A stretch of 64,000 nucleotides of DNA, from positions 5,828,001 through 5,892,000 of the forward strand of contig OU015566.1 in the NCBI GenBank assembly GCA_907165135.1. Direction: 5' to 3'. Below the pieces are notes generated by a model, which saw nothing but the letters and a program-made list of their open reading frames with translations, did not search any database and was not told the DNA's origin. This document shows positions 1 through 64,000 of the stretch, in pieces. Made by a program: the position numbers and the translations under genes. Origin of the DNA: Oikopleura dioica. Taxonomy: Eukaryota > Animalia > Chordata. Position 1 is the first letter of the stretch; the number at the start of each line of letters is the position of its first letter.

Positions 1-36
1 GATAAAAGGCATTTGTTCATTACCTAGGAGCATAAC

Positions 37-982
37 TAGGTAAACTTGATGAAAAATGAGCTCTTTTTAGAGCTTATAAATCAGGGAGTATAATACAGTT
101 TTAGAATCCTCAGAAGCTGGGGATCATTTTGACTATTGACACTTTGGGGTTTTGCTCATGCCCGGAGGGGTTTTAGGCCTTCCAAAGTCCCAAAATTTGA
201 CCAATCTCGGTTAGAGGCTCATAACTTTCCTTCTCCCCACTTCTGGAGCAAGCCCACTGTATGAGCTTGTAGAGGAGGCTCTGCCGGTTCAGAAAATGTA
301 TAGAAAACCACCGGACACCCCCCATTCTAGAGGCTCTAGAAGGTCTGGAAGTTTGGGAAGTCACAGGAAAATCAGTACTTTTTTACGAAAATAGAGTAAA
401 AGTTCAATATTTTCATCGGACATTGTTAGAAAAACGTTTTTACTGACTTTCTGACGCACAAAATTTACTCTGGGTTCATTTGAGGTCACGTGGGGTCATA
501 TTGTGAGAAAAAATTGAATTTCGTAAAAACTCACCCCAAAACGACCCCAAACTAAATTTTGTGCGACATAAAGTCAGTAAATACGTTTTCTTACGATTTC
601 CGATGAAAATATTGCACTTTGACTCTATTTCCGTAAAATAGTACTGATTTTCCGTTGACTTCTTCAACTTCCGGGCCCTCCAGAGCCTCTAGAATGGGGG
701 GTGTCCGGTGGTTTTTTATACATTTTCTGAACCGTCAGAGCCTCCTCTACAAGCTCATATAGTGAGCTTTCTCTAGAAGTGGGGAGAAGAAAAGTTATGA
801 GCCTCTAACCGAGATTGGCCAAATTTTGGGACTTTCGAAGGCCTAAAACCCCTCAGGGCATGAGCAAAACCCCAAAGTGTCAATAGTCAAAATGATCCCC
901 AGCTTCTGAGGATTCTAAAACTGTATTATACTCCCTGATTTATAAGCTCTAAAAAGAGCTCATTTTTCATCAAGTTTACCTA
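37..982. mobile_element. Non-autonomous hAT-like foldback element/MITE
   Basis: Long imperfect inverted arms (about 37-353 vs 666-982) starting TAGGTAAAC and ending GTTTACCTA. An identical 8-bp direct repeat AGCATAAC flanks it (29-36 and 983-990). No transposase ORF inside. Confidence 0.85.
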
Positions 983-1792
983 AGCATAACAGTTATCCAA
1001 AAAAGTGAACCTAATGTAAGGTAAGTGCGCTGTTGAATATCTGTGGCAAATCCGTGCTCAGTTAAGCTCAATTTCTCGGTGATTTTTTTCTTCATGGTTT
1101 TCTTTTTTAAATCGTGCTTTTGCGTATGAATACTGCGAGTAGAAAGAACTTCTTCGGTAAATAAATATACTTTTCCTTCTTTCTGCTTGAGAATGCCAAT
1201 ACAGTGGCAATCGAGACACTTTTTTAACGTTAAAATAAAGCTCGATCAATACACTTGAACCTGAATCTTTGGCTGTGATATATTTTGGCCATTTTTTCCG
1301 TTGTCTTCTTCAATTATCATTGTTTCTCTCAAAAAGAAACGACTTTGGTAGGGCAAAGTTTACTTCAATCAAGTTCGTTGCCGCCTTTCACATTTAAAAG
1401 CTGTCACTATTGTTCTGCTTTGATGGTCGACGAAATGCCATGCGGACTAAGTTTTCAAGTTTTTCGCGGTTTCAAGTGCTTTTCAATATGGTATTGTTTA
1501 TGATCCTAACGTGCAGGAAGACCGCTTCGAAACTGATAGTTAAGTGGCACAATAGTCAAAGGAAGCATGAAGAACTTCTACTACTTCATTGAAGAAGAAC
1601 GAGAGCTCTTGTATCATTACCGCCTCTTCTTAATAGTCTGAGCGGCTATAGAATAGATTCATCGCCACAAGCAAAATCCTGTGTTTGGGTTAATACCGTG
1701 TAGGCTAAAAAGTGCGTTGGCGAAATGCGTGGTAGCTTCAAAATCCTGGATCCTGAAAACGGATCTTTCGCGAAATCGACGATTGCTGAAAA

Positions 1793-2848
1793 ATGAAGTT
1801 TTTGAAAATCAAAAGACCGCCAACTGAAGACGAATTTCAAGGAATGTTTCAAAAGAGAATATTTCCTCAATTTATTTACTTTTCGAAACGTTTAAAAGCT
1901 CTCTTACCTTCAGGAACAATTGAATCCCCACAATTGGTGACTTTCCAAGGGTCCAAGCTCAACAGTAAAAATTTCTTTTTGTTGGCTCGTGTTGGCTATA
2001 AAGGAAGCTGGTTTTACCCGCGGCTCCCCTCCGAGATAGAAGAAACTGGCGATAAAGGTAAAAGTGAAACGGAAGATCATTCTCAATCTATTTTAGTTTG
2101 GCCAGCAAAGATGCGATTTCAGTGTGCTCAACGAAGGAAAGAAAGAAAAACTCGGACTTGCTCGGCGAAACTTTGGCTTTTCACGAAAAAACGAAACGTC
2201 TTCGACGATGATTTTTTCAATCGAGAGAACATGAAGCTTGGAGCAATTGAACATGTCGGTTTTCATCTCGAAACCTGCGTTTCTGAAGAAATTTGGAAAG
2301 AATCTGTCCTCAAATATGCCTATTTCAAGGCGCAGTTGAACAGAACCAAAGAAGAAGCCCTCAAACATGCAGCTCTCATAAGGTCAGTTTTAGAGAAAAA
2401 TCATGAAAAACTTATAAATACTGGTAGATCGGTCGAAGTTGAGCTCCTGCTTTCCGACATTGCCCGATCCGAAATTTTCGATCCTCAAACCAGCAAAAAT
2501 ATTCAAAGCTCGTCACGTGACTTCGAAAAGAAATACAAAAATGGAGTCTTCGATGAGAAAACAGTTAACCCACCGCGACAAGCTCCTCCTAAAAAGATTG
2601 CGAAAGTCAAGCCAAAATCGCCAGTTCAAAACAAAACCGCTAGCCCGATAAAATGCCCAGTCAAAATTTTAATTCCATCTCCCGATTTATCATCTTCTGA
2701 ACCATCATCGCCCGAGCACGATTTGAACGAAACACGAGAAGTGCTAGAGTTAGAGCTGGTTCCAACGTATTCAGCGTCTGAATCTGAAGGTTTATTCATT
2801 TATTCTTTAAAGCCGAAGAAAATGAAGAAAACTCTTGTTGAAGAGTAA
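1793..2848 (+). CDS. Uncharacterised 351-aa ORF with a possible FLYWCH/WRKY-like C-C-H-H motif and an S/P-rich tail
   Basis: Uninterrupted 1-kb ORF. It contains RFQCAQRRKERKTRTCSAKLW...EHVGFH. No family recognised with certainty. Confidence 0.45.
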   Translation: MKFLKIKRPPTEDEFQGMFQKRIFPQFIYFSKRLKALLPSGTIESPQLVTFQGSKLNSKNFFLLARVGYKGSWFYPRLPSEIEETGDKGKSETEDHSQSILVWPAKMRFQCAQRRKERKTRTCSAKLWLFTKKRNVFDDDFFNRENMKLGAIEHVGFHLETCVSEEIWKESVLKYAYFKAQLNRTKEEALKHAALIRSVLEKNHEKLINTGRSVEVELLLSDIARSEIFDPQTSKNIQSSSRDFEKKYKNGVFDEKTVNPPRQAPPKKIAKVKPKSPVQNKTASPIKCPVKILIPSPDLSSSEPSSPEHDLNETREVLELELVPTYSASESEGLFIYSLKPKKMKKTLVEE

Positions 2849-3230
2849 TCATTTGAGTTGAACCTAGTACTTTCCTTACTGCCCTTAATCAAACTGAAAT
2901 TCAATAAATACAAAAAATCCGAATTTTTTGTGCCTTTTTTGGCAAAATATACCGATGAAAGCAGACTCAAATCCAAGGTTACGTCACCAAGTTTATGAAG
3001 ATGCATAACATGATTTAATTATTCCGGATCCGGGATCAATTGAAATGTCACTGACAACGACAACGCTGAAGTTCGCAAATTGCGAACTTATTGTTATTTT
3101 AACAAGTCGGAGAATTATCTTGATTGTCACTTTTTGAAAAAAAAAAATTGGCATTTTTGAAAAAGCATGCTAGAGACGATATTGGCTTGAGCAAAAATAC
3201 GAAGAAAATAAACGAGAACGCTACTGGAAA

Positions 3231-4640
3231 ATGTTAATTGAACGAGCAAAATTTATATTCAGAAAGTCGATCACACGATATCTTTGTTTTTTCGGAGTTT
3301 TTGGAGCTTTATCGCTCATAAATTTCCCAAATCAAAAAATTGAACATGAAGCTGACACAACTGCTCTCTCCGAGAAAGGGATGACCTTGAAAAGTGCAAG
3401 AATTTCTTTGGAAAGAGAGATTCCTACATTGCTGATTGGCATTCCGACGGTCAGAAGAAACGGAGAAGCGTACCTCAGTGACACAATGGAGTATTTGCTG
3501 AGTGATCTAAATGACTTTACGGAGAATTTTTCAGACGCACTGGACATCAAAGTCCTTCTTTATGCCGGAGGTAACGCTTATCTTAAATTCATTTTATTCA
3601 TTCTTCTAGCCAGTGATGAAGAATACTTCTCCGAGCTGGTGGCCAAATACGAGTCGGGAACAACAAAAATCGCCGTTGCTTCTTCTGACTACTACGGGTC
3701 CGACCTGGTTGACATCAAGCACAACTGGGGCGACTCAGACGACCGCATCATTTGGAGAACCCGGCAATGCCTCGACTATCTTTTCATGTGGAACATAGGC
3801 CTCGATTACGACTACTTTCTTCAACTAGAAGATGATCTGGTCATTGACCGTGGATTCTTTCAATTTCTGATGATGCAAATTCAGCAAAGAAAAGACGACC
3901 AAGATTGGATCTCGCTTGAATTCTCCGGAATGGGCTTCATTGGAAAACTCTTCAGAAAATCAAGTCTACAAGAAATGGCCATTTATACGAGGCTATTTTA
4001 TCGAACAAAGCCGATAGATGTTATCTACTGGGATTTCGTAAAAATGAAAGCTTGTCTGTCCGCATGCGAGGCGAGTTGTAAATCATTGGTGGTCAAACTT
4101 GCAGTCCCAGTTCACGACAGAAAGTTTCTTCATCACGTGGGGCGAGTTTCATCGCTTGAAGGGAAGATTTCGCACTTGGGCGATTTGAATCCGACAATTG
4201 AGGAGGAAAAAATCGCGACAAATTTGAACAAAAAAGATGTTCTTGAATTTTATTATGGAAAGAAAGATCTTTTGATTCAAGCTTCAAAAGAGGACACAAC
4301 GATGGAATTTTACTTCAGCCATCTTCAGTCTCCTTAGAGTCTTGTTATAACCTCTGGAAACGAGCAGTTGATTCCAGTTCATATGAAAATTGACATGTTA
4401 ATTTCTGGCGAACAAATGAGCTGGACGAATAACCCGCCCGGACAAGCTTGTTCTTTTGATAAACGAGGTATTTTTCTCAAAGAAAAGCGCCTTCTCATGC
4501 TTGTTTTAAGAAAGAGGAAAGCTAGTTTGCGATCTTCAAGGACTCAATCCGAGCAAAAAGCTTGTAAAAGCGCTGAAACTTGTTATTCCCGCGAAAAGTC
4601 AAGTGATGCTCCGCAAAATAACTATTTCTTGTTAGATTGA
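3231..4640 (+). CDS. MGAT4: MGAT4-family N-acetylglucosaminyltransferase (GT54), with an in-frame TAG at 4335-4337
   Basis: Type II anchor, IGIPTVRR, WRTRQCLDY, LQLEDD, LEFSGMGFIGKLF and HHVGRVSSLEGK motifs. A 39-nt frame-preserving GT-AG intron lies at 3571-3609. The same frame continues after the TAG with ITSGNEQ. Confidence 0.85.
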
Positions 4641-4721
4641 AAGGATTGAAATCATTATTTTATCATTTAATCATTAGTTTATTGTTGGTTTTTCTCGGCT
4701 CGACACAATTTCAGGAGTTAA

Positions 4722-5116
4722 GGGGGTAGAACTAGATTTTAGGAAAAACCGTGATTTTCGGGAGGCACTTTTAATAAGAAAAACCTGTTTTTACTTATGA
4801 TTACGCAATTTCCTCAAAAATGTTGCTAGATAAATGGTTAAACTATCTTAAAATGAGATTTAAAAAATTTGGCTAGTCACGTGACTCGATAAATTTGAGG
4901 ACGCGAATACGCTAAAATTGCGATTTTCGAAGAGGTGGGTTGACGTTTCGCTCTCTAGCGCCAAAATGGGTTGACGAAAAAAAATTTTAAGAAAAACGTT
5001 GTTAGATCTAAGTTTGTTCTTTCTTCAACCGAAGAGAGAATTTGAAAATCTCAGCTCTCCTGGCTTTGAGCGCCGGTCTAGAATCGGCTATTTTCGAAAA
5101 ACCTAGTTCTACCCCC
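4722..5116. mobile_element. TTAA-flanked MITE with GG...CC termini (Kolobok-like)
   Basis: TIR GGGGGTAGAACTAG / CTAGTTCTACCCCC with TTAA on both sides (4718-4721, 5117-5120). Confidence 0.8.
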
Positions 5117-5120
5117 TTAA

Positions 5121-5337
5121 GAAGATTTGGAGTAACAAAACTTGGAGCAACCGAAATTTTCAAACCGATTTTTAAGGGTGTTAAGGGCCTACCGGCCCCC
5201 TCAAACCCTGGGGAAAACCCGGCTTTGGGCCCGGGCTTTCTTTTTGCCGAGTCAGATACCCTTAATTATGACTTTAACACCCTTAAAAATCGGTTTGAAA
5301 ATTTCGGTTGCTCCAGGTTTTGTTACTCCAAATCTTC
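5121..5337. mobile_element. Foldback element adjacent to or hosting the previous MITE
   Basis: Near-perfect inverted arms GAAGATTTGGAGTAACAAAAC...GTTTTGTTACTCCAAATCTTC bounded by TTAA. The palindromy extends to CAATTTCAGGAG (4706) and CTCCTGAAATTG (5353). Confidence 0.75.
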
Positions 5338-5537
5338 TTAACTCCTGAAATTGACTTTTGCCCTTTTTCTCATACGAATCTGTAATCGAACAAAACTGCT
5401 ATCAAAAAATAGAAGATATTTTAGTTATAAGCCTATTTATCATCTTTATGTCTTTTCAAATAAATTGATTTTATCAGATGTAAGTTATCCTTAATTTTAT
5501 TGTCATTTTTTAAACAGCTGCAAATTTTATACAGCTT

Positions 5538-6978
5538 TTAAGCTGTGCAGAAGTTTTCAGTTGCCAGAAACATGATCGGGCGTGGAATAAGTTGCTGCAT
5601 GCCTCCAATCCTTTCCGTCCTTATTTCGTTGTCGGAAAAATCCACTCGTTGAATTGGGAGATCCTCTTGGAAGGTTTTGCCGGAGAAGACGTAGAGAGAC
5701 GCGCCGATCCAAATTGATGATGTCAGTTCGACCGGCTGAAAATTGGATAATCAATGAAATACAATCAAAATAAACCGTGAGAAGATCTCCGACGTACGAC
5801 CATTCTCCAGTCTCAGCAGACAGCTTCCAGATAGCTTTCGACAATTCATGAGGATCTCTTCCTGCGATAGTCAACAGGGATCCGTCGCTCAGTCCGACGG
5901 ACGAATGAGAATGCAGCTGCCTTAATTATTTTTTAGAAGAGTAGATTTAAAACCTACTTACAAAGGATGATCGATCAGATTGGACCAGCCGTTTTCAACA
6001 TCGGAGCCTTCAAAATGTAACGTCTCTACTTTTGTATGAGCCGAGTGATTCGAGTCGATCATTCCACAGGTTGCTGTAGGTTTTCCTCTGTAGTAGGCAA
6101 GTGATGATTTTCGATGCTCGTATACTGTTGAGTAAGTTTCCGTGACAGCTTCTCCTTCAACATCGAAAATGGTGCATCTTTTCATGTCTTCATCCACGTC
6201 CCAGTGTCCTCCAAAGCAAACAAGTGCTGTAAAAATTTTCAACTTATGTTCTATTTGATAAAAATCCAACCTCCGGAATTATCAGAGAGTCCGAGAACGG
6301 AGCCTCCATGAGCGTCGAAGTCGAAACTGAGAGCTACCGACAGTTCTTTGAATTGACAATCTTCAAGTTTTCCAATCTAAAATAAGCATAAACTCGCGTT
6401 TATTTTCCATAAAGTCACTTACCCTTCGAGGCGCGATAAGATTCACCCCGCCTGTACCGACGTTGTAGCTTCCTCCAAAGAAGTACAACTCTCCTCGAAT
6501 GACGGCATGGCCAGCATTGAGGAGCGTGTTGTGAATATTGGGCAAGACTGGCGCGCTAACTCGCGAACTTCCGTCGCCAGAAATGAGGAAAGACAGGTAT
6601 GTGTTGTGTTGGAGGCCGAAAATGAATGTGTCCCTCTACAAACATGTATTTATAATGGCTTGATTATAAGATACTTACTGGAAGTGGTCCTTCCTTCCAA
6701 TCAGGAGTCTGATTGTAGCGCTGGAGTAAAGGTGCATAATTATTGTAGTAGAAAAATATTAATTTTATCTCGTTTATGAAATCAGAAGCATTATTTGACC
6801 AAAAGATGATGAACCTTTTCTTGAAAAGATAAGCCTTTGTGTAATCGACACTTTCGAAACCTTTGTAATCTTCTTGCATCGTCAAAAGACCGACATTGGC
6901 GAAACATCTGAATAAAAAATTCAATAAACAGATATTTTCCCGGTAAATTTGAGGCTCATAGATTATTGCTCCTACCAT
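5538..6978 (-). CDS. Kelch-like beta-propeller protein (multi-exon)
   Basis: HAVIRGELYFFGG, LVCFGG, SSLAYYRGKPTATCG, KVETL and WSNLIDHP segments. The last exon ends RPIMFLATENFCTA*, parallel to the gene at 17.4-19.0 kb. The 5' end is uncertain and may join the ORF at 7028-7624. Confidence 0.7.
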
Positions 6979-7027
6979 CTACTCGAAAAATTTCGTGAAA
7001 TTATGGAGAAAAATGTGCCTATTGAAC

Positions 7028-7624
7028 CTACTGATGGAATTCTTCGTGTGAAACTCCTAGCGGGTTGGAATCTTCATCAATTCCGTGCATCGAAACGAAG
7101 AATCGATCCTTTCCTCGGTCGAGAAATTCGCCCTGAACGAATCCTGATCTTCGAAATTGAACAACCGCCGCTTCTTTCTTTGTCGAATCATCTGCTGGTC
7201 GCTCGTAATACTGGGCTTCTACCCGGTAGTTTTCTTTTGTTCGATCACCAATGTTGATGACGATGTTGTTTTGGCCGATTGCTCGGAGAATCGATCGCTT
7301 ACAGTAAGTCCGATCGAATCTGTAAAAAAACAATGATGAAAATTATCGTTACATTTTTTTAATCTACCTGAGCATTCCGACATATCCATCTTCTTTATTC
7401 AAATACGGCAAGTTCCATTTCCTGGCCACGACCTGAGCGCTCAGGGAGTACTCGCTATTTATCATTTCTCTGTATCGAATCTGCTCCCCTCTTCCGATCC
7501 AATCAAACTTTGATGAATTCTTGCAGATCATTGAAGAACTTCCAGGCGTTGTATCATCACAGGAACCCTTATCCCACGCATTTGCTGACGCGAGGAGGGA
7601 ACTAAGAGATGTCAGGAGCTTCAT
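7028..7624 (-). CDS. Secreted protein of unknown family (or N-terminal part of the kelch-like gene)
   Basis: Signal-peptide-like MKLLTSLSSLLASANA. Two ORF segments are separated by a short intron at about 7320-7365. Confidence 0.5.
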
Positions 7625-7963
7625 CGTGCTTCACTTTGAAAAACCACAAACTAATTCAATTAATCTTGGGTCCAAAAATATTTTCTGGACAGAAAAATCA
7701 CCGATCTTTCCGGTGATTTTTGGTAGAAGAGCTGAGAAGTTCACTCTTTATATACCTGATTTGTAATAGGATAGCGATGAAAGTCAATGTTTAGACGAGG
7801 AGGATTATCTTCGTCTCCGGTTGACAGGATTTTTGAGCGTTTAGAAAATCAGTCGAAGGCCATATTTACCTGGATAATTCAAATTATGTAACGGACGTGG
7901 AGACGTATCATTTTGCCCTAGATCTTTGAGAAAAAGTTCGAAATCCAACGATTACATTCGAAT

Positions 7964-9844
7964 TTATACAGTGGTCTTTATTACATCGAAAACATTTGGC
8001 GAGAAGCAGACATTCCCAACAACAGCTTGTTGATATGGAGAATTGATATTTACAGGGCTGCTCTATCGAATGTTTGATCAAAACTGGGTGTCCTTTACTT
8101 CAGTTGAACATGTTTTTCGCCCGGGACTTTCGGAAAAGTCTTCTTCGTAGACATCTTTGCGATCTCTGGAAAGTTTTTTAGCAAGAAGTTTTTCTTAATC
8201 CCTCAAACCTGAGGATAAATAGATAGACACAAAGTCCGACAATGACACATATTGTTGGAACGACTGTAGAAATGATGATTATGCAAGTGTGGTCACATCC
8301 ACCGTCTGAATCATCTTTTACTGTGTTCTGACTCGTTGTTGTCGATGTTGACAGTGATGTAGTGCTTGGTGTTGGTGGAGAGGATGTTGAACTTGATGTT
8401 GTTGAAGTTATTGAAGATGCTGTTGTCGTTGAAGTTGATGTTGAAGATGATGTAGAGCTTGTTGTTGACATTGTAGTCGCTGTAGATGTAGTTGTGGAAG
8501 CAGTTGTCGTTAAGATTCTTGTTGTTGATGTTGTAGTTTTTGCCGTTGTTGTTGTTGTTGTTGTTGATGTCGATGCTGTTTGAGTTGATGTTTGAGTGGA
8601 AGTTTCTGACGAAGCAGTCGTCGGAATCGGAGGTTCGGTAGTTGGGACGGATTCCGTTGTTGACAAAACTTGTTCGGTTGTTTTTTCAGCAAAAGTTGTA
8701 TCTAGTACTTCTGTTGTAGCATATTCTGTTGTGGTCTCGATTTCAGGGCATATCTAATACGCAAACTTAGGAAGTACGTGTTCTTTGATAAGTACCTGAT
8801 TATCCAAACAAGGTCGTTGAGTGATTACATTATTACAATTATCCTTTGAACAACTTTCCTTGCACGTTTCTTCACGATAGAATCCATCGTCGCCGTGGTT
8901 TATTTCAAAACACGTGGGGTCGTCTTCAAAATTGCTCTTGAAGCTGGAGCAACCTTTGTTTAGCTGGTGAGAATATGTGCCATCGAACTAGAAAGTCTAT
9001 TTTAAACAAGCAATAAAATAAGCGTGAACTTCCGGTGAGAACTTTACTTTTTCCGTGGGAGTTTCACAAAATCAGTCTCCGATCAATTTGACCTAGTCAT
9101 GGTTAAAAACAGAATTAATGAATAGATCATGGACTAAGGTGTATCAAAGTTAATGCGACAGAAAGGCGCCGAATTTTATATGCGAAAAATCAGAATATTT
9201 GGCAAATATAAACTCTATCAATTACTTTCAAAAAGCGAGCGTTGGCATTCACTATCTAACCTCGCGTGTGTATGCTGCAGTAAAACAGCTTGTATCGGCG
9301 TATGCGGGACAATCAATGGTTTCTTCATTTTCGCACTCAAGGTCGTTGTACGCGCCGACTTTCGTTTCACTGCAGGTTCTGCAGGATTTGACAGTTCCTG
9401 TCGAATATTCTGAGAGGACTTCTTCGTTTGTTCTTGAGTCGTTGCAGCCATCTTCTTGACAAACCGTCTTGCAATCTTTGGTCTTTATTGAAAATAGTCA
9501 AAACTCGAAACTAAAAGAGATACCTCAAAGCCTATCTCATCACTATCATCAGATTCTTTACATCCAAGAGATCCGATAGAACCTGCTGCTGCGCACTTTC
9601 GAGTCATCGAAGAAACAAGCATTCCATCGAACCGAAAATCAACCATTACTGATGTAACGCAAAAATCTTCTCCGATTTTACAATCTCTTGGCAAAATGGT
9701 TGAAGAATTTTCCGGATTTTCCCAGCATTCTTGGTTCCTTTCATCTTTAAATCCGGTATGATCTCTTTCTCCTGTACAAACGAAGCATTTTACTGCATCA
9801 GCTGCTCCACAAAAAGCCGCAATAAAGATAATCGTCAATTTCAT
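7964..9844 (-). CDS. Membrane protein: two Ly6/uPAR-like (three-finger) Cys domains, Thr-rich mucin stalk, TM helix, cytoplasmic tail
   Basis: Signal peptide, KCFVC...CQEDGCN and SCRTC...CSKDNCN domains, a poly-Thr stalk (8340-8750) and TM IIIISTVVPTICVIVGLCVYLFIL. Exons join at GT-AG sites. The tail exons are less certain. Confidence 0.75.
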
Positions 9845-10217
9845 TTTCCCAGAATTACTATTGCATTACTCCTCTATGATTGCGATAAATGAAGATTATA
9901 GTGCGCGCGCCTGCACCACTTTGTAGTTGATATTTAGCGAGGAATTAATAAATGGCGCTTACGGTCAGGAAAGGGAAGCGGCGCTCCGCGTTCTGGTTTC
10001 CTTCTGAACTTTAAGAATCGTCTCCATCGATGGAATTTTTATGACTCGCGTAAAAATCACCATTGATGTCATGTTCCTGGGAAGGCCAAGTTTGCCTTCG
10101 CGGCGGGGCTCCTGGGTAGGGCTTTACTGCTTAGTAAACCCTCTGATTTTTGACTTGAATAATATGATGTCATGAAAATCATTCAAAGTCAGATTCAGGG
10201 TTCCAATTTTAGTTGAG

Positions 10218-10447
10218 TGTTGAGCGGTTTTTGAGCGTGGGCGAGCGGTGAGCTCAACTTGAGATAATTGAGCCGTCGAGCGGTGAATCATCATTTTTTT
10301 AGTGTTTTTGGTCGCTTGAGTGAGCAAATGAAAAAAATTTCACTGCTTAGAGTCCGCTCGCTCAGCTCACAGCTCTTTTTTGACAACCGTTTGCCCCGCT
10401 CAAAAATTTTACACGGTCGACCGCTCAGCCGCTCGCTCAGCTCAACA
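10218..10447. mobile_element. MITE-like inverted repeat with GAGCG/CGCTC subterminal repeats
   Basis: TGTTGAGC...GCTCAACA ends with mirrored GAGCG(G) and (C)CGCTC motifs. Confidence 0.6.
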
Positions 10448-10891
10448 TTTTTTCGATGAAAATTGGAACGCTGGTCAGATTTTTTCAAAGTCCACACTCG
10501 TTATTTCAAGGGAAACAGTAAAAACGCTTGCCCAAGCTCACTTATCAACAGGCCTTGAAAAAGTACAGACTACAGAAATTAAGATAGGCGTGATAAAAAA
10601 TCAACAGTAAACAATGATGGGCAGCAGTGGGCACATACTCGAAATTTTGAGATAATTATTATTTGTTTTTACTCGATTGGAGGCTTCAGAATCTGACTTA
10701 TCTTTAAATCCAGTATAAAAATAAAATGCAGCTTAACTAAATGCTTACTTCACATTTTCAGCGTGAAACAAGCGATGAAAACATGTTTGGCAGCACTGAT
10801 AATCAACTGTTTGTTTAGCCGATTTATAAATATCGGGGAAATCAGAACGATCAAGTTGAAATAAGTTTTATTTTCATATTTCTTTCGAGAG

Positions 10892-13800
10892 ATGAAGCTC
10901 CGAGAGAATGCGTTATTTCAAATTGCAATAACAGCATCATCAGTAAAGTCTCAAGTGCTTACGAAAGTAACCGATCCTCAATGGATCGGAACACAAGTAG
11001 ATCCTCCGTCAGACGATGTCAATGTTGGCAATCAAGCAGATATATCTGATTTTTATCTCAAACCATCCGATGTTAGTACCCTTACAGATAAATTCGAAGC
11101 TTTTTGAAAGGCATGGGAAATGTTTTATCCATTTTCTAGGCAGCAGCTCTCGCCAAAGCTGGTTTCAATCCGGACAGCGCTCGGGTTATAACTCCTGAAG
11201 ATGGCTACATTGAGCCAGACGACAATGCTGTGACACCGAGAGGCTTGTCAAACTCGAACAAATGGCGGCCTCTTACTCCAGGCGGGCCAGTGACTGTACC
11301 GTATTATGTTCACAGCACCGCGAGTTCTTTCCAAACTCTCATTCAGGTAATCTCACATCGATCGATTTAGAAAATGAGTTTATTGTTTTCAAGACTTCTA
11401 TGGAATCTTTGGCCAATGACCTCGCCTGTTTTTCGATGCCTGAGGTCACCGACGAAGAAATCGACTCTACGACCTACGAAAATGGAATTGTCTTTGTTAG
11501 GCACGAAAACCGTTGCTACTCTGCTCTTGGTCTCGCTCCTGGGGCGCATTTCGGAACACAGGGAGTCTCTAGCGTTGCTGCTTTTGGCGTTCCTGCTACT
11601 TGGCAAGTCATCGCCCTTGCCGATATTTGCACTCCAGATAATCCATCAACGATTCAGCACGAAATGCTTCATGCACTAGGAGTTCTGCACGAGCATCAAC
11701 GACCTGATAGAGATACGTACCTGCTCTTTAATCCTTCAGCTTCGAGTAACCCCAGTGCATATGATCTGATTGCGTCCGAGCAATGGTTCGACATGGGAAG
11801 TCCTTTGGAAGTCGAGTCCGTCATGACTTATTGCTCCTTCTGTGGCGCGATCGGCGATGCTCCAGTAATGACCATCAGAGCCACAGGGGAAACTTTTAGT
11901 GACGGGTACAGAATCACAACAACAGATGCGAAGCAGCTTCAACACGCCTACTGCGAACTTGATCCAATTAATTTCCCTGACTTCACTTACAAACAAGCGA
12001 TCAGTTGCACCTCCACTGACAAGCTCGGCTTCAACCGGGAAATTTTCACGGATCGTCTATGCGACAATGTCGTTGACTGCGGCGGAGGCGAGGATGAAAC
12101 CGGAGAGCTGAACCGGTGCAATCCAAAAACTCCCAACACGAGCAACGGCTGCTGTGGATCATTGTACTTTCCCTACCAAGGTGAGTGTATCGCCAATGGT
12201 GAAGTCTACAACAACAAGGAGGTCTGGGAATGCAGCAATTCTGTAATTGCGAATTATAACGGAGCCTGGTACGTATTCACTGCGGATTCGTGGCCTCTTA
12301 ACGGAGCCTACTGGTTCTCGGACTCCATTGTTTCGGACTCAGTTTGTCCTCCAATCAACGAAGCTTGGAACAATGGCAATATCGCTACCTGCGTCTGGGC
12401 AGGTGCCGATGACTCAGACGAATGCGATCCAAATCCTTGTGATCCGAACGCTACTTGTACTGATTTGTACAGAGACTACAGCTGCGAATGCAATGAACTC
12501 TACACTGGAGACGGCGAGACCTGCACATTCATCCCCGAAGTCGACGAATGCGCTGATGGCACTCATGTGTGCGATGGTAACGCCGTTTGTACCGATGCAA
12601 GAATCGACTACACTTGTGAATGTGCTGATGGATTTAAAGATAGTCACCAGGTTTTCGACTATATATTCATGAGTTTATGTATTAAAATCGACTGAGACCT
12701 TTTTAATCATCATTTATTGAAGGGCGATGCTCCAGGTCAATCCTGTGTTCCAGATGATACTTGCTGTGAAGTCATTGAGGGTAAGCTTGAACAACTGTTA
12801 GACAAAAATATTCTAAATAGTTGCCATCTGGTCTGGTACGATTCAATGCATAAAAAACGACACTGAGACACAATATGATAGACCAACATGGCAGTGTGAT
12901 GGTGACGGTTATTATATCGGACATCATCCACTCTTGAGCCCTCCGTTTGCTTTGTTTTTGGATCCTACTACATACTATGGAGGTTACATGTTCGCGACGA
13001 CTCAAGATGGATATTGTATCGACACAGAACATCCGATAAGTCCAAGGAATCGGTTTCTAAAATACAATATGACCAAAAATTAGATAATTTTAAAACCGAT
13101 CAAAGTGCAACTTGCAAATTATACCCAACAACTGAACCTTCATCTACTGAGACTCCGACTGAACCACCCACCGAGCCACCAACGGAGCCGCCAACTGAAC
13201 GTCCAACTGAAGCACCAACTGAAACAACACCTGAACCAACAAGCGAACCAACTACTCGACAAACAACTGAACCAACTACTGAGCCAACTACTGAAGCAAC
13301 TACTGAACCAACAACGGTATCAACAACTATACCTACAACTGAAGCAACTACTGGAGCAACTACTGAGCCTTCTACTGAGTCACCAACAGCAGCAGAAATC
13401 GATTGTCCAAATATTTCTTGGGAACCAAACTCGTCAAATACGGCTTGCATTCCTGTTGATTTAACTGTTCAGTAAGTTATCTAAAAATATTCGGGACCAA
13501 AGAGAATAACGGTAATTAATAAAGGTGCGACTCTACCAATATCACCATCTCCGCCCACGTAGACCACCTCTACGCCAATCTGCCTCCATCTCTCTACAAC
13601 AACGTCCGACTCAACATCGGAACATGCACGGGCAACGATGCTCCCGACGCAAACGGCTGGATGACAGAAACTTTCGAGTTAGGAACATGCGGTGGCGACG
13701 CTACTCAATCCGGCGAAATCTTCATTTCTTGGATGGGACAAGGTCCTCCCGAAGTCATCCAGCAGGACGGCGTTTACATTTCCTCGATTCTTGGCTTCAA

Positions 13801-14400
13801 AGCTGAGTGCATCTACTCAAGCGAGCTAAGTCTCATGGCCGATCCATTTTCAGTCGACCAATTTGACTCAACTGCAGTGCCAGTAACTGACACAAGCAAC
13901 TTTAACAATCACTTCGAATTAAACATCTACAGCGATATTTTCATGTCGGCCAAAGCTGCTGACGTCAACATTGGTAAAATAGCAGTCGTATTTTTTATTT
14001 CTTCAGTGAATGTTTTAGGTGAAAGACTTTTCGGCTCCGTCACTTCCGACCTCGATCTAGGCGCCCTCTCCTACGTCTACCAAGTACGAAAATGCACAAA
14101 ATTTTTTACAAATTTTAGATTACAAAATGCACCGCCTACGACAGCGCCGACATGGAAGGTCAGAGCTACAACATCCTCGCCGATCACTGCTCTCCATCAA
14201 CAGTCGTCGATTTTGACGACTCCGACCTAACGGGATACAGCGCCGTGCTGTCGGGATTTGATTCTGCCGACTTTTCTTTTACGAGTTTCACATTCAGCAC
14301 TGACGATGAGACTCTTCATATTGAATGCGACGTGAAAATTTGCGTTCGTGGCGCGAATGGCGCTCTTTTGGATTCTTCTTGCCCTACTTCCTGTCCTTGA
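10892..14400 (+). CDS. Astacin metalloprotease mosaic: astacin, LDLa, EGF x2, TEP-rich mucin linker, ZP-like domain
   Basis: HEMLHALGVLHEHQRPDRD zinc motif, SVMTY Met-turn, LCDNVVDCGGGEDE, calcium-binding EGF repeats (DECDPNPC, VDECADG), PTEP repeats and a ZP-like end (LHIECDVKIC). Confidence 0.85.
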
Positions 14401-14713
14401 CTCTTTTTAAACTGTTTAAAATAATTGCCTTACTGAGCAATATTTCGAACACAGTACCCTTGCGCCGATGAGTAAAAAGAAGCCGTTATTTACGAGTCGT
14501 TAATTATTCTCGGACATATGAATGGTTTTATTGATCGCGGCGGTTAAGAGGATTAAAAGAGAATTTCCAAGATGAGTAGCGAGAGAGAAAGGAATAAAAA
14601 ATGAGGAGAATATTTTGCCCAAAATTTGCAGGAAAATGTCAGATTTCGACCGAGACTCTCACATTTATATGAGCACAATTTGAGTCAGGGAAAACAAAGA
14701 AAGGAAGAAAAAT

Positions 14714-15007
14714 ATGCCTGAAATGAATGGATTCGATTATTTTTATGAGAACAACGGTCCGCGAGTCCGAGAAGAACACGACGAAGCAGCAGTGCGACAA
14801 GTGCTGAAAACAAGAGCAGCTGGCTTGAGGGGCTTTAATTTGAAGGAATGGGATAAAATCACATTTTTTACTTTGTATTTTAATATGATTTTCATCGAAA
14901 AAAGTTGGATGGACAATCCGACATCATTGATGTCACATCAAACTTACGGCGGCGACGGGTTCTGGAAACTTTGGCTTCTTTCCAACGCAGAATCAACGAA
15001 AACGTAG
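14714..15007 (+). CDS. Small protein of unknown function
   Basis: 97-aa ORF with an AT-rich, intron-like in-frame middle section. No family recognised. Confidence 0.35.
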   Translation: MPEMNGFDYFYENNGPRVREEHDEAAVRQVLKTRAAGLRGFNLKEWDKITFFTLYFNMIFIEKSWMDNPTSLMSHQTYGGDGFWKLWLLSNAESTKT

Positions 15008-15361
15008 AAGCTTGAGCTTCTGAGTTGCCTCCTTACTGCAGGCAAAGCTTGGAGCAGACCAGCCTTACAGCATTAACATACCGCTAGTGTCAATGAGAAA
15101 GGCAAAATCCGGCATTCTATGGAAATCAGGATAGTCTGAAAATCAGTCCCTGTGGAAATAACGCTCTAATGAGAATGAGTCCTACCCAATTTTCTTCTGC
15201 GAATAAGATTATTCAAAACGATGGCTTTGAGAGAACAAGTTCAACTTGAACGGATGATTATCTCTGTTTCAAGACTTCGAAGTTCTATTTCGAAGATTTT
15301 CTAGAGTCAATCGGCAGCAAAATTTTCCGCGAAACTAGCTCTGCACTCTCATCGTCAAGCA

Positions 15362-17122
15362 ATGACAAGAATTTCACTGCGACCGGTCTTCGTAGTCCTT
15401 TTTTTAGTCTTCATCTTGGCAAAACTTCAAAACCTAAGATTTCAAGGAGAGATAACTGTCGAGAAAATCGTGGTCTGGTTCAAGCCAACAGAGATAAATG
15501 AAGATTTTCGAAGACGTTTGCGAAGTTATTTTGATTTCCGAGAAGTCCGAAGCTCGCCCGACTGTAAAGCGCTCATACAGGTATTTCTCGACGACTTCGT
15601 CAACTCCACATCTTCAGATTTCGAGAAAAACGATCTCAAAGTTCCCCGAGATTACAGAAATCGAACTTCTTTGAAGCGGCGGTAGGGGATTAACGGATCA
15701 AAATCTACAAAATCGGTCAAGATTAATGCAGAAAGAAGGGTCCAAATAATAATATTCAAATAGATTTTTCATGTAGAAACTATCCGATTAATAGAATTAT
15801 TAACTCAAAGTTGATCCTGTTTCAAAAAAATCGTTGGGGACACCCTTAAGAACGATTCGCTGGAGCTCGAGAAAGTCGAAAAACTGAAGTCTTCGAACAA
15901 AATCGACGTTCAATCTTTTCCAGATGGAGCAATTTCCACTTTTATTCAAGAAACAAGCTGCCAAGAGTTCCTGAAAATGCGCGACTACTCCTTTTCATCT
16001 CAAAACAGCGACTTTCCTCTTGCATTTTCGATTGTCGTCCACAAAAACCCAGGTCAAGTCGAACGACTGATTCGCGCTATTTACTCGCCTGACAATGTCT
16101 ACTGCCTTCATGTCGATTCCAAATCGTCATTGGATGTTTATAACGATTTTCAAGAGCTAGCCAACTGTCTCCCGAATGTTTTCCTGGCGAAGAAAAGGGA
16201 AAATGTTCTCTGGGCTGAGCTCGGCAATCTGTGTAGAAAGCCTGAGTCAGGGTCTGAAAAGCCGCGTGCGATCTTTCAGACCCTGACTCAGGTTTTCTAC
16301 ACAGGTTGCCGAGCCCAGTCTCTGGGGCTCCTACGAGCGTTTCCAAGCTGAACTCAACTGCATGGAAGAGCTTTTGGAGCACGAAATCCAGTGGAGATAT
16401 TTAATCAACTTGTGCGGCGAGGATTTCCCGCTGAAAACAAACTCTGAAATCGTCGATCACCTCAAGTCGATTTATCCAAAAAACTCGATCAACCAATATC
16501 CGATGCCGGAGAACAAACTCAAGCGCTACAAATATCACTGGTCAATCAGAAGACAGTTTTTTCACGAATACAAGTACGTCCCGCAAATTACTTTTTGGCG
16601 AAAATCCCCGCCGCCGAACAATGTGCAAATCTTTGGCGGACTCGCGTACTTGATGGTGACAAGGGAGTTTGTAAGTTGGATGATGGAGGATGAAGAAGTG
16701 AAGCAGCTGATTGAGTGGTCCAAAGATACGTTTTCGCCGGATGAATTTGTCTGGGCTTCGATTGTTGCGATGGAACGCGCCCCAGGCGGAAGAACGGTAA
16801 CAGCTTATTCGATGTTCCAATGACAATTTTTCAGGGAAATTCAAAGGAATGGTCTCGTCTTATTTTATGGACAAATGGAGGATCGCTCCCTCAGTGTCAA
16901 GGACACGCCCGGCGCGGAGTTTGCGTTTTTGGAAGTGGCGATCTTGCTTGGGTAAATTTTTCTTTCCGATGTGCTTTATTTTTCGCGTCGATTTTTTAGA
17001 TCACAAGTCGGCCTCACATGTTTGCAAACAAGTTTGATGATCAGGATGATTTTGCGATTCAATGCTTGGAAGAAGAATTGAAAAGGAGAAACGATGATCG
17101 CGAACTGGTGAAAAACAGCTAG
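15362..17122 (+). CDS. GCNT: Core-2/I-branching beta-1,6-N-acetylglucosaminyltransferase (GT14), interrupted by a MITE
   Basis: Type II anchor, DFPLAFSIVVHK, YSPDNVYCLHVD, AELNCM, WRYLINLCGEDFPLKTN, WSKDTFSPDEFVWA, CQGHARRGVCVFGSGDL and MFANKFD motifs. Confidence 0.9.
15620..15849. mobile_element. Partial copy of the 62.7-kb TTAA element within GCNT intron 1
   Basis: Shares GAGAAAAACGATCTCAAAG, GCGGTAGGGGATTAA and the terminal ATCGTTGGGGACACCC-TTAA with the reverse complement of 62698-62930. Confidence 0.75.
16215..16318. mobile_element. 104-bp MITE (CTGGGCTCGGCAA family) inside a GCNT coding exon
   Basis: TIR CTGAGCTCGGCAATCTG / CAGGTTGCCGAGCCCAG. Perfect 8-bp TSD TCTCTGGG at 16207-16214 and 16319-16326. 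Confidence 0.9.
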
Positions 17123-17360
17123 AAAAATACTCCATGAAATAAAGCACTGAAAATGCCGCAAAAATGTTTTTTTGTTTAATTTCAATACAGAAGGTTTATC
17201 CTCAAAATTATAAAGTAATATAAAAATTTTATCTGTTTTAATGTCAAATATCAGCGGTTCAAATACCCAGCAGAAAGCACGCTCAGTATTTACTCACATT
17301 AAAGTTCACTTGCAGTGACGTCCTACGGATCCATTTATTCTCAATCTTTGAGTAAAAAAA

Positions 17361-18955
17361 ATGATTCTTTTATGGGTTCTACAATTGGTCATAGGAAGTA
17401 TTCCTAATTCTGGAGCTCGTCCCGGCATCCAGAGATCTTCTGATGGAGAACGAGCAATTGTCGCTATAGAAATTTGCCCGTAAGTTTTCTTTATTCTGTT
17501 ACTTTTGTGATCCCGCTTACTACTAAGGACAGCTTGATAAATTGAAAGTGATGACTATTATCTTTGAACTTCCGCATGACTCTATTTTTAGCGACATAGA
17601 GCTGCAGGAAGATTGCGAGGGACAGTGCAGAGTCGAGTACAATTACTGCCGACTGCTCTGCGAAACTGAGTACTGCCAGTCGATTTGCGATCGAGAGTAC
17701 CAAGGTAAGCTTCATCAAAAGTAAAAGCTTCAAAAAAATTAAAGATTGCGGCGATAATTGTCCCTGCGGAGAAAACTGCGAGCAAGGATGCTTCAACTGC
17801 GAAAATCCAATTTGCCCTCAAGTACGATAAAATATCAACAAATCTCGAAACTCTTTTTCAACAACTTCTTTTTTTCTTAGGAGACAACAACGACCTCGCA
17901 GACGGCAATTACAACAATATCTCCGGTAAATCCCTTTCCGGTAAAGATAGATTTACGCCGATCAGAATGATGTCAACATCCTGATTCTTGGATTCTCCGA
18001 TTTGGCGAATTCTTACATCTTCTCCGGCGAAAGCTTCACGAAGACCCCGGCTGCCATCGATGCTCCTCGAGATGATTATGCGCATAGAAGCGCTTCTGCC
18101 GTGGTTCGAGGAGACCTGTATATTTTTGGGGGCCAGACCGATTATCAAAAGGTAAAATTACTCGAAACTAGAAAGACTCAGTGAATTCCGAAGATTGCGA
18201 AGCTGGAAGATTGCGAATTCAAGGAAGTGCCAGTTCAATTGGTTGACGAGTTCTGGTATGGTCATTTTGCAGTTGCAATCGACGACGGAGACAAAGGTTT
18301 CCAATTTTATCATTTCTTCAAGAAATGTTGTGATCGCTTTTAGCGCTGATCTGCTTCGATCGGTCAAGTTTCACGAACTGCGAAATTTTCGATTCAGCGA
18401 GCTCAACATTGACATATTCAACATTATACCCGCATGAAAATGGCGGTCTTGGCTACTTGAATGGTCAGCCTACAACTGTCGGAAGCGCCAGAGGAGATGG
18501 CCAACAGAAGGTCGAGACGTACTCGTCTTCTGGATGGAGAAGATTGGCTGACCACCCAAGGTTATCAATATACGCTTTTCTCTTGCAATAATTCTATTCT
18601 TAGGAATATTCAAGGCCATACACTGACTGGACTGGAGAGTGGAGCACTTCTCATGGCTGGTGGATACGACCAAAATGAACGAGAATACACTCGAAGTATC
18701 TGGCTGCTGAAAGAAGATGTATGGAGGCTGACTGGCTTTTTGGAAGAGTATTGTTACCGTGGCACAGCGTTGAAGATCGGTGATTTCATCTTCGCCATTT
18801 CTGGTGGCGTCAGAGATTCGAATGGTCTTTACCCAGTTGAGAGAATCAAAGTTGTCAACGACGAAGTCTTAGAAGCAGAAATCATCGGCGGACACGACTT
18901 TCTCAGCTGGCATCCAGTCATTTTCGAGGCAAATGCTGATTTCTGCGTTGAATAG
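17361..18955 (+). CDS. Secreted protein: Cys-rich module plus kelch-like propeller
   Basis: Signal peptide MILLWVLQLVIG, CEGQCRVEYNYCRLLC...CPCGENCEQGC module, SAVVRGDLYIFGG, GLGYLNGQPTTVG, LLMAGG and IFAISGG repeats. Confidence 0.75.
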
Positions 18956-19180
18956 GGTACTTTTATCATCTGAAGAATTATGCTTTCTCAAATAAATGTT
19001 TGTTCAAATGATTAAAAACATTGCCGTTGGAGTAAATTTGAACTTGCACTTTTTCAGAGCATCTGTTCTTTTCTCAGATTTCAAGTTATGCGAAAGTGAA
19101 ATCTGGTTCATTGTAGAATATTTTCGAGACACCTTCAGTAGACGATTTTTATCGATTTCAAAACAGAGTCAACAAGAATT

Positions 19181-20763
19181 ATGAAATTGCTTGGAGCGTC
19201 TCTTCTTGGAACAGTTTTCGGCGACGAGGTGTGTTACAGACACAACCAGTGCGAAGTCGGCTGTTTTACAAATTTGCCGCCTTGGGGTGGGACCGACGCG
19301 CGACCTGGCAGCAAATTGCCCAATCTCGTAAGTTCAAGCGCGCTTTCTCGTTTAAATTCGGATCTAGCCATCTGATCTTAATGTCAATTTCCACCTCGAT
19401 ACTACATTAGAAACCGGGGTCAACATCGATTATGGAAACTTTGATTCTCTAGCTGCAAGTTCTTTCAATCCAGAAAACCCCGTCTATTTCATCATCCACG
19501 GTTATTTTGACACAGGAGATGAAGGCTGGCTGCAGCGAATTTCAGCTTTGATCCTGGAGCAAGAAAATGCAAACGTCTTCCGGGTCGATTGGGGCGAAGG
19601 CTCTCGGACTATCCAATACGCTCAGGCAGCTACGGACACGCAAGTTGTTGGCGGCTCTGTCGGCTGTCTGATCAAGGACATGGAGCCGTTTTTCAGAAGC
19701 ATGAACTCGATGGTCTCCAAAATCACCTGCATCGGGCACAGTCTCGGCGCGCAAGCTTGTGGCTACGTCGGTCAAAATGTCCAAAAACGATACGGAGTCA
19801 AATTGCCAGTGATTCACGGACTGGACCCTGCTGAGCCGTATTTCAAAGATACTCCAGATGAAGTTTGCCTGGGATATTCTGACGCTGATTTTGTCTCGGT
19901 TATCCACTCCGATGCTACTCAATTTCTCTCGGGAGGCGTCCAAGGTCTTGGACTTTCTTATCCAGTTGGCCATGTCGATTTCTGGCCAAATAACGGGACA
20001 AATCACCCGGGCTGCGAAGGCGGTCTTTTTGACCAAATTACGGACAATGGCGGAATTTGGGAAGGATTGAGGGACTTTGCCGTCTGCTATCATCAACGAG
20101 CGATCAGATTTTTTGAAGAAAGTATTCCGAGAAACTGCAATTATAAAAGCTACAAGGTTAGTTGCTTTCTTGACGCTCAATTTTACCGGATTCTAGTGCA
20201 AACGATGGACGGATTTCTACGAAGGCTACTGTTTGGAAAGTTGGGATAACAATCTTCTCCCGGAAATGGGCTGGAACTCGATTCATTACAAAGATATTAT
20301 GCCAAAGCCGAATTTGAACGAAGTTTATTTGAATACCGGCGACAAAAAGCCATTCTGTGTCCATGAAAATCTTCAGCGACTGTATTTTAATGCAAATACA
20401 GATCGAAATCTTGAACTAGACTTGGAAATTCAGTAAGCCTTCTTTCCAAAATCCGATCTAAAAAGCTTCAGGTATCTTCATTCTTCTGGCTCTCCAATCA
20501 CTCTGAAAATCAACGAGTCTCCAATAACCCCTTATGAAGGCTTTCAAATGCGAACTCCGCTGACTCTCAAAGAAAATCTCGGATCCATCAACTCGCTCTG
20601 GGTGAAACTTGATTTCGCTGGGGGACTGATCAACCTTTCTCATTACGCAACAATCGACAGAATTTACATCAAACACGGAGAAGTACAAGAAGAGTCCATT
20701 TACTGCCCGTTAGAAGCTTCGATGAAAGTCGGTCAAACTTATATTTTTGAAAAGTGCCAATAA
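19181..20763 (+). CDS. Pancreatic-lipase-family triacylglycerol lipase
   Basis: Signal peptide, IIHGY, RVDW, GHSLG nucleophile, GLDPAEPYF, GHVDFWPN, CYHQRA and a C-terminal PLAT-like region. Confidence 0.9.
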
Positions 20764-21111
20764 AAAAGAAACTGTTCAATTTCATGGTTCTAAGTCATTT
20801 CCATCCCCGTTCGTAGGAAGGAAAGTCAATAATTACGCGTAATTTCACGGGCAGGCCCTCTTGATTGAAGCCGCACCTTGCCAAAGAAAGCGCAGCTGGG
20901 CTGTGCCACGCGCCGAAGGGAAAAGTGAACCTGATGAGGCAAGGTGCAGGATTGCCAGTGCGCCGGATGGAAAGATCAACCTGTTTCCACCTGTTTCTAG
21001 AGAGGGCGTTGTTTCTCATCCTTCCCGAATATAAGCAACATCCGAAATCGCAATCATCATATCACAAAACATTCAAACAAGCAAACAAACAGCAAAAAAC
21101 AATCTTCAAAA

Positions 21112-22200
21112 ATGCAAAACCAAGCTCGACTCAACCAACTCGGCGGTGCCTTCGTCAACGGTCGTCCCCTCTCCCTGGAAACTCGCGAGAAGATCGTCCA
21201 AATGTCTCAAATGGGAATCCGCCCCTGCGTCATTTCTCGTGATCTGCGCGTTTCTCACGGCTGCGTCTCCAAGATCCTCTCCCGCTTCAACAAGACTGGT
21301 CAAATCAAGCCTGGCGCTTCCGGCGGCTCGAAGAGAAGATCCAACGTCAGCAAGGAGCATGAATATCTGATCATCGAGTACCGCAAGCAATTTGCCTACG
21401 CCTGGGAGATGCGAGAAGAAATGGTCAAACAAGGCGTCCAAAAAGTCCCTTCCGTCGATCAAATCAAACGAGTGCTCCGCCAAAAGGGTTGCCCGGAAGA
21501 AGGCGACACAACCGACCCCGCTTCCGATCTTGATCTTTCTCCACCACCAGCAGCTCAACAAGCCGCGCCAACCAAGCCTCGTCGAGCTCGAACCAACTTC
21601 ACTCAAGCTCAAGTCGACGCCCTCGAAGGTGCCTTTCTCAAAACCCACTATCCCGATGTCTACGTCCGCGAAGAACTCTCCGCTCTCACCGGCATGACTG
21701 AGAATCGCATTCAAATCTGGTTCTCCAACCGACGAGCTCGATACCGAAAACAATGCCACGCCCAGCAAGTCTCCAATCAGCCGATTCAAACCGCACTTTG
21801 CCCTTCAAATGCTCCAGCGGTCCCAACAATGGTGCCTTCTCCTCCTCCAATGGCCGATTCTCCGCCAACCTCGTGGCCTCAAGAATTTAGCGCTGGAATG
21901 ACTGCTCAAAACGCTCAATTCATGCAAGAGTTCTACGCCACTCAACAAGCCTACTTCCAACAAGCGCAGATCTACCAGAACATCGCTCCCCAACAATTCT
22001 ACGACGTCCAGCAAATCCAGCAGCCAGGCAACTCTTCCGGCGGAAACAGCCCCAACGACTCTGGCTGCTACTCTCCACCAGCTTCAGCCCCCGTCCCCGA
22101 GGGTGCCCAAGAGCAAATCTACAACGCTCCAATCAATCCACCATCCGTTTCTTTCAGCCCCGAAGACAGCTTCCAACAATACTTTACCCCTGCTTTCTAA
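21112..22200 (+). CDS. Pax3/7: Pax3/7-class transcription factor, single exon
   Basis: Paired domain ([33 protein letters not shown]) and a paired-type homeodomain with Ser50 (WFSNRRAR). Confidence 0.9.
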
Positions 22201-22569
22201 TTTATTTTCTGCCTATCTTCGCTCTTTGTAAATATCTTTTTGCATCGATTCTTTCTTGTTTTTATAATAAAATCTTCAAAAAAAAATTTCAAGGGGACTT
22301 TTTTACCTGACCAATTATGAGTGACTCTTAATTATTCTTGAAAATTGTTCAAATAGCAGATTTTGCCCTTCTAGGAATATTTTAGGAACAGAATCAATGA
22401 TGAATTTATGCTCATAATAAAATTTACATTTGCCAAGATGATTCTTAAAGTTCAAATGGAAACCAAAGCGTGCTCCTCGCTAAATATCAACTTGAAAGTG
22501 TTCAGTTGATTCTTCATTTGTGATATCATATTATATGATTCATATAGGATTATTCGAAGAGATTTCGAA

Positions 22570-23508
22570 ATGAAAAACTCGCTAATTATCGTTTTTGCCA
22601 TAATTTTTTGCCCGAGTGATGCGATAAAATGCTTCGTTTGCACAGGAGAAAGGGATCATATCGGATTCAAAGACGAAAAGAATCGGGACTGTTGGGAGAA
22701 TCCAGAAGATTCTCAGTTTATGGTTGCAAGGGGGTGCGCGATTGGAGAGGAATACTGTGTTACTTCTGTTATGGTTGATTTTCGATTTGATGGGGTACTT
22801 GTTTCTACAATGACTCGGAAATGTGCAAGTGCATCATATATCGGGTCTTTAGGATGCAAAGAGTCGATGAATGAGGACGAAATAGGATTCGAGGTAGACA
22901 TGGATTAGTATCATTCGCTTCATTCTTTATTAAGTTCAAAGACTGCAAAACAGTTTGTCAAGAAGACGGCTGCAACGACTCAAGAACGAACGTAGAAGTC
23001 CTATCAGAATATTCAACCGGAACTGTCAAATCCTGCAGAACCTGTAGTGAAACAAAAATCGGCGCATACAACGACCTTGAGTGCGAAAATGAAGAAACCA
23101 TTGATTGTCCCGCATATGCCGATACGAGCTGTTTTACTGCAGCATACACACGCGAGGTTAGATAGTGAATGCCAACGCTCGATTTTTGAAAGTAATTCAA
23201 ATTGAACCTGGTTATTTTTAAATAAATGATTTTGTTTTTAAAATTTCAGTTCGATGGGACATATTCTCATCAGCTAAACAAAGGTTGCTCAAGCTTCAAG
23301 AGCAACTTTGAAGACAGTCCAACATGCTTTGAAATTAACCACAATGGGTATGAAAATTATCGCGAAGAAACCTGCAAGGAAAGTTGTACAGAAGACAACT
23401 GCAATGAGGCCATTTCACTTAGACCTTGCTTAGACAACCAGGTACAAATTAAAAATTTTAATCCACATTATGTGGATTTCATCAAATATTATTTAGATTT
23501 GCCCGTAA
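22570..23508 (+). CDS. Secreted paralog of the 8-9.8 kb Ly6/uPAR-like gene, lacking stalk and TM
   Basis: Same exon structure and Cys pattern as the minus-strand copy. The last exon reads ATT TGC CCG TAA (ICP*) at 23497-23508. Confidence 0.75.
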
Positions 23509-23872
23509 ATCAGTTTTTAACTCATGGACTGGATATTGTTCTGATCAGAATAGATCTTTTTCTTTACTTATTCATTACAAATAAATTTGTTTTCAACAAA
23601 AAGTTTAAAACGATCATAAATACGGTAGTAAAATAAAAGGAACAACTCAGGAGTACGGAAGGTGCAGTGAAAAATAAAGGTCGGTGTGTCTATTTTCTCC
23701 CCAAAATTTCGTAATTGCCATTTCTTTTTTGTTTTTTTTTTGCTGACCAACCAGTACAGAAGAGCTAAGTCAGGGTCTCAAAGAGCGGAAATTAACCTCT
23801 TAGTTCTGATTCGGCATATTTTTACTTGAAATTGGAAAAATAGACTGACCATAATACCATGCCTCTTAAACT

Positions 23873-24620
23873 CGGTCATGTAATGGACTCGTTTTCTGTC
23901 TATTTTGTCTACCACACTCTGTACTCATTGTCAGAAAAGCGTTCCTCGCTCCAGATAACTCGGTATTGAGTTGTATCGCCCGCAAGCGACAGGTCAAGGA
24001 TCATTGCCAAAAATATAGACTGATCAAAATAAGCTTCTCCCAACATGTTTCTGGTGACAAAATAGACAGCTTAGGAGAACGGTGAATTCAGTAAAGAATC
24101 TCGTTCAGAATGTCTTTTTTCAACATTATTTTCGTTTATGAAGATACTTTTGAAAAAAATAACTGCTGCTCAGATTTATCGGCGGGAAAAATCTAAGTGA
24201 ATATGTCGTTTAGGTAGCCTCTTAGAGAAAGAATCGGCTCTAGAATTTTAGCCCGAAAGTGCGGAAGATAATTCGGTAGCAATAACAGTCCTTACGCACA
24301 ATTCCGGAATTTTTTCAGCTTGACCGGTTACTAATTAGTCTCTCTTTACTCTGCCCCATTTCTATATCTCAGGACAGAATCCTACATTAAAGTACGTATT
24401 TATGAATTCGTAGCTTCCCGTCGCGGTCTTCAAACTTAGCGTCAACGGGTTACAATTTCATTTAGGTTGCAACTTCAATTAGGTCATGTTATGGACTCGT
24501 TTTCTGTCTAGTTCTTCTACCGCACTTTGTACTCTTATTAAAAAACGTCAGAAAAACGTTCTTGCTCCAGATAACTCGGTATTGCTTACTATCGCCCGCC
24601 AGCGACAGCTCAAGAATCAT
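23873..24620. repeat. Two diverged copies of an about 130-bp direct repeat upstream of the CUB gene
   Basis: GGTCATG..ATGGACTCGTTTTCTGTCTA...CTCCAGATAACTCGGTATTG...TATCGCCCGC.AGCGACAG occurs at about 23875-24010 and 24482-24620. Confidence 0.75.
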
Positions 24621-24707
24621 GGGCCATAAAAACGCGGCGCATTCGATCGAATTCAGATTCCAAAACGAGTCTGACAAGCTGATTAAAAATCAGAAAGAGA
24701 GACGAGA

Positions 24708-25707
24708 ATGAAGGTTAATCTTTGAAAAAGAAAACAAAAATAATAATTTTGTTAAGAACGTCGCCAAAGCCCTCATTGCTTCCGCCGCCGCCTTTGAATC
24801 GGGTGTGAGCTATAATGACTACGCCAGCAGTGCAGGTATAACCTGCGGTGGAACGATTACAAGCGACCAGACGATCGTCTCTCCCACAAACGGTGGATTC
24901 TACTACGCCGACACGAGCTGCATCTGGGAGGTCGAGCTAGACGCGTCAGTCGCGAGTTTCGATCTTGTCGCCAAAAGCTTCGCCGTTGAAACCAGCGGAG
25001 ATTGCAGATTCGATTTTCTCCGAATCGTCGATGGGGCAGGTTACGAAGTGAACTACTGTGGATTTACCGATCCCAGCACTCTTCGACGAAAACGAGACGC
25101 CGAGCTGGAAAAGGAAAGAGCATCTCTCTCGGGACGCACTGTTGTCAATCCAATCACTACCGGTTTGAAAAAGCATACTGTCATTGGAAACACCGCGACG
25201 ATCACGTTCCAAACTGACTTTGTTTCGCATTACAAAGGCTTCGAGATCGACATCGTCGCTGGCGGTGCCACTGAGGAACCTGCCGCTCCTTCTCCCGCTG
25301 ATGCTTGGGCGCAGATCGAAGCCGCCGCTGCTGACATTGCCATCCGTGTCGACGACTTCTACGATGCTCTCCCCGGCCTCGGCGTCAATTCGGTCCTTGC
25401 TTCAAAGAAGGTCGCTAGATTCAACGCTTTCTTTGCTAAGATGCAAAAGCTCAACTCCTTCTCTTCCGCCGATCCCTGCACCTACCCCGCTGGCTCGAAC
25501 GACCACACCACTTTCGTCGCACCTGTCGATTCCGCCGACGCCTGCGAGGAATTGAATGGCCTTTTTGCCTCGCTCGTCTCCTTCACCGACTCTTTCGTCT
25601 GCATGCCAAACGCCGAGTACAAGCCAGCCAAGTTGAACGCTCTTATCCACCGTCAGCGAAGACAGATCGTCACCAGAAAACTCAAGCAAATGAAGTGCGG
25701 AAACTAA
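24708..25707 (+). CDS. Secreted CUB-domain protein with a helical Cys-containing C-terminal region (oikosin-like)
   Basis: ATG AAG, a short intron (24714-24756), then a signal peptide and CUB hallmarks CGGTI, CIWEV, CRFDFLRI, YCG, ITFQTD and GFEI. Strong codon bias suggests high expression. Confidence 0.8.
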
Positions 25708-26121
25708 GCTCGACCTTAACGAGTCATTGTCAACAATTCAGATTGGATTCAAATTTTCTCATTGATATTTCTCTGTTTGGCGATTTCTTCTGAAAAAACC
25801 TACTATGAATAAATCACTATTTCGGCCGTATTTTGGTATTGTTTGTTGATTTCTCCAGGATCAGTGGTGTTTTTATCCGATCGCATTTTTAGTCCCAAAT
25901 AATAAAATAATAATAAAATAACTTTTGTCAATTATTAAAGAGCTAGAGTTGAATACAAGAAGGACAAAGAGTTCGTTGAATTCTATAGGCGAAAAAGGCC
26001 AAAAAAGCAAGATCAATGCTCATAATAAAATTAACAAAAATATTAAAACAACCAAAAAGATAAGAGTTGAGAATCGTTTATTATGAGCCTCAAATATCAT
26101 GAATGCTCTGACTTTAAAAAT

Positions 26122-28167
26122 TCAAGCTCGTTTTCTGAATCGAATTTTCATCGGAACAGTCGTTTCAATTTTCGGACCAGCAAGTCTTACTTTCACCTCA
26201 TTCAGTTCGGGCGTGTTTTCTCCAGGAAGGAGCTCGTAGGTTTTGAGAATATTCGCAACGAAGATTTTAATAGATACAAAGGCCCACCGAACTGCCGGGC
26301 AAGATCTGGGCCCGATTCCGAAACCAAACCAGTAGTCGTCTGAAAAGGCGTCAAAAGTAGGGGTGAAGTAGGTGAAGTAGGTACCTTGAAGAGTGTTTGA
26401 TTCATTTCCGTCGAATCGATGAGGGTTGAAAACATCCGGATCTTGGTAAAATTCGGCGCTTCTGTGAACAAGATTCGGCAGAAACAAGACAAGCGTGCCT
26501 TTTTCGATCTAAATTTTCTCTCATCTTCATTTTTATTGGTTAAACCTAACCTTTACGCCTGCAACTTCGCAGTCCTGATCCGCCTCGCGAAGGAGAACGA
26601 TAAACTTGAAAAAGCGCATCGCTTCTTTGATGCATGCGTCGATGAATTTGATCTTTTTCAGCCCCTCGTAGCTCAGATCTGCGCTTTTTACTTGGTTGTA
26701 GATTTCCTCCTGAACGCTAGGGGTTTTCGCCAGGGCAAAGAGAAGGAAGGATAAGGCAGTCGCGGTTGTATCTTGGCCGGCGAGTTTGAAGATCAAAGTT
26801 TGAGCGATGATTTCGTCCTGAAACGCAATTTGGTAATGAATTATTATTATTAATTAACCCTAACCATAACCCTAAGCCAAACACTAATCCTGGGAGGTGT
26901 CTGGAACCGACGAAAATATATCGACAAAATTGAATTTTTCGTGGAAGCTTTCAACCAATCAGAAGTCTGGATTCGGCAAACCGGCCAATCAGCAGCCGAT
27001 TAGCCGCCCACGCAAAACTTGTCAAAAATTTTTTGTCGGTTTCAGACACCATCAGACGGTGACCATCCACTAACCCTAACCCTATTATGATTAATTTAAA
27101 TTTCTTCTGAGCTTTCTTACCTTTGTCAACCCTTTTGTCGCAGTGTACTCCTGTGATTTTTCAATGATGTTATTAGCCATCAGCGACACTAGATTCGTCC
27201 GGCCGCTCGACTTCTGCTCCATGATCTGGGCAATGACCTCCCTGAAGAAATCATCCGTCGAAGAAGGATAGTTTGTCATGTTTAACTTGTATCTAATCCA
27301 TCGTGGGACAGTCGAAGTCTTGATGAATCCCCAAAAACTTGTTTGAGAAAGGATGTTTGCGTGGCGATAAACTTCTTCCACAAGTTCTTCGTTTTCTTTT
27401 GCACTAAGGCCTAAACCAGAGCCAAGAATGGCGCGAAGAGTGAGTCCAGCCGCGAATGCTTTTGCGTCAACTTCAGTTTCCGCCGATTTGGGAACGGCCG
27501 TGTTCTCGTAATGTTCGTACGTATCTTGAAGCACCAAGCACGTCTCCTTCAGCCTCGCTCCAGAAAAGAATGGAACGATCGTATTTCTGATCCTTTTCCA
27601 TTTTTGCCCCTCTGCCAGAGTGACGAAGTCAGGAGCCATTTTTCCGAACGCGAAATTCGCTTCGCTTCGGCCCCTCGTTGTAAAGTTGTGGAAGCCCTTG
27701 ATCGCCACTTCTTTCCAAATAGCTGGGTCTTTGACTATCAGACAGGGTTGAGTGAAAAAGAAGTAAATGCCGATCACGTCTTGGTCTGCGTACTTCTCAA
27801 AGAGCCCTACACCAAGATCGTTGAAAGTTGAGATAGTGTTTCCCAAGTCGGCCAAAGACGGTTTCGGCCCAGAAACACCTTTGCGCTGCCAATACTTCCA
27901 TTTGTTCTGAAGCCAGCAGTAGCCAATCACACCAGTCAAGCCTTTCATGGTTTAACCTACCCCTAACCCTAACCCTAAACTTTAGACAAAGATTTAAACT
28001 GACAATCAAATTGATCATAAAACCATTCCTAAAGTGCTGATCGTCAGGATTTCAGCTCTTGAACGAGTTTTTAAAAACTCGGCAACTTTCTCTACTTGAT
28101 TTTTCGTAACATATGGTACACTTTCAAAAGCTTTTTTGCTTGGAAAAAACTCCCACACTGCTTCCAT
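26122..28167 (-). CDS. Cytochrome P450 (CYP3-clan-like)
   Basis: GVSGPKP proline hinge, WKRIR, AGQDTT I-helix, EAMR K-helix, FNPHRF and heme motif FGIGPRSCPA. First exon inferred at 28167-28029. Confidence 0.9.
26896..27050. mobile_element. Small inverted-repeat element in a CYP intron, flanked by (TAACCC)n
   Basis: GGTGTCTGGAACCGAC / GTCGGTTTCAGACACC ends, with telomere-like hexamers at about 26855-26875 and 27070-27085. Confidence 0.65.
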
Positions 28168-28491
28168 TTTTATGAATAAAGTTCGAGAAAGAGGCTCGAA
28201 AGAAAAATTGGGAGCTCGATTGATTTGATCAAATATTTTCGAAGTTACGAATGCTCTGACTCTGAGCCTCAGAGTATTTACCTTGGCCCCAGGTCTTGGG
28301 GTCTGCAAAAAATGGTTGAAATGGTGCTTGGGTGGAGGTGGGCACACATCCAACACCACAACCCACCATATTCAAAATTCGAAAATGATGGGAAGTGTTG
28401 GGTAAATTTATTTCTATCAAAAATGTCAATGAGCTGAGATAGGCCGGAAATGAAGTTGGGGGAGGTGGGTGAATTTGTTTGCTAGTCTATA

Positions 28492-30632
28492 ATGTCGAAG
28501 GAAGCTGCGAGTTGCGCTACGAGAAAACCTAAAGATACTCCTTTTGTATTTATTTGTGTACCACTTTGGCATGAAAATGAACTTGAGATGGAAACTCTTA
28601 CGAAGTCACTTATAAGGTGAGTTTGAACTCAATTTTCTTCTTATTTTTCTATTCAAGGTTGATTAAAAATAAGAAAAATCATCAGAAAAATGACTTCGAG
28701 CTTGAAATTCACTTCTTTTTTGATGACTCTTTTGACAAAACCGCATCTGGGAAAGTAACGAACAAATGGGTCAATCAGTACTTGGAAGTCCTCGAAAGAG
28801 TTTTGCCTGAAAATAGCCAGGAAAATATTGGGAATCAAGGAGAACTCGCCGAAACGCCTTATGGAGGGCGAATTCGGTTGCTTGTTTTTGGAGTCGAGTG
28901 GACTATTCATTTGAAAGATTCGGAAAAGATCAAGAAAGGATTACGATGGACACAAGTTATGTACATGAATTATGTCTGCCACTGGAAGATAAAGCAGGAA
29001 AAAGATGCGAGGATCAGGGAGGAAAATTCATTTATTTTGGCGATTGATGGAGATGTGGATTTTAGACCGGTGGATTTCGACCTTGTTCTTTCAAGAATGC
29101 TGGATTCATCGGAAATCGCCGCTTGTTGCAGTCAAATTGAGCCAACAGGAAGCGGTAAATCCGTCTTTTTAAACTTATTTAACGCTGTCTTTAGGCCCGA
29201 TGGTTTGGTTTCAGCATTTTGAGTACGGCATTCAACATTACTCTAAATTGTTCTCCGAGAAATTCCTCGGCTCTGTTTTGTGCACGTCTCATTGTTTTTG
29301 CATACTGAGAATGTCAGCATTGAAGCCAGTCCTGAAGGATTACGCCAAGGAGGCATCAGATGGAAGAACAAAAATAATGTTTGACCCAGAGTTCGAAGTC
29401 TGGCAGAAAATCACTGCCCCTGCAATAGGCCCCTTGCACGTCTCTGGCTTACCCTAACCCTAACATGCTTCGGACTTTGGGAGCTTTTCCCCAGATTTCG
29501 AACTCTGGTTCGACCAAGGAGACGATAGATATCTTTGCAACCTCATGCTGCTCAACGGCGCAAGGATTGAATACGAAGGGAAGAGTCGATGTAAAAACTT
29601 TGCGCCCGAAGATTTTGATGCATTTTTTAAACAGCGACGTAGATGGGGACCACAATTTGTTCTCAACATGTTTGACTTTAATTCGAAACGAAGAGAAGCA
29701 GTAAACAATAATTCTTGGCTGAAGAACTTAATTTACAGCGAAGCTTTTTCTTGGGGCGTTTCTTCCATCAGCATATCTGCAACGCTTTTAGTTATCTGGA
29801 ATTGGCTTGAAATCTTTGCTGCGGGTTACATTACAAGATGGACCGCTTTTGCCATCGTTTTTGCACCTGTTATTGTGTTTTCGATGATCTGTTTGTCAGA
29901 TTTCGAACCGTTAAAATTGCAGTCAGCGAAATTTCTCTCGACAGTCTACGCCTGCTCCATGGTTCTACCCTTTGCTTTTCCTGATGTTTGGATTTCAAGG
30001 CTTGATTTTGACCCCCTTGCAGTGCTAGTTACTGTGTTAGGAGCTATTTATTTGATATCAACGATAATTTTCTGCGATATGAAATGTACTTTCAGCAGCG
30101 TTGTTTATGTTCTGTTTATTCCGATGAATAATATTTTTCTTCAGGTAATTTATGCAGTACTCGTATTTATCATCGATCATTTGTATTTCTTTCAGATTTT
30201 CGCGATAACGAATATGAACAATTTGAGTTGGGGAATTCGATGCGAATCATCCGATTTGAAGGTTTATTCGATTGACGATAAAGACGACGAAAGTAGAACT
30301 GAATATTTATTGAAAAATGGCAGCCAGAAATTTCCGCCATTAGCGAGTGCGAAGGAGGGAAAATTCTGGGCAAATATGCTCTCACCCGATTCAGGCACTC
30401 TCAGGCCTTTGCCAGAATCAAAGAAGAAAGAAATGAATGAAAAAATTGATCAAGATCTACGAAAAGTCAGGTTATTTATCCGTAACGCTATCTCTAACCC
30501 AAAACCTAACCCTAAATACGTCAAAATAAATATTTTCCAAGGAACAAAGCTGCAGCTGCTACTGCTCTTGCCAATTTGCTTTTGACTCTTTTCGCCATCA
30601 TGATAAAAATATATGGACCCCAAAAATTCTAA
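28492..30632 (+). CDS. CHS: Divergent, short chitin synthase (GT2), interrupted by a MITE
   Basis: PLWHENELEM, TPYGGR, RWTQVMYM, LAIDGDVDF, PMVWFQHFEY, GSVLC, DQGDDRYL, QRRRW, NNLSWGIR and RNKA segments followed by TM helices. Confidence 0.85.
29387..29507. mobile_element. 121-bp hAT-like MITE within the chitin synthase coding region
   Basis: TIR CAGAGTTCGAAGTCTGG / CCAGATTTCGAACTCTG. 8-bp TSD GTTTGACC (29379-29386) vs GTTCGACC (29508-29515). Contains CCCTAACCCTAA. Confidence 0.85.
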
Positions 30633-30799
30633 ATTTCAAACCTGCTGAAGAATGGCAATCATTTTGAATATACTGATCTATTCTTCCTTAAAATACAAGC
30701 TAAGCATTAAATTATTACAAAAGAAATTTCGGCATTTCAAAGAAGATCCGTTGCATTCGATCTAAGAGTCCATCGGAAACGCTCGTCGTTGGCATCGAA

Positions 30800-32367
30800 G
30801 CGAAGAATCTCAATCTCGTTAACATAGTAACAGACACCGGTTCCAGGTGGACATTCTATTTCTTGAGCTCTCCAAGCTTGAATAACTATTAAAAAAAAGC
30901 TCCAAGTTTGAGCTCACCGAGGTTTAGGTCAAGAGTATCTTTGATCGTCCAAAAGCAATCATCCATCTGAAAATTCATATAATAAATTTTATATAAATAA
31001 TTATTGAAAGTTGAATCTTACCTCGCAATTTTCTGTGAGGAGCCATGTTTGAAGAAATCCGGATTTACCTTTTTCTTGGTGAAAAACGAGTCCACCTTCA
31101 GAAGACTTGTCTTTTCAGGGTTCTGTAGTCTGGTTCTTTTTTCCCGGCTTCGAATATCAGATTTACAGACCCTTCCTTTAGGAAAGCTAGCTCTGCAGTT
31201 GCCTGTGTTACCGCAGCCATGAGTGTTGATAAAGTATTCATTTTTTCTAAAACTCGGGACGATATCGAAATGATGGATTTTGATTTCAGGTGAAGTGGCC
31301 ATCGTCGAACCATGAATCGGACCACAACTCATCGTGTACTAATATTTGTTATTCAAAGTTTATCGAGGAAATCATACATTAAAATCATCATTGTTGACGA
31401 AGCCAACGAGTGAGTTTCCAAAGCACTTGGGTTGTCCGTCTTTCATTTCAAGGCAAACTCCGTCGCACTCAAGATCGAAGCACTTATTTGTTGTTTCCGT
31501 TATTTCTTCACAAGTATTTCCAGAAGCGCCCAGAGGACAATCACAAATGAAAGAGTCGTCACCAGTAATTTCGCAGGCCCCTCCATTTTGACAAGGAAAA
31601 TCCATGCAAGGATGAATTTCGCACCTTTTTCCGGAGTAAAATTCGGGACAATCGCACTTGAAATCATCGCCGTCCATTGAGCAGACTCCATCGTTGAAGC
31701 AAGCTGGTGGTTTGCTTGCATCATTGCTGTTTTGCTCGCAGGGGTTAATTTCGCATCGCCGGCCGGAGAACATGTCAGAAGGACACTTGCATAGATGCTT
31801 TTCTCCGAACAACATGCACTCTCCATATTTACAAGGCTCATAGGAACACTGAGTTATCACGCACGATTCTCCGTGTGCCCAATCTTTGCAAGAGCAAACA
31901 TAAGTGTTTCCAGTAATTGTACAGATCGCATCATCCTCACACGGATCCCCGGAGCAAGGAGTAGTTTCGCATCGCTCTCCAGAGAAGCCATCTAAGCACG
32001 AGCACACAAAACTACCATTGAAAAAGGAACACGCTCCGCCGTACTCGCAGGGATTGTTTGGACAAGGACCGATCTCGCAAAAATCACCAGAAAAACCATC
32101 CAGACAAGCGCAAAAAATTGAGTCGTTGGTTTCTTCACAAATTCCCCCATTCTGACAAGAATGGGCTTCGCAGGTAATGACTGTGCTTGTCGTTGTAGTT
32201 GTGGTCGTTGTTATTGTTGTGGACTTCGTGGTTGAGGCACTTGTTGTTTTTGCATCCTGATTTTTTCTGAGAAAAATCGGAGTTATAATTGTTGCGACCA
32301 GAGCTCCGAAGACAAGAATTCCGACTACACATGTCACCTTAAATTTAATTTCAAACTCGACCACCAT
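30800..32367 (-). CDS. Type II membrane protein with a Thr stalk, about six EGF repeats and an unassigned C-terminal region
   Basis: N-terminal hydrophobic anchor, poly-Thr, and repeated C..NGG.C...C.C..GFSG..C units. 3' exons are uncertain. Confidence 0.7.
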
Positions 32368-32862
32368 TTATTATCTCTTACTATTAGACGACTTGGCATT
32401 TTTTTTCACCGAAAAATTGTTCGATTAAAACTGTGATATATCGCAAGAACTGGGCCACCAAATAGTGTGCACGGAGTTTTATTATTCTTTTTGGCCGGAT
32501 GCTACTTATCGTATCCGAAAACAGGCGACTTCGCCGCAATAGAGTGCCTTTATCGAAAATTTCAGGCAAATTTTTGTCGAGAGCGGCAAATCAACAAACG
32601 AAATATTGAGAAAGGCATTGGAGACGGTTTCCAAGATTGAAAAGATTGTGGAGTGCACCAAGTGAACTTTTAATGAAGTTGAGTAGATTTTTATTGATTC
32701 AGAACACTAAATATTTCTTAATAAATAAACTTGAATGATCATAAGAAAGCTTTTTTCATTTAGCATCTGCTTGAATTCGCAACAGTTTTTTATGATTGAT
32801 TCAACACAGAAAAAATGGTATTCAAAGCAGGACCCCTATAATATTCTTCTGAGAGACGAAAA

Positions 32863-34439
32863 ATGATTGTACTTCAGGTTTTACTGATTTTTCAGGGTAT
32901 TCTTAAAGTTGATTCCAGTAAAGATGCGGATGAGCCTTGCCCGTAAGTAGTTTCTTCTGATTATTCATGTTTCTTGAGCTTTTCCAGCGACGCCGACATA
33001 CAAGTGGAGTGCATCGGACTGTGCAGAGCTGAATACAATCGCTGCCGTCTTCTTTGCGAAACGGAATACTGTCAGTCGATTTGCGACCGAGAATATCAAA
33101 GTAAGGCTATTCAGAAATACAATCTCAAGAAAGTTTTAGACTGCCGTGACTATTGTCCGTGTGGAGAGAAGTGCAAAGAGGGATGTGTCAACTGCGAGCA
33201 TCCAATGTGTCCGGTACACTTTTTTCTTTATTTAAACTTTTGGGCCTTGAGTCCAGGGTTTATCTTTCTTAGGAGATTCCGTGTGACGATCCCTGCGAGG
33301 GCAGAGAAAACTGCGAGACTTTCATCGATGACTGCGCAATCAATCCATCTAGAGAAAACCTCATCACCACTGTCATTGCTTCAGTCAATCACGTCACATC
33401 CGTTGATGTCCTCTGCACTCATGTCGAATCGAGCACCGGTATGAACTTTGTTCACATGACCAACATGGCTATGAGCGGAAACGCTGGGCAGCGATTCTTC
33501 GCGCTTTATCGCCAACCAGACTGTCAGTCGATTTCGCTTAGTTTCGCCTATCCAGAAATATGCAAGTTCTTTTCGCAAGCTGATGATTTTGAATGCGTGC
33601 CTGGCGAGTGGAACACTTTTAAACTCGAGCAGCGACAAGACGAAAACGACCCAGCCCTTACCAACATCGTCGTCAGCATCGACGATACTATTGTCGCTGA
33701 ACGAGTCGCTGCTACCCATCGAGTCTTGAAAGGAGATGAACTAAATGTCTACGCTTCGAATAAATGGAACGACGCTGCTGTAGACTACTCAATTCGAAAT
33801 TTCTTTTACCAAACCTTTGACGAGATTAATTACGAACCATGTGTCGCTGTTGACCCATGTGAAGGCAAAAACGACTGTACGACTTTTGTCGACTCTTGCG
33901 AGATGCAACCAAGCTATAAAAACCAATGCGGTAGAGTGACTGCTGAGATCAACATCGTCGTCAGCGCCGAAGTCAAGTGCTCACACGACATGGAACTCGG
34001 CGACTGGACAAACATCCTCCAGTTGACGTCCTCGAATCTCCAAGGGAACCCCGGACAGCGATTTTTCATGCTTCTCCGGCACAAAGACAATCAACAGCTT
34101 CAACTCTCAGTCGATGATCCTTCCAACGACAAATTGTGGTCTGGAAGTGGGTATTTCGATTGTGTTCCTGGAGAGTGGCAGACATGGCGGTACGAGCGAA
34201 CGCAGAATTCAGAAAACCCAATTATGACTGATCTCTCAGTTTCTCTCGATGGCGTCACTGTTTTCTCGAACTCTGTTCGAACTGATAATGTCTATGCAAA
34301 TGACGACCTCGATGTCTACTTGTCCAACAGATGGCACATTGCTGGATCAGCATACGCCGTCCGAAACTTCTATTATCAGACTTCTCCTAAGATTCACACT
34401 GTAACTGATCAAGATCAAAATCAACAAACCAAAATCTAG
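32863..34439 (+). CDS. Secreted protein: Cys-rich module plus two repeats of a beta-rich (LamG/ConA-like) domain; tandem copy 1
   Basis: Signal peptide MIVLQVLLIFQG, CIGLCRAEYNRCRLLC...CPC module, and two internal repeats (GNAGQRFFALY / GNPGQRFFML; NVYASNKW / DVYLSNRW; RNFFYQT). The fold assignment is an inference. Confidence 0.75.
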
Positions 34440-34664
34440 ACAGTTACAGACATTGACCGGATCCTGAAGGTCCCCACATGCACTTACCGATGTAGTTCAT
34501 GTAATTTCTATCAGTTCAGAACAGTAAATAAACTTGAATGATCATAAGAACACTTTTTTATATAGCATCTGCTTGAATTCGCAACAGTTTGTTAAATGTT
34601 TATTCGACACAGAAAAAACGCTTTTCAAAGCAGGGCCCCTATCACATTCTTCTGAGAGACAAAA

Positions 34665-36251
34665 ATGGTTATTTTTCAGGTTTTACTGATTTTTCAGGGT
34701 ATTCTTAAAATCGATTCAAGTAAAGATGCCGATGAGCCTTGCCCGTAAGTTTTTTTTTATTTTCTATCTTTCTTGAGCTATTCCAGCGACGCCGAAATAC
34801 AAGTGGAATGTGTCGGACTGTGCAGAGTCGAATACAATCGCTGTCGTCTTTTGTGCGAGACAGAATATTGCCAGTCGATTTGCGACCGAGAATATCAAAG
34901 TAAGGCCATTCACAAATGAAATCTCAAGGAATTTTAAGACTGCCGCGACTATTGTCCCTGTGGAGAGAAGTGCAAAGAGGGATGTGTCAACTGCGAACAT
35001 CCAATGTGTCCGGTAAACTTTTTTCTAGTTTTTAGCTCGTTTTCCTTGAGTCGAGGCTATGGCTCAGCGTAAGAGTTGAAAAAAAAAAGATTAATTCATG
35101 TCAGTTATATTCGTCCTAGGAGATACCTTGTGACGATCCATGCGATGGCAAGCAATATTGCGAAACTTTCATCGATGACTGCGCTATCAACCCGTCCAGA
35201 GAAAACCTTATCACCACTGTCACCGCTTCTGTCAACCATGTGATGTCGATTGATGTCCTTTGCACACATGTTGAATCCAGCACGTGGATGAACTTTGTGC
35301 AGGTTACGAACATGGCTTTGGACGGAAACGCTGGACAGCGATTCTTCGCGCTCTATCGCCGACCAGACTCTCAATCGATCTCACTCAGCTTTGCCGATCC
35401 AGAAAGGTGCAAGTTCTTTTCACAATCTGATGATTTCGAATGCGTACCTGGCGAATGGAACACTTTCAAACTTGAGCAGCGACAAGACGAAAACGACCCA
35501 ACCCTTACCAACATCGTCGTCAGCATCGATGATGACATCGTCGCTGAACGAGTTGTTGCGACCCATCGAGTATTGAAAGGAGACGAATTGAATGTTTTCG
35601 CTTCGAATAGTTGGAACGACGCTGCGAAAGACTACTCAATTCGGAATTTCTTCTACCAAACCTTTGACGAAATCGAATACGAACAATGCGTCGCTGTTGA
35701 TCCCTGTGATGGCAAGACTGACTGTATCACCTTTGTCGGCTCCTGCGAGATGAATCCTAGCTTCAACAACAAATGCGGAACAGTCACTGCTGAAATCAAC
35801 AGCGTCGTCAGCGCCGAAGTCAAGTGCTCTCACGACATGGACATAGACAATCAAAACTACACAAACATTCTCCAGATGACCTCGGACAATAAAGACGGAA
35901 ATCCCGGACAGCGATTCTTCATGCTTAACCGTCACAAAAAGAACCATCAGCTGGAGTTGTGCGTCGATGATCCTTCAACGGACAAGTGGAGGGCGAGGAG
36001 CGGCTTCTTCGATTGCGTTCCTGGCGTGTGGCAGACCTGGCGATTTGAGCGAAGACAAAATTCAAACGACCCAAATTTGACTGATCTATCCATGTTTCTC
36101 GATGACGTTAAAATTTTTTTCGAACACTGTTCCCACCGATGATGTCTATGCCGATGAGGACCTCGATGTCTACTTGTCTAATAAATGGAATATTGCTGGA
36201 TCAGCCTATGCCGTCAAAAATTTCTACTATCAAACCTTTCCAAAGATCTGA
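34665..36251 (+). CDS. Tandem copy 2 of the Cys-rich/lectin-like gene, with a +1 T frameshift at about 36114-36120
   Basis: Colinear with copy 1 including upstream DNA. Removing one T from the T7 run restores ...DVYLSNKWNIAGSAYAVKNFYYQTFPKI*. Confidence 0.7.
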
Positions 36252-36679
36252 ACAGAAGTCAATAAAAACAAAGAATTATTGCTATATTTTTGCCATTTTA
36301 GATGGTCCATTTAGATTTCGAGTTACCAATTCTTTTGAAGCAATCGGAGCTTAAGGGAACGGTCTCGCTTCAAAGAAAGTCGGAGAAAGTTTGATAAAAA
36401 TTGATTAAAATCGCGGCAAGAATTTTTCTAGTTAAATTATGTGTAATGATGCAAGGCTTTAAGGTAAGTGATAAAAAATTTAATTTAGTCGTGGACCCGT
36501 GTCCAATTTGACAAATGTTTCAGTCCGTCATTGAACGTATTGAGATACAGCGGTTTTTAAAGTCATCAAGGGGATTTCTTTTTGAAATTATTAGTTTCTT
36601 GAAGAATTTAATTCTTATTTTTACGATTTCATAACCCTAAATTCATTATATTTTATAAACATGTTTTTTAGCAAGTTTA

Positions 36680-36920
36680 AATTGCTAGTTACGAATTTGA
36701 AAACTAAACCTTAAAAACGTGCGTAACAAGTAAATCGCCTAGTAAACCGCGATGTTTCAACTAACCAAAAGCCAATAAAAAAATGATGAAACTTAATCGT
36801 GAATTGCACTTCCAGTTTTTTCGAGACACAAAAATTCAAAAAGGGAGAAATCTAGCGATTATGTGGTCGAATTCCACCAAAGAATTAGTGGTCGAGATTC
36901 TATTCCTGTTCTTTATGGAA
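36680..36920. repeat. About 240-bp dispersed direct repeat, second copy at about 47105-47370
   Basis: ACAAGTAAATC.CCTAGTAAACCGC.ATGTTT...CGTGAATTGCACTTCCAGTT...GCGATTATGTGGTC.AATTCCA.CAAAGAATTAGTGGT is shared. Confidence 0.75.
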
Positions 36921-36947
36921 AATGATTTGTAAGATTTTATCGCAAAC

Positions 36948-37005
36948 AAGGTCGATTGATTCCACTAAGGATGTGGATGAGCCTTGCTTGTAAGTTTCTT
37001 ATGAA
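36948..37005 (+). pseudogene. Remnant of exon 1 of a third copy of the tandem gene
   Basis: GATTCCACTAAGGATGTGGATGAGCCTTGCTT|GTAAGT matches GATTCCAGTAAAGATGCGGATGAGCCTTGCCC|GTAAGT of copies 1 and 2. No later exons were found. Confidence 0.55.
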
Positions 37006-37399
37006 ACATCTAATGTGTCCGATACCTTATTTTTTATTTTAGCTCTTTCACGTCGAGTTTATCGGCAATAAAAGCTATTAGTTTATTCTCAAGGAATAAT
37101 GAAGGCCCTGTTTTACTCTCTAAAACATCAAGAACTAAAACGTTGCACTGTTTGCAAGCTACGGGGAATAAAAAGTTAGGATAGCTGCGATATTTTTCAA
37201 TTAATCACTTTGCGGTTATCCCGTCCAAGCAGCGTGGACCATGAAGTATCGGATCCGCATAAACTAAGGTCAAGTAAAGGAACAAAAAAGCCGGTAAAAC
37301 TTGAATGCCGACTATTTTTGTTGAACATAGGATTTCTTAACCTTACCCCGCCAGGGTACACTACCTGAGGCACAGGGGTCGAAAACGGAAAATGGTCGA

Positions 37400-38740
37400 T
37401 TACAATACTATTTGGTATTCCAATACCAATTTCGGTATTCCAATACCAAAGTCGGCAAAAATGCCAATTTTTCAAACTTTAAAATCGGTTGTGCGCTCCG
37501 CGCCTGTATTAAACGATAGTTAACTTCTCAAAACACGGGCGCGCTACTATACCCTCAAAACACGTGGTCCAATAATTGGACCACAATGCATTATTCAGCC
37601 CCGCGCGGCGCGCCAAATTCATAATGTGAAAAATAGCGCCCAGAACTTTTGGCTCTAATTGACGTTTCCGTTGAGTTAAAACTCATAAATGTATTGTTAG
37701 AGAGCTTGAACCCTCTTCTATAAAAATATACTATTGTCAATTGAAAAATCCGTTCCGATTTTCAACCAGAGAGCGATAGAGAAATGTGGCGCGAAACGCC
37801 ACCACTTTTGAGTTTTCATTCGAAACTTCACACAGTGGTTCGTTTACGTCCTATCAGCTCACATTACAAAATTCAGGTCAAACAGATTACTACAACGGGA
37901 ATTACAGGGGGTCAAAGTCGCCGTGGTCCAATGATTGGACCACGTGTATTGAGAAGTTAAGGAAGGGGTCGACGAGAAAATTATTTTCACTTTTTCAAAA
38001 TTCTGATTATATTTTTGGATTCCTTAATAAAAAAGGAACATTTTTGGTGTCCAGCTTTTTGGGCATTGACTTACTTTTGTTTACAAAATTTTCGATTTTG
38101 TGTCTGGAATTCAAGATTTTACAAAATTTTAAAGTTGGTTATTTCACCCAAAAAAAATCTTAATCTGATTTTTATTAGCTAGATATTGTTTTTAAATGGT
38201 TTTCTTATCATTGTCAGTAGAAAATTCCGAGTCTCGGCGCTTTTGGTAAAATTCTCCGTGAAAAATGAGCAAAAATGACAATTTTTAGGAAAATCGCATA
38301 TTTTTAGTGAACAGAAAAAATTTTTTTAATAAAAGCAGCCCGTTTTATATTGTCGTCGCTGTATTTTAAAGGGTTTCAATTAACTATTTATTTAATTTGA
38401 CGATGAAAAAAAATCCCGTTTTCGAGATTTTTTGGTTACGAGTAACCCCCACTTTGACCCAATTTTTTGAAAATTTTTTCGAAAAATTTTTTTTTCTAGT
38501 TTTCGCCGCTGTATTTTTCAAACACTTTTCTTTCCACCTGAAAAGCCAGAATTTGCCTATCTAAGCAGGTTTTTCCGGATTTTTGGTTACAGAATTTCCC
38601 GATTCTCGTCGACCTCCCCCTTAAGGAGTGTTTTTGATAATTTTCGGGCGAAAAATAAAAATTGTGTAAAAAATTTGGTTTTGGAATACCAAATTTTGGT
38701 ATTGGAATACCAAAAAAGCTTTGGTATTGTTACCGACCGT
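37400..38740. mobile_element. Nested MITE cluster
   Basis: Outer inverted TTGGTATTCCAATACC repeats (about 37405-37450 vs 38685-38730). An inner inverted pair CACGTGGTCCAAT.ATTGGACCAC lies at about 37555 and 37925-37950. Confidence 0.65.
37961..38620. mobile_element. TTAA-flanked GG...CC element (Kolobok-like)
   Basis: TTAA-GGAAGGGGTCGACGAGAA at the left end and TTCTCGTCGACCTCCCCC-TTAA at the right end. Confidence 0.75.
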
Positions 38741-39459
38741 TCCCGTCGGTAATTAAACACCGAGTTTCTTGACCCATGAAGTCGGACACTTGCAATACTT
38801 GTAATTGTTTTTTACATGATTTATATCTAATTTTGTCCTTTCTTGACCGTTAGGACCATCTGGACTATTGTCAATTGTTTCGATCTTACCTCTTTTGAAA
38901 ATCACTTTCCTTACCTTCATGCCAACATAAATGATTTTCAACTGCGGGAGCCTTTAAATTTGCCATTTGACTGAGGTTTCTTTTGAGGCGCCGCTGTTTC
39001 TCGCAAATTATTTTTGTAAGAACTGTAACCGTGCCCGATTATTAAAAATCACAAAGGAACGAAAAATGAACTTGTGATATTATTTGGTGCATAAATTCGA
39101 TGGATTTTGTCGTGGCTGCTGTTTTATCTCAACAAAACAATTTGCGGTTGATTTTATCCATGCTGCATAAGTTCTGCATGATTTTTGAAGGCAAATCTAT
39201 CCAAGCGATAGCAAATCTAATAAAAAGTCACTGAATATGAGTTTCAATTTAAACAAGCTCTGCCAATGTCATGTGTCGATTGAGATATACGTGTGTTTTT
39301 CTCAAATATAGTTGGTAGAGAGGTAACATCGAGATATTGAGACTATAATATAATGATCAGTGATTATTTACAAATCGCACCTGAAATTCTACTGACAAAT
39401 ATGATCATTATTTTCGTCGATCTTCCAATCAGAATCATTTTTAAAGCTGGGTAACTTTG

Positions 39460-40770
39460 GGTCGACACTGAATATGTCGTCGAATGTCGTCGTTTCTGGC
39501 GATTAAAAAAAATAAATTTAAGAAATGAGTATGTTCTAGAAAATAATCATCGAAATGTTTAACATATTCGATACTTTACCATGAGGCCTAAAAACTTCCA
39601 AAATGAGTTATCAATGTTATGAGCACGCGACGGGCCAGGGGCCCTTACGCACGCAATTTGGGGTAGAGAACTTTTTTGGTTGGCGAGGCCCAACTTTAGC
39701 TTTTGCTAAAAGCAGCCGACTGTTTGGCCAAATGCAATCACTTGAATGCATTGTTTTCACAGAACTTTTTTTTTATTTGAGAATTTGAGAAAAAACTACG
39801 ACATTCGACGACACTCGACGACACAGTCAGTGCGCCCCAAATCTTGAGTTTCTCCCAGAAATCGACAATATGTCTTTCTTTAGGCAAATAATGCTCTTTC
39901 TTTGATTCAAACTGGTTTAAAGATAACAAACATTTTTAATCAATGAGAACACTTTATATCAATAGCATTTTTTATGAGATTTGTGGAAATAAAATTTGTG
40001 AACATTTTTCAGATTTTAGAGGTTTACTTGGGATACATTTTAAAAGAGAGGGTCTGAAATTTGTGGACATTTTTTGTCAATTGAAATCTTTGACTCCTAA
40101 ACTTATGATCAAACATTCGGTATTGAGGCCTATTTTACATGCGAAGAGCTGTTTTTCGTCAAAAGCTAAATTTTTAATAAGATTCACGTCTTTAGCTACC
40201 TTCTTGTGTTCCTTTATAGATTATTTTTTGAAAAAATAATCAATTTTTCCTTCTCAAAAAATAATTTAAGCAAGTTCGTTGAAACATTTTTTTTTCGGAG
40301 CTCTGTATCATATTTGTGGACATTTTTCAGAAAACTCAAAGACAAAAAGTGTCCACAAATTCCATAAATAATTGTATGCTTATAACCACGAGGCACTCTA
40401 TTATCAGATGAACACTCCAATTTCTAAAGAAAAATTTTACGATAAACCAAAGTTTCTAACAAAATGGCGCCCTATCGGTGTTAACAACGGCGGGGCTTCG
40501 AAATAATTCTGTTGACAGAACCATTCTGTAGAAAACAGAACTATTCTGTTAGAGTAAAATCAGAGAATCAGTGTGCGCTTCGCGAATGTTTTTCAGAAAC
40601 CTCGACAATTGAGAGTATCATGTTTTTTGACACTCTCTTTATATTTTTACCGCCGCAGTTACCTATTTCGGGCAGCAATCATGCCTCACTTAAGTTTTGT
40701 TAAAACAGAATAGTTCTGTCAGACAAAATGGTTCTGTCAAATTATTTCGAAGGCCGGCCGTTTTCAACGG
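39460..40770. mobile_element. Two further inverted-repeat elements (about 39460-39830 and 40480-40770)
   Basis: TGTCGTCGAATGTCGT vs ACGACATTCGACGACA, and CTTCGAAATAATT..GACAGAACCATT..AACAGAACTATTCTG vs its reverse complement. Confidence 0.55.
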
Positions 40771-41399
40771 TGAAAAACGATTAAAATACCTAAGCCCATT
40801 TCGGATACCAAAAAAAATATTTTATTTACTTTGAAACGGATTCTCTAGGCTCTTAGAAGCATAAAAATAAAATGATTTAATAAATTAATAAAAAAAATAT
40901 TAACGAATACTAATTGTCGATAAGACAAGAATAAAAAATATCCAAATCAAGGTAGTTTTGAATTCTCCGAAAAAAATTCATCTTCCAAAAGGGGTAAATG
41001 ATATCTGATCAAGCCGTTATAATTGCCGTACTTAGCATTTTTTTGCGTGGACCCTGATAAAATTCATTATTATAACGAGCTAACGAATATTGAAAATCAC
41101 ATTGTTAAGCAAAATTTAATATCGACTGAAATCAAATTTTAAGTGTTTTTCATATTAAAATATAATCTTTGTTTATTTTTTGTTATATTCAGCCAACTTG
41201 AGAAGAACAACGCACTTGACCTGTGAAATCATGAAGATTTTAGCGACTCTAGAGATTTTAAGAGGACTTCAGGAGATGTTTAGATTCGACATGTGACTAA
41301 TATGATATTAAATATTGATTAACTTTAGCCCTTAAGTCAAAAAAATTAAATTTATTGTCCATGAGAATGACTATTTTAGTAATTAACAAAACAGACATT

Positions 41400-44300
41400 T
41401 CAAATTTAAACTTGAAAAGGCAAACGATTCGATTGGACTTAAATGGACCCAATTGAATTCCCGGTCATACGATCAAAGCCTTCTTCGTCCAGCAGGTTGT
41501 ACCGGCTCTTTTCTTTCAGCGACTTATGTAAGATATAAATTTTCTAACATTGAAAGCATTCGTATATGATTTATATTTTCATTAATTTTATGGAACATTT
41601 TTCGATCAATATTTTTTTGGTAAATTGTTTAAATTTTTGACAGTAAATCAATTATTTATCATCGACAGATAATCGCAGATTGAGTAAAAATATAATCAAT
41701 TTGAGTATTTTTAAAACAAAAGATGAAGAAAATTATTTCTTAAATACCGCATTTTTAATGCAAAATTGAAAAAGAAAGCGGACGAGCTCCAACTAAATAC
41801 GCGTTTTGAAGAATATTAGTCGATTTTTGGAAACACTTAGATCTGCAAAAAATGAATGCTTGATAAATAATGGAAAAATTTTGTTGATTTATTAGCTTTT
41901 TTAGACTGATTTCAAGAAAAGAGAAATTTCTTATTTTTTTTTTTTGTTTATTTTGGGCATATGCTGGCTTTTGATAAGATCAGCTCGTTTTTACAAAATA
42001 TACAGAGTAAATGCTAAAGATAATTTTTAAATTATTTTGACCGATTTAACTTTCAATCAATTATTATAAAAAAAAGTCTCAGATCTGTAAAAAAGAATAA
42101 ATTTCTTCATAAACAACTCTGAAAGAATAAGTAACAAAAAAACACTGTTAAGAAATCATCACTGGACGGACCTGCGAGAGGAGTAACAGCTAATTTTCCA
42201 AGATGGACATCTTTAGAAACGGGTGGCCCGATAATTGTACCGTACTTTGTTCACCAAAGCGTTGGGCATTTCGGTGGTCTTATCCGGGTAAGATATACAA
42301 AAAATATATATGGATATTCGAATATTTCTTCGGGAAATCTCATTTTGAGGGAAAACTCGCAAAGGAGTAGAACAATCCTTTTAACTAGAATCATTAAGTG
42401 ATAAGATGATTTTTCTCCTGAAATCAGATATATATTTTCGTCTTTAAAGATTTCGTAGCGGGCCAAGTTGAGTTCTAATTGTTTAAACACTCTCTTTCAC
42501 ATTATTATTAGTTCTTATAAAATTCAAGATAAGCAAAAATATTTCCAGTTGATTTTTCCCAGAGAATATGCCCATCTTACGCCAATAATTTCTGATGGAG
42601 CTAAGCTCCGATTTATTTTCGGAAAATAATGACATGACAGCGCAGTAATAAGGACGCTCAGAACCCTTTCTTTCTAGATTTAGCTTTCCCACTCGCTTGT
42701 TAAAAAGTTAACTTAATAAATGTGTGTTATCTACGCGTTGTCATGTTGACATTTTCAGAAATTAAGAAAAATAAGCTTTTCTCGGGAATTGAAGGAGCCC
42801 TAAGGTAAAAAAGCTTTTTGACCTGCCCCAAATCCATAAAACAACTAATTTTTTAATTTTTTTTTGATCACGCTTTGAATTAAATATTTCAGAATTCCCT
42901 TAAATCTTTGGAGGAAGATCTTGGATGTTTCGCGATCACTGAAATATCAAACGAAGAAATTGGAACTATAGCAACAAAAGCAAAATATAAAAATGGAGTC
43001 GTTTTCATAAAAAATGTCGGATGCTTTTCGTCTGTTGGCGTCGATCCTGGTCAGCATCATAATACAACAACTCAAGTCAACGGCGTTTATAACAGCATTA
43101 CTGAGTTCGGTGTTCCAGAGGGTTGGCAAGTAATTTCTCTTGATGGTACTCTTGATCAGCCAGATTGTACTGGAAAGAGTCCTGGCACGGTTCAACACGA
43201 AATGTTGCATGCACTTGGTGTTTTCCACGAGCATCAACGACCGGACGTTGATCTCATGATTAATTATGACAGAACTTCGTTGCCGAAGAATCATTTTAAT
43301 TATAGACCACTCAAGCATAGTGAGTGGTTTGATATGTCAAGTCCGTTTGAAGTCGAATCAGTGATGACATATTGCTCTCGCTGTTTTCCCGGAGAAACCC
43401 AACCAGTTCTGAGTTTAAAAGGAACAGGCGAGGAGTTTGGCATGGCGTACAGAGTAACGACGACAGATGCGATGCAAATACATCATACGTACTGCAAGAC
43501 TGATCCAGAGATTGGAAAAATATTCTCGCCAAAACAAACGATAGAATGTAAATCGAAGGATAAACTCGGTTTCAGTAGAAAAATTTTTGCTGATCGACTT
43601 TGCGACAACATTCCTGACTGTGGCGGCTTTGAAGACGAGATCTCTGACGACAGGGCGCTGACAAAATGCAAGCTTCTGCAGCCAAACACTGAAAAAGGCT
43701 GCTGTGGAGCTATTAATTTTTTCAATCCTCGAACTGGACCTTTGAAATGCATAATCGATGGAGGACAATACAATAATCGTGATTTTTGGAAATGTGATGA
43801 TGGAGGAGCCATTGCTTATTTGGATGGTCGATGGGCAAAATTCAATCATTGGCCAATCAATGAATACGACAACTATGAATCATTTATCATAAGCGACGCA
43901 ACTTGCCCCCCTATCAATGAACGCTGGAAAAAATGGTTTCCAGTGGGCAATCAATGGTCTTTACGACCGAACGAGTTTTCTTTATGCTTTTGGGACGGGA
44001 CCGATGATCCAAACCAATGTGATGAAAAACCTTGCGATGAAAATGCTATTTGTACAGACTTACATGAGACTTACAATTGCAAATGTAATGAGTTCTACAC
44101 TGGAGACGGAAAAACCTGCACGTTCATTCCAGAAATCGATGAATGCTCAGATGGAACTCACAAGTGTGATGTTAACGCGAATTGCACTGACAATAGATAT
44201 GACTACACTTGTCAATGCAAAGACGGCTTTAAAGATAATGTTGAGGTAATTTATCTTCAAACGGTATGCAAAAAAACATTTTGCATAATTTCGGGGGCGC

Positions 44301-46638
44301 CCTGGTTATGTCGCAGAATGTCGCCTCTTTAAGGTTTTTTTTTATAAACTGATTTTTTTTTAAAAAATTGTCTAAACGTTATTTTTCAAAAATAAACAAA
44401 GGCAAATAGGCCTAAATGTCGCCGATTGTCGCCACTTTTGCTTTTTATAAAGTAAGAAATTTTTACTGAACCTGTCAAAATAAATAGATCTTGGTAATCG
44501 ACAGAGCCAAAGAAAGCGCAAGAATAGAAAAGCATAGTATTTTCATGAAACCTGCACCATTAAAAGCCAATTAAATTCTGAACGGGTCATTCTTAATGCG
44601 TTTATCTGAAATTGTACTTATTAGCAATTAAAGCCAGATAAACAAGAAAACTTAGCGCGCTCGCAGCATGAATCATATCCCGGGAGCCAAAAATACCCAA
44701 AAAGCCCGATCGGAGCGTTTTTCCGTGGAAAGAGCACTCGGTTCTTTTGTTTATCAGCGCGTTTAGGGAAATAAGTACAGTTTCAGCTAAGCGCATTAAT
44801 TATGATCTGCTCAGAATTCAATGGGCTTTTCAAAAGTTCTGGCATAAAGAAACAAATATAAAAAACAAATCGTGTTGAGCTCTATTTTTGACTTCGGATG
44901 TTTACGCCGCTGAGGATATTCATGATGTTTTAGGGAGATGCTCCAGGAAGATCATGCGTTGCTGAGGATACTTGCTGTGATCTAATTGAAGGTAAATTTT
45001 AGTTATGAAATGTTTTTAGCAGCGTTACATGCTCAGCCGAATGTAATCTTTGCTCAATTTGAATTTGAGATTATCTTAAAATAATCTTTTATCTTTTCTT
45101 GAATGCTCTGTCTTGAAACACATAGATATTTGAAGGAGAATAAAAAGATAAGTTTATGTTTATATTTTTACACATCATTCTAGCAAAAATGTGGAGCTCA
45201 AAGCCACCGGGAAAATCGATAACATGCACTCGTCACGTGACAAAAACAATTTACGGCCGTCCAGTTTGGGATTGCGACGAAAACGATTTCACAATTCAAT
45301 TTGAACCTCAATTCGATAAATTTATCCTCTTTGATAACGAGAAATTTCTTACAGATTCATGGTTCGTGAAAACTTCTGACGGATCATGCATCGACATGGA
45401 ACACGAAGAAAATGGCAGCAACGGTTTTATATCACTTGAAAAAAAATTATTTAAATAATATCGTAAAGTAAAATTTCGTGCTGACAAAAATAATTTTTGC
45501 AATCTTAAAGCCGTCATTAAGTGTTTCATGCAAAAAGTATTCAACCTCTGTCACTACAACAACCGAGAAGCCGACAACAACAAAGACGACGACGACAACA
45601 AAACAAACAACAAAAACCACAACAACAAAGCCAAAAACAACTACAACAACAAAAGCAACTACAAAAACAACTACAACAAAGCCGAAAACAACAACAACGA
45701 CTAAGGCGACTACAAAAACAACTACAACTCAGCCAAAAACAACTACAACAACGAAAGCAACCACGAAAACGGCAACCACACAAGAAAAAACGACAACAAC
45801 CGATGAAGTGCCAACGACAACAACAACCACAACTACAACAACAAGCGATGAAGAAACAACTACAACAACAGCAAGATGTACAGCTCATGATCGCGGACAT
45901 TGCTTTGCCGACCCTTGTGATTGTACAGACGATGTCATTGACGGCATAATGTAAATTCTTATTTTTTGAGAAATATTCATACACGTAATTGCGAAATCCA
46001 CAAGGCCAATAAATATTTTCAGAGCTTCCGAAAAATCTTTTATAAGCCGAAAAGCGATGGTCCCATTGTATCTTGGAAATAATGGTTTTGTCGTTCAAGC
46101 AACGACTAAAGGAGCCACTCGAAAGGATCAGTCGTATCTGCAATGCTGGGTCATGTCTCGAGCAGTTTGTGGTCAACCAGTGCTTGATTATCTCCACAGT
46201 CACGACTACGATTTTACAGTGATGGAAAAACGAGCAAAGGGACAGAAAGGCGCGATCACTAATTACGCAGCATTTAATGGAACCTACTATAGGGAAAACG
46301 ACCCATCCGAATCAAAGAAAACACGATCTGTCACACTCGGCTTTCGGTTAAACTTCATTTATAATCGTATAAAAATTATATAATTAAAATATAAATATTT
46401 TAATAATTTTCCTCTCAGCGCTGACAAAACGGTGAAAGACACTTCTGGAAAATGGGATAAAGATGTGTACTACGCCGGTATTCACTTCAATAAACCTCTT
46501 CCAGATACAATTACAATTGACGACGTTTACAATTGCTTCGTCGGAGCTAAACCAGTGACGATCAAGCCTGGAAAGGGAATCGACATGACATGTGACTACA
46601 CCAAGTGCGTCGGAGAACAAGTCAAAGTGGGTTTCTAA
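41400..46638 (+). CDS. Second astacin mosaic: astacin, LDLa, EGF x2, Thr/Lys-rich stalk, unassigned C-terminal domain
   Basis: HEMLHALGVFHEHQRPD, SVMTY, LCDNIPDCGGFEDE and EGF repeats. An upstream exon at about 42160-42288 (ARG...RW..GGPIIVPYFVH) matches gene 1. The exon at about 44935-44991 also matches gene 1. The start is not located. Confidence 0.8.
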
Positions 46639-47731
46639 GCCAATTTTTTAACGAAAATCGAGATGACAAGAGATCTCAAAAAAAACAAACCTGTACCGAG
46701 ATGACAAGATATCTCCCTTTTTATTGTTTAAATCAACGACTGCATGTTAGGAATTTTTGAATAAAGCCAACGAACACTTTTTGACTCAAAATCCTCTTGT
46801 TTTTTTACAAAGTCAATTATCTCTAACGTCATTGCTCTTATTTTAAGAGCCCGTCAATAATTGAAAACTGAAAATGAACAGTGGATAATTTGATTGAGTT
46901 GGAAAAGTTACTTCAAGGCCTCGTTACCCACTCCAGGACTCGGCAAGCGCCGCTTATTTCTCTAAAAAAATAAAGATCTCTTTTTTTTAATAGGGCCTCG
47001 CTAAGTAACGCTGTAAAATAGAATGAATTTAGATTAAAACGGTTTTAAGCTCTCGCCAAAGTGAGTTTGCGAATTATCTTTCCTTTTAAAAATCATTATT
47101 AAGTAATTTGGTACTTGTAAATCTGAAAAATTAACCTGAAAAACGTGTGTCACAAGTAAATCACCTAGTAAACCGCAATGTTTTAACAAACCAAAAGCCA
47201 ATTAAAAAATGACGAGGCTTACTCGTGAATTGCACTTCCAGTTCTTCTTTTCGGAACTCGAATAAATTCAAAGAGGGAGAAATCCAGCGATTATGTGGTC
47301 AAATTCCATCAAAGAATTAGTGGTTGAGATTCGATTCGAGTTCTTTTTGGAAAGTGATTTTTAAGATTTCTATTTGTCCTAGATCTTTTATAAATAAAAG
47401 CAAAATAATTTCAAAAGTATTTTTTTTTGTAAAATTTTAAGATTTTAAAAGAAAAAATTTCAGTTTTAAAATTATCTACTTTATTATTTTTTTCGTTATT
47501 ACGATTCATCATAATTCTGAACATCTGCCGGTATTACTTCTTGTCGTGTCGCTTTTTTGACTAGGCATTGCACCTTTGACATGATATAGCGTTTTTTTTT
47601 CGCGCAAAGGTCACGGTCAATCCTGCGCGATGGCGCTGGTGAGCTCGTGCGCGCCGCGTCATAAAAGTTTCACGATAAGATTCCCGGCTGTACCTCTTGT
47701 AAAACGTGATAGAGAAACAAAACCCTCCAAA

Positions 47732-50700
47732 ATGAAGCTAAGCTCCGTTTTTATACTTTTCTCCAATGCGGAAGGAATGAAAGACCCAGTAACTCCAAAT
47801 TGGCGGACGGATAGAAAACAAGTCAGCGAAAAGAAAGCGCGAAAAATCGCAGAGAATTTAGAACTTTTTCAAAAGAATTACAAAGCATTCAACAGACAGA
47901 AGCCGAAGAAAGACAGAACGACGATTCTCGAATTCTGGAATTTCGAAATGCCCTTTTTGAAGAAAATTCCAGAGAAATGCGGAGGATGCTGGCTTACGAA
48001 CGATAGAAATTTCGAATATGAAGGGAAAGGGGTTGAAATTTTTTTTTTCAAAAAAATGCCAGAATTGAAATTTTTTCTCAAAAAAATATCTAAAATTGAA
48101 ATTTCTTTCAAAAAATAAATTCTAGCATTGAAATTTTTTTCCAAAAAAAAAATCTTAAATTGAAATTTCTTTCAAAGAATTAATTCTATAATTGAAATTT
48201 TTCAAAAAAAAAATCTAAAATCGAAATAAAAAAAATTCTAAAGTTGAAATTTTTTTTTTCAATTTTCTTCAAATTTTAAAGAAAACCGTTTAGCATTCTT
48301 TTCTCGTGTCAAGAATGTCTCAAAACTGTCAATTAATAATCGCCCTACTTTTTGGGGTGGACTTTAGTTCCCTCGCATTCGGAGCTCGCTATTTCAGTAG
48401 GACAGAAAAAGTTCAACCTTTTCAAAAGCTGACGGAATCATGTTCGACAACACTCGTTACAAAAGCGCAATCAAGGCAAAGGATCTTCCCGATTTCACGA
48501 ACCGGAATACGGACTCGCAATATTGGGTGTTTTGGCCGCGAGAAGCAGCTTCCAAGGGAATTGAAAAGGGAACCAACTACAATCTCGTAAAGGAAATTCA
48601 CGACTGGGACGGCGCTTTTAATTTGACTGCTTCGTATAGAATCGATAGCGACGTTGTACGACCGTTTGGCAGTACAGATTCAGTACTTGCACGTCATTAC
48701 AGGTATAGTAAATGACCTTTTTACCCCAGTTTTGAATCACGTGAAAAAAGGATTATGTAAACTTTGCCGCCCCCAAATCTTCCGTTTAGCCTAAACAGAA
48801 AACGGGTAATTATTTTGGGTTTTCAAGGAGGAGAATGGATTCGCCACGTTTTTAGTGTTTACACACAGCAAGTTCGCTCAGACTTCGGCTTGACCCCTCA
48901 ACTTCTGCTGCATATAGAGTACGTCTAGTGAATAGAAATAAAGATGAGGGAGAGATAGATGATATCAGAGAGTCAGGGTCAAGGTTGACGATTCTTTTGA
49001 TTGGAAAATTTTATAGTCTGAGATTTTGAGTAAGTTTTCCTCGTCAAGGGTCGCAAACATGTGTTAAAACCTGAGTCAGGGTCCTGAGCTTGCGAAACGG
49101 GTTAAGGTTAGGTTTAGCAAAATGGAGAACTGTTACTCTTACCCTAACCCTAACCGCGGGCATTCTATCAAAGCTCTTACAGGACCCTGAGTCAGGTTTC
49201 TTGACAGGTTGCCGGACCAAAGTCCTCCTAGCTCTAATCATATAAACCGCTGCATTTTTCAAATAAGTACTCCTAGAAAATATTGAAAACAAGATAACCA
49301 AAGGTCAATCCTTATTTTTACGTTGCTTATCTTTCTCTTTCTCTTACTTTGTTTGTAAATGCTATCTTTTAGCGCCGGAGAGCACGAACCCTACGAAGAC
49401 ATCATTAAGTCAATCATGGACCGCAAAGAAAACAACAGCGGAAAACACACAACCTGGATCGTCTCAAACTGCGGCAGAACGAACGGAGCTTCGGCGAGAT
49501 GGAACTACGCTCAAGAACTGATCAAAGAAGGGCTGAAAATAAACGGCTTCGGCGATTGCTTCAATAACCATCTTGAAGGCGCTCCTTGGTCGGATAAATT
49601 TGGCGATGGAGTTATTGCTGGCTACAAATTCTATCTTGGTAAGTCACCAAATTTAATTCCCAGCGATCCAGAAATCGCGAAATCGCGCGAATCTGGGAAA
49701 ACAGGTTGAACTAAAATTAACCACATCTGTGCTAAAGTGAGTCGCCCTTGCGCTCATTTTGCTCAACCCTCACGTTCTCTTTTTTGTTTAATTTTTTAAC
49801 ATGGAAAACGTGGTTTTGTTATTTTACCAATTTTTTTCTGATAAAAAACAAAGAAAGTTATGTTTTCAAAATAAAGAAATAAGAAAAATTATTTTTATGA
49901 TAATTAAAATTGAGAATTTTTAGTTAAAATTTTGAAAAATTCAAATTTAAAATTTTAAAATTTTTATTTCTAAATAATTTTAAAAAATTTATTAGATTTT
50001 TATAATTGTTATTTTAAAATATTTTAAAATTTTTTTACTAATAATTCAATTTTGAAATCTTAATGAATATTAAAAAAATCAATAAAAATTTTCAGCGTTT
50101 GAAAACTCTGTCCACTGCAACGGATACATCTCTGAAAAGTTTTGGCGTAACTCCCTCGGCACCGGGGCTGTTCCCGTCGTCTACGGTCCTCACAAATCGG
50201 ACGTGGAAGCTGTCGCGCCTCCAAACTCCTACATTTTCGCCGAAGACTTTGAAACGCCCAAAGATCTGGTCGACTATTTGGACTACTTGGACGGCAACGA
50301 CACGGCGTATTTGGAGTATCACAAGTGGAGAGCGAATGAACTCGACGATGATTACGAGTACTTGGGATCCCATACGGCGGAAATGATGTGCAATCTTTGC
50401 AGAAGTAAGCTTTTCTTACTAAAAAATTTTCCCGTTTTTTCCCATAAAAATCCAGTTTTCCTAAAATTGACCGTCCAAGTCATGTCACATCAATCCCAGG
50501 ATTTCCAAAACATCTCTGATTAGCGTGATTAAATCTAAGCTTCCTTCTACCGTAATTAATCGCTATAGAAGTTCTATTTTCACTACGAATTTGGCGGTTC
50601 CTTGAATACCGATTTTCGAGCTGGCTCTATTTTTACTCGCTGTTTTCACTGATCACAACGTACGATTTTAAAAGATCAACTCAAAGGAGACGTTTTTCAG

Positions 50701-51365
50701 CTGATAGCGAAAGTTCAGAGGAACAGCTTTCAAATTCCTTTATGGAAATGAGCCTTTAGCATTTAGAAATGAGCATGTTACAACTTTAAATTACCATAAT
50801 TTCTAAGGGCGAGTGCTCGCAATGGTGAAAACATGTTATTACCGGCTCTTTTCTTTAAGGCTCGGCAACCTGTGTGAAAAACCTGAGTCAGGGTCCTGAA
50901 AGATCTGTTATGAAAATTCTCTCGATCCTTACTCAGATTTTCCACAGAGATTGCCGAGCCCAGAAGAGAAGTTGGCAATAACGTCAACCTGTGTGGAAAA
51001 CCTGACTCAGGATCGAGCGAAATTTCATAACAGATCTTTCAAGACCCTGACTCAGGTTTTCCACTCAGGTTGCTGAGCCAAATAATATTAAGCTCTAAAA
51101 GTTGGAGTCTAAATTGAATTTTTTTATCTTTTGATGGTAGACATTTCAATAATAATTTTCAGATATCCAAGAACGCAAATCCGCCGGTTTCCCCAAACGG
51201 ATCATCAAAAGCGTGATGAGCTGGTGGTGGGTAAACGTTCACGACGACAAATGCACTGGCGGCTACAAACTGCCCGAGTGGATCACTTCCTTCCCCCCTC
51301 AAACCATGCAAAACACATATGATGAGATGAGAGCAAATCTTCACGAGAAGGACGTCCTCAAATAA
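47732..51365 (+). CDS. Alpha-1,3-fucosyltransferase (GT10)
   Basis: FNLTASYRIDSDV, TWIVSNC, YKFYL|AFENS...YISEKFWRN...VPVVYG, PPNSYIFAEDF and YLEYHKWR motifs. Introns are enlarged by repeats. Confidence 0.9.
49060..51080. mobile_element. CTGGGCTCGGCAA-family MITE copies in FUT introns (about 49060-49216, 50859-50963, 50985-51080)
   Basis: GGCTCGGCAACCTG ends and AACCTGAGTCAGGGTC subterminal motifs are shared with the 16.2-kb and 55.7-kb copies. Confidence 0.75.
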
Positions 51366-51612
51366 GTGAGAAACAATATTTGAGACTTTTTTTTAATTAT
51401 TCCAAAATCAGACTGCTGCTAATCTTCTTTTTCTTGACTTCTGTAAATATTTTTTATCCGAAGCTTTTCTACACCAATAAAATGGATTTCCATGCCCATT
51501 GATTCACGAAAATTGATATTTCATGCGCACCTACCAAATCAGTAATTTTACGCTTTTCGTTATTTTGCAAGCAATTTTCAAATTCAATTTTGCAAGATAG
51601 ACACAATGTGCC

Positions 51613-51856
51613 GCGATTCTTACCTCTGACTCTGAATTTTTTGCTTGAAATCCGATCGTTTCTAAAATATGAGTCGGCTGAAAATCGAGAAGCCGCTTGC
51701 GGCTTCGAGAAAGAGAGAATCGAAGCTGCGCAAAGCGCGGCTTTTTCGTCTTTTTCAATCGAACCCGCAAGCGGCTTCTCGATTTTAAGCAGCACTCTTA
51801 TATTAGTAACGATCGGAATTCAAGCGAAGACTTCACAGTTAGAGGTGAGAATCGTA
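51613..51856. mobile_element. Palindromic MITE-like element
   Basis: CGATTCTTACCTCTGAC...AAAATCGAGAAGCCGCTTGCGG is mirrored by CCGCAAGCGGCTTCTCGATTTT...GTTAGAGGTGAGAATCG. Confidence 0.65.
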
Positions 51857-52144
51857 GTATGTTTTGGGTCTCCAGTAAAGAAGATTTTTAGTTGCTTTAT
51901 TGGAAGATTGAAAAAGCCAGAAAAGAAAAGGAATAAGAAGAGAGGCTGAGGCACGTGAGAGTCTGATAGTACGTAGCAGAATAAGAAATAAGGATTGAGA
52001 AGCTCAGGAATTCAATTATGGGAAATAAATTATTGCTTGTAAAAAAAGGGGGAGTTTTTGGAATTTGAAGAAAGAGCGAGTTTTTTTTTTGATGAATCAG
52101 TTTCAATTGTCATGTCTTGTCGATTTTGTCGGTTTTGTTGGCCG

Positions 52145-54218
52145 CTATTTTTTGGAATGCTTCTTGATTCGCTTTTTTAGCTCAGAGGGGAACTTGTCGA
52201 AGCATTTTTTGCTAAAAAAGGGAATCAGTGGGTTTTAAAATTTGGTGGATTCTTGTTTGCTTTTTGGACGTTTTTGTGAGGCCCGAATATTTCGCTTACC
52301 AAAGCGGTTTCATGTCAAACTCGACGAATTTCTGCTTCGGACTGAGTCGATCATCGCAGCCTGTGCACCGGAAACAACAAGAGCAGTACTTTTTCTCCAG
52401 CGCCGAAATCACTTCGTCCTAAACGGAAGTTTAAAACAGGGGAAAACAAAGGGAGTGCACCTTTATGGGGATATTGCAAGAAAAGCAGACTTCTCCAAAC
52501 TGAATGTTGTAGTGCTTCTCACAGTAAGGCATGTTATCAGGTCCGAGGAAGTACTTAGAGTGCGAGAAAGGACGCTCGCAGGATGAGCAGACGAAATGCT
52601 CAGGATGCCACTGCTTCCCACAGGCATTTACGCATCTCCCCTCTAAAAAATAACATTAATTGCTGATCAACCCAAAGGATGCATAAAAACGTTAAATTAA
52701 TTCGGCATTGGAGGGAGTTCCCTCGCTGTTTATATCAACGTGACCTCTAAAATATCGACGTGAGTGGTCAATTTTCAGCTGATTTGCCAACAATTAAATT
52801 TAATTTTGGGATAAACGGCCCATTTTTCACGAGGAGAGAAAAGTTTATTTTTATCCAAACCAAACTGGTCAGTTTCCAAATCATAATTACATCTATCTCT
52901 TGTTTCCGTCCAGCCGCGTCTAATAACCAAAATATGCCAACAATTATTACCCAAGACGCGTTTTTAAAAACACGAAGCCATAATAAAACATACCAACCGG
53001 GCCCACGTTAGCGAGGGAAAATAGTTCAGCCCGAAAATTCTCGTCAAAGTTACGCTGCTTCTGTAAAATGGCTTTTTTCGAGAAAAAATTATTTATCAAA
53101 ACCAACTCAAAAACCTGAGTCAGGAAAAAGCCGCGGCTTTTAATTAAAGCTTTCCAATGACCCTGACTCAGGTTTCTTGAAAGTCGAGCCCAGTAATCTA
53201 CCGCTTTGAACATACCAACCGGTCGTCGACAAGCTGCGCAAATCGGAATGCCCATCTTATCGTGACAGGGAAGGCAGTACAGTCGCCCTCCGATGTCTCT
53301 GCCAGTATGATCCATGACGCAGGCGCAGTTGGCACAGTTGAAGTGGTACGGATGATAGGGATCGCCCTTCCAGCGAAGCGGCATGTCTTCCACTACGTTG
53401 AAGCACTTTTGGCAAATTGGCTTTCCTTCGGCTTTCGCTTTTTCTTCGTTGAAACAGGGTCGGCAGAAGAGCTTCTTGTTGTACTGCGCCAACGGGGTGC
53501 CCAAAGCAGATCCGCAAGAGTCTTGATTTTCGCAACAGAAACATTCGAGGCACCATTCTGCGTTCAGGGCGCTTTAAAAATGGCTTTCAAAAAGGGATTT
53601 TTCAAATAAATGAGCACGGCCATCAAAATTGTCGTGCTGTTTCCAGCAATTAATTATGGATCAAGATAAGTTTATACCGGACGTTCTCTACAGCCAGTTT
53701 TTGATAAACTAAGAAAAATAAGATGAAACTTCTAAAGAAGCAATTCTATAGCGCTATTATTGGAGTCGCTAAGGGAAAACTGAAAAATGAAAACAGATCA
53801 CTTTGGAAAGCCGAGCCTTAAAACCTCGCCCTCGACAAAAGTGTTGCATTTTCTGCAAATGGGCGCGTAAAGAACTTTGAAATCGTCCTCGCAGTACTTT
53901 TTTCCTTCAAACTGAAAGATGTTGTCCTCATCGGTAAATCTCCTGAAACACTGTTCGCAGCAAAAACAGTCTTTGTGAAACGATTGCTGGTCGTAGTTGG
54001 TGAAGTCTTGACCGTCGCCGATTCGTTGCTCGCAGTGAGAGCACTTGTCCGCTTTGTACGGGCGAAATCCTCCGGCCACGCTGCGGCTCTGAATGAAATC
54101 GGTTCACTTGGAAATATGAAGGAGGGACTTTGAGCCTCTAAAAGGGGTGATGGTAAGAGTCAGGGTCGAGATCAGAAAACCGAGGTTTTACCTTTGGAAC
54201 TGGAATTCCTTGTACCAT
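52145..54218 (-). CDS. LIMS1: PINCH / LIM and senescent cell antigen-like protein (five LIM domains)
   Basis: LYAPIC, WKGDPYHPYHFNC, DKMGIPICAACRRP, KQWHPEHFVC and [25 protein letters not shown]. The start codon is tentative. Confidence 0.9.
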
Positions 54219-54375
54219 CCGATGTCCGTTTTTTCAACTCTTCTTTTTCTCTCTATTTCTGAAAAAATGTTGATTGATTAATTAAGTTTAGTTGAATTCA
54301 AATAGCTTCGCTGCGCAGAGACTCTGAAACAGTGGAAAGGGAAAGCTCTTGGAGGGCAATTAAATCAGCCGAATC

Positions 54376-56815
54376 CTAATCCGATTCATCCAAATTCTTT
54401 TGAAATAGTTGAAATTGTTCTTTTGTCGTTTCCGATTTCAGAAGGCGTCTGACTCTTTCTTCGTTTTTTACGCTTCTGCGCGCTAAAAGAAACGCGACCT
54501 CCAGCTGGGCGGAAGAAACTCGCCCTTGCCGATTTGTCAATATTTGATTTTCGAATAATTCAAAGACGCCCGACAGCTGCTTCTCGCTCAGAGCCGTAAA
54601 TCTTATCAGCGCAGAAAGAATTGCCGAGTCCTGGAGGTGGAGCAATTTCGGAAAGAAGAGCAACGATTGGGATGGAAACTTGCGGATAATTTTGCAGAGG
54701 ATTGTCGAATCGCCTTTTTTGGAGTTGGAAATGGGAATAAAAAGGTTGAAAATAGGCTCAAAAGATGGATTATCCTCTAATTGAAATCAACAACGACAAA
54801 AACGAAAATTCAAACAAGAAGAACCCTTTCTCAAAAATTGAGCTAGAAGCGGTTTTTTTTTTCTTTCGGAAAATTTTTGACTCGTAATTTTTGTGAAGCC
54901 GACTTTTCGCGCATTTTTATGTAACTCTAACCGTACCCTTCACCCAAGCGCTAACCTTAACCTGAGTCCCAGACCATGTCTGTTTTAGACTTTACTTTCG
55001 TATTTTTTTAAAGATAAAAACCACAATTGAATAAAGAAGATATCCGACTGAGGCAGTCGAAATGACAAAATGCGGTTTTCCGCGGCTATAAATTTGAAAC
55101 CAAAAGAAAAATTCCAGCGCCTTATCTCCTTATCGCTGAATAAAAATAAAAATTAGCTCGGAACTCCGGCCTTGATGTCTTTGAAGATGAAATTTGAAGA
55201 TCTCTTCATCCAGATCATCTTCTTCTAAAAGCAAGAGAATGGAGAAATAGGCGATTGTGAGGAGATTCTTTGAAGTTTTCGCTTTTCGGAAACAGTCGTA
55301 AATCTGAGGAAGCATTGACGATTCCGGACGTTCTCCGTAGAATTCCAGGTAGTCCAGGAGAGCCAGCGAGATTTTTCGCCATTTGTGAGACGGCCCATTT
55401 CCCTGATTGAAATAATTTATCAAAATTGTTACCAAAAAGTGTGTTCGTCGTATTGTTGTACCTTTGATTTCTCTAACTCAGCACTTAAAATGTCGATGAA
55501 GATTTTCTGGGCTTTTTGGTGAAGAAGAGGCTCTCGCCGCAGGGCAAATTTAATGAAGTTAATTGCTGCTTGTAAGTCCTCCGACTGGATGATTAATTCT
55601 GCCACTTTGTTCGCCCATTTCCCAGATTGCAAATGCACCAGAGCTGAAAATGAAAGCTACAGTAAGTTGCAGTTAGCTGGGCTCGGCAATCTGACCTGAG
55701 TAAAACCCTGAGTCAGGCCCCTGAGTACTGAGTACACAGGCCCTGACCTGTGTGCCTCAGTAAAATCGAGGCCCGAGAAAAAAAACCCTGACCCTGACCC
55801 TGACCTGAGTTAAAAGACAGGCCTGAGTTGCTCACACAGGGCCTGAGTAAGCGAAAAAAACACAAAAAAAGGGTCAATTTGCAACGTCAAGGGGGTCAAA
55901 ATACAGTGATTTTCCGTCTTATGGGCGATTTTGTGATTAAAAGTTATATGTTATCTGCGAAAAATGAAATTGTTAAGATTTTGATGTGTGGAAAAACCCT
56001 GAGTTTTGGCCTGAGTCAGGCACCTGACCCTGACCTGAGTTCCTGAGTCTGAGCAGGCCTGACTGAGTACCCTGAGTACCTGACTGAGTGAGAAACACTG
56101 ACCTGAGTTCCTGAGTAAATATCAAGAAAAAATTTTCTAACCCTGACCCTGACCCTGACCCTGTACTCAGGTTGCCGAGCCCAGGCAGTTAGTCTTACGC
56201 CGTTTAACACGACTGTAAGAATTAAACAACACGGAGGCTTTCTTTTACCGCAAAACATTTAATACAGTGGTGTTTTATTCTTGCATTACAAGGCTTGTAA
56301 TGCAAGCCCCAATAATTGGGCAGAAATATATCTGTATCTTACCAGACGTTCCCGCACGTAAATTTCCATCTTTGATTGTCGCTAAAATCGATCTTTCAAC
56401 TGTTTCGTATTCGACGATTTCTTCCGAAGTTTGAAAAATAGTAACGAGAGTGAAGAGCGCGATGTTCTGAATCGCCCAGTTTTGATGAGAAAGATCCTTG
56501 AGAACTTGATTGAAAATAATCATCGATGCGTCGCCCCGGATATTGCGAAGAATAAGGAGGTAGCTTCGCTTGGTTCTCATTTTTGCGCTTTCATTTTCGC
56601 GGAAAATCTTTGGCTTTATCAGAACCGATCCTTAAAAACTTGACTCGAATATTACTAGAAGTAATCAAAGAAGCGAGCGTTGGAACCAAATCATCCCTTT
56701 TCTTCTGCTGTCTGAGCAACGTCTGGAGAACAGGAATTACCTCCCCGTAGTTATCAGATAAAATCGCCTTCTCCGCCGCCTTTTGAACGGTTTCTTTCGG
56801 ATACAAATGCTCCAT
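54376..56815 (-). CDS. Helical-repeat protein with an adaptin-N-like start (multi-exon)
   Basis: LITSSNIRVK...KRSYLLI...IIFNQVLKDLSHQNWAIQNIALFTL resembles the first repeats of AP/COPI large subunits. Later exons are Leu-rich and helical. The identity is unresolved. Confidence 0.5.
55677..56184. mobile_element. 508-bp CTGGGCTCGGCAA-family element with CCTGAGT/CCTGACC arrays
   Basis: TIR CTGGGCTCGGCAATCTG / CAGGTTGCCGAGCCCAG. Perfect 8-bp TSD GCAGTTAG at 55669-55676 and 56185-56192. Confidence 0.9.
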
Positions 56816-57541
56816 TAATGATTTTTCAGAATTCGAGCGCAGATTTCTTCTCCGAATTTCTTATCTTCTTTGCTGCCAGAATATGGCTGGTTTTTGGTAG
56901 AATAGGAACTGATAAAGTCGAGTTTTAGAAGACGCGAGATTTCGGATTCTGGGCCGTTGTAAGCGTAGCAACTGCACTTTTCTGACTCGCCAAGATCTGA
57001 AGACTATTTTTCGGACTTAAATTTCAAGTTTACTCAAAAAGCGAAAAAAATACAGTTTAACTTAGCATGAGGCTCCTGCCATGAGCCTCCGTTAAATCCA
57101 TCAAACTGATACGCTGATCCCTTTTTAGAGCACACTACTAAAAGACCTTATCTAAATCCTATCTTTCCGCGCGTTGTTTCTACTCCGCCGCGCGTAATAG
57201 CGAAGAAAAACAGTGAAAAATGTGAACTTACGATTAACAACGTCGATGCTAATCCTTTTGTACTCGCCCTCTTGATCTAGTCCCTCGAATTCATCCAAGA
57301 CCAGCGCTCCCTTCTCGCTTACTTCAACAATTTCTCCCTCGACGCACTCGCCCTGACCCTTGCGATCAACCAAAATAGGCACGTGATCTGTCTGCGGATC
57401 CGTAACAAGTGGAAATCCGTCCTCTGTTCTTGCCGGCCTAGGCGCCTCTTGAATATGCTTGAAGCGAAGGAGATAGTCAATAAGCCAACGGTTCGGTTCG
57501 CCTGATTTTAAAGTTCCGTAAATGAACAGTTTTTGACTCAT
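56815..57541 (-). CDS. GGACT: Gamma-glutamylamine cyclotransferase-like protein
   Basis: LFIYGTLKSGEPN, FPLV, VEGEIVEV and LDEFEG motifs. Exon 1 is 57541-57232 and exon 2 is 56996-56815, joined in phase 1 at GT-AG. Confidence 0.85.
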
Positions 57542-57819
57542 CTCATTCTGAATTCGCCATTTTTAAAATTGATTGATTGCAAAAGAAAGAAAACAATCCA
57601 GAAGAAAATTATTATCGCCAAGGAGGATGATAATTATTCGATTTACTTTTATTTTTCATTTTTATTGGTAGATTTTTTTTTGTACTGAAAGAAAGAAACT
57701 TCACTCAGGACTGTTTTTGAAAATTGAGTCCATTTAGTACTAACAAGTCTTCGTCTTCTGGCAGTAATGGTCAAGTTCGACGACAGCTTATCTAAATCAC
57801 GAGTTAGAGGGGGGAGCAC

Positions 57820-58429
57820 GTAAGTTAAGGCGTTTTTGCGATTTGCGTCCCTTAAGGCTTTGCGTCAGTTAAGGCGTTTGCGTCAGTTAAGGCGCTGAAA
57901 ATGACTAGTTGAATTCTGATATCAAGTAGGGTGTGCTAGATTTCCTCGATTGTAACTTTACTTAAAATTCTTCTTATTTCATTCTCAAGTTTAATTTCAA
58001 ATATGAAAACAGATCTGAAAAATTTAGTAGTGTCGAATTATAATTTTACTAAAAATTGATTTATTCTATCACGAAAAACTTCAAATTTAATGATAAACCT
58101 GCCGTTCAGCTTGACATGCTTATTATAATTTCAGTAATCGAGTATAAAATTATTTTTTATGAAAATTTTAAACCTAACACTAACCCTAGGAATTGGGAAA
58201 GACAGGTTTTTTTTAAGACTGCTCCTCTACTGTGGAGCGGTTTTGAGTACCTTAGAGTCGAGATATTTTAATTATCTCTTTTGCAGTAAGAAGGTTAATC
58301 AAGAAAGTCTAGCAGACCCTTCTCGATATCAGAATCCAACTAGTCATTTTCAGCGCCTTAACTGACGCAAACGCCTTAACTGATGCAACGCCTTAAAGGA
58401 CGCAAATCGCAAAAACGCCTTAACTTACG
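57820..58429. mobile_element. About 610-bp element with about 110-bp TIRs containing TTAAGGCG repeats
   Basis: GTAAGTTAAGGCGTTTTTGCGATTTGCGTCC...GATATC is mirrored at 58320-58429. Confidence 0.75.
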
Positions 58430-58439
58430 ATTCGTATTA

Positions 58440-59981
58440 TTACCTGTAGTCGTCGTATCTAGGTGGGGATCGAGAGCGACGGGGAGAACGTGATCTCGAT
58501 CTTCTGGAATAGCCACGATCGTCGTCGCGAGGTTGCCGTTGAAATCCTCGTCCTTTTCCTTGATACGGCTGGTGAGCTCGTCCGCCGCCGAACTTTGATG
58601 GAACACGGTCTTTACACGGATAAACAACTGAATAACAGTATAATGATATCCATTTCAATCATTGCAGATCCATTCCTGGGTCGAAAGAAGCTCCAGGTGG
58701 TCCTCTTCCGCCACCTCGTCCGCCACGGAATCCACCTCCGCCGCGTCCGCCTCTGAATCCACCTCGATCGCCGCCAAAGTCTCTTCCGCCTCCTCTGTCT
58801 CCGAAATCTCGTCCACCGCCGCGGTCAAAATCGCGTCCGCCACCTCTTCTGTCGCCGCCAAAGTCGCGTCCTCCTCCACGATTTCCGAAATCTCTTCCTC
58901 CTCGGTCGCCAAAGTCTCGTCCACCGCCTCTTCCGCTGCCTCGGTAACCACCACGATCACCGCCGCCGCCTCGACCGCCTCGGAAACCGCCGTCTCTATC
59001 ACCGCCTCCGCGGTAGCCGCCATCGCTTCTTCTAAAATATAAATTTCTCATTTCTGCCTTACAGTAATCTTGACTCTAACCTGTCATCTCGACCGTCTCG
59101 ACCATCTCGATCGCGTCTGTCTCCGCCTCTTCTGTCATCTCTACAAGAAAAAAATTAAGCAATTTTACCAAAGAAAGACAAATGATTACCCTCTTCGATC
59201 TTCTCGGTCAAATCCTCCGCGGCCACGTCCACCTCTGAATCCGCCACGATCGCCGCCAAAGTCTCTGACACCGCCTCGATCTCCAAAATCTCGACCGCCG
59301 CCGCTTCTTCGATCTCCTCCGTCGCGATCGCCTCCTCTTCTGAAGTCATCCCTGCTTCTGCCGCGGAATGAATCGTCGCGGCCTCGACCTCCGTACCCGC
59401 CTCCTCGACGATCTTCGTAGCCACCTCCGCCGCCACCGCCGTAGCTGTTTCTGTTTCCAGCGCCGCGATCAACGCGATCAGAGTAGCGATTCTCCTCTCG
59501 GCGACCACTTTAATTTCACTATATTTTAACACTTGGTTTATTTAACTACCGATAGTCATCTTTGGGTGGACCAGACGGAGGAGCTCCGCCTCCGTAAGAA
59601 TTGAGCACGGGCGGTGGTGCTCCATAAACTGGTGGTGGAGCGCCGTACGAGCCGCTTGACTCTGGTGGGGGTGGTGGAGGCGCCGCATACATTCCTCCCA
59701 TCATTTGTGAAGCAAGTTCTGGAGGCAGGTGGCCAGGTGGAGGACCTGGTGGTGGTGGAGCATTTGCCAGCTCTACGGCGCGGTTTTTAATTCAAATTCA
59801 AGAAAAGAAATCTTATCGAAGGAATAAAGGAGGTGATATGAAACTCATTTGATTTTCTATTCATTGAATACGGTAAATGACTCGATTTTTTATCTCGTCA
59901 ATACGAAGTTGCTTTAACAGCAAGAACAGTTATCAAACCTGGTGGTACTGGTGGAGCACCGTAATTCGGATATGAACTCAT
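58440..59981 (-). CDS. Low-complexity Pro-rich / RGG / RS protein with no folded domain seen
   Basis: MSSYPNYGAPPVPP start, poly-Pro exon, GGRDFGDR repeats, FRGGRGG and RSRSRSPRRSRSPP. Short GT-AG introns lie between these segments. The 3' end is uncertain. Confidence 0.7.
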
Positions 59982-60625
59982 GTTACCGTCTTTCGATTGT
60001 TCTGTAAGAAAGTTTTGTTCAGCGAGTTCGCTCAAATGTTAACCTGCGATTCGGGCCTGCTTTCATTTTAGACCTCATTTTACGTTGAGTTTATCCAGCG
60101 AATTTCTTGTATTATCCTACGTTATAGAAACTACCATTCTGACTCGGTTTTCAGTACATCCAAGAGATACAAACATAATTATTTCCAATTTGAAAGTTTC
60201 CATAATACAAACCTATTTGATATTTATCAATCCCGGACCATGCGAGCTTGTTTCAGTGAATAATCAAAGTTCAACTCATTTTGTTTGTGATCCATTTTAC
60301 TCACCATTTCAATAATCAAGCCATCTCAGGCTGTTTTCAGTTTCAGATTTTTCAATGTTCGCGTTTCAGATTCAGAGTAATTCATTTTCACGAGCGGATT
60401 TTCCAAGGTTTGCTTTTTCCATGATCATAGTTTTTGAATTGATGCACAAGTTTGATGATGCAAGTTGCGTTGTTAACGTGAAAGCAGCTGCCCTGCGAAA
60501 GGAAGAGACGGAAACACAAGTTTTTGAATGATAGAATGCGCGTGGGCAATCGCTTTAGTATTGAAAGACTGGTTGAATGTACAAGAAGAGACAGTGATAA
60601 TTAGAAAAGGAAGGAGATGTTTCAA

Positions 60626-60962
60626 TTATCCTCCGTGAAGAGTGGAGACGAAGGTTATCCTATCGTTCTTGCAGACTTGATAGTCGGCTTCGTTGAAGAG
60701 CTCCCAGTCGGCGTCGTTAATCAGCACCAGCACTCCGGGCTTGACGTCTTTGTCGGACTCGATCAAAGCATCGATGTCGTCGATCAGCTAAATATAAGGT
60801 CAATCGGGCGAACGGGGATTTGAAACTTACCTTTTTGCTTCTGACTTGGGCGAAGATATCGGAAACTTTCGGCTCTTTGTGGTCGCTCTTGAACGTCAAG
60901 AACTTCTCGCCTCCGTTGTGAGCAGTTTCAGCGCCACCGCAAAATTCCAGCGTCACTTCCAT
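60626..60962 (-). CDS. URM1: Ubiquitin-related modifier 1
   Basis: [24 protein letters not shown] and the C-terminal FVSTLHGG*. One intron. Confidence 0.92.
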
Positions 60963-60968
60963 TTCAAT

Positions 60969-60975
60969 CTAAACG
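60969..60975 (-). promoter_or_regulatory. Putative SL trans-splice acceptor upstream of URM1 (similar unpaired acceptors at 61964 for RPS6 and 54259 for PINCH)
   Basis: Pyrimidine-rich TTTAG lies 6 nt before the URM1 ATG, about 100 nt after the RPS6 stop, with no evident donor. Operons resolved by SL trans-splicing are established in Oikopleura. Confidence 0.55.
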
Positions 60976-61070
60976 TCAGAAAGGTTAGCTCGCTCTGAAT
61001 ATTTTCCTCTCGCCAAAATGGACTTTTTCTGACAAGACAAATTTAGACCACGAACAGGGGCAGGAAGTGT

Positions 61071-61939
61071 TTAGTTTCCGCTGACGGAGGTCTTGGATTT
61101 GGAGAGGGAGGATCGTCTTCGCTCCTTCTTCTTTTCCTTGGCTTCCTTCTGTCGCTGGTTGAGGAGCTTTCGGTATTCAGCCTCGGCCTTCTGGGCGGCC
61201 TGGTATCGGTCTCGCTAAAAACCAAAGTGTTAGGAGGGGAGAAGTGGCGAAAAATGAGTGTTACCTTGTCTGCCAATCGCTTTCGCTTGCGCTGGATTCG
61301 GTTGGGAGTGATGAGTCGCTGGACCTTGGGGGCAACCTTCTTGGCCTTCTTGCCCTCCTTCTCGATGGTTCGGTGGACGACGTACTTGGTGACGGGGTCG
61401 GACTTGTCCAAACCGAAGAGCTTTCGGATGTTGTTGGCTCGCTTGGGACCAAGTCGTCGGGGGATGGTCTAAAACACGAATAAGCTTGAGAATGATGAGA
61501 TAAGCTTTTACCTTGTCGGTGAGACCCTCGATCTCGCCCTCACCCTTCTTGACGATCATGAGGTTGAGGATGGAGAGGTTGTGATTGACGATGCAACCTC
61601 GGACAGACTTTCGCTTTCGCTCACCAGTGCGGCTTGGGTTGTAGCAGGACTGGCCCTTGGAGAGGAGGAGCTTAACTCGACCGACAGAGGCGACACCTGA
61701 ATAAAAGTTACCGACTGATCATTTGAAAGCGTTGTTTACTTACCCTGTTTCATGGGGAAGCCCTGCTTGTCGTTACCGCCAGTGATTCGGACAACGTATC
61801 CGGCCCACTCGGGTCCGAGGTGATCAGCGCTGACTTCCTGGGCCATGCGCTTGTCGTAGAAGTGCTTCAACTTCTGCTCGTCATCGACCTCAAGGACCTT
61901 TTGGCACCCGGTCGCGGGGTTGGCGATGTTAAGTTTCAT
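61071..61939 (-). CDS. RPS6: 40S ribosomal protein S6
   Basis: [53 protein letters not shown] and the C-terminal [12 protein letters not shown]. Three short introns. Confidence 0.97.
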
Positions 61940-62426
61940 TTTGACGCGTCCGGTCCGTTCAGTCTACAATTTTAACCATGAGGAAAAAACAGTTCGAGTT
62001 TTCCTTTCCCTGAAATTCCCTTGACCGGCGTAGAAACAGATCTGCGCTCAACTATATGGAGCACTAGAAATTGACTTGTGTCGGGGCCAGGGCTGGTAAA
62101 TTAGCGCACTATTTTCTCTCGAAGAAAAAAAAATTAGCGCACTAATTTTTTTTTAGAGACATTTTCGCGTCTTTCGCGCCTTTAGTGCACTAAAATGACA
62201 CTAATTTTTCCTCTTGGGGAAATTAGTGACTTTTCGAGAGCTGATCAGCACTAAAGACGCGAAAAAAGAGGCTCTTTTTCATCATCCAATAGGCTCTTCC
62301 CGGATGATAGTTTCATGGAAGACGATTTTGATCAGGGAAGAATTTCTTCAAACTGAAACTGCTAGATATATAAAAATCAATGCATCGTAAATATGACACA
62401 ATTAAATTTTTAAAAAAATAACTTAT

Positions 62427-62685
62427 TTAGTAACAAATAAGTTGAAAAGAATAAAAGTCAACTTTTGTTGGAAATTCTTTTTGTCGAGTTAAATGATGAG
62501 CTAAGATAAGCTTTGCTAGGGAGGTCCTCTCCCTAATTTTTTTTATCGCAGGGCCATCCGCAGCTGCATCTTCCTGCTTTTCTTCATTTTTTGCCTTTCT
62601 TCTTCTTGTCGTTGTCCGAAAACTTCTCATCGTTGTCCTCAACAGTCTCTGAAGCTAGAGCAGCCTTGACTGATACGTTCTACTT
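62427..62685 (-). CDS. Possible terminal exon of an upstream gene (charged tail)
   Basis: KAALASETVEDNDEKFSDNDKKKKGKK-like reading after an AG. The frame and end are unclear. Confidence 0.3.
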
Positions 62686-62697
62686 TCGTGGTCTTAA

Positions 62698-63533
62698 GGG
62701 TGTCCCCAACGATTTTTTTAAAACAGGCTATACTTTGAGCTATTTTTTATAGAACTTCCTGAAGGCTTTTCGGCTAAAAGAAATATACTCATTATTATTT
62801 AGACCCTTTTCTATGCCATTAATTTGGCAGAATTTTGAAATTGTAATCTTTTAATCCCCTACCGCTTCTTCAAAGAGTTCTGATTTTTCTATTCTGACCA
62901 ATCTTTGAGATCGTTTTTCTCGAGTTCTACAAATTCAATTTTTAAATTTCGACCAGATCCTGATTCCTTGTACGCTCCTCTATGCCATAAATTTAACGGA
63001 TTTTTAAAATTTATCTGTATGCATCAGATACGATGCATTCTTTGAAGTAACGATTTTGCTGAAGTTTGAGCTCGATTCTAGCGCTGTTCCTGAAATTCAA
63101 TTTTTCTCATTTTTACAGGAATAATAGTTTGATCTATTTTCAATCTCCCGGCACGCTCAGATTTTGCGTTGATAAGACCCTTAATCCCTTTTTCCGGCGC
63201 CAAAGTGCAGGTGTTTGCGACTTTTGGCGCACTGTTTGAAAGTGAAAAATTTGTGCTATCGTATTGATATAGGTATCATTGAATAGAGAATTTTTCGAGC
63301 TCTCAGAAAATATACAGGTCGATATATAAAATCGAAAGTTTGAAAATGACACTTTTTACAGTGCATTTCTATCGAGCCGTAATGCATTAGCGCTGTCATA
63401 GAAACAGTAATATCTCGAGAATCAGATGAGATATTTCAGATCTGAAAAAGCTCTAGAATCAGCTTCCTTTAATTAACTGAAAAAATTTGGTCATCAGACT
63501 AAGATTAGTCGAATCCGATCGTTGGGGACACCC
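62698..63533. mobile_element. 836-bp TTAA-flanked element with a 16-bp TIR (Kolobok-like)
   Basis: TTAA-GGGTGTCCCCAACGAT...ATCGTTGGGGACACCC-TTAA. No transposase ORF. Confidence 0.85.
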
Positions 63534-64000
63534 TTAAGAGCTCTTCTCAGTATCTTTATATAATTCTTTATTCATAGAATCATATTTATTTGATAATTTA
63601 GAAGGGAGGTCTCCTCCTAAATTCACGCTTACTTGATAAGCAGTGTTGGAAAAACCCGCCCACGACCGGAAGAAATTTCTGATTTGGCCCCGCGCCCGCC
63701 CGGGGCCCCGTACGTTGTTAAATTTTCCCCCTTCCTCGCTTTAAATTTAACGGACCCCCATTTTCCGAACTTTTACCTGCATTCACTTTTTTGTCTTACG
63801 ATCAAGTTGTAACTGTTACAGTGATCAGGGGCTCATTTGAAAGCTCGTTTTATAATGACCATATTCTGGCATAATAAGCTGTGTATCTCAATAATTAAGT
63901 ATGCATTAGAGGGCATCAAAGTGATAAATGTTCGCTATTTTTTCTCAGCCCAGTTCCTTGATTTTTTAATTTAAGGAACTTGACGGATCTTCGGGCCGTC

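What the first reader, a model, noticed from the sequence alone, without database searches (positions are those of the whole stretch)
56800..56830. TAATG stop/start overlap couples GGACT to the next gene in an operon-like run
Seen: after splicing (exon 1 ends in phase 1; exon 2 is 182 nt), the GGACT stop TAA falls at 56817-56815, and its last A is the A of the ATG that opens the adaptin-N-like ORF (MEHLYPK...). There is no intercistronic DNA and no pyrimidine-rich AG just upstream for SL trans-splicing. Established: UAAUG overlaps mediate translational coupling in bacteria and termination-reinitiation in some eukaryotic viruses and retroelements, whereas Oikopleura operons are normally resolved by trans-splicing. 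Inference: this may be a dicistronic animal mRNA translated by reinitiation, or a trans-splice site buried in the upstream CDS.
Basis: partly seen in the sequence, partly recalled or inferred. Interest (0 to 1): 0.8.

Follow-up and report, generated by a model that had tools for sequence, protein, structure and literature searches.

The report
Conserved two-gene mRNA in Oikopleura
In the small marine chordate Oikopleura dioica the stop codon of the GGACT gene shares a base with the start codon of the next gene. Transcripts of related lineages carry both genes on one mature mRNA, so the second protein is probably made by ribosomes that scan past or restart after the first gene, not by the usual trans-splicing.

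Summary
On the minus strand, GGACT (exon 1 57541-57232, exon 2 56996-56815) ends in TAA at 56817-56815. The last A of that stop opens the ATG (56815-56813) of a 385-aa adaptin-like helical-repeat gene. The spliced GGACT model equals the public Okinawa protein CAG5104807.1.

The motif alone is not special, because 8 comparable ORF junctions occur in this window. The comparative evidence is what makes it notable:
- In six other contig sets the stop lies at most 2 nt from the same ATG, although neutral sites are about 50% diverged or saturated.
- Five intron-free RNA contigs from five datasets run through the junction.
- One of them (L015, a distant species) starts with the spliced leader, holds both complete ORFs and ends in poly(A). 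None shows a leader on the second gene.
- GGACT has only one internal ATG in any frame in every lineage, against 5-7 expected.
- A tiny upstream ORF overlaps the GGACT start.
- No conserved RNA structure precedes the junction.

My reading is an unresolved dicistronic mRNA whose second ORF is reached by scanning-bypass, possibly helped by stop-start reinitiation. No RNA of the window's own lineage could be laid, and translation is untested. The scan noted two similar pairs elsewhere in this genome (TAF13-PIGX, AROS-DUS4L).

The parts
57548..57549 (-). AG acceptor where the 40-nt spliced leader joins the GGACT mRNA (ttcag|aATGAGATGAGT)
   Evidence: RNA contigs L007 and L015 begin with the last 21-22 nt of the leader, joined at the homologous site. 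The leader is encoded by SL RNA genes in this genome: 53 copies of the 21-mer, followed by a GT donor.
57538..57546 (-). Mini uORF ATG-AGA-TGA, starting 1 nt after the leader junction; its stop overlaps the GGACT ATG (ATGA)
   Evidence: The uATG is conserved in all lineages, including the distant L015. There it is a 4-codon uORF ending in TGATG over the GGACT start. In L011 the stop is lost and the uORF runs 12 codons.
57232..57541 (-). GGACT exon 1 (310 nt, phase 1)
   Evidence: Pfam PF06094, E 6e-15. The model is identical to CAG5104807.1.
57277..57294 (-). The only internal ATG of the GGACT CDS (out of frame); it opens a 5-codon ORF
   Evidence: It sits at the same position in L012, L011 and L014. 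L015 has a single different one (3 codons).
56997..57231 (-). GGACT intron (GT..AG, 235 nt)
   Evidence: It is removed in the RNA contigs of sister lineages.
56815..56996 (-). GGACT exon 2 (182 nt) ending in TAA; contains no ATG
56813..56817 (-). TAATG: the GGACT stop and the start of the second cistron share one A
   Evidence: TAATG is also present in L010, L012, L013, L014 and L016. L015 has TAGTAATG and L007/L009/L011 have TAAAAATG.
56631..56815 (-). Second cistron (adaptin-like alpha-solenoid, 385 aa) exon 1
   Evidence: The N-terminus M-x-x-L-[YF]-P is kept in orthologues and in distant homologues. The join to exon 2 is seen in the spliced contigs L007, L013, L014 and L016.
56564..56630 (-). 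Intron 1 of the second gene, non-canonical GA..AG, 67 nt
   Evidence: The boundaries were set by homology to spliced L007 against genomic L009.
56343..56563 (-). Second cistron exon 2 (weak Adaptin_N match)
   Evidence: (E 3e-4, below the Pfam cut-off).
55462..55643 (-). Second cistron exon 3
   Evidence: matches P0028.
55171..55402 (-). Second cistron exon 4, followed by a GC..AG intron (55170-54714)
   Evidence: Reads of the sister lineage link this exon to exon 5 (joint 54603/55170).
54376..54713 (-). Second cistron exon 5, ending at TAG 54378-54376
   Evidence: The whole 5-exon model is an intact 385-aa ORF.
54216..54260 (-). Next gene (LIM-domain protein): predicted leader acceptor ttttcag|aaat (AG 54260-54259) and ATG 54218-54216
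   Evidence: In run X4 of the sister lineage, 9 reads carry ..AACAG joined to this gene's 5' UTR where the genome (L009) reads ..TTAAG. This fits ordinary SL trans-splicing of the third gene.

Best explanation
GGACT and the adaptin-like gene are expressed from one mature, spliced-leader-capped, polyadenylated dicistronic mRNA that is not resolved by trans-splicing. The next gene downstream (LIM) is resolved in the ordinary way.

Inferred mechanism: the second ORF is reached by small ribosomal subunits that do not start at the GGACT AUG. They either leak past it, or they translate the 2-codon uORF that covers it and then resume scanning. They can travel the roughly 490 nt because GGACT has been purged of AUGs; the single one left opens a 5-codon ORF. 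The stop-start overlap keeps the two ORFs abutted and may also let some ribosomes that finish GGACT restart at the adjacent AUG.

Shown: the gene models, the conservation of the junction, the RNA contigs of relatives, the AUG depletion and the uORF. Inferred: that the same mRNA exists in the window's lineage, and that the second ORF is translated from it.
For: 1. Junction conservation. The stop lies -1 or +2 nt from the same ATG in the window, L010, L012, L013/L014/L016, L007/L009/L011 and L015. GGACT's last codons differ in each (KNH, KNN, KNS, E, DQ, and a roughly 30-aa extension). Four-fold-site identity is about 0.5 to the L011/L014 groups and 0.24-0.41 to L015. Ordinary O. dioica intercistronic spacers are 23-33 nt.
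2. RNA contigs. Five intron-free contigs from five datasets cross the junction. L007 starts with the leader. L015 runs leader + GGACT + 385-aa ORF + 27 nt + poly(A).
3. AUG depletion. There is exactly one internal ATG in any frame and no internal Met in the GGACT CDS of the window, L012, L011, L014 and L015. Expected counts are 4.7-7.6, with P 0.0005-0.011. The second ORF, used as control, shows observed equal to expected. GGACT sits at about the 5th percentile of ATG density among 62 long open stretches of the window.
4. The uAUG overlapping the GGACT start is conserved.
5. The ATG at 56815 is the true start. The N-terminus is conserved to distant homologues and is used in CBY33363.1.
6. In the window, no AG lies within 31 nt upstream of the ATG.
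7. The same sequence pattern holds at TAF13-PIGX in this genome: a 14-nt overlap and no internal ATG.
Against: No RNA of the window's own lineage was seen; runs X1 and X4-X6 are only 90-95% alike in conserved exons and left the junction uncovered. Contigs are assemblies, and a contig across two genes does not prove a single molecule. A minor leader-joined isoform would be lost in assembly. Split by exon, the AUG depletion is only modestly significant (exon-1 part P 0.025-0.25, exon-2 part P 0.04-0.26). An mRNA that starts at or is trans-spliced to the exon-2 acceptor would therefore explain part of it. Pure leaky scanning does not itself require the stop to stay within 2 nt of the ATG. The GGACT AUG has a purine at -3, which is not an obviously weak context. 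No translation data were available.
Confidence: 0.5

Rival explanations
1. Same dicistronic mRNA, but the second ORF is made mainly by termination-reinitiation. Ribosomes finishing GGACT at UAA stay on the mRNA and restart at the overlapping AUG.
For: The TAATG string is kept in the window group, the L013/14/16 group and, behind a new TAG, in L015. The stop is never more than 2 nt from the ATG, despite indels and a roughly 30-aa tail extension in L015. Viral UAAUG/AUGA systems work this way with stop and start within 20 nt. In yeast, cis-element-independent reinitiation falls off as the spacer grows. The uORF/GGACT boundary is also a stop-start overlap.
Against: Reinitiation after a long ORF normally needs a tethering element. 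Here there is no stable or covarying structure in the 110 nt upstream (z-scores 0.66, 0.76, -0.15, 1.26; 1 compensatory pair of 19) and no UGGGA motif. This route does not explain the AUG depletion of the whole first ORF. The other two pairs noted in this genome overlap by 14 and 8 nt, where restarting would need backward movement.
Confidence: 0.2
2. The second gene has its own monocistronic mRNA. It could be made by leader trans-splicing at an AG inside GGACT (for example AAG|A at 56848-56847, or the exon-2 acceptor cag|a at 56998-56997) or from an internal promoter in the 235-nt GGACT intron. The dicistronic RNA would then be only the GGACT mRNA or a precursor, with mutually exclusive processing as in operons that lack intercistronic DNA.
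For: O. dioica adds the leader at unpaired AG, usually AG|A, and uses cryptic internal promoters in operons. Candidate AG|A sites exist in all lineages, and an AG lies 2-5 nt before the ATG in L009/L011, L012 and L015. Exon 2 is ATG-free and could serve as a leader. Mutually exclusive processing is described for Ciona and for C. elegans SL1-type operons. Assemblies can drop a minor leader-joined branch.
Against: None of the five RNA contigs breaks or branches at any such site, while leader and poly(A) ends were assembled where they exist. No AG near the ATG is conserved, and the window and L010 have none within 31 nt; that AG lies in a purine-rich context unlike the proven acceptors. This rival leaves the depletion of ATGs in exon 1 unexplained (combined window + L015 P about 0.015). 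It also leaves the conserved uAUG and the constant stop-start adjacency unexplained.
Confidence: 0.25
3. Chance juxtaposition or a gene-model artefact: the real start of the second gene is further downstream (as in the public models g1559 and CBY11289), or GGACT ends in another exon.
For: Eight comparable ORF junctions occur by chance in the window. Two public annotations start the second gene downstream.
Against: Those two public N-termini are out of frame with conserved coding sequence. Spliced RNA contigs and the third public model CBY33363.1 use the MEHLYPK start, and distant homologues begin at the same residue. The GGACT last exon and stop agree with the public protein and with the RNA contigs.
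Confidence: 0.05

Closest known systems
Conserved nuclear bicistronic mRNAs of green algae translated by leaky scanning (PMC11892635)
   Same: One capped, polyadenylated mRNA with two conserved ORFs. There is a very short or no inter-ORF spacer, marked AUG depletion upstream of ORF 2 with normal AUG content in ORF 2, and a short 5' leader.
   Different: This is an animal (chordate) that otherwise resolves polycistrons by SL trans-splicing. The ORFs share a base. A conserved mini-uORF covers the ORF-1 start. A weak ORF-1 start context is not shown here. No reporter or ribosome data exist.
Viral UAAUG/AUGA termination-reinitiation (calicivirus VP2, influenza B M1/BM2) with a TURBS element (PMC10275272, PMC3035654)
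   Same: The same pentanucleotide, a long upstream ORF, the downstream ORF out of frame, and stop and start within a few nt.
   Different: No structured or conserved upstream element was detected and there is no UGGGA. Complementarity to 18S rRNA could not be tested. The AUG depletion of ORF 1 is not a feature of those systems. This is a cellular gene pair, not a virus.
Drosophila dicistronic mRNAs translated directly (stoned, Adh-Adhr; reviewed in PMC2776167)
   Same: Animal nuclear genes with a mature dicistronic mRNA. The second ORF is thought to be reached by reinitiation, leaky scanning or internal entry.
   Different: Drosophila has no SL trans-splicing, and those pairs have spacers. Here the pair sits in an SL operon context with an overlapping stop and start.
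SL-resolved operons of Oikopleura and Ciona, and C. elegans SL1-type operons without intercistronic DNA (PMC1488885, PMC7986045)
   Same: Same-strand, tightly packed genes. The first gene receives the leader, and the third gene of this cluster seems to be resolved by the leader.
   Different: In those operons every downstream cistron receives the leader at an AG in non-coding sequence, and the CDSs do not overlap. Oikopleura spacers are 23-33 nt. Here no leader was seen on cistron 2 and there is no spacer.

Membership tests
SL-resolved Oikopleura operon gene pair | Downstream cistron receives the 40-nt leader at an unpaired AG (usually AG|A) upstream of its ATG | tested here: inconclusive
   No leader appears at cistron 2 in five RNA contigs of related lineages. 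No AG lies within 31 nt upstream in the window. No RNA of the window's own lineage could be laid, and assemblies can lose minor isoforms.
SL-resolved Oikopleura operon gene pair | Short non-coding intercistronic spacer (23-33 nt typical) | tested here: not met
   The spacer is -1 nt in the window and -1 or +2 nt in all relatives.
Leaky-scanning bicistronic mRNA (green-alga type) | Both ORFs on one mature mRNA | tested here: met
   Met in related lineages only. L015 carries leader + both ORFs + poly(A). L007, L013, L014 and L016 are spliced and cross the junction. It is inferred for the window.
Leaky-scanning bicistronic mRNA (green-alga type) | AUG depletion upstream of ORF 2, none in ORF 2 | tested here: met
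   One internal ATG against 4.7-7.6 expected in five lineages, P 0.0005-0.011. ORF 2 shows observed equal to expected. By exon the signal is weaker.
Leaky-scanning bicistronic mRNA (green-alga type) | Weak start context at ORF 1; ORF 2 output inversely related to ORF 1 start strength | not testable with these tools
   The GGACT AUG has G at -3 and A at +4. No species-specific consensus was derived and no reporter data exist.
TURBS-dependent termination-reinitiation | Stop and restart codon within about 20 nt, out of frame | tested here: met
   TAATG; ORF 2 is in the +2 frame.
TURBS-dependent termination-reinitiation | Structured upstream element required for tethering | tested here: not met
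   Fold z-scores are 0.66, 0.76, -0.15 and 1.26. The consensus fold is -8.7 kcal/mol with 1 compensatory pair of 19.
TURBS-dependent termination-reinitiation | Sequence complementary to the 18S rRNA loop (ES9/h26) | not tested
   The search for the genome's 18S rRNA failed twice. The literal UGGGA motif is absent from the last 110 nt of GGACT.
GGACT / AIG2-like (PF06094) | Pfam match above the curated cut-off | tested here: met
   56.3 bits against a cut-off of 22.8.
Adaptin_N (PF01602) | Pfam match above the curated cut-off | tested here: not met
   18-20 bits against a cut-off of 37. Language-model neighbours are generic HEAT/adaptin fragments. A profile search of 1.8 billion proteins found only 15 hits; the closest are Oikopleura sequences, the others carry no taxon label. 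I call it adaptin-like, not a member.

The most novel reading that the evidence does not exclude
Oikopleura keeps a class of operon pairs deliberately unresolved. These would be mature dicistronic mRNAs in which a leader-proximal mini-uORF and an AUG-free first ORF split ribosomes between two proteins. At UAAUG, ribosomes finishing a long cellular ORF would restart without any TURBS-like tether. That would be a cellular, chordate example of reinitiation after a long ORF, and a second route beside trans-splicing for expressing operon genes.
Probability: 0.2. Interest if true: 0.8.

Novelty: new member of a known kind. Interest (0 to 1): 0.6.

Why it matters
Oikopleura is the textbook chordate in which polycistronic transcripts are resolved by spliced-leader trans-splicing. 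A gene pair that stays on one mRNA across deeply diverged appendicularian lineages would show that operon genes there have a second, translational route of expression that sets the ratio of two proteins. The pair has an AUG-free first ORF, a uORF over its start and a shared stop/start base.

It also has a practical consequence. Two of the three public gene models cut off the first two exons of the second gene, at a locus with an overlapping start and a non-canonical GA..AG first intron, so such pairs are likely under-annotated.

Ribosome profiling and SL-CAGE data already exist for this species (PMC6883708, PMC6389100), so the question can be tested directly. Together with TAF13-PIGX and AROS-DUS4L, the case suggests a class rather than an oddity.

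Tried and rejected
1. Direct RNA evidence. The single look-up of sequencing runs and read-laying runs gave only runs of a divergent O. dioica lineage. All reads were 90-99% alike and only partly on the window, and there was no coverage of the junction. The calls were useful only for the LIM gene's leader and for linking exons 4 and 5.
2. Scan of JGI contigs for the conserved N-terminal coding pattern. It returned only L007 and L009, and no separate leader-joined 5' end of gene 2.
3. TURBS-like element. Folding and the alignment fold gave nothing. The 18S rRNA fetch from the genome failed twice, so rRNA complementarity stayed untested.
4. Synonymous-site constraint at the GGACT 3' end. There is no excess overall (0.47 against 0.46). 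A run of 8 of 9 invariant codons 45-75 nt before the stop is not significant after multiple testing.
5. Fusion by readthrough or frameshift. Rejected: ORF 2 is in the +2 frame in all lineages and no conserved slippery site exists.
6. Conserved AG acceptor near the ATG. Not conserved.
7. Ganot 2004 and Danks 2015 are not held in the library. Their statements are cited second-hand.
The joined proteins were never sent to a search tool; they were joined only inside local scripts for counting.
Full report
**Observation**

I read the region on the minus strand.
- GGACT exon 1 is 57541-57232 (310 nt, phase 1).
- A GT..AG intron of 235 nt follows.
- Exon 2 is 56996-56815 (182 nt) and ends in TAA at 56817-56815.
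- The last A of that stop is the A of the ATG at 56815-56813, which opens MEHLYPKETVQK.

Exon 1 is a clear PF06094 GGACT match (E 6e-15). The joined 163-aa product is identical to the public protein CAG5104807.1, gene g1560 of the Okinawa assembly OKI2018_I69. The window is G000 C4:5,828,001-5,892,000 of a 64.3-Mb, 19-contig genome.

There is no AG in the 31 nt before the ATG. The nearest one (56848-56847) lies in a purine-rich part of the GGACT coding sequence.

The motif by itself is not remarkable. The window holds 8 places where an ORF of at least 50 codons stops within 2 nt of an ATG opening another ORF of at least 50 codons.

**The second gene and its start**

By homology to spliced contigs of relatives I built a five-exon model: 56815-56631, 56563-56343, 55643-55462, 55402-55171 and 54713-54376. 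It gives an intact 385-aa ORF. Introns 1 and 4 are non-canonical (GA..AG and GC..AG).

Pfam gives only sub-threshold Adaptin_N matches. Language-model neighbours are generic HEAT/adaptin fragments. A profile search of 1.8 billion representatives found only 15 hits; the closest are Oikopleura sequences and the more distant ones carry no taxon label. I therefore call it an adaptin-like helical-repeat protein of unknown role.

The start is secure.
- Orthologues and the more distant homologues all begin M-x-x-L-[YF]-P at the same residue.
- The Bergen model CBY33363.1 uses this start.
- Two other public models (g1559 and CBY11289) begin downstream, with N-termini that are out of frame with conserved sequence.

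**RNA evidence**

Reads were 90-99% alike, matched only in conserved exons, and none lay on the junction.

I therefore looked for the two proteins, exon by exon, in public assemblies. These gave genomic contigs L009-L012 and five intron-free, hence RNA-derived, contigs from five datasets: L007, L013, L014, L016 and L015. All five run from GGACT straight into the second ORF, with the introns of both genes removed.
- L007 begins with the last 21 nt of the spliced leader, joined at the site homologous to ttcag|a at 57548.
- L014 still carries the unspliced outron.
- L015 comes from a distant species (about 50% protein identity) and is a complete molecule: 22 nt of leader, a 15-nt 5' UTR, GGACT (191 aa), the 385-aa ORF, 27 nt of 3' UTR and a poly(A) run.

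I confirmed that the leader is real. The 21-mer occurs 53 times in this genome (0 for the reversed control), inside units that read as the 40-nt leader followed by a GT donor.

No contig shows a leader on the second cistron or breaks at the junction. By contrast, reads of run X4 end in ..AACAG joined to the 5' UTR of the third gene (LIM), where the genome reads ..TTAAG. That fits ordinary trans-splicing of that gene.

Contigs are assemblies and cannot prove single molecules, and a minor leader-joined isoform could be lost. This evidence is good but not decisive, and it is indirect for the window's own lineage.

**Conservation of the junction**

| Contigs | Last GGACT codons | Junction |
|---|---|---|
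| window, L010, L012 | CAT, AAT, AGT | TAATG |
| L013, L014, L016 | GAA | TAATG |
| L007, L009, L011 | CAG | TAA-AA-ATG |
| L015 | roughly 30-residue tail | TAG-TA-ATG, so TAATG survives behind a new stop |

The stop is therefore always -1 or +2 nt from the ATG, and the second ORF is always in the +2 frame.

Four-fold-site identity is 0.84 to L012, about 0.5 to the L011 and L014 groups, and 0.24-0.41 to L015. Neutral positions have therefore turned over while the adjacency stayed. Ordinary Oikopleura operon spacers are 23-33 nt.

**Signals in the first cistron**

The GGACT CDS has no internal Met and exactly one ATG in any frame in each of the window, L012, L011, L014 and L015.
- In the O. dioica-like lineages that ATG is at position 247 and opens 5 codons.
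- In L015 it is at position 22 and opens 3 codons.
- Synonymous-codon permutation and codon shuffling expect 4.7-7.6, with P between 0.0005 and 0.011.
- The second ORF, used as control, has the expected number.
- Among 62 long open stretches of the window, GGACT lies at about the 5th percentile of ATG density.

Split by exon the signal is spread over both parts and is individually modest.

A uATG lies one base after the leader junction in every lineage. In the window it opens ATG-AGA-TGA, whose stop overlaps the GGACT ATG. In L015 a 4-codon uORF ends in TGATG on the GGACT start. In L011 the stop is lost and the uORF runs 12 codons across the start.

The 110 nt before the junction show no unusual stability (z-scores 0.66, 0.76, -0.15, 1.26) and no covariation.

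**Mechanism**

The best-supported reading is an unresolved dicistronic mRNA.

AUG depletion upstream of ORF 2, with normal AUG content in ORF 2, is the hallmark used to argue for leaky scanning in the conserved bicistronic mRNAs of green algae. The mini-uORF suggests how ribosomes are split. Those that start at the uAUG read through the GGACT AUG, terminate at once, and resume scanning along an AUG-free stretch to the second start.

The constant stop-start adjacency is not required by that model. It is the classical signature of termination-reinitiation. Yeast work shows reinitiation that is independent of cis-elements and weakens as the spacer lengthens. A contribution from restarting ribosomes is therefore plausible, although no TURBS-like element is present.

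The main rival is a separate mRNA for the second gene, made at a buried AG, at the exon-2 acceptor or from a promoter in the intron. It would explain an ATG-free exon 2. It would not explain the depletion in exon 1, the uAUG or the unbroken contigs. I put it at about 0.25.

**Comparison with known systems and novelty**

Mature dicistronic mRNAs are known in animals (Drosophila stoned and Adh-Adhr) and are common in green algae. UAAUG coupling is known in viruses. This is therefore a new member of a known kind.

What is unusual is the setting. The organism resolves its operons by trans-splicing, this pair is left unresolved across deep divergence, and the next gene in line is resolved.

A full-text search found no paper describing dicistronic translation in Oikopleura.

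Earlier notes of this scan describe two similar pairs in the same genome. I re-derived the TAF13 model at L021 and confirmed a 14-nt overlap and no internal ATG. The depletion there is not significant alone (0 observed against 1.7 expected). I did not check the AROS-DUS4L note.

**Limits**

- No RNA of the Okinawa lineage was seen, and no translation data were available.
- The 18S complementarity test failed technically.
- Contigs of the distant homologues could not be fetched.
- Joined spliced proteins were not sent to any search tool.

Noticed in passing
window 54298-54378 (minus strand): The second gene ends at TAG 54378-54376, but the frame stays open for 25 more codons to TGA 54300-54298. 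That tail (DSADLIALQELSLSTV...) is homologous to the real C-terminus of the Bergen-type protein (SSSDFIALEKLSINTVPS). It could be a recent nonsense change, a sequencing error or readthrough in the Okinawa lineage.
   Followed up: partly
window 56564-56630 and 54714-55170 (minus strand): Introns 1 and 4 of the second gene are non-canonical (GA..AG, 67 nt; GC..AG, 457 nt). Public models g1559 (P0028) and CBY11289 (P0025) start downstream with out-of-frame N-termini, and CBY33363 (P0049) skips 17 residues at intron 1. The annotation was probably misled by the overlap and by this intron.
   Followed up: partly
window about 55680-56190 (minus strand, inside the 699-nt intron 2): A MITE-like insertion with 13-bp terminal inverted repeats (CTGGGCTCGGCAA / TTGCCGAGCCCAG), flanked by an 8-bp direct duplication CTAACTGC. 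It is filled with CTCAGG/TCAGGG repeats.
   Followed up: no
L007:88-104: RNA contig L007 carries a 14-nt palindromic insertion that breaks the GGACT frame. Genomic L011 of the same lineage group lacks it. It is probably an assembly or cDNA hairpin artefact.
   Followed up: partly
window 54216-54260 (minus strand); L009:1760-1800: The third gene (LIM-domain protein) appears to be SL trans-spliced in the sister lineage. Nine X4 reads read ..AACAG + 5' UTR where the genome has ..TTAAG. Only 5 leader letters are visible in the tool's consensus.
   Followed up: partly
window 13084-13461 (+), 58647-59039 (+), 61046-61718 (-): Other long stop-free stretches with zero or one ATG in any frame. They could be further AUG-depleted upstream cistrons, low-complexity coding sequence or non-coding sequence.
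   Followed up: no
window 57830-57900 (minus strand): Three tandem copies of a roughly 20-nt unit (gccttaactgacgcaaa-like), about 300 nt upstream of the GGACT leader acceptor.
   Followed up: no
L021:1238-1756 (G000 C1:7,827,950-7,828,468): TAF13 (three exons, 112 aa) has no ATG in any frame before the start of the next ORF, which overlaps its last 14 nt. Pfam did not recognise the downstream exon.
   Followed up: partly
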